Source: Octopus bimaculoides
Taxonomy: Eukaryota
DNA length: 47,153 bases
Reading direction: 5' to 3'
Assembly: GCF_001194135.2 (NCBI RefSeq)
Contig: NC_068998.1
Location: 10,904,022-10,951,174, forward strand
Notes under the pieces: generated by a model
Database searches by the model: none
What the model was told of the DNA's origin: nothing
What the model saw: the letters and a program-made list of their open reading frames with translations, nothing else
Part shown: positions 1 through 47,153 of the stretch, one piece after another
Layout of the letters: each line of letters begins with the position of its first letter
Position numbering within the stretch: position 1 is the first letter of the stretch
Made by a program: the position numbers and the translations under genes

Positions 1-13417: not shown

Positions 13418-13564
13418 GGATGCAATTCTAAGAGAGTGGACTTCACAACAAAATAAAGATGTAGCACCAACATTAAAGAAAGACAAGTTGATTTTTGTGG
13501 TAGGTGAGACTAAATAAAATGACTTTTGCCTTTTTTTGTTTTTAATGTTTTTCTTTCTGTAAAA

Positions 13565-14857
13565 TTATTTGATGTGGCTTGTTAGATGACAGTTGAAGTC
13601 AATGCGGTCTTTGCAAATGATGTGACAAATGCCACAACGGAAAGGTTCTCCATTGTGTGAATGAAAGCCGTTGTGTAGGACATAGGTGGAACAGTCATCG
13701 AAGACAATGTGACAGTGAACACATTTGAAAACCTTGCCCTTCAAGATGAGATATGTCAGCATCGATTGATCGTCAGCATCTCTGTCTTTCTGGCTCATTA
13801 CAACTAATCCAGGGGAGGGACTCGAAGATTGTGGTGCATTGTCATAGTCACTGCCGTTAGTGCTACTACATCGGCGCATTGGATGTTTTTGTTTGCGAGT
13901 ATTGGTCGATGATGAGGTCGAAGAGGATGAGGGCATCATTCGAGAGTTGAGATTGAGACGAGTTATGGCAGATGGCAATTGCAGTCCTCCATCTTCAGGG
14001 GGTGCAATATTATCTGGAAGAAGAGCACCATCAGGAGATTTGGAACTACATATACTGGAGTTTTCTGGAGATTGGTGAGGGAGATTAGTGGCTGTTATGT
14101 CAGCATCTACCAAATTATCATAATGTGAAGTTTCATATCGAAAGATTTGATTACTGTTGGTTTCACGATTACTACTACTAATTATAGATTCTGAACTGAA
14201 ACGACGATGACGGTTTACTGTTGTAATCATGTCCACTGGTTCTTGGTTGGGAGGGATGTTTTCTTGTCCTTCCGAGATCTCTGATTTTTTAATATTTTCT
14301 GAATGTAATGAATGAGTGGAGAGATCTTCTGGATGGTCCATTGAGGGAGTGAATGATTTAGAGTTAATTGACTGGGCAATGGAGTTAATGGACTGTGGAA
14401 CAAATGCATTGAGAGATGGAGCATTGGACATTGGGGAGAGAGAGACTTTAGCTAAAGATTTACTCACATCTGGACTGTTATAAGCTAATGGTATATGACT
14501 AGAGTAATCAGGTTTACCTTCATCAGGGTCAATGATTAAGGATCCTGGTGGAGTGCTTGCCCCTGTGTGATCATAATCTCCGTTGGGCATTCCTATGTCA
14601 GTACCTTGCCCATCAGAAAGAGAATATATCAAGGCTGGATTATACTGATTGGCATGGTGGGTGGCTACGTGGTCCTGTAGTTCAGGCCAAGATCCAAATG
14701 TCATTTGACAAAGTCGGCACCGTCGATATGTCATGCTCATGTGTCGGCGTTCATGCATTTTGTAGCTTCCACATTGGGCAAAAGTACGGCCACAAATTTT
14801 GCACTGATAAGGCTTCTCACCAGTGTGTACTCTCTCGTGGGTACGTAATGTACCAAC
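13565..14857 (-). CDS. C2H2 zinc-finger transcription factor, terminal coding exon (end of ZF4, ZF5, ZF6, Ser/Pro-rich region, C-terminal finger pair)
   Basis: Acceptor ttttcttttgtAG at 14859-14858. Phase 0: VGTLRTHERVHTGEKPYQCKICGRTFAQCGSYK runs directly into the 397-aa ORF 13565..14758, which ends at TAA. AFTQ|VGTLRTHERVH completes a canonical finger across the 2575-nt intron. Confidence 0.97.
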   Translation of the reverse strand, partial: VGTLRTHERVHTGEKPYQCKICGRTFAQCGSYKMHERRHMSMTYRRCRLCQMTFGSWPELQDHVATHHANQYNPALIYSLSDGQGTDIGMPNGDYDHTGASTPPGSLIIDPDEGKPDYSSHIPLAYNSPDVSKSLAKVSLSPMSNAPSLNAFVPQSINSIAQSINSKSFTPSMDHPEDLSTHSLHSENIKKSEISEGQENIPPNQEPVDMITTVNRHRRFSSESIISSSNRETNSNQIFRYETSHYDNLVDADITATNLPHQSPENSSICSSKSPDGALLPDNIAPPEDGGLQLPSAITRLNLNSRMMPSSSSTSSSTNTRKQKHPMRRCSSTNGSDYDNAPQSSSPSPGLVVMSQKDRDADDQSMLTYLILKGKVFKCVHCHIVFDDCSTYVLHNGFHSHNGEPFRCGICHIICKDRIDFNCHLTSHIK

Positions 14858-15157
14858 CTACAAAAGAAAAAGAATAGAATTATTGACAATCGAATAACAT
14901 ACATGCATACATATACACATGCATACATACATACATGCATGCATACATACATACGTACATACATACATACATTAAGGCTATCATTGGTTTCATGTTAAGA
15001 AAGATAGGAAAACATGTAAAAATCTTAGCAATTTTTCAAGCCAATCACATGGAAGAATGGTGCTCATCATTTTGCATAAACAAATAAAGACACTCTATCC
15101 ACCAATGTTGTGTTGAGAACTCATTTTCATAGTTTGACATTTTCATATGTATGTACA

Positions 15158-15203
<46 letters not shown>

Positions 15204-15207
15204 GCAA

Positions 15208-15560
15208 ACATGGCTGTGGAGTTAAGTTTGCTTCAGAACCATGTGGTTCTGGTTTCAATCCCACTACAAACTTCTTTGCAGGAGATGCAACGATGGGTAA
15301 TCTGTGACCAGTGGGACTTTCTGAATCGTACACCTAACAATAAATTACCTTGAATGCTTTTTAACAGTGTGGCCCACCTGGTCATGAGCCATGTTTCAAT
15401 TGGCTTGCTTCTCAAAGAAAAGCTTATCTGTGCTTGTTCTATGGCCTTGGGTCGACCATTAACTTGGCCAGATTGGCATGAAAGAATACGCAACAAGAGT
15501 AGCCCTTTGAATTAAACTGTGTGGAAGCCCATCTATTCGATGGGTTTTTACACAGTTTCC
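15208..15560 (+). mobile_element. Family B SINE fragment interrupted by about 170 bp of unrelated sequence
   Basis: Head 15208-15262; resumes at about 15430 (gtgcttgttctatggccttgggtcgacca); short inverted tail at 15514-15558. Confidence 0.55.
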
Positions 15561-15660
15561 ATCGACCTAGTTGATGTTACATGCAATTATATATAGCTTT
15601 GTATGCTTCAAGATCCACTGTTCCAAAGAAGAATTATTTCACATCCTCTTGAAAAATTAT

Positions 15661-15755
15661 AAATTCTTATGGTATCAATGATATCATATAATGATATCAT
15701 AATGATATCATAAATGATATCATAAATTCTTATGATATCAATAATATCATATAAT
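15661..15755. repeat. Array of self-complementary ATGATATCAT units inside a 32-bp direct duplication
   Basis: aaattcttat(g/a)..atcaat(g/a)atatcatataat occurs at 15661 and 15724, with extra gatatcat units between. Confidence 0.8.
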
Positions 15756-15905
15756 TACCATATAATGATGGTTGTTTTATTGCATATTAATGATGATAAT
15801 AATCAAAAATGGTACATGTAGTTATTGTGATGGTCATAATGCTAGTATTGGTGGTGGTGGTGATGATGATGATGATGATGATGATGATGGTATTGGTGGT
15901 AGTGG

Positions 15906-15950
<45 letters not shown>

Positions 15951-16230
15951 CATGAAATGGTTATCGTAATAACTTTTATCAAAAATAATTTGATGTTTTT
16001 TTTTTTTGAAATTTATTAGATCTGAGTAAGAAACTAACAAAAGAAAAAGAAAAATTAATAAATAAAATAAAAACCAGAATGTGAAGAGAGTTCTGGTAGC
16101 CTTTGCATTAGCAAAATACAATTTCACCAGATTCTTGTACATTTGAATATATTTATATGCTTCAAACTTCAATACTCACTTTTCTTCAAGACATAGAAAT
16201 TTATCCAAATTTATGAATGTCAACAATAAT

Positions 16231-17288
16231 AATGGATTTAAATTTCGGCTCAAGGCCTGGAATTTTAGAGGAATAGATAAGTTGATTACATAGCACTCAG
16301 TGCTCAACATGTATATGTTCTATTGATCCCTGAAAGGATGAAAATCAAATTTGACCTTAGTAGAATTTGAACTCATAATGTTAAAGAGTTGGCAGGAATA
16401 CGGCTAAGCATTTTCTTCAACATGCTGACAATTCTGCCAGCTCATCGTCTTAATAATAACGATAATTCTTTCTACTGTAAGTGTTGAAATTTAGAGGAAG
16501 GTGATGGATGATTACATCGACCCCAGTACTCAACTGGTACTTATTTTATGGTCTTATGGATGGTTTCACCAGGGCTGGTAAGCTGGAAGGCTGCACCAGA
16601 CTCCAGTCTGATTTGGCATCATTTTCTACGGCTGGATGTCCTTCCTAACGCCAACCACTCTGAGAGTGCAACAATTGTTTTTTACGTGCCACCGTCACGG
16701 GTGACATTTGCGTGACACTGGTATCTAATTAAGGAACCAGGCCTGCAACTTTGAAGGGAGGGGTTAGTCGATTAAAATGCCCGCATGATTTGACTCATGG
16801 ACTCATGACTGTAAGCTTGCTGCTTTACAAACAATACTAATAATGATAATAATAATCTTTTCTATTATGGACACAAGGTTTCAAATTTTTGTGGGAGGGG
16901 ATTAAGTCGATTACATCGACCCCAGTGTTGTTTCACTGGTACTTAATTTATCGACCCTGAAAGGATGAAACGCAAAGTCGACCTCAGCGGAATTTGAACT
17001 CAGAATGTAACGGCAGACGAAATACCGCTAAGCATTTCACCCGGCATGCTAACGATTCTGCCAACTTACAGCCTTATAAACAATAATAATAATAATAATA
17101 ATTCTTTCTACTGGAAGCGCAAGGCCTCAAATTTGGAGGAAGGGATTAAGTGGATTACATTGACCCCAGTGCATAACTGGTTCTTATTTAATCAACTCTA
17201 GCCGAATTTGAACTCAGAACGTAGCAACAGACGAAATACCGCTAAGCATTTCACCCGGCATGCTAAGGATTCTGCTAGCTCACCGCCT
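16231..17288 (-). mobile_element. Stack of four family A SINE copies (16231-16451, 16460-16550, 16855-17075, 17100-17288) plus an RTE 3' UTR fragment (about 16561-16725)
   Basis: Repeated gacccc..aaaggatgaaa..gaatttgaactcagaa cores separated by (AAT)n; all in the same orientation, inside the last intron. Confidence 0.88.
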
Positions 17289-17295
17289 TATAGAC

Positions 17296-17327
<32 letters not shown>

Positions 17328-17432
17328 CAACATCTTTTACCCTTTGGAAAACACACCATGTCTTATATAAACACATAAAAGAAAAGTATTTTTTTATAAA
17401 TGAAACAAAAGTTATGAAAAACTGAGAGATAC

Positions 17433-17790
17433 CTGTGTAAAAGCTTTCCCACAAGTCAGACATTTGTAAGGCCTCTCACCAGTGTGTATACGTCTATGTG
17501 TGGCAAGACTGCTTTGACTAGAGAACATCTTGCCACAAATTTTACAGGTATTTGATGGCGACTCCGCTTTAATCCGGCGTGGCTGTACCAAGGACGGCAA
17601 ATTATTGATACTTTGCTTGAGCAGATGAGATTTTTCATCAGTTGCTTCGGACATCTGACGAGTATGCACCCTCTCATGCTTCTTCCAGTTGCTGGGATCA
17701 CTAAACTGCTTACCACATACAGAGCAATGGAACGGCTTCTCTCCAGTATGGATACGCTCATGAGCTTTCACATAACCAGATTGGGAAAAA
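17433..17790 (-). CDS. C2H2 zinc-finger transcription factor, internal coding exon (end of ZF1, ZF2, ZF3, start of ZF4)
   Basis: Pyrimidine-rich acceptor ttctcctccttctcaactccaaacctcAG at 17792-17791. 358 nt = 1 nt + 119 codons (FSQSGYVKAHERIHTGEKPFHCSVCGKQF...YKCLTCGKAFTQ). Donor CAG|GTATCT at 17432. TGEKP and TGERP linkers. Confidence 0.96.
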
Positions 17791-17849
17791 CTGAGGTTTG
17801 GAGTTGAGAAGGAGGAGAAAAAGGCATTATGGAAACCAAATGAATAGCA

Positions 17850-17855
17850 AAAAAT

Positions 17856-17888
<33 letters not shown>

Positions 17889-18635
17889 CGAGAGGGGGAG
17901 AAGAGTGTATGTATGTTGTGTGTGTATGAAAGAAAAAGAGTGTATGTGTGTCATGCTGTGTGTGTGTGTGTGTGCGTGGGAGAGAGAGAGTGTGTGAGAG
18001 TATGTCTGTTGTGTGTGTGTGTGTATGTGATGAGAGAGAGAGAGAGAGAGTGTATGTATGTTGTGTGTGTGTCTGAAAGAAAAAGAGTGAGTGTATGTGT
18101 GTCATGCTGCGTGTGTGCGTGTGTGTGAGAGAGAATGTGAGAGTATGTCCGTTGTGTGTGTGTGTGTGTGTGTATGTGGTGAGAGAGAGGGAGAGAGAGA
18201 GAGAGTGTATGTATGTTGTGTGTGTGTATGTATGTGTGCATGTGTGTGTGTCTGTGTGAGAGAGAGAGTGTGAGAGTATGTCTGTTGTGTGTATGTGTGT
18301 GTGTATGTGTGTATGTGTGTGTGTATGTGTGTGTGTGTGTTTGTGAAAGAGAAAGAGTGGGTGTATGTATCATGCTGTGTGTGTGTGTGTGTGAGTGAGA
18401 GAGAGAGAGATAGAGTGTGTAAGTATGTCTGTTGTGTGTGTGTGAGACAGAGGCACTGTGTGTCTGTGTTTGTGGAGAGAGAGAGAGAGAGAGAGAAAGT
18501 GTGTGTGTGAGTATATATTATGCGTGTGCATGAGAGAAAGAGGAAGTAAGAGAGACAGTGTGTGTCTGTGTATGTGAGGTGTGTGGGTGTGCATGTGTGT
18601 GTGTGTGGGTGTGCATGTGTGTGTGTGTGTGTATA
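17850..18635. repeat. Higher-order repeat (period about 140 bp) built from (GT)n/(GA)n blocks
   Basis: Anchor (g/a)agtatgtc(t/c)gttg recurs at about 17998, 18141, 18274 and 18421. Confidence 0.8.
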
Positions 18636-18640
18636 TGCAA

Positions 18641-18960
18641 TAAGGTACAGGGTCTGAAATTTTGGTGGGGTGGGTCCTAGCTGATTACACTGACCCCAGT
18701 ACTCAGCTGGTACTTATATTATCGATCCCGAAAGGATGAAAGGCAAAGTCAACCTTGAGGGAATTTTAGCTCAGAACATAAAATCAGATAAAATGCAGCT
18801 GAACATATTGTCTGGCATACTTATGATTCTTATTTCTTTATTGCCCACAAGGGGCTAAACGTAGAGGGGACAAACAAGGACAGACAAAGGGATTAAGTCG
18901 ATTACTTTGACCCAGGTCATAACTGGTACTTAATTTATCGACCCAGAAAGGATGAAAGAC
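18641..18960 (-). mobile_element. Two tandem family A SINE copies (18641-18830, 18828-18960)
   Basis: Core repeated; the second copy has an alternative tail (gcccacaaggggctaaac). Confidence 0.85.
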
Positions 18961-18961
18961 G

Positions 18962-19161
18962 CAATGGCCCAGGGGTTAGGGCAGTGGACTCGCGGTCATA
19001 GGATCGCGGTTTCGATTCCTAGACCGGATGTTGTGAGTGTTTATTGAGCGAAAACACCTAAAAGCTCCATGAGGCTCCGGCAGAGGATGTTGGCGAACCC
19101 TGCTGTACTCTTTCACCACAACTTTCTCCCTGTTTCTGTTGTACCTGTAATTCAAAGGGTC
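18962..19161 (+). mobile_element. tRNA-derived SINE family E (5' part)
   Basis: A-box tggcccaggggttagg, B-box ggtttcgattcc; gtacctgtaattcaaagggtc is shared with the copy at 42048. Confidence 0.75.
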
Positions 19162-19344
19162 NNNNNNNNNNNNNNNNNNNNNNNNNNNNNNNNNNNNNNN
19201 NNNNNNNNNNNNNNNNNNNNNNNNNNNNNNNNNNNNNNNNNNNNNNNNNNNNNNNNNNNNNNNNNNNNNNNNNNNNNNNNNNNNNNNNNNNNNNNNNNNN
19301 NNNNNNNNNNNNNNNNNNNNNNNNNNNNNNNNNNNNNNNNNNNN

Positions 19345-19357
19345 GCTCTTCCGATCT
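19345..19357 (+). other. Illumina adapter remnant (assembly artefact)
   Basis: GCTCTTCCGATCT is the 3' end of the standard Illumina read primers and sits exactly at the first base after a gap. Confidence 0.9.
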
Positions 19358-19824
19358 TGTGTGTGTATGTATGTGTGTATGTATATATGTATGTGTGCGT
19401 ATGTATGTGTGTATGTATGTGTGTATGTACATGTGTATGCTGTGTGCATGTGTGATGCAAATGGATGCATAAGTGTGTATGTAATATCATCATGATTGGT
19501 AATATAATCTTTACACACACACAGAAAGTAAAAAAAGACATTTAAACATTTCAACACATATCAAAACAACAAGAGAAAAGAATGTTTATAAGATTATATT
19601 TGTCATTCTAAACTAAAAGCTAGCTTCTAGCTATATCTATCTATCTCTACATATATGCATATACATACATGTATTATCTATCTATCTGTCTGTCTGTCTG
19701 CCTTTGTGTGTGTCTGTTTGTCTTCCTGTGTGTGTGTGTGTCTGTCTATCTATCTATCTGTCTATATACATATATATACATATATATATATATATATAGA
19801 GTGTGTATAATCTCATATTCTTTT

Positions 19825-20030
19825 TTCTACTCTAGGCACAAGGCCCAAAATTTTAATGGAGGGGGCCAGTCAATTAGATCGACCCCAGTATGCAACTGGT
19901 ACGTAGTTTATTGACCCTGAAAGGATGAAAGGCAAAGTTGACTTCGGCAGAATTTGAACTCAGAATGCAAAGATGGACAAATATTGCTAAGCATTTCGCC
20001 TGGCATGCTAACAGTTCTGCCAGCTGTCTA
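19825..20030 (-). mobile_element. Family A SINE
   Basis: Full core and tRNA-like head. Confidence 0.88.
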
Positions 20031-20191
20031 TGTAAGTTATTAATATTAAAGATGTATAGTAGAATATAATCCAATATGAGGCCTGTTGTGAAGAAGAAAA
20101 AATACATAATCAGGTTTTATAAGGGATTGTGAGTGACAGTGTCGGTTACTTGAAAACTTTACTCTCTGCATGGTGTATCCAGGAGAAATTA

Positions 20192-20234
20192 GCCAGCCAG
20201 AGGGGCCAGCCAGAGGGGCCAGCCAGAGGGGCCA
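20192..20234. repeat. Perfect 14-bp tandem repeat GCCAGCCAGAGGGG x3
   Basis: Direct reading. Confidence 0.95.
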
Positions 20235-20240
20235 CTCCTA

Positions 20241-20558
20241 TTAACCTTTTAGTATTCAGATTACTTTGTCAAATGAAATGCTTATTCAGCCACATTGTTT
20301 TGAATTAATCATGCATTATTTTGTAGCTTTGAGATTTCAATGATGTGACTGTTTATTTCTAGAATGACAATATAGGTAGGTGTGACAGGCCGGATATGGT
20401 CAGCTTCAACATAAAACAGCGTAGGATTTAAATGATGCGATTTATTTTTAGAATGTTGTTGCAGGGTAGGTGTGAGAGGTCAGATCTGGCCAGTTTGAAT
20501 ACAAGACAGGTAGAGTATTTGGGGAGAGATATAGCCGGTTTGGATGTTAAATAGTTAA
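20241..20558. mobile_element. TTAA-flanked non-autonomous element (piggyBac-like MITE)
   Basis: Starts TTAA-ccttttag and ends with a degenerate ...ttaaatag-TTAA; internal 44-bp duplication; related reverse-complement segment at 37640-37740. Confidence 0.55.
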
Positions 20559-21008
20559 AGCTATAACAATGGGAAGATTTGAATACAGTACCAAAAGCTA
20601 AAGAGAAACTTATTAAATTTTATAGCCTGCTGCTGATTACCCCACCCGTGGTGGTATCCATTTACAGCTAGGTGGACTGAGCCAGCAAGAGTTATGTGCC
20701 TTGGCTGTGAACACATTGTGGTGGTGGTTATGGGACATGACCAGTGAGTCCTTCAGTTTGTAGTCTAACGGCCTATATTATAAACTTGGATCGACTCAAA
20801 GAATAATAATGTCTACAACTGAGACTAATTTAAAAACCCTCATCCTTTTTCTAGGTGTCTGAAACTTTGTCTACAGGATTTTAATCAATCTTTTAACGAA
20901 CTAGTCATAGCTTATAAGACAAACCTTACACTTCCATACAAAACATTAACTTGTTTCACTTGAAATTATGATAAGATAAAATACAGGGTTGAATTAAAAT
21001 ATGCTTAC

Positions 21009-21223
21009 CGTTTACCACAAAATCGACAAGTGATACGAGATCCAGGGCTTCCACTACTGTTCATTAGACAACCCGGACTTCCGTTACTAGACAAAGCACC
21101 ATTTTCACAAAGGTTTGACACTGTCAGTGCACCAGGCGGTAACACACTTAAAGCACAACCATTTTCAGGTATATCATTCGTATTGGTTACACCGCTTCCT
21201 CCTCCTCCTCCTCCTCCTCCACC
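21009..21223 (-). CDS. C2H2 zinc-finger transcription factor (Ikaros/Hunchback-like), first visible coding exon; 5' part hidden in gap 21224-21672
   Basis: Minus strand is open for 71 codons plus 2 nt: G9-SGVTNTNDIPENGCALSVLPPGALTVSNLCENGALSSNGSPGCLMNSSGSPGSRITCRFCGK-cg|GTAAGC (donor at 21008). The phase-2 end joins the t at 17790 to make Arg and completes finger 1 (CRFCGKRFSQSGYVKAHERIH). Not in the ORF track. Confidence 0.92.
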
Positions 21224-22064
21224 NNNNNNNNNNNNNNNNNNNNNNNNNNNNNNNNNNNNNNNNNNNNNNNNNNNNNNNNNNNNNNNNNNNNNNNNNNNNN
21301 NNNNNNNNNNNNNNNNNNNNNNNNNNNNNNNNNNNNNNNNNNNNNNNNNNNNNNNNNNNNNNNNNNNNNNNNNNNNNNNNNNNNNNNNNNNNNNNNNNNN
21401 NNNNNNNNNNNNNNNNNNNNNNNNNNNNNNNNNNNNNNNNNNNNNNNNNNNNNNNNNNNNNNNNNNNNNNNNNNNNNNNNNNNNNNNNNNNNNNNNNNNN
21501 NNNNNNNNNNNNNNNNNNNNNNNNNNNNNNNNNNNNNNNNNNNNNNNNNNNNNNNNNNNNNNNNNNNNNNNNNNNNNNNNNNNNNNNNNNNNNNNNNNNN
21601 NNNNNNNNNNNNNNNNNNNNNNNNNNNNNNNNNNNNNNNNNNNNNNNNNNNNNNNNNNNNNNNNNNNNNNNNTATATCAAGGAAAAGGTCCTATATGTTG
21701 AAACACTTTTTTATAATATAATATACTATAGAAAGATGATATCAGAAAAGATAAATGGAAATTATATTGTGAATTTAAGATTGTAACAGGGATAAAAATT
21801 AGGTACCTACAATGTTACAAAGTGTTATTTGTTGAAAAAAACCATTTAATAAATACTTCAATCAAATTCTGGGACGAACAAAAAACAAAGAACAAAAAAA
21901 AAATTTTACTAATGTTTTTCAGCAGAGTTAGCAAAAAGTAAAAGTAGCAAAAAAAAAAAAAAAAAAAAATGTTCAGATTTCTAAAATAAGTTTGTGTGAC
22001 ACGAAGAGTATTTTTTTTTACTGGTCCTAAAAAATGTTCTTCTATACAATGGCTTGATTTCAAA

Positions 22065-22828
22065 TATTGGTAGAAGGTTAGCAATTTCAAGGGAGCAGGG
22101 AAGTTGATTACATCGACCCCAGTGCTCAACTGGTACTTATTTTGATTGACCCCCCCGCCCCCAAAAGGATGTAAGAAGAACACGTGGAGTTCTTTTGTAG
22201 ACAAAATATAAAAACAAGAAGAAGAAAAAACCCAATCTATCTCATGTCATTCACTGGTAAATATAGAATAAAATATAAATACTGAAAATATACATTCCAA
22301 AGATAACCATAATCTTAATAATCGTTATAATTTTCATCATCATCATCATCACCACTATCGTGGTCATCGTCATCATCACCATCACTACAATCATCATCAT
22401 TACCATCATCATCATCATCATCACCATCATCAATAATAATAATTCCTTCTAATTTTGGCACAAGGCCAGCATTGTTTTTTTCTTTCGAAGGAGGGGGCTT
22501 ACTTAGTTACATCACCCCCCCCCATTACTTTTATTGACCCCAAAAGGATGAAAAACAAAGCTGACCTTTGCAGCATTTGAACTCGGAATGTGAGGCCAAA
22601 AGAAATGTCGCTTATCTTAACATTTTTGTCTGACATACTGGTTCTGCCACCTCCTTGTCTTAATAACAACGGGTTTCAAATTTTGGCACAAGGCCAGGAG
22701 AAGAGGTAAGTCAATCACATCGACCCCAGTATCCAACTGGTACCTATTTTATCGACCCTGCAAGGATGAAAGGCAAAGTTGACCTTGACAGAATTTGAAC
22801 TCAGAACATAAAGACAGATGAAATGCTG
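22065..22828 (-). mobile_element. Three family A SINE copies (22065-22172, 22441-22660, 22670-22828)
   Basis: Core sequence repeated in the same orientation. Confidence 0.85.
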
Positions 22829-22887
22829 TCTCAGAATCTCGTCTCTTTCCCCGTACAATATGTGTGTGTGTGTGTGTGTATGTGCTG

Positions 22888-23042
22888 ATGTGGCTGTATG
22901 GTAAAAAGTTTGCTTCCCAGGCCCATAGTTTTTGGTTCAATCCAACTGTGTGGCACTTTGGTAAGTGTCTTCTATGATTGTCCCAGACTGACCAAAACTG
23001 TGTGAGTGGATTTAGTAGCTGGAAACTGAAAAAAGTATGTAT

Positions 23043-23085
<43 letters not shown>

Positions 23086-23310
23086 ATATGCACATGTATG
23101 TCTTTGAGTTCGTTCCCCACCTATACTTGGCAGCCAATGTTGGTTTATTTATGTCCCTGTAACTTAGCAGTTTGGCAAAATAAGACCAATGAATAAGTAC
23201 CAGGCTTTAAAAAATAAGTACCCGGGGGCAATTTGTTTGACTAAACCCTTGAAGGTGGTGCCCCCACCTGGCTGCAGTCCAATGATGTAAACAAGTAAAA
23301 AAAATAAAAG
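22888..23310 (+). mobile_element. Family B SINE, near full length
   Basis: Head, CORE-like ggcactttggtaagtgtc, microsatellite linker, and tail ending acaagtaaaa. Confidence 0.85.
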
Positions 23311-23871
23311 ACACCACACAAACTGTATAATGAATATGCATTTGTTTTTTGTTACTTTATATTTTATTTTCTGTTCCTTTTTTTGTTTTAGTTATTTTTC
23401 TACAAGTGGATGGCCTTCCTATTGCTAACCACTCAACCATGAAGTTGAGTGTTTCGTTTCATGTCAATCAGTCAAAAGGGAGAAAGTAGAGTTATGTGCC
23501 TTGTTCAGGGGACATAACACAAGCTGATCTAAACTATCGATTTAAAACCATTTTTTCTCATTCAGGGGTTACTCCAACTTGGGTACAAGTAATCCTAGCA
23601 GCTTTGAGCTACGTAACCAGCTAATTGCAACCATTTTATAGAAACACAACAGCACGTCTATAAACCGGGTGGAGAGCCATTTGCTGTTCCCATTCGCTTA
23701 TTGTAAACAAGGGTTCCTGACGATGTTTACAATTAAAAAATAAATTTAGTACAACGCCGACAATTGAGAATAATATACAGGTATGCCGCTCTAAAAGCTT
23801 TCTAGAGTTGAGTTACTTGGTTGAAAGAAAGAGCCAAGCTTAGCCATCTCATTACCAACGTAACTTTAAAT

Positions 23872-23935
23872 TACCGTATTTACTCATATATAAGTCGCAC
23901 CCCTAATTTAGTGTTAAATCATTTTCATACAAATT
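23872..23935 (+). mobile_element. pogo/Tigger-type DNA transposon left end
   Basis: TA-CCGTATTTACTC..ATAAGTCGCACC terminus; cccctaatttagtgttaaatc is shared with the copy at about 27068. Confidence 0.6.
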
Positions 23936-24403
23936 TTAGGTAAAAGCACAGTGAGATTGAACTCAAGACCACATGATTGGGAAAGAAAGCTTCTTAACCA
24001 CACAACCATGCCTGTTGGTATTTTTTCCATACCTTATGGTATATTTTAACATTCCACAGGACCACTAGGATTAGAAGTTTTAATTAACTTCTGATGATTG
24101 GTTTAGAGTAGATTTACATGTTTATCCAACCTTCTCTTCACCATGACAATCATGACCATAATTAACGAAGCCTTTATAATCATCACCATTAGCCTCATCC
24201 TCAGCACTGCGACTCTGATGATTGTAAAGACGATCATCATTCTTCATCTTCACCACCACCAAAACAACCACCATGACGACGACGACGACCACCACCACCA
24301 CCACAATGTTAATGATATGAGACCAAAGAGGATAGAGAGAAGAGAGATGTGTTCAGTCTTTCCAACAGCATCCATCCCACTGTATATGAACAACAAAGAT
24401 TGT

Positions 24404-24455
<52 letters not shown>

Positions 24456-24677
24456 CAGCAGCAGCAGTAGTCTCAACGTGACATTTAAACTATGGGTGGA
24501 GGATAAGATAAGGTGCTCTTGAGATCTTACATCTTCCATTAAAAANNNNNNNNNNNNNNNNNNNNNNNNNNNNNNNNNNNNNNNNNNNNNNNNNNNNNNN
24601 NNNNNNNNNNNNNNNNNNNNNNNNNNNNNNNNNNNNNNNNNNNNNNNNNNNNNNNNNNNNNNNNNNNNNNNNNNNNN

Positions 24678-24880
24678 ATATATATATATATATATAATTG
24701 AAATTTATAGCAAAACAAAAGATGAAGACAGGTGTATGAACAACAAGCAGGTGTATGTGTTTGATGTTTGGGAAAATGAAAAAGTGTTTTACGTTTCGAG
24801 CCTATGCTCTTCAGCAGAAAGGAATAAGAGAAAATAAACAGAGAGAATGAATAAAAATTGTAGATTTCAGTGGATATATA
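24678..24880 (-). mobile_element. (TA)n-anchored element with hammerhead-like core (Penelope-like remnant)
   Basis: Minus strand CTGAAGA-gcataggctc-GAAA-cg-TA at 24814-24790; stem I does not pair. About 100 nt to the (TA)n tract. Confidence 0.4.
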
Positions 24881-24904
24881 TATTTGCTTGTGTGTGTGTG
24901 TGTG

Positions 24905-25160
24905 AAAGCTTGTTGGCTAGTGGTCAGGTTGCTACACTCCTGATCACATGATTGTGGTTTCACTTCTCAGAACAGCTGTGCATTGTGTTCTTGATTAAAG
25001 CACTTCACTGGTCCAGTCCACTCAGCTGTAAATAGGTAACTCTGCGATGAACTGACATTCTATTCAGAGGGAATGTTGGCCTGCCTCACCAGCAAGGCAG
25101 GATCATTTGAAAGCTTCAACAACACCAGGAAGGGCATTGTGACCAGTGGTGTATAACAAT
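24905..25160 (+). mobile_element. Family E SINE, diverged
   Basis: tggctagtggtcagg head; ttgattaaagcacttcac..gtccactcagctg is shared with 42048. Confidence 0.65.
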
Positions 25161-25344
25161 GACCAATAGTCTAGTCAATATACTGATATATGTGTATGTG
25201 TACACACACACACAAACACAGATTCATCTACATTCTTGGACTTACTGAATTATACTCTGCAACTAATAAACCATCCCTGGTATTCACAAAAGAAGTGACT
25301 GAGGAAGCACTTGAACTTCTAAATCCCCTTTAATCTGATTGCCA

Positions 25345-25545
25345 TCATCATCATCATCATTGTCGCTTAACGTCTGCTTTCCATGCTGGCATGGGTTGGA
25401 TGGTTTAACTGAGGACTGACAAGCCAGGAGGTTGTATCTGGCTCCAATCTGATCTGGCAAGGTTTCTACAGCTGGATGCTCTTCCTAATGCCAACCACTC
25501 CGAGAGTGTAGTGGGTGCTTTTTACATGCCACCAGTCAAACCGTT
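25345..25545 (-). mobile_element. RTE LINE 3' UTR fragment with (ATG)n tail (family C)
   Basis: (cat)n-cgtttaacgtc..ttccatgctggcatgggttgg..ggatgc.cttcctaatgccaaccactccgag. Similar copies at about 31800, 32260, 36535, 39115, 40430, 41865, 44550. Confidence 0.8.
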
Positions 25546-26009
25546 CAACCAATACCGGCATGGACAAAAGACGTTAAATGATGATGATGATGATGATGTT
25601 GATATATATGTGTGGAATATATATAGAAAGTCAGGAGGTATGAAATAAATATATTTATTTCATCAATTGATATCCGTAAGATTTTGATCATTTCACAGCC
25701 AACATCATGGAAAAAGAATTTATTTCAGTGCATAATACCAGCATGGAAAGTGAACATTACATGATGACGATGATGATGTTTGCACTAGTGTATATGTTAT
25801 AAATTATATAATAGTATTGTACATTCTACAAGCTAATAGAGGTATAGAAGGCTAGCTCATCAGATTTATAGAATATCATCCATTCTTCAATATACACATA
25901 TAAAAAATGTACAGGTTTGCTATCTGGTTTGTAGCCTGGTCCACTAAAGAAGCTCTCTTGTGAGAATCCCCAGATTAGATAAATCCATATATTGTGCATT
26001 AAATATATC

Positions 26010-26200
26010 TGTCTACCACCATTTGACGACTGGTGTTAGTGTGTTTATGTCCCTATAACTTAGCAGTTTGGCAAAAGAGATCGACAGCATAAATACTAGG
26101 TTTAAGAAATAAGTCCTGGGGTCGATTTGTTTGTGTAAAACCCTTCAAGGTGGTGCTCCAGCATGGCCACAGTCAAATGACAAAAATGAATAAAAGAATA
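26010..26200 (+). mobile_element. Family B SINE, 3' half
   Basis: ggtgttagtgtgtttatgtccc..ggtgctccagcatggccacagtcaaatgac. Confidence 0.8.
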
Positions 26201-26223
26201 AAAATATATATATACACACACAT

Positions 26224-26257
<34 letters not shown>

Positions 26258-26848
26258 GGGGGAATGAAAGAATCGGTAAAAAAAGGGCACCCAACTGCAG
26301 ACCCCTGCCTCATTAGATCTCATTCAACCCATGCCAGCATGAAAAAAAAAAAAGCAGGTATTAAAACGATGATGTTGATGATGATGGTAACTGATGATGA
26401 TTTCCTTGAGTCGTTAAGTGCCTTGAAAGCTGTAGCAGATTCAAACACAACCTCATAGAATTTGTGATTGAATGTTCTACTAAAATCTACGTCTCTCTTT
26501 ATCCTAGGCTGTCAATCTACTCAGTCTTACTCGACCAATAATCTCACTTAAGAAATTCCACACTCAAGTGATGTTTGATCAAAAGATAACGAATGAAGGA
26601 AGGAAGGAATCTAGGAGGGAAAGATAATCCACCACATGCTAGCTTCCCTACACACTTTCAAGTAAGATAGATACCAACATGCAAAGAGTTTTACCTGATT
26701 ACACACAAAACCTTTGTCAACAAGACATGAAACTCTGGCCTACAAACACAATAACCCCTAATCACTCATACAAACACATACACTCACCTTGACACACACA
26801 CACACATGCGCACACAAAGTAATGTTTAATATGTAAACAATTTCTTAC

Positions 26849-26929
26849 CTTTGCAGAAGTATTTCAAGAATTTGGTTTGATGGCATTTCAAAAAAAAGCC
26901 AGAAGCATTAAGTCCAAACTGGTTTTCAC
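26849..26929 (-). other. Candidate upstream exon (5' UTR or start-codon exon) of the zinc-finger gene
   Basis: Branch-like CTTAAC and ttgttttgtatatttAG acceptor; 81 nt; strong donor AAG|GTAAGA. Contains ATG-PSNQILEILLQ ending in phase 2. No transcript evidence. Confidence 0.45.
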
Positions 26930-27043
26930 CTAAATATACAAAACAAGTTAAGTTTACAAGTCTATTAAGTTCTGAAATTAATTACTCAGGTAGACTGGTA
27001 TCATTTTGCCAGACTGTTAAACTCAAAATAAAATGCAATATAT

Positions 27044-27210
27044 CATATTTACTCATGTATAAACCATACCCCTAATTTAGTGTTAAATCTTGGTGCAATT
27101 TCTTTTCCCTTTATTTTTCCCTTTTCCCTGTATATAAGTCACATCCCAGATTTTTTCAGTCAAAGTCAAGACTAAAATAGTATGACTTTTAGACAAGAAA
27201 AAAAATAGTA
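27044..27210. mobile_element. pogo-like MITE
   Basis: Left end catatttactcatgtataa and degenerate right end tatgactttt...aaatagta; related to 23872. Confidence 0.5.
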
Positions 27211-27502
27211 ATTCATAAAATACCACACAGTACAATATAGTATGATACAACATAATACAGTACAGTATATGATATCACATAATATCATTAATATGTGGTT
27301 ACTTGATCAGCTAGAAAAAACAGCCAAATCAAGACCAAACTCTCTAAAGTCACCAATATTATTAAATATTTTCTATTATTTAATATATTATATTTTAAAT
27401 ATTTTATATTTTAAATATTTTATATTATTTGTTTTCCTTTACTAAGAACAAGAAGCACCAGTTTTAAACTCATGATCTTCAAACAAATTGAAGAATACAT
27501 TG

Positions 27503-27553
<51 letters not shown>

Positions 27554-27780
27554 ATGTGCACACACACACATACAAGTTGAAACTTTGAAGCTGCTGTGCA
27601 CCCTGTCCTTGTGAAAGTTTAAAAAAAACAGTTCTCAGATAAAAAGTATTGAATAGTCCTTCAGATTAATGTCAAATTGTTTTCTTCAGCTTGGCTTAAT
27701 GTCAACTTGTTTTAATATAACTTTTCATTAAAAACAAACACTAATATCTATACATACATGTAATAATACAATACATACAG

Positions 27781-28092
27781 GTATGTATGTATGGATGTAT
27801 GAATGTATGTATGTATGTATGTATGTATGTATGTATGTATGTATGTATGTATGTATGTATGTATGTATGTATGTGTGTCATTATTCAGTTTATTTCGAGA
27901 TTTCTTGCCAATAGAGAAAAGGCCGGTTTCTAACCCAGATCCAAGGTTCCTTCATTGGAGTTTCAACATCAACAACAGGGTATGCATGTATGCATGTATG
28001 TATGTATGTATGTATGTATGTATGTATGCATGTATGTATGCATGTATGTATGAATGTATGTATGTATGTATGTATGTATGTATGTATGTATG
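27781..28092. repeat. (TATG)n array with an embedded unique core of about 104 bp (27877-27980)
   Basis: Direct reading. Confidence 0.8.
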
Positions 28093-28104
28093 CAAGCATA
28101 AGTT

Positions 28105-28262
28105 CAGAAATGGCTGTGTGGTAAGAAGTTTGCTTCCCCTTGACATGGCTTCGTATGTTCAGTTCCTTCTGTGTAGAGTCTTGGGCAGGTGTCTTCTACA
28201 ACCCCAGGCTGACACAATGCCTTGTGAGTGATTTGGAAGATGGAAACAGAAAGAAGCCCATT
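28105..28262 (+). mobile_element. Family B SINE, 5' half
   Basis: ggctgtgtggtaagaagtttgcttccc..cttgggcaggtgtcttcta..gaaacagaaagaagccc. Confidence 0.8.
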
Positions 28263-29099
28263 GTGCGTGCGCGCACACACACACACACACGTATGTATAT
28301 ATATATATACATATATATATAGGTTGTTTGAAGTGGTATACAAATTTTATATATCAAGGAGAAGGTAGTCAGGATTTGGATAAAAACTACTTATTTAGCA
28401 CCTTCATCCCTTTTGGGGATTCATCATAATGAATCCCTGATTTTATTTACTCCACGTACCCAGACCTTGTGGACACCCTATAGATATTAGTTATTATATT
28501 ACATACTATTCTTTGTCATAATCCCTCTGTCAAATTACCGTCTAAAACTCGTATGTCCCTAATATTACATAACTTAGACACTCTCACATCACTTGCTGTG
28601 TTATATTAGAATAATAGTTTTGGCTGAGAGACAAGCCTCAAAAAAAAAAAAAGCCTTGATGTGGACACTTAATCTGTTAGAAATAGCAGACCTGTTACTC
28701 ACTACTGTTTACGTTACAGACAATGTAGGCCAGAATACACTGAATATAAGTCAAAACAACAACAATAACAAGTAGAACATAGGCATGACAATGATGATGA
28801 CAACAGCAACAACAATGACAACAGCAACAACAACAACAACAACCAATATAGACAAACACCAACTATTTAAGTTTGGACCCATCATTACTAAAATATCTTA
28901 AGGGTCATTATGATCTGATGATGTCCATCTCCGTGCTCAGAAAAGGAATTTTAAACGATTCACTTCTGGATACAATGTGACCCTGAGTGGATGTACATAT
29001 ACACATATCTATATCTATATCATCATCATCATTATCATCATCGTTGTTGTGTTGTTGTCATTATCATCATCATCATCATTTGACATGTACTTTCCATGC

Positions 29100-29372
29100 T
29101 GGCAAATCAGCTGCTAGTAAACACACCAACATCGATTGCCAAGTGATAGTCGGGGGACAAACACAGGCACACAAATGTACATACACACACACACACACAC
29201 ACACACATACGATGGGTTTCTTTCAGTTTCTGTCTGTCAAATCCATTCACAAGGCTTTGGTCGACCCAAGGCTATAGTAGAAGACATTTGCCCAAGGTGC
29301 CATGCAGTGGGACTGAACCAGGAACCATGTGGTTGGTAAGCAAGCTACTTACCACACAACCACTCCTACGCC
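29100..29372 (-). mobile_element. Family B SINE
   Basis: Reverse complement of head, CORE-like segment and part of the tail. Confidence 0.85.
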
Positions 29373-29474
29373 TATTTGTAGAATTAATTAAAACTCTGCA
29401 TGTACTTTTTACAGTGAAACTAATTAGTATGTGGTGTAGTATGTAATTATTAACGTATCTTAAATAAGCATATT

Positions 29475-29630
29475 AGGCCAGTGGATTGGTACAATTGTTA
29501 AAGTATCAAAAAGATGCCTACAGTCTTTAGTAAAGGCTCTTGACATCTCTGCATCGTGAGTTCAAATCCTACCAGGGACAACTTTACTCTTCATCCTTCT
29601 GCAATTTGGTAAAATAAAGTACAGGTAAAG
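29475..29630 (+). mobile_element. Family A SINE, old and diverged; the only plus-oriented copy
   Basis: gagttcaaatcc B-box; actcttcatccttc..aaaataaagtacagg. The tail aaagtacaggt is triplicated. Confidence 0.6.
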
Positions 29631-30067
29631 TACAGGTAAAACAAAGTACAGGTGGTCAAATTTATACTTCTATTGTGCATTCTTGATGCGAGTGGACTCA
29701 CAACAGAAGGTAAGATAAACTTATTAGATATTCCAATGAGTTCAAGCTAAATTTGATGATTTTTTTTATGTCTCCTTTTTTCAGATATAGTTTGATGTAT
29801 TGTGAACAGTCAACAGCGTTGGAGGGCATAAAGATTAAAGTTGCAACTGAGAAAAGTTAGCTGGCATGGCAGACTGGAGGTCATCTGAATATTAGAAAAG
29901 AGTTACCTGTCTCATGGCGATTCACACTAGATGTCAAAATGCATATATATATATATATATATATAGCGGAGTAAGCACATAAAATGTGCAACAAGGTGGA
30001 AAAAAGAGTACTCAAATACCAGAGGTAGAGTAATATGCTTTATTTAAAAGCAGCAGAAATATAACAA

Positions 30068-30113
30068 AAAACTGTTACTCTGAGTTTCACGTTCCCGTTC
30101 ATCGGACAGTTTT
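30068..30113 (-). ncRNA. Minimal type I hammerhead ribozyme motif
   Basis: aaaactgt [CCGATGA] acg-ggaa-cgt [GAAA] ctc-a-gag [TA] acagtttt. Perfect 8-bp stem I, 3-bp stem II with a GNRA loop, short palindromic stem III, GUA cleavage triplet. One core change (U4C). Confidence 0.75.
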
Positions 30114-30116
30114 GTT

Positions 30117-30155
30117 TGTCTGATGAACGGGAATGTGAAACTCAGAGTAACAGTC
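30117..30155 (+). ncRNA. Second hammerhead motif, inverted copy
   Basis: tgt [CTGATGA] acg-ggaa-tgt [GAAA] ctcagag [TA] aca. Canonical core; stem I shortened to 3-4 bp. Confidence 0.65.
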
Positions 30156-30738
30156 TTTTGTTATATTTCTGCTGCTTTTNNNNNNNNNNNNNNNNNNNNN
30201 NNNNNNNNNNNNNNNNNNNNNNNNNNNNNNNNNNNNNNNNNNNNNNNNNNNNNNNNNNNNNNNNNNNNNNNNNNNNNNNNNNNNNNNNNNNNNNNNNNNN
30301 NNNNNNNNNNNNNNNNNNNNNNNNNNNNNNNNNNNNNNNNNNNNNNNNNNNNNNNNNNNNNNNNNNNNNNNNNNNNNNNNNNNNNNNNNNNNNNNNNNNN
30401 NNNNNNNNNNNNNNNNNNNNNNNNNNNNNNNNNNNNNNNNNNNNNNNNNNNNNNNNNNNNNNNNNNNNNNNNNNNNNNNNNNNNNNNNNNNNNNNNNNNN
30501 NNNNNNNNNNNNNNNNNNNNNNNNNNNNNNNNNNNNNNNNNNNNNNNNNNNNNNNNNNNNNNNNNNNNNNNNNNNNNNNNNNNNNNNNNNNNNNNNNNNN
30601 NNNNNNNNNNNNNNNNNNNNNNNNNNNNNNNNNNNNNNNNNNNNNNNNNNNNNNNNNNNNNNNNNNNNNNNNNNNNNNNNNNNNNNNNNNNNNNNNNNNN
30701 NNNNNNNNNNNNNNNNNNNNNNNNNNNNNNNNNNNNNN

Positions 30739-30822
30739 GAAGACCTTGGCAGAATTTGAACTCAGAATTTAAAGCCAGAAGAAATGCCGCTAAGAATTTT
30801 GTCCAGTATGCCACCTTGTTAC
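30739..30822 (-). mobile_element. Family A SINE head
   Basis: gaccttggcagaatttgaactcagaa..gaaatgccgctaag. Confidence 0.8.
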
Positions 30823-31067
30823 TAACATATAATAAAATTGGATAAATCAGAAGGTGGAAAGGTCAAAGGTTAAAGGTTAAAGGTCAAACACTTCAAGTTT
30901 TTTTTTTTTTATACAGGGAGAAATCTGAAGCTCACTTACACATATATAGTTTTCCATGTATGATTTCACAGTCATATATCATCTTATTTGTTATGTTAGA
31001 GTTTGCACTTCATTCTGGAAATAGATAAGGTTTGAAATTATTCTTTACATGCAACAGAAGTAATTCT

Positions 31068-31256
31068 AATACCACAGTATACTTACCAATTGCAATGTAT
31101 GTACATTTAATCTGATACGCAGATAGCTTCTTTTTCATCATCATCATCATCATCATCTTCGAAGATGAAGATGATGATGATGATGATAAAAAAGAAGCTA
31201 TCTGCGTATCAGATTAAATGTACATACATTGCAATTGGTAAATATACTGTGGTATT
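31068..31256. repeat. Zero-spacer palindrome, about 190 bp
   Basis: Centre cttc|gaag at 31160/31161. Arms of 93 and 96 nt differ by one substitution in unique sequence plus small differences in the (CAT)n part. Confidence 0.95.
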
Positions 31257-31529
31257 TGTCTGGAGACAATATTTAAGCACAGTATGTTCCATACGAGGTG
31301 TATTTATTATAATACACAGATGACTAATTTAATATGATTATTAAGATCTTTCACATACATATATATGTATATATGCATCTATATCTATGTATACATATAT
31401 ATATATCTATATGTATATATGAATTATGTAAATATTTTTCATAATATCAACAAGGCTAAATCTACAAAGTGAATTAATTGGGAGTAAAAGAGAAAGGTCT
31501 ATCATTGTTATAATTTTGATAACTATTAT

Positions 31530-31745
31530 TAGTTCCATATTTTAGCACAAGGCAAGCAATTTTAGGGGAGGAGCAAGTTAATTACATCGACCCAGTGTTC
31601 AACTGGTACCTATTTTATCGACCCTGAAAGGATGAAGGTAAAGTCAACCTAAGTCGAATTTGAACTCAAAACGTGAAAACAGACAAAATGTTGCTAAGCA
31701 TTTAACCCGCCATATTAAGGACCCTGCCAGCTCCCTGTCTTATTT
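31530..31745 (-). mobile_element. Family A SINE
   Basis: Full core and head. Confidence 0.85.
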
Positions 31746-32346
31746 TGATATTTAAAATTAACAACAATTAGGAAAAGAAAAAAAAAAATAATATCATCCT
31801 CATTATCAACATTGTTGTTTTTTTGTCTATTTTTCTATGCTGGCATGGGTTGGAGTCATTCTGGATAGGTAAAAGGATAACACCTCCCTCATTGGTTTCA
31901 TTCTTAGCTTGCCTTCTATGGCTGGTTCCTAAACACCAACCACACCATAGAGTGTACTGGACACATTTTTTTAAGGCATCAGGGAGATTATGATGTGCTA
32001 GATAAAATGAAAGGGACCTCTTGGTTCCATTATTACCAAAGTGCACTGAGTGCATTGCACCATGGCACCAACACTAGAGAGTATAGAGATAAGAGAGTGA
32101 GGAATAGCAAGTGGCAGATAAATGCTGAGGGTGAACAACACCAAACTGTCTGTGAATGAGTACAGGTGGAGAGTACGGGGTGCATTTGGATCAGATGAGG
32201 TCCCTTAGGCACATGCTTTAAGATGGGTGAAACCAAAATAATTCATCCTTCTCCTCATCCTCATCATTTAATGTCTGTTTCCCATGCTGGCATTGGTTAG
32301 TTATGATGCATTTTAGAAATGCAAGAAAAAAAAAAGGGAGTCTTAC

Positions 32347-32432
32347 CTCAAAATAACTTCAAAATCCACTAATCTAACAATTTCTTGAAGTCTGATATTC
32401 CAAGTGAACAACTGGACAGTGCAGAAGGCTAC
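32347..32432 (-). other. Candidate upstream non-coding exon
   Basis: Acceptor ggtttattaacAG, 86 nt, strong donor GAG|GTAAGA. Unique sequence between repeats. No transcript evidence. Confidence 0.35.
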
Positions 32433-32529
32433 CTGTTAATAAACCATTATTCATTATTCATTCATGACATTAAATATAAAGTTTTAATCACCAACAAATC
32501 TTTACAACAATAAACAACAAACTGAAGAA

Positions 32530-32927
32530 CGGCCTCAGGATGCTGAGCCTTTCAGGTGAAATGACAAAGGACCGAGATGCCTGGAGCCTTGCTGTACTCA
32601 AGAAGACCTGTACTCTGCAGCAGAAGTGTTAAGACCGGTCCTTCTGGTGGTGTGAAGCACTTGTAGTGGTGCCATGTAGAAGTGTCTGTGTGGTGCCATG
32701 TAAAAGCATCTGTACAGTGCCACATAAAAGTGTTCATGTAGCACCATGTGAAAGCACCTAGCATATTCTGAAAAGTGGCTGGTATTAGGAAGGGCATTCG
32801 GCTGTAGAAAAACCCTGCCAAATCAGACTGGAGCCTGGTGCATCTCCCCAGCTTGCCAGCCCTGGTCAAACTGTCCAACCCATGCCAGCATGAAGAACAG
32901 ATGTCAAATGATGATGATGATGATGAT
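32530..32927 (+). mobile_element. RTE LINE 3' end (ORF2 C-terminus, 3' UTR, (ATG)n tail)
   Basis: Translates as LRMLSLSGEMTKDRDAWSLAVLKKT, resembling the RTE DRxxW C-terminal motif; UTR matches family C. Confidence 0.75.
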
Positions 32928-33029
32928 GAAACACCCGTTTCTATCATGGTATATTTAAAATGGGATTTTTTTATTCACATGAAATGGCTATGGAGGTCCT
33001 GTAGAGTAAAATAGCAATCAAAGGGGTTC

Positions 33030-33405
33030 GGGTGTGGCTGTGTGGTAAGAAGCTTGCTTACCAACCACATGGTTCTGGGTTCAGTCCCCACTGCATGGCA
33101 CCTTGGGCAAGTGTCTTTTACTATGGCCTTGGGCTGCCAACCAAAGACTTGTGAGTGGATTTGGTAGACGGAAACTGAAAGAAGCCTGTCATATGTATGT
33201 GTGTGTATATGTTTGTGTTTGTCCCCCCCACCATCATCGCTTGACAACCGATGCTGGTGTGTTTATGTCCCTGTAAAAGTGACTGATAGGATAAGTACTA
33301 GGCTTACAAAGAATAAGGCCTGGGGTCGATTTGTTCAACTAAAGGCGGTGCTCCAGCATGGCCGCAGTCAAGCGACTGAAACAAGTAAAAGAGTGAAAGA
33401 GTAAG
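33030..33405 (+). mobile_element. Family B SINE, full length
   Basis: Head ggctgtgtggtaagaagcttgc, B-box ggttcagtccc, CORE-like ggcaccttgggcaagtgtc, tail acaagtaaaagagtgaaagag. Confidence 0.9.
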
Positions 33406-34489
33406 AACTACTGGATTAGAAAAACGGCAGAAAAGTTTTCAGCTAGAATAACTAAAATACATATAAAAGCGAAGACAAGAAACCATTTTGTTATTTTACA
33501 GACTTGTCCATTCCATACAAAAAAAAAAAAATCTGACATTAAATCGATGACGAGGATAACAGCAACAACAACAGCAATGATGATGACAGTGCTGACATTG
33601 TTTTTCTCTAACTGTGTGGATTTCATGAATTTGAAAATATACTTCAGACCCACATATTTTATGTGAGTGAAAGCTTGGAGCAGTATTTTATAGTCAGGAA
33701 TATAAAACATGGAACTGTTAAACAATTATCGAGTTAATATGGGATACTTTCAAGCACACCACTTCACCAGCGTTGGTAGACTGTAAAAAGCAGCATTACA
33801 TAACATGTCGAATATTGAAGATGACAATATGATATTCGTGTTCGGTTATGTTGTGCCAGAAATCATTACAACAATCTTTGCAGCATTGTTTTATTTAGAA
33901 GTGGCTGGAAAATAAACCTACAGCTCAATGCTCTAAAATGCCTCTCACATCATTCCATTATAATGGTGAATATGACATTATATTGTTTACTGTGCAGTCT
34001 GGTAAATGGGAATATAGACATTATACATCGATACATGCTGACTAGAGGCTTCGTCTTAGTTTTTATAGTCGCATTTTGGGTGTTATACCTTTTGGCTTTC
34101 TTCAGGTTCCTATCATATTCGGTAATATTTTCAGAATTTGGAATGGAACACTTTATTAGTTCTCATTCCATAGTTCCAATCAGGGTTCTTTTATTAGTTA
34201 TAGTCCTACTTGTGATGCTGCTGGTTCCTTTAACTTGAACCAAAGTATATATNNNNNNNNNNNNNNNNNNNNNNNNNNNNNNNNNNNNNNNNNNNNNNNN
34301 NNNNNNNNNNNNNNNNNNNNNNNNNNNNNNNNNNNNNNNNNNNNNNNNNNNNNNNNNNNNNNNNNNNNNNNNNNNNNNNNNNNNNNNNNNNNNNNNNNNN
34401 NNNNNNNNNNNNNNNNNNNNNNNNNNNNNNNNNNNNNNNNNNNNNNNNNNNNNNNNNNNNNNNNNNNNNNNNNNNNNNNNNNNNATATA

Positions 34490-34842
34490 TACATAGGGTG
34501 CATAAGGCATTTGAGGACATGTCTTTTATGGGTCATTGCTGCATTTTTTGCTAACTCTGTATAATCTTTGTTTCAGAAAATAATAATGACAGACCCTCAG
34601 CTTACTCAAGAGATGAAGAGGTATGCTGTTATTGTGGTTATAAAGGCTGAGCATAGCGATTTAGAAATATCTCGATTTTTAAAAGTTGCCAGATCTTTCG
34701 TCTACAAAGTTTGTAAGGAGCTAGAGACTGAAGATGGAAGCGTGTCACCAGTATCAAAGCATAAAAAAGCATTCTAAATGCTCTGAAATCATCAGAATAC
34801 TTGAATTTATCCAGTAAGTTCAATAGACCATCTATTACAATC
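34490..34842 (+). mobile_element. Tc1/mariner-type transposase 5' remnant (pseudogenised)
   Basis: MTDPQLTQEMKRYAVIVVIKAEHSDLEISRFLKVARSFVYKVCKELETEDG, then a frameshift to HSKCSEIIRILEFIQ*VQ. HTH-like N-terminus; TA-CA(TA)GGGTG-like end at about 34490. Truncated by an RTE fragment. Confidence 0.65.
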
Positions 34843-34849
34843 CCACTGA

Positions 34850-35150
34850 TCTGGGGAGTCAGTCAGGCAGCGTTAGCATCGACCCATGCTTGAATGGTGC
34901 TTATTACATGACACCAGCACAGGTGCCAGTCAGGCGGCACTGGCCACGACTACGATTTTGATTTTGCTTGACTTCTCAAACAGGTCTTCTCAAACACATC
35001 ATATCACCTGACACTTCAAGGGTACTTTTAAATGGGCCAGTCATGCAACACTGGCATCGGCCACAGCTGCGATCTCACTCTACTTGTCAGGTCTTTTCAA
35101 TCAAAACATATCTCCAAAGGTCTTGGTCTCTAGTCGTTGCCTCAAAGAGG
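34850..35150 (-). mobile_element. RTE LINE 3' end
   Basis: Minus strand LFEATTRDQDLWRYVLIEKT* followed by family C-like UTR. Confidence 0.7.
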
Positions 35151-35194
35151 CAATGACAATATATTAATCCAAATATATTGAGTGTATAACAATT

Positions 35195-35422
35195 CTTTTG
35201 AATTTTGACACAAGACCATCAGTTTTTGAGGATAGGGGTTTAGTCAATTACATCGACCCCAGTATTTGACTGGTACTTGATTTTATTGACCCCCACCCCC
35301 GCCAAAGGATAAAAGGCAAAGCTGACTTTGTCAGTCTTTGAACTCAGAATATAAAGAACCAAAAGAAATGCTGCCAAGCATTTTGTCCGCTGTGCTAATT
35401 ATTCAGGCAGCTCATCACCTTA
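35195..35422 (-). mobile_element. Family A SINE
   Basis: Core and head present. Confidence 0.85.
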
Positions 35423-35929
35423 TTCAGTGTATAATAACGAGGATAATTCCTTATCTCAGAAAGTCAGATGGAATATAAATATATCATCCATTGCTAAGAG
35501 GAATATTTGGTTAGAATAAAAATAAACTTGCTCGAAGGACAGAAGCAAGCACAATAAATCTTACTTGTCTCAGATGCTGCCTCCAATTTTTTGATGTGAG
35601 TGAGCACAAAAATTAATATTGTGTGAAAATATTGTTTCTTAGCAGAATGTGTGTACATACCAAATGGAATATACTCTCGTCAATAGAACCATAATTATCT
35701 CTAGCATCAATTATTTGTTTTTTATGTTTATTGTATGAGAAAGACTAATTTCTCAATGAACAATCATTTGATCAAATCATCTCAATACATCATTAGAATG
35801 AAATAATTATTTAACAGTTGGGAATCAAAACTGGAACTGGTAGCTAACCCTCAAAGTTCTTCAATTAAAAGAATCTGATTTCATGTTTAAAACCTTATGT
35901 GCACTTGTCTTTTTTCCTATGCTAGTTGC

Positions 35930-36400
35930 AAAAATTGTGTGCAGATGTGGGTAAGTTTGCTTCCCAACCACATAGTTCCAGGTTCAGTCCCGCTGTATGG
36001 CACCTTGGGCGAGAGTCTTCTGCTATGGCTTTGAACTGACCAAAGACTTGTGAGTGGATTTCGTAGATAGAAACTGAAAGAAGCCTATCGTGTGTGTATA
36101 TATATATATACACAAAAATCCTCTGGTATTTTGCTTTACCCAAAGCCAGGAACTTTCCAGCACACCACCTCACACACACGTATGTGTGTGTTTGTGTTTG
36201 TGTTTGCCCCACCCACCCACAGCTTGATAACCGATATTGGTGTGTTTATGTCCCCATAACTTAGTGGCTCAGCAAAAGATACTGATAGAATAAGTGTCAG
36301 GCTTAAAAAAAAAAAAAAATAAGTATTGCGGTGGATTCATTTGGCTAAAAATTCTCAAAGGCAGTGTCCCGGCATGGCCGCAATCTAATGATTGATGCCA
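35930..36400 (+). mobile_element. Family B SINE with an internal insertion of about 60 bp
   Basis: Head, CORE-like segment and tail; unrelated segment at about 36115-36170. Confidence 0.8.
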
Positions 36401-36635
36401 ACCCCTGCTCTAGAGAATGCAATGATAGGGTGTGAGTGTTTGGATGCTGATGACGTGGTAGGGCTGACTGGACATTTGGCCTATTTTGGTGACAGTGCTT
36501 TTGGGCACTGATGGCAAACACATACACACACACATCATCATCATCATCATCATCATTTAAAATCCTCTTTCCATGCTGGCATAGGTTGGACAGTTTGACT
36601 GAGGACTGGCAAGCCAGGAGGCTGCATCAAGTTGT

Positions 36636-36772
36636 AGAAATATATGCACACACACACACACACACATGCATGCAGAAATATATGCACACACACGCATACA
36701 GAAATATATGCACACACACACAACACACACACATATATGCACGCAGAAATATATGCACACACACACATGTAT
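36636..36772. repeat. Four copies of AGAAATATATGCACACACAC with variable (CA)n
   Basis: Anchors at 36636, 36674, 36700, 36745; begins where a family C fragment is truncated. Confidence 0.85.
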
Positions 36773-36826
36773 ATATAGAAAGTAAGAGACATTACACATA
36801 CATACAAACATAACTAGATGCTCACA

Positions 36827-36895
<69 letters not shown>

Positions 36896-37532
36896 GGGGG
36901 GAGAGAACTAAAGAGATATTAAAGCATCTAACGTCAAAATAAGTCAGTGTTGAATCATCGATGTCAAATAGGTTGCACCGGAATTGCTGTACCAAAAATG
37001 TCACATACTCCCAAACTCCCATTATACAAGATAGTCATCATGCCACTCGTGCCTCTACCACCCTCTTCCTCTTTCAGTCACTTTAGCATACACTGACCAG
37101 CTATTTCAGATACATTTGTTCTTTTTCTCTGCATTTTCCTTCTCTCTTTGTCTCTTGTTTCTGCAGAACAGAATATTCTCAAAATATAAGACTCTTAATT
37201 TTGCCTGAGTGTAAACTTTATATATATACCCTGTATGCTTGTATTGTTTTTTTCACCTCAACTGTATGTTTTCTTTTAAATATTTTTATACTATAGTCAT
37301 GGTGTACTATATCTGCAAATGCTTTACTCCATCAACCAGCTGCTGCATAGCAAAATATGGTATGGTTGCTGTCTAAACTGATGTACCGAATAACTAGCAT
37401 ACAAAAAGGGAAAATCAATGTGTAACATCTGGACTTCCAGTTAAATGTCTTCGTGCCAATGTTAATTGTCTGCTCAAACGTGATTGGCCCAAACTAACCC
37501 ACTTCTTTGCCTTCTGGCCATGTGAAAGACCA

Positions 37533-37740
37533 CTTAACTCTTTTGATACCAGCCTGCCTGTGACCAACCCTAGTCCTATGATATAAACTTTCTTTTTTAA
37601 CCCTTTACCATTTAAATCATCCATATCCTGTCTCATGTTCAAGCTGACCACATCTGACTTGTCATACCTACCCTACAATGTCATTCTTGAAATAAACAAT
37701 AACGTCATTAAAATCTCAAAGCTATGAGATAATACATCAT
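37533..37740. mobile_element. TTAA-CCCTTT-type MITE fragments (piggyBac-like)
   Basis: ttaactcttttgatacc and ttaaccctttaccatt termini; the body matches the reverse complement of 20290-20410. Confidence 0.5.
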
Positions 37741-38533
37741 CATCATCATCATCATCATCAGGGTAAGTAATTATACTTAGGTAAGTAATTACCTAAGTAA
37801 TTATAAGGAGTCAATATGGAAAATAAAATGGTTAAAAACAATATGAAACAATATGATAAGCTTACTTATTCATTTGGTTGTGAAATGTTTTTCCTTTTGA
37901 GGTCAACTTCTGTTATATTCAACATTTGTGTCTCATCTAGAAAAAAAAGAAAAGAAAAGAAACAGACAAAATAAACACACTGTAAGTAATACTGTTTACA
38001 TCATCATCATCGTCATCATCATCATCATCATCATCATCATCGTCATCATTGTCATCACCGCCACCATCATCAGCATCATCATCGTTGTCATCAGCATCAT
38101 CATCACCGTCATTGTTGTCAGCATCGTCATCATCGTCCACATCGTCATCGTCAGCATCATCATCATCACCACCTTCATAACTTAGTATCCGCTTTTCCAT
38201 GCTTGCGTGGGTCAGACGGAATTTGTCGAGGCAGGGTTTCCACAGCTGGATGTCCTTTCCTTTCTCTCCAACCCTCACCTGTTTCCAAGTGAGGTGACAT
38301 TTCTCCAAGGACAGACATATTTTTCATGGAACATTGCAAATGAGCAACTTTTCATGTATGATGATGATAATGATGATGATGATGATGATGCTCATTTACA
38401 ACCATCACATGATATCTAGACAATCATACATACTCACACACACACACTTTGGTCAAGTGTCTTCTACTATAGCCTTGGGCTGACCAAAGCCTACTGAGTG
38501 AATTTGGTAGATGGAAACTGAAAGAAGCCTGCC

Positions 38534-38564
<31 letters not shown>

Positions 38565-38621
38565 AGATTGAAAAGGTTGCAAGATGCAATGAAAATATTA
38601 GAAAAAATAAGTAACTAAATG

Positions 38622-38676
38622 AGTGGAAATTGAACCGGTGAATGTGTTTAACACACTCACCGGTTCAATTTCCACT
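38622..38676. repeat. Palindrome with 27-bp arms and a 1-nt spacer
   Basis: agtggaaattgaaccggtgaatgtgtt-t-aacacactcaccggttcaatttccact; one mismatch. Confidence 0.95.
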
Positions 38677-38731
38677 AATAAGGCACTAAAAGAGAATGAC
38701 TCTCCCCAGACACAATAATATATATGTGTGC

Positions 38732-38771
<40 letters not shown>

Positions 38772-38799
38772 ATGATGAGGAGGAGGACAACGAGCTTCC

Positions 38800-38945
38800 T
38801 TACAGTATCCATCTTCCAAATTAATTCACTCACAAAGCATTGTAGGTGTAGAAGACACTTACCCAGAGAGCCCTGCTGTGGGACTGAACCAGAACCCACA
38901 TGGTTTGAAAGCAAACTTTTTAACCCCACAGCCATGCCTCCTATG
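38800..38945 (-). mobile_element. Family B SINE head (a plus-oriented fragment also lies at 38445-38535)
   Basis: gtagaagacacttacccagag..gggactgaacc..accccacagccatgcc. Confidence 0.8.
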
Positions 38946-39731
38946 CCTGTCAAATCTTTTAAACTGAGTATTCCGTCATCAGAGAGGAAGAAGTCAAGGA
39001 GATGCAAAAATGAGGGGACATCCTCAATCGAGGGTACCAATATATATTCCAGTTTGTCAAAAAGGGGGAAAGGATCAGAGTAGAGTATATAAATGTTAGG
39101 TAGTTCCATCAGCATCATCATCATCATCATCGTTTAACGTCCGCTTTCCATGCTAGCATGGATTGGACGATTTGACTGAGGACTGGTGAAACCGGATGGC
39201 AACACCAGGCTCCAATCTGATTTGGCAGAGTTTCTACAGGTAATGTCCATTAGCGGTTTCAAATGAGAGTGTTCAATGATAATCCATAGCAAGGAATAGT
39301 GGAAGTTACCAGTTCCAATTTTGAATAGAATAGAGAATGAATAGAAACCAGTAAAGAAACAACCCGTATTACAGGAAGGGGATCTATCCGGATAAAGAAC
39401 TAGTAAAATAAGAAACAATATAAACAAAAAGAATACATGGTGTTTACATGAGGAAAATAGAGAGATGGGGAGAGAGAAGAAGATGTAGAAAGTGAGAGGA
39501 GATAAAGTAAAGTTTGTGTAAGGGTAGTAATAGTAGTAGGTTGTAGCATTGATAGAAGTGGGTATATCAAACACTTGAGTCTCTCCTGTATCCTGTTGAC
39601 ATACAGTGAAAAACAAGTAGACACTTTAGTGAGGAAAAGGAGACATTCTGGAATAAAATATAACCAGTCGATAAATAGGGAAACCTTTTGAATGTAAGCC
39701 TGTTTGGAACACTGTATGGTGGTGGTGGGGA

Positions 39732-39766
<35 letters not shown>

Positions 39767-39959
39767 GGAGGGAGAGAGTAAATAAAATAAAATGGTATTG
39801 AATGCAAGATATACTTTTAGAAAGAGGAAAGAAGGGAGAGAAAATAGTTTTGAAGGACTGAACAAGGGAAAAGGATAAAAATAAATAAATAAAGAGAAAG
39901 AAAAAGAAGAATACCACCCTCAACTAGCTATTGTTAAGGGTGATAGCTATGAACATGTC

Positions 39960-40007
<48 letters not shown>

Positions 40008-40579
40008 GGTGATGATGATGATGATGATCAAGGAGCAAAAACAAATACCTTCTATACAGGTTTGTTTTTATTGTTTATTATCAACTTCTCCCCCCACTGC
40101 CATTTTTCTTTCCCTCCATATAAGCATGGAAGGGAATTCTTTTTTTTTTTTCTTTTTCATGTCAAAATTTTTGGGTGGGGTTGTTTTGTTGGAATAAACC
40201 CACGATAATATTGAAGAGGAGATCTCTTCAATAACGTCCACAAAGGACGCTTGAGGTTTCTCACTCTACTCGAAGCCAAACCATGGAACGAATGGCTGAA
40301 CAAAAGGAGCTGCCTGTATGTGGTACCCCAGATTGCTAGAAATAACAGGGTAAAAACAGCTTTAATTTTACACTCCTCAGTATTTAAACTGGCCAAATCC
40401 GGTCAAAATGTTATACCTGTTTTATGTTCATTTAACGTTTGCTTTCCATGCTGGCATGGGTTAGACGGTTTGACTGGAACAGATAAGCTGGGGAGCTGCA
40501 CCAGGCTCCAGTCTGATTTTGGCTTGGTTTCTACGGCTGGATGCTCTTCCTGATGCTAACCACTCCGAGAGTGTAGTGG

Positions 40580-41082
40580 GTGTCTTTTATGTGCCACTGG
40601 CATGGATGTTTTTTTGTGTCACTGGCACAGGTGCTTCTACATGCCACTGGCACAGGTGCTTCTACGTGCCTCTGGCACAGGTGTTTCTACATGTCACTGG
40701 CACAGGTGTTTCTATACATCACTGGCACAGGTGCTTTTACATGCCACTGGCACAGGTGTTTCAACGTGCCACTGGCACAAGTGCTTCTATGTGCCTCTGG
40801 CACAGGTGCTTCTAAGTGCCACTGGCACAAGTGCTTCTACATGCCACTGGCACAGGTGCTTCTACGTGTCACTGGTACAGGTGCTTCTATGTGTGATCAG
40901 TACAGGTGCGTGCCACTGACAGGTACTTCTACGTGCCACTGGCACAAGAGCTTCTACATGTCAATGGCACAGGTGCTTCTACGTGTCATCAACACAGGTG
41001 CGTGCTAGACACAGGTACTTCTACATGCCACTGGCACAGGTGCTTCTATGTCTCACTGGCACAAGTACTTCTACGTGCCAGC
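40580..41082. repeat. 25-bp minisatellite, about 19-20 copies, continuous with an RTE 3' UTR fragment (40430-40595)
   Basis: Unit (a/g)tgccactggcacaggtgcttctac; explains the four overlapping stop-free ORFs at 40519-41118. Confidence 0.95.
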
Positions 41083-41299
41083 CACATCATCAAAATCTCA
41101 AAACAACAAAGTGAATAAACAAGTACAGAAATCTGAATGCTAAAGGATTAAAGGATTTAATTGGCTTTAATCCCTGATCTACCTTCATTGAGCAGACTCA
41201 TGATCAAAGGTAGTCTAGCTTCAACTAATTTCATCTTTTTAATTTCATGCCAAACAACATTATCAAATGTATTCTTGCCATTTTTTGGAAACAGTAAAC

Positions 41300-41510
41300 T
41301 ACTGATTTCAAATTTTGGCACAAGACCAGCAATTTCAGAGGAGTGGGTAAGCTGATTACATCAACCTCAGTGCACAACTGGTACTTATTTTATCGACCCC
41401 AAAAGGATGAAAGGCAAAGTCAACCATGGCAGAACTTGAACTCAGCACGTAAAGACTTTCTGCCAAGTGTTTTGCTCTGCATGCTAATGATTCTGTCAGC
41501 TCGTCACCTT
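41300..41510 (-). mobile_element. Family A SINE
   Basis: Core and head present. Confidence 0.85.
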
Positions 41511-42047
41511 AAAACTATTAAAATGAGAGTTGCTATTTCTAGCAATCTGAGGTACCTCACAGAGACCACTCCTTAGCTGACTCAGCTCTTGTATGGTTTT
41601 GCTTCTTGTAGAGTAAGAAACTTCAAGTTTCCTTTGTGGGCATTATGAAGAGGTTTGCCTCCATATTGCAAAATACCTGAAAATCTAAAAATAGAAAAGA
41701 GGGATCAGGTGTACTTTGCTGGAGTGTGACACTTGGTAATGATTGGAGATCAAACTAATTGAAAATTATAATCTTCATAACAATTTATCTTGACATTTAG
41801 ACGTTTCATGTGTTGGTTTGTTTGGAAAGTTCAAACCAGGTATTTTGAGCATCATCATCATCATCACTGTCATCATCATTTGACCTCTACTTTCCATGCT
41901 GGCATGGGTTGGATGGTTTGACTGAGGGCTGGCAAGCCAGGAGGCTGCACCAAGCCCCAATCTGATCTGGCAAAGTTTCTACAGCTGGATGCCCTTCCTA
42001 ATGACAACCACTCTGAGAGTATTATCTGTTATTAAATGGTAGAAGTG

Positions 42048-42362
42048 AAGGCATGTGGCTTAGTGGTTAGAGAATTCAGCTCGTGATTGTAAAGTTGTGA
42101 GTTCAATTCCTAGTAATGTATTGTGTCTTTGAGCAAGACACTTCACTTCATGTTGCTCCAGTCCACTCAGCTGGCAAAAATGACTTGTACCTGTAATTCA
42201 AAGGGTCCAGCCTTGTCACATTCTGTGTCACGCTGAATCTCCCTGAAAGCTATGTAAATGGTATACATGTCTGTGGAGTACTCAACCACTTGCATGTTAA
42301 TTTCACAAGCAGGCTGTTCTGTTGATCAGATCAACCGGAACCCTCATCGTCGTAACCAATGG
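42048..42362 (+). mobile_element. Family E tRNA-derived SINE, apparently full length
   Basis: A-box tggcttagtggttag, B-box gagttcaattcc, CORE-like gtctttgagcaagacacttcac, tail cctcatcgtcgtaacc. Confidence 0.8.
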
Positions 42363-42645
42363 AGAACCGTTTTACGCAAATGGCAGAAGTACATTCTGTA
42401 TGCGTTGAAATGTTGAAGGCAGCTCCACTGTTTCAGAATGTTGACTGTAATTTGAAAGATGTCATACTCATTGATTATCTCATGCATGGTAATAATCTGG
42501 TGTTGCCATGGAAGCGCCGTGAGAGGATTGTGACTGAGGAATCTAAAAGTTGGCCCAGAAATATATCTGCAACAAACGAGTAAAGTATCAAAAGAGAGTG
42601 CGTACAGTTGCTTATATTTCAGGTATCTGCCTGTCTATTTATTTG

Positions 42646-42870
42646 TTTACCTACCTACCTATCTTCCTGCCTACCTACCTACCTACCTACCTACCTACCT
42701 ACCTGCCTGCCTGCCTACCTACCCGCCTGCCTACCTGCCTGCCTGCCTACCTGCCTGCCTGCCTACCTACCTACCTACCTGCCTGCCTGCTTGCCTACCT
42801 ACCTACCTACCTACCTACCTACCTACCTACCTACCTATCTACCTACCTACGTTACTGCCTACCTATCTCA
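42646..42870. repeat. (CCTA)/(CCTG) tetranucleotide microsatellite
   Basis: Direct reading; source of the LPTY/CLPA ORFs. Confidence 0.95.
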
Positions 42871-42893
42871 AAGGAGTTGAGATATATATATAA

Positions 42894-42925
<32 letters not shown>

Positions 42926-43693
42926 CTGTGTGTATGAAAGCCTTTTATACTGAGTTCATGCTGCAAATCTTGTTCCCAATCCATGGCTGTAGTAGAAGAC
43001 ACTTGCCCAGGTGACACACGGTGGGTCTGAACCTAGAACCATGTGGTAGCTGAGAGAATCTCCACACCACACAGCCATGTTAGTCCGAAAGAGGCTGCAT
43101 TAATGTATGATGGAGCGGATGAAGTTTTATACTTTCAGCTAGGATGATGGAGATGAGGCAGGGAAAAATATTGCAAGCAATAATAAACTACAGGAAAAGT
43201 GATGATGGAACTGGGTATAAATGGTGACAGTGATATGCTTACGTTTATGGAACACATGTACGAGTTATGAAGAGGAAGAAAGCGAGAAAAAAGGGAAGGG
43301 AAGAAATATACATATACATGTGTGTGTAAGTGTGTGTGTGTGTGTGCGTTTACATATATATACACACACACGCATACATGCACAATCATGTGCATGTGCA
43401 TAATAGATATGCATATGTACACACACACACACATAACATATATTTACAAATAAGCAGATAAATGCATAGACATATGTGCATGTGCACACACACATGCATA
43501 CAAATAAATATACATACATACACATATGTACATGCATATAATATATATGCACATCTATATATATATGCACACACTCACACACACACACATAGATATACAC
43601 ATGAATATACACTCACAAATGTGTGTACATATAAACAAATAACAGGGAAAAACAAAGACAGAGAAAGAGAGAACAAGAACGATATGAAGAAAG

Positions 43694-43860
43694 GATAGAT
43701 ATATAGATAGATATATAGATAGATAGATAGATAGATAGATAGACAGACAGATAGATAGAAATAGATAGATAGATAGATAGTAATATAGATAGTAAGAGAG
43801 AAAGATAGATAGTAAAAGAGAAAGAAAGGGACGGGGAGAGAGAGATAGAGAGAGAGAGAA
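43694..43860. repeat. (GATA)n and (GA)n microsatellite
   Basis: Direct reading. Confidence 0.95.
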
Positions 43861-44813
43861 ACAAATTGGTGCTTCGGTTACCTCTTGGGAAGCCTCATGA
43901 TGTGTAAGAATATTTGGTCAACACTGATTTAAGCAGTGTGTAGTACAGCAATCCAGTTCCATGCCATGCTGGTCTTTGAGAAGTCTGCTAAGTTACATTT
44001 TCAGCAGCAAACCAAGTGTAGGCTTGCATTTTTTGCTACTGGAGAGCGGAGATTTCACCATGGTGGTATATTGACAACTCTAAAAACTGGATAAAAAAAA
44101 AAGAAAAACAAAAAAAAAGATACAGTTAAACTCATTGCTTCGAAATATTATTGAGTATTCGATATATATATANNNNNNNNNNNNNNNNNNNNNNNNNNNN
44201 NNNNNNNNNNNNNNNNNNNNNNNNNNNNNNNNNNNNNNNNNNNNNNNNNNNNNNNNNNNNNNNNNNNNNNNNNNNNNNNNNNNNNNNNNNNNNNNNNNNN
44301 NNNNNNNNNNNNNNNNNNNNNNNNNNNNNNNNNNNNNNNNNNNNNNNNNNNNNNNNNNNNNNNNNNNNNNNNNNNNNNNNNNNNNNNNNNNNNNNNNNNN
44401 NNNNNNNNNNNNNNNNNNNNNNNNNNNNNNNNNNNNNNNNNNNNNNNNNNNNNNNNNNNNNNNNNNNNNNNNNNNNNNNNNNNNNNNNNNNNNNNNNNNN
44501 NNNNTATATATTTATATATATATACATGAATGTTTAATCACCACAATTCATCATCACCATCATCGTTTAATGCCCGTTTTCTATGCTGGCATGGGTTGGA
44601 CGGTTTGACTGAGGTCTGGAGAGCCAGTGGCTGCACCAGGCTCCAATCTGATCTGGTAAGGTTTCTACAGCTGGATGCCTTTCCTAACACCAACCACTCT
44701 GAGAGTGTAATGGGTGCTTTTTACATGCTACCGGCACAGGAGCCAGTCAGGCGGGCCTGGCATCAGTCACGTACAGATAGTGCGTTTTACGTGCCACTGG
44801 AATGATATATATA

Positions 44814-44870
<57 letters not shown>

Positions 44871-44879
44871 GTTTAGAAA

Positions 44880-45306
44880 AAGGCAGAATTATGAAGGCTG
44901 GTGATGAAAGAATACCATATTCTTGTGGTTGCGTATCGAATAGTCTCACTCCTTCATATAAGAGGCAAAAATGAACCCCTGGAGTATGGAATGATGGTAC
45001 TGGAAAGACTAGCATTAGAGTAAAAGAAAAGAAAACGAAGACCAACGGAATTCAGTTTGGATTTATGCTTTATGCCAAGAAACGGAATAACTGACGTGAT
45101 TTCCATTGTAAAGCGGCAACAGATGTTCAGGAATATGAGGGAGAAGGAATTTTGGTTTGTTGATCTGACATAGGCATTGATGTTCTGAGTAAAGGAATGG
45201 TTGGGTTAAAATAGTTATGTTGGTGTACGAGGGAGCATGCACAACTGTAAGAATGAAGGAAGGGAATAGTGACAGGTTAGAAGGAAAGACCGGAATAAAT
45301 CAGGGG
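44880..45306 (+). mobile_element. RTE-clade LINE reverse transcriptase remnant (pseudogenised)
   Basis: Across frameshifts and stops: MVLERL..IQFGFM / PRNGITDVISIVKRQQ..FWFVDLT*A / VKEWL / VKIVMLVYEGACTTVRMKEGNSDRLEGKTGINQG. This matches the RTE RT motif order QFGFMP-TTDAIF-FVDLEKAFD-GVxQG. Confidence 0.8.
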
Positions 45307-45740
45307 ACAAACACAAACAAATATATGTATATATATATGACTGCCCTTTCTAGCATGTAAGGAATACACTATTATATTTAAAATTTTTTATGTCTCCTGA
45401 CTTTTATTATGCATGTTAACCACTGATATAAATTATATAATAATTTTTACCCCTGTATTTATAAAGTTAAATACACACACACATAATTTACTGTCTTGAT
45501 AAATTAAGATCAACAAAAAAAAAAGTATTCTATCCAGTGAGAAATAAATATCATTTAATTTATACTGTATTAAAATAAGAGCTGCTACTAGTACCAGTGT
45601 CCTGTTTTTTTAAATAGAACAAGCAATGTGCCCAGAGCTTGAGATTGCTTGGAGATATAAGGCACATTGCAAAAATCTGTGTAACCACATGTGTCAATAT
45701 CAAGAAACTATAAGTATCTCTTTCTTTACAACAGTGTACA

Positions 45741-46255
45741 TGGCCATGCTGGAGCACCGCCTTTAGTCGAGCAAATCGACCCCAGGACTTATTCTTTCGG
45801 TCTCTTTTGCCGAACCGCTAAGTTACAGGGACATAAACACACCAGCATCGGTTGTCAAGTGATGTTGGGGGGACAAACACAGACATACAAACACATACAC
45901 ACATACATATATATATACATATATACGACAGGCAAGTGTCTTCTACTATAGCCTCGGGCCGACCAAAGCCTTGTGAGTGGATTTGGTAGACGGAAACTGA
46001 AAGAAGCCCGTCGTATATATGTATGTATGTATGTATGTATGTGTGTGTATATGTTTGTGTGTCTGTGTTTGTTCCTCCAACATTGCTTGACAACCGATGC
46101 TGGTGTGTTTACGTCCCCGTAACAGAGCGGTTCGGCAAAAGAGACCGATAGAATAAGTACTGGGCTTCCAAAGAATAAGTCCTGTGGTCGATTAGCTCGA
46201 CTAAAGGCGGTGCTCCAGCATGGCCGCAGTCAAATGACTGACACAAGTAAAAGAG
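45741..46255. mobile_element. Two truncated family B SINEs fused in opposite orientation (45741-45929 minus, 45930-46255 plus)
   Basis: Junction tatacgacaGGCaagtgtc; both copies lack the tRNA head. Confidence 0.88.
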
Positions 46256-46929
46256 TATATATTTTACTTAAAATATGGTGTGATGAAATATTGAGTAATT
46301 CTGTAGCATAAACTTTAACCTTATCTATTAATTAATTAATTTATTTATTTATTTTTATCCGATCATGTAATTAAAATAATTACTTTATTTAATGCCGTAA
46401 TATTGAGAACGTCTTCTTTGAAAGTTTTAATGAAGAAACTAAGTAAATAATTAGAGTTATTTCCCTTACAACACAATTGGGAAGATGCACAACTACAGCT
46501 GAACAATAAAACTATTAACTCGAAATGGGAAACTTTAAAACTATCGGCATGGCTTGTGGGAGAGCAACTGATGTTGTTTTTTTTTTCTTTTTTCTCTCTC
46601 TCCAAATTTTATTATTCAGGAAATATTGTTTAAAAGTTCTACCTGGAATAAGGTTTAAGAATTTTGTTAAAGAGATGCTAAAAATAAAAAATCGACTGGA
46701 TTTAATTTTGATCAACAGAGAGTAACTATTTCAATTTGATGCTCCATTTCCGATATCCTGTTTAATCTTCCGCTGGGAATTGTCATCCAAGCAAATAAAA
46801 CGGTTGTGCATTTGGAAGAATGTAGTAGCATAGCTAAGCAAAATACTAAATAGAAACTTCCTAACTTGGTATATTCCACCAGAATGCAATGGAAGATTAT
46901 AAAACAGGTTTTTTAAAAATATATATACT

Positions 46930-47135
46930 CTTTTACTTGTTTCAGTCATTTGACTGTGGCCAAGTTGGAGCACCGCCCTTAGTCTAGCAAATCGACTCTA
47001 GGACTTATTCTTTGTAAGCCTAGTACTTATTCTATCTGTCTCTTTTTGCCAAACCGCTAAGTTACGGGGACGCAAACACACCAGCATCGGTTGTCAAGCG
47101 ATGTTGGGGGGACAACACAGACACACAAACATATA
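46930..47135 (-). mobile_element. Family B SINE, 3' half (runs to window end)
   Basis: ctttttacttgtttcagtcatttgactg..ggagcaccgccc..ggggacaacacagac. Confidence 0.88.
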
Positions 47136-47153
47136 TATATATATATATATATA

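What the first reader, a model, noticed from the sequence alone, without database searches (positions are those of the whole stretch)
13565..13729. C-terminal Ikaros/Hunchback-type dimerisation finger pair on an atypical finger array
Seen: the protein ends FKCVHCHIVFDDCSTYVLHNGFH-SHNGEP-FRCGICHIICKDRIDFNCHLTSH. Established: Ikaros-family proteins, Hunchback and TRPS1 end in a finger pair of pattern YxCxxCxxxFxDxxxYxxHMGxH..FxCxxCxxxxxDxxxFxxH that mediates dimerisation, not DNA binding. The six N-terminal fingers (2 + 3 + 1, TGEKP linkers, QxG helices in ZF1, ZF4 and ZF5) are not a recognisable one-to-one match to the Ikaros or Hunchback DNA-binding fingers. Inference: a possibly uncharacterised lophotrochozoan member of this family.
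Basis: partly seen in the sequence, partly recalled or inferred. Interest (0 to 1): 0.75.

Follow-up and report, generated by a model that had tools for sequence, protein, structure and literature searches.

The report
Mollusc-only Hunchback/Ikaros-like zinc-finger gene
The octopus gene really does end in the Ikaros/Hunchback-type finger pair, but it is neither Ikaros nor Hunchback: it belongs to an unstudied transcription-factor subfamily so far found only in molluscs, which makes it a modest addition to a known superfamily.

Summary
The last 54 codons plus the stop of a three-exon minus-strand gene (13565..13729) encode two C2H2 fingers at the extreme C-terminus. The window is Octopus bimaculoides chromosome CM046618.1, and the gene is annotated 'zinc finger protein 271', 568 aa.

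A profile of this pair was searched against 1.84 billion proteins:
- It first finds 16 orthologue clusters; every named one is a mollusc.
- After a score gap it finds mostly proteins with the same pair at their own C-terminus. These include vertebrate Ikaros, sea-urchin Ikaros-like, amphioxus 'Pegasus', Owenia Hunchback and bivalve Hunchback.

The six N-terminal fingers (2 + 4) have no finger-by-finger counterpart in Ikaros or Hunchback. Bivalves carry a true hunchback alongside this gene. Octopus also carries a second gene of the superfamily, named 'Ikaros'.

The gene is therefore a separate, apparently mollusc-restricted subfamily of the Hunchback/Ikaros-like superfamily. Its automatic names are inconsistent (Helios, Pegasus, ZNF271, spalt-like and others), and I found no paper on it.

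The likely mechanism is inferred, not shown: DNA binding through ZF1-6 and self- or hetero-association through the C-terminal pair.

Novelty: new member of a known kind. Interest is modest.

The parts
21009..21064 (-). Annotated first coding exon (MNSSGSPGSRITCRFCGK + 2 nt). It carries the first half of ZF1. The reading frame stays open upstream as far as the assembly gap at 21224..21672.
   Evidence: GT donor
17433..17790 (-). Second coding exon: the rest of ZF1, ZF2, a 37-aa spacer, ZF3 and the first half of ZF4.
   Evidence: AG acceptor and GT donor
13565..14857 (-). Last coding exon: the second half of ZF4, ZF5, ZF6, a linker of about 310 aa, the C-terminal finger pair and the stop codon.
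17664..17732 (-). ZF2, FHCSVCGKQFSDPSNWKKHERVH. ZF1 (ITCRFCGKRFSQSGYVKAHERIH) is split between 21034..21009 and 17790..17748. ZF1-ZF2 are 83% identical among 10 mollusc orthologues.
17484..17552 (-). ZF3, NTCKICGKMFSSQSSLATHRRIH, the first finger of the contiguous four-finger array.
14741..14809 (-). ZF5, YQCKICGRTFAQCGSYKMHERRH. ZF4 (YKCLTCGKAFTQVGTLRTHERVH) is split between 17468..17433 and 14857..14825. ZF3-ZF5 are 79% identical among the orthologues.
14654..14725 (-). ZF6, RRCRLCQMTFGSWPELQDHVATHH. It is a degenerate finger with a non-TGEKP linker and is 47% identical among the orthologues.
14318..14332 (-). PEDLS pentapeptide (residues 314-318), of the PxDLS type that binds CtBP in Ikaros. 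It is conserved in a second cephalopod. The chiton orthologue has PYDLS and PTDLS. Most other orthologues lack it.
13871..13957 (-). Conserved linker motif LNLN-R-M-x-SSS...RKQ[KR]HPMRR[CY]SS. It is a basic patch followed by serines. A role as nuclear-localisation or phosphorylation site is inference only.
   Evidence: 54% identity against about 20% in the flanking linker
13733..13771 (-). Conserved lead-in DQSMLTYLILKGK immediately before the pair. It was modelled as a helix, with low to moderate confidence.
13661..13729 (-). ZF7, FKCVHCHIVFDDCSTYVLHNGFH, the first finger of the C-terminal Ikaros/Hunchback-type pair.
13574..13642 (-). ZF8, FRCGICHIICKDRIDFNCHLTSH, the second finger of the pair. 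The protein ends two residues later (IK, then the stop at 13565..13567).

Best explanation
This is a protein-coding gene for a nuclear C2H2 zinc-finger transcription factor of the Hunchback/Ikaros-like superfamily. That superfamily is defined by a 'dimerisation zinc finger' pair at the C-terminus.

The gene represents a distinct orthologous group present across Mollusca (chiton, bivalves, gastropods, octopus). It is separate from mollusc hunchback and from the octopus gene named 'Ikaros'.

Proposed mechanism, which is inferred and not shown:
- The six N-terminal fingers, in two blocks (ZF1-2 and ZF3-6), read a conserved DNA target that differs from the Ikaros and Hunchback targets.
- The long, poorly conserved linker carries short regulatory motifs.
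- The two C-terminal fingers do not contact DNA. They mediate self-association and possibly association with the other pair-bearing paralogues in the same genome, so the factor binds DNA as a dimer or multimer.
For: Shown directly:
- The gene model reproduces the public protein exactly.
- The gene lies in O. bimaculoides CM046618.1.
- Full-length orthologues, 41-47% identical, occur in Patella, Haliotis, Gigantopelta, Pomacea, Liolophura, Sinanodonta, Mytilus and others.
- Conservation is concentrated in the fingers. Identity is 0.83 for ZF1-2, 0.79 for ZF3-5 and 0.75 for the C-terminal pair, against about 0.2 for the linkers.
- A second cephalopod contig keeps 52 of 54 residues of the pair, against 83% identity overall.
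- The exhaustive profile search places the pair with the C-terminal pairs of named Ikaros, Hunchback and Pegasus proteins. The finger-by-finger test gives the same result.
- The group is monophyletic in 83% of neighbour-joining bootstraps.

Established in the literature: the C-terminal fingers of Ikaros and Hunchback dimerise and the N-terminal ones bind DNA. This is McCarty et al. 2003, as cited in PMC5393059 and in bioRxiv 10.1101/2024.11.11.623063.

Inference from the canonical recognition-helix numbering (my own knowledge): the residues at the DNA-contact positions of ZF7 are D, S, T, L and those of ZF8 are D, I, D, C. They are acidic or hydrophobic, and no TGEKP linker joins the two fingers. 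ZF1-5 carry polar contact residues that are conserved among the orthologues, and have TGEKP or TGERP linkers.
Against: - No interaction, DNA-binding or expression data exist for this protein.
- Dimerisation is not universal in the superfamily. C. elegans HBL-1 is reported not to homodimerise through its C-terminal fingers (Giesecke et al. 2006, cited).
- The pair is only 8/22 + 8/22 identical to the vertebrate Ikaros pair. Spiralian Hunchback is 12-13/22 + 10-12/22 identical to it.
- The AlphaFold2 monomer model of the pair is of low confidence (mean pLDDT 62.5, second finger below 50).
- No solved structure of any such pair was found by sequence search of the PDB.
Confidence: 0.65

Rival explanations
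1. It is the octopus orthologue of vertebrate Ikaros (IKZF1-5), as automatic names such as 'Helios', 'Pegasus' and 'ikaros family zinc finger protein-like' on some mollusc orthologues suggest.
For: The C-terminal pair is of the Ikaros type. ZF4 (CGKAFTQVGTLRTH) weakly recalls Ikaros ZF2 (CGASFTQKGNLLRH), at 9/22 identity. A PEDLS motif is present.
Against: - Ikaros ZF3 has no counterpart in the N-terminal array.
- The N-terminal array scores 349 bits against ZNF568 but only 65 bits against Ikaros.
- The architecture is 6 + 2, not 4 + 2.
- The Ikaros pair is closer to spiralian Hunchback than to this protein.
- The grouping A + Ikaros appears in 0 of 300 bootstraps.
- PEDLS is absent from most orthologues.
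Confidence: 0.05
2. It is the octopus hunchback gene.
For: The 2 + 4 + 2 finger layout parallels the spiralian Hunchback layout of 2 + 4 + 1 + 2 seen in Potamilus and Owenia. The C-terminal pair is of the same class.
Against: - The canonical Hunchback middle fingers (KCPFVTEYKHHLEYH, CNYACVNKSMLNSH) are absent.
- Sinanodonta and Potamilus each have both a true Hunchback (P0306, P0156) and an orthologue of this gene (P0123, P0270).
- The grouping A + Hunchback appears in 0 of 300 bootstraps.
Confidence: 0.02
3. It is a DNA-binding factor whose C-terminal pair does not dimerise. Instead the pair binds another partner (as HBL-1 finger 9 binds LIN-46), or RNA or DNA, or only stabilises the protein.
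For: HBL-1 does not homodimerise, and its last finger binds LIN-46. The mollusc pair is a divergent branch of the class. It has three extra invariant cysteines, C527, C553 and C561.
Against: Homodimerisation is the reported behaviour of most tested members of the class. The pair is as conserved as the DNA-binding fingers. Its contact positions are unsuited to DNA (sequence-based inference).
Confidence: 0.25
4. It is one of the many lineage-specific, rapidly evolving octopus C2H2 poly-zinc-finger genes, and the terminal pair resembles Ikaros by chance.
For: The top raw hits of the full-length search are vertebrate KRAB/SCAN zinc-finger proteins. Pfam sees only generic C2H2 models.
Against: - Single full-length orthologues exist in four mollusc classes, with invariant finger residues.
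- The E-values of the pair to Ikaros and Hunchback pairs are about 1e-11 to 1e-13 in a library of 1.84e9 proteins.
- Those hits fall at the targets' C-termini.
Confidence: 0.02

Closest known systems
Hunchback/Ikaros-like (HIL) superfamily, defined by the C-terminal dimerisation zinc-finger pair (McCarty et al. 2003; Large & Mathies 2010, as cited in PMC3962486)
   Same: It has an N-terminal cluster of C2H2 fingers, a long linker and two atypical C2H2 fingers at the very C-terminus with the F-x-D-x3-Y-x2-H-x-G-x-H ... F-x-C-x2-C-x5-D-x3-F-x2-H pattern. The profile of the pair retrieves named members at their C-terminal pairs.
   Different: It forms its own clade (83% bootstrap, no supported sister group). 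Its DNA-binding fingers are canonical TGEKP-linked fingers unrelated to those of Ikaros or Hunchback.
Vertebrate Ikaros family (IKZF1-5)
   Same: It shares the two-domain logic and the class of C-terminal pair. The cephalopod protein has a PEDLS motif like the CtBP-binding motif of Ikaros.
   Different: It has 6 + 2 fingers, not 4 + 2 (or 3 + 2). It lacks the Ikaros ZF2-ZF3 signature. The pair is only 8/22 + 8/22 identical. PEDLS lies in the linker, not N-terminal to the DNA-binding fingers, and is not conserved across the mollusc group.
Spiralian Hunchback (Owenia QRF78331; Potamilus KAK3611914)
   Same: The finger layout is 2 + 4 + 2 against 2 + 4 + 1 + 2, and the class of C-terminal pair is the same.
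   Different: The Hunchback middle fingers are absent and the protein is about half the length. Hunchback coexists as a separate gene in the same bivalve genomes.
Mollusc paralogue group F (Sinanodonta KAL3842669; Mizuhopecten XP_021369639, 'suppressor of hairy wing-like')
   Same: The overall layout is similar. ZF1 and ZF2 are weakly collinear (11-13/22 and 8-10/22). The protein also ends just after the pair (...WHMK or WHMR against ...SHIK).
   Different: Identity is about 25-29% overall and 38% in the pair. It has six or seven contiguous N-terminal fingers. It coexists with the group A orthologue in Sinanodonta.
Octopus bimaculoides 'DNA-binding protein Ikaros' (XP_014780577, P0300)
   Same: It is in the same genome and has the same class of C-terminal pair, with a similar Y-x-x-x-[KQ]-G-K-[IV]-[YF]-K-C lead-in. 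It is a candidate heterodimer partner.
   Different: It has five unrelated N-terminal fingers. Its pair ends ...FVNQQHV and is about 38% identical. The name is automatic, and I found no Ikaros-type ZF2-ZF3 signature in it either.

Membership tests
Hunchback/Ikaros-like (dimerisation zinc-finger) superfamily | Two C2H2 fingers at the extreme C-terminus, separated from the DNA-binding fingers by a long linker | tested here: met
   ZF7 and ZF8 occupy residues 515-566 of 568, about 310 residues after ZF6.
Hunchback/Ikaros-like (dimerisation zinc-finger) superfamily | The sequence of the pair is specifically related to the C-terminal pairs of Ikaros and Hunchback, not to generic C2H2 pairs | tested here: met
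   The exhaustive HMM search gives E = 5e-12 for Ikaros P0145 at 392-443 of 452, 1.4e-11 for Owenia Hunchback at 1056-1107 of 1112, and 1.2e-11 for urchin Ikaros-like at 493-545 of 551. ZF7 best matches the penultimate finger and ZF8 the last finger in all families tested.
Hunchback/Ikaros-like (dimerisation zinc-finger) superfamily | An N-terminal cluster of DNA-binding C2H2 fingers | tested here: met
   Six fingers match Pfam zf-C2H2 (E = 1.6e-27) and have TGEKP or TGERP linkers. DNA binding itself was not tested.
Hunchback/Ikaros-like (dimerisation zinc-finger) superfamily | The pair mediates homo- or heterodimerisation | not testable with these tools
   Only monomer prediction is available, and that model is of low confidence. 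No solved structure of such a pair exists in the PDB by sequence search.
Ikaros family (IKZF1-5) orthologue | The conserved DNA-binding fingers ZF2-ZF3 (FQCNQCGASFTQKGNLLRH / FKCHLCNYACRRRDALTGH) | tested here: not met
   The best matches are 9/22 (to ZF4) and none within the N-terminal array. The PDB Ikaros chain scores 65 bits against 349 bits for ZNF568.
Ikaros family (IKZF1-5) orthologue | The C-terminal pair groups with the Ikaros clade | tested here: not met
   Mean identity to the Ikaros/Pegasus cluster is 41%. The grouping A + Ikaros appears in 0 of 300 bootstraps. Only 50 columns were available, so deep branching is unresolved.
Hunchback orthologue | The middle fingers MF1-4 with their conserved helices (for example KCPFVTEYKHHLEYH and CNYACVNKSMLNSH) | tested here: not met
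   No finger exceeds 7/22 identity to any Hunchback middle finger. A true Hunchback coexists with the orthologue of this gene in Sinanodonta and Potamilus.
Hunchback orthologue | A finger layout of N-terminal pair, four middle fingers and C-terminal pair | tested here: inconclusive
   The 2 + 4 + 2 layout here resembles the 2 + 4 + 1 + 2 layout of spiralian Hunchback. There is no sequence correspondence in the first six fingers.
TRPS1 | A GATA-type zinc finger together with an Ikaros-like C-terminal pair | tested here: not met
   There is no GATA domain among the Pfam hits. TRPS1 itself did not appear among the named hits, so I made no direct comparison of the pair.
Lineage-specific expanded C2H2 poly-zinc-finger genes | Many tandem fingers, rapid turnover and no stable orthologues across classes | tested here: not met
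   Full-length orthologues with invariant finger residues exist in Polyplacophora, Bivalvia, Gastropoda and Cephalopoda.

The most novel reading that the evidence does not exclude
Molluscs have independently built a small network of at least four paralogues bearing the dimerisation finger pair: Hunchback, the 'Ikaros'-named group, group F and this group. These would heterodimerise combinatorially, as vertebrate IKZF1-5 do. This group, with its 2 + 4 + 2 layout and a wholly different DNA-binding array, would then be a mollusc innovation that brings a new DNA specificity into that network.
Probability: 0.25. Interest if true: 0.5.

Novelty: new member of a known kind. Interest (0 to 1): 0.3.

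Why it matters
The C-terminal dimerisation finger pair is the feature that links fly Hunchback to vertebrate Ikaros, two textbook regulators of temporal cell fate.

A well-conserved extra subfamily across molluscs, alongside a true Hunchback and at least two other pair-bearing genes, shows that the superfamily diversified independently in this phylum. Automatic names such as 'Helios', 'Pegasus' and 'ZNF271' are misleading for comparative work.

The gene is a concrete candidate for studies of neural or blood-cell fate in cephalopods, and a natural test case for how selective these finger pairs are in choosing partners. Lineage-specific members with unrelated DNA-binding fingers are already known from C. 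elegans, so the finding extends a known pattern rather than breaking it.

Tried and rejected
- The word-indexed protein search with the 71-residue pair profile collected only 2 candidates and was uninformative. The exhaustive search replaced it.
- Pfam has no dedicated model for the pair. The last 74 residues give only marginal generic hits.
- PDB sequence searches with the octopus pair and with the Ikaros pair found only generic DNA-binding finger pairs such as CTCF, HIC2 and ZNF64. No structure of a dimerisation pair is available, so I did not run a fold search.
- The AlphaFold2 monomer model of the pair was poor: mean pLDDT 62.5, with the second finger below 50. I drew no structural argument from it.
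- A Biopython bootstrap run timed out. I replaced it with my own neighbour-joining code. With 50 columns the deep branching is unresolved.
- I looked for a conserved N-terminal exon (MSDADIMAE...) in the window and did not find it. It probably lies in the assembly gap. The chromosome-level assembly has the same gap.
- Literature searches for Ikaros or hunchback with mollusc or lophotrochozoan terms found no paper on this gene.
- Rfam and tRNA scans of the window were empty.
- I considered and rejected orthology to Ikaros, to Hunchback and to TRPS1, and membership of the expanded octopus zinc-finger families.
Full report
**1. What is at the coordinates**

The finding lies on the minus strand. 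ORF 13565..14758 (397 aa) ends ...LILKGKVFKCVHCHIVFDDCSTYVLHNGFHSHNGEPFRCGICHIICKDRIDFNCHLTSHIK*. The stated range 13565..13729 is exactly the 54 codons quoted plus the TAA stop.

A scan of all six frames for C-x2-4-C-x12-H-x3-5-H finds credible fingers only in this gene. The other hits lie in low-complexity TG/TA repeat translations.

**2. The gene**

A search with the exon-joined protein returned a 100% identical public protein, P0001, 'zinc finger protein 271 [Octopus bimaculoides]', 568 aa. It is encoded on GCA_001194135.2 chromosome CM046618.1 at 10,907,586-10,935,085.

The CDS has three exons joined by GT-AG introns: 21064..21009, 17790..17433 and 14857..13565. Together they translate exactly to P0001.

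The protein has eight fingers:
- ZF1 (split by intron 1) and ZF2.
- A 37-residue spacer.
- ZF3, ZF4 (split by intron 2), ZF5 and ZF6 as one contiguous array. The ZF5-ZF6 linker is not TGEKP but has the normal length.
- About 310 residues of linker.
- ZF7 and ZF8, ending two residues before the stop.

The rest of the description is correct.

The annotated start is doubtful. The frame stays open for 72 codons, from the edge of the assembly gap (21224..21672) to the end of exon 1. The other mollusc orthologues begin MSDADIMAE[AS]Y..., which I did not find in the window. The chromosome-level assembly has the same gap.

**3. Orthologues**

Full-length relatives, 41-47% identical, are present in:
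- Gastropods: Patella, Haliotis, Gigantopelta and Pomacea, and also Batillaria, Nucella, Littorina, Bradybaena, Elysia and Candidula.
- Bivalves: Sinanodonta, Potamilus, Mytilus, Mizuhopecten and Tegillarca.
- A chiton, Liolophura.

I built a profile of the part from ZF6 to the C-terminus, which avoids the generic fingers. It returned 44 proteins, and every named one is a mollusc.

Their database names are inconsistent: Helios, Pegasus, 'ikaros family zinc finger protein-like', ZNF271/358/596/619/865, 'spalt-major-like', 'myoneurin-like' and 'KRAB'. This marks a family that nobody has curated.

Mean pairwise identity among ten orthologues, by region:

| Region | Identity |
|---|---|
| ZF1-2 | 0.83 |
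| ZF3-5 | 0.79 |
| ZF6 | 0.47 |
| C-terminal pair with its lead-in | 0.75 |
| Linker motif LNLN..RKQ[KR]HPMRR | 0.54 |
| Remaining linker | about 0.2 |

A contig from a second cephalopod (ENA ERZ21867824) is 83% identical over the region covered by the called protein. It keeps 52 of 54 residues of the pair.

**4. Is the pair of the Ikaros/Hunchback type?**

I searched an HMM of the pair (alignment A2, 71 columns) against every one of 1.84e9 representative proteins. It gave 989 hits at E <= 1e-3.
- The first 16 hits (113-161 bits) are the orthologue group.
- Apart from one poly-zinc-finger protein at 91 bits, the score then falls to 70 bits or less.
- From there on the list is dominated by proteins matched at their own extreme C-terminus.

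Named examples:

| Protein | E-value |
|---|---|
| Vertebrate Ikaros isoform carrying the canonical ZF2-ZF3 (P0145) | 5e-12 |
| Sea-urchin 'Ikaros-like' (P0152) | 1.2e-11 |
| Amphioxus 'Pegasus' (P0138) | 8.6e-14 |
| 'Hunchback [Owenia fusiformis]' (P0153) | 1.4e-11 |
| Bivalve protein with canonical Hunchback middle fingers (P0156) | 2.9e-11 |
| Octopus 'DNA-binding protein Ikaros' (P0141/P0300) | 6.7e-13 |

A large unnamed cluster includes a copepod protein (Tigriopus).

In a finger-by-finger comparison, ZF7 best matches the penultimate finger and ZF8 the last finger in every one of these families. The resemblance is therefore real and specific.

**5. Is it Ikaros or Hunchback?**

It is neither.

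- ZF1-6 have no collinear best matches in vertebrate Ikaros, urchin Ikaros-like, Pegasus-like, Hunchback or the copepod group.
- Against solved structures the N-terminal array looks like a generic KRAB-type array: ZNF568 scores 349 bits and Ikaros only 65 bits.
- The vertebrate Ikaros pair is closer to spiralian Hunchback (12-13/22 and 10-12/22) than to this protein (8/22 and 8/22).
- Ikaros ZF3 finds its counterpart in Hunchback's CNYAC finger, not here.
- Sinanodonta and Potamilus each carry a true Hunchback in addition to an orthologue of this gene. Sinanodonta also carries a further paralogue, group F.
- O. bimaculoides itself has the separate 'Ikaros'-named gene XP_014780577.

Clustering and a neighbour-joining bootstrap on the 50 alignable columns give 83% support for monophyly of the mollusc group and no supported sister group. 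The best grouping is with the copepod cluster, at 23%. The deep relationships stay unresolved with so few columns.

**6. How it most likely works**

Established knowledge: in Ikaros and Hunchback the N-terminal fingers bind DNA and the two C-terminal fingers mediate dimerisation. This is McCarty et al. 2003, as summarised in PMC5393059 and in bioRxiv 10.1101/2024.11.11.623063.

What the sequence shows:
- ZF1-5 have TGEKP or TGERP linkers. Their recognition-helix residues are polar and conserved among the orthologues (Q/G/Y/A, D/S/N/K, S/S/S/T, Q/G/T/T, Q/G/S/M at positions -1, 2, 3, 6).
- ZF7 and ZF8 have D/S/T/L and D/I/D/C at those positions. The linker between them, SHNGEP, is not TGEKP-like. 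The reading of these positions rests on canonical Zif268 numbering, which is my own knowledge.

My inference is a sequence-specific DNA-binding factor with a target different from Ikaros and Hunchback. It would self-associate, and perhaps pair with the other paralogues, through ZF7-8.

The caveat is that HBL-1 of C. elegans is reported not to homodimerise, and its last finger binds LIN-46 instead. Dimerisation is therefore likely but not assured. I put it at about 0.6-0.65.

**7. Comparison with what is known, and novelty**

The protein meets the tested defining features of the Hunchback/Ikaros-like superfamily. It fails the tested features of Ikaros, Hunchback and TRPS1 orthology (no GATA finger).

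Lineage-specific members with unrelated DNA-binding fingers are already known in C. elegans: ehn-3, ztf-16 and sdz-12 (PMC3962486). I found no paper on the mollusc group in the held library.

The verdict is a new, uncharacterised member (subfamily) of a known kind. The gene is already present in databases under misleading names. Interest is modest.

**8. Limits**

- I cannot exclude divergent orthologues outside molluscs. Only the best 150 of the 989 hits were inspected, and the word-indexed searches are candidate-limited.
- There are no structural, interaction, DNA-binding or expression data.

Noticed in passing
window 21009..21223 (minus strand), gap 21224..21672: The annotated start codon (21064) is probably not the true start. 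The frame is open for 72 codons from the gap edge to the end of exon 1 (...GGGGGGGGGSGVTNTNDIPENGCALSVLPPGALTVSNLCENGALSSNGSPGCLM...). Other mollusc orthologues begin MSDADIMAE[AS]Y, which is not found in the window. The chromosome-level assembly has the same gap.
   Followed up: partly
window 14318..14332 (minus strand), residues 314-318: There is a PEDLS pentapeptide, identical to the CtBP-binding motif of Ikaros. A vertebrate Ikaros and a sea-urchin Ikaros-like protein also carry PEDLS, and spiralian Hunchbacks carry PLDLT. The motif is conserved in a second cephalopod. The chiton orthologue has PYDLS and PTDLS. Most gastropod and bivalve orthologues lack it.
   Followed up: partly
window 13871..13957 (minus strand), residues 439-467: A short linker motif, LNLN-x-R-M-x-x-SSS...RKQ[KR]HPMRR[CY]SS, is conserved across all mollusc orthologues inside an otherwise unconserved linker. 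It is a basic patch followed by serines. Its function is unknown.
   Followed up: no
P0300 / XP_014780577 (O. bimaculoides, elsewhere in the genome): The same species has a second gene with the Ikaros/Hunchback-type C-terminal pair and five unrelated N-terminal fingers, automatically named 'DNA-binding protein Ikaros'. I did not see the Ikaros ZF2-ZF3 signature in it either. It is a candidate heterodimer partner.
   Followed up: partly
P0212 (Sinanodonta), P0190 (Mizuhopecten), P0168, P0176: A further mollusc paralogue group has a similar layout, with its first two fingers weakly collinear with ZF1-ZF2 and a C-terminal pair ending ...WHMK or WHMR. One member is named 'suppressor of hairy wing-like'.
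   Followed up: partly
L003 5001..6207 (ENA ERZ21867824 contig ctg101873l): In a related cephalopod assembly the called protein leaves the frame after ...NTRKQK and loses the finger pair. The pair is intact in another frame (ORF 5893..6207). This looks like a one-base assembly error or a real frameshift near the RKQKHPMRR motif.
   Followed up: partly
window, whole: The window is AT-rich (35% G+C) and has ten assembly gaps. It is full of microsatellites, including a (GT)n tract of about 400 bp at 17940..18345 just upstream of exon 2, and a 25-bp minisatellite of about 21 copies at 40579..41080. I saw no other credible gene, no tRNA and no Rfam match.
   Followed up: partly
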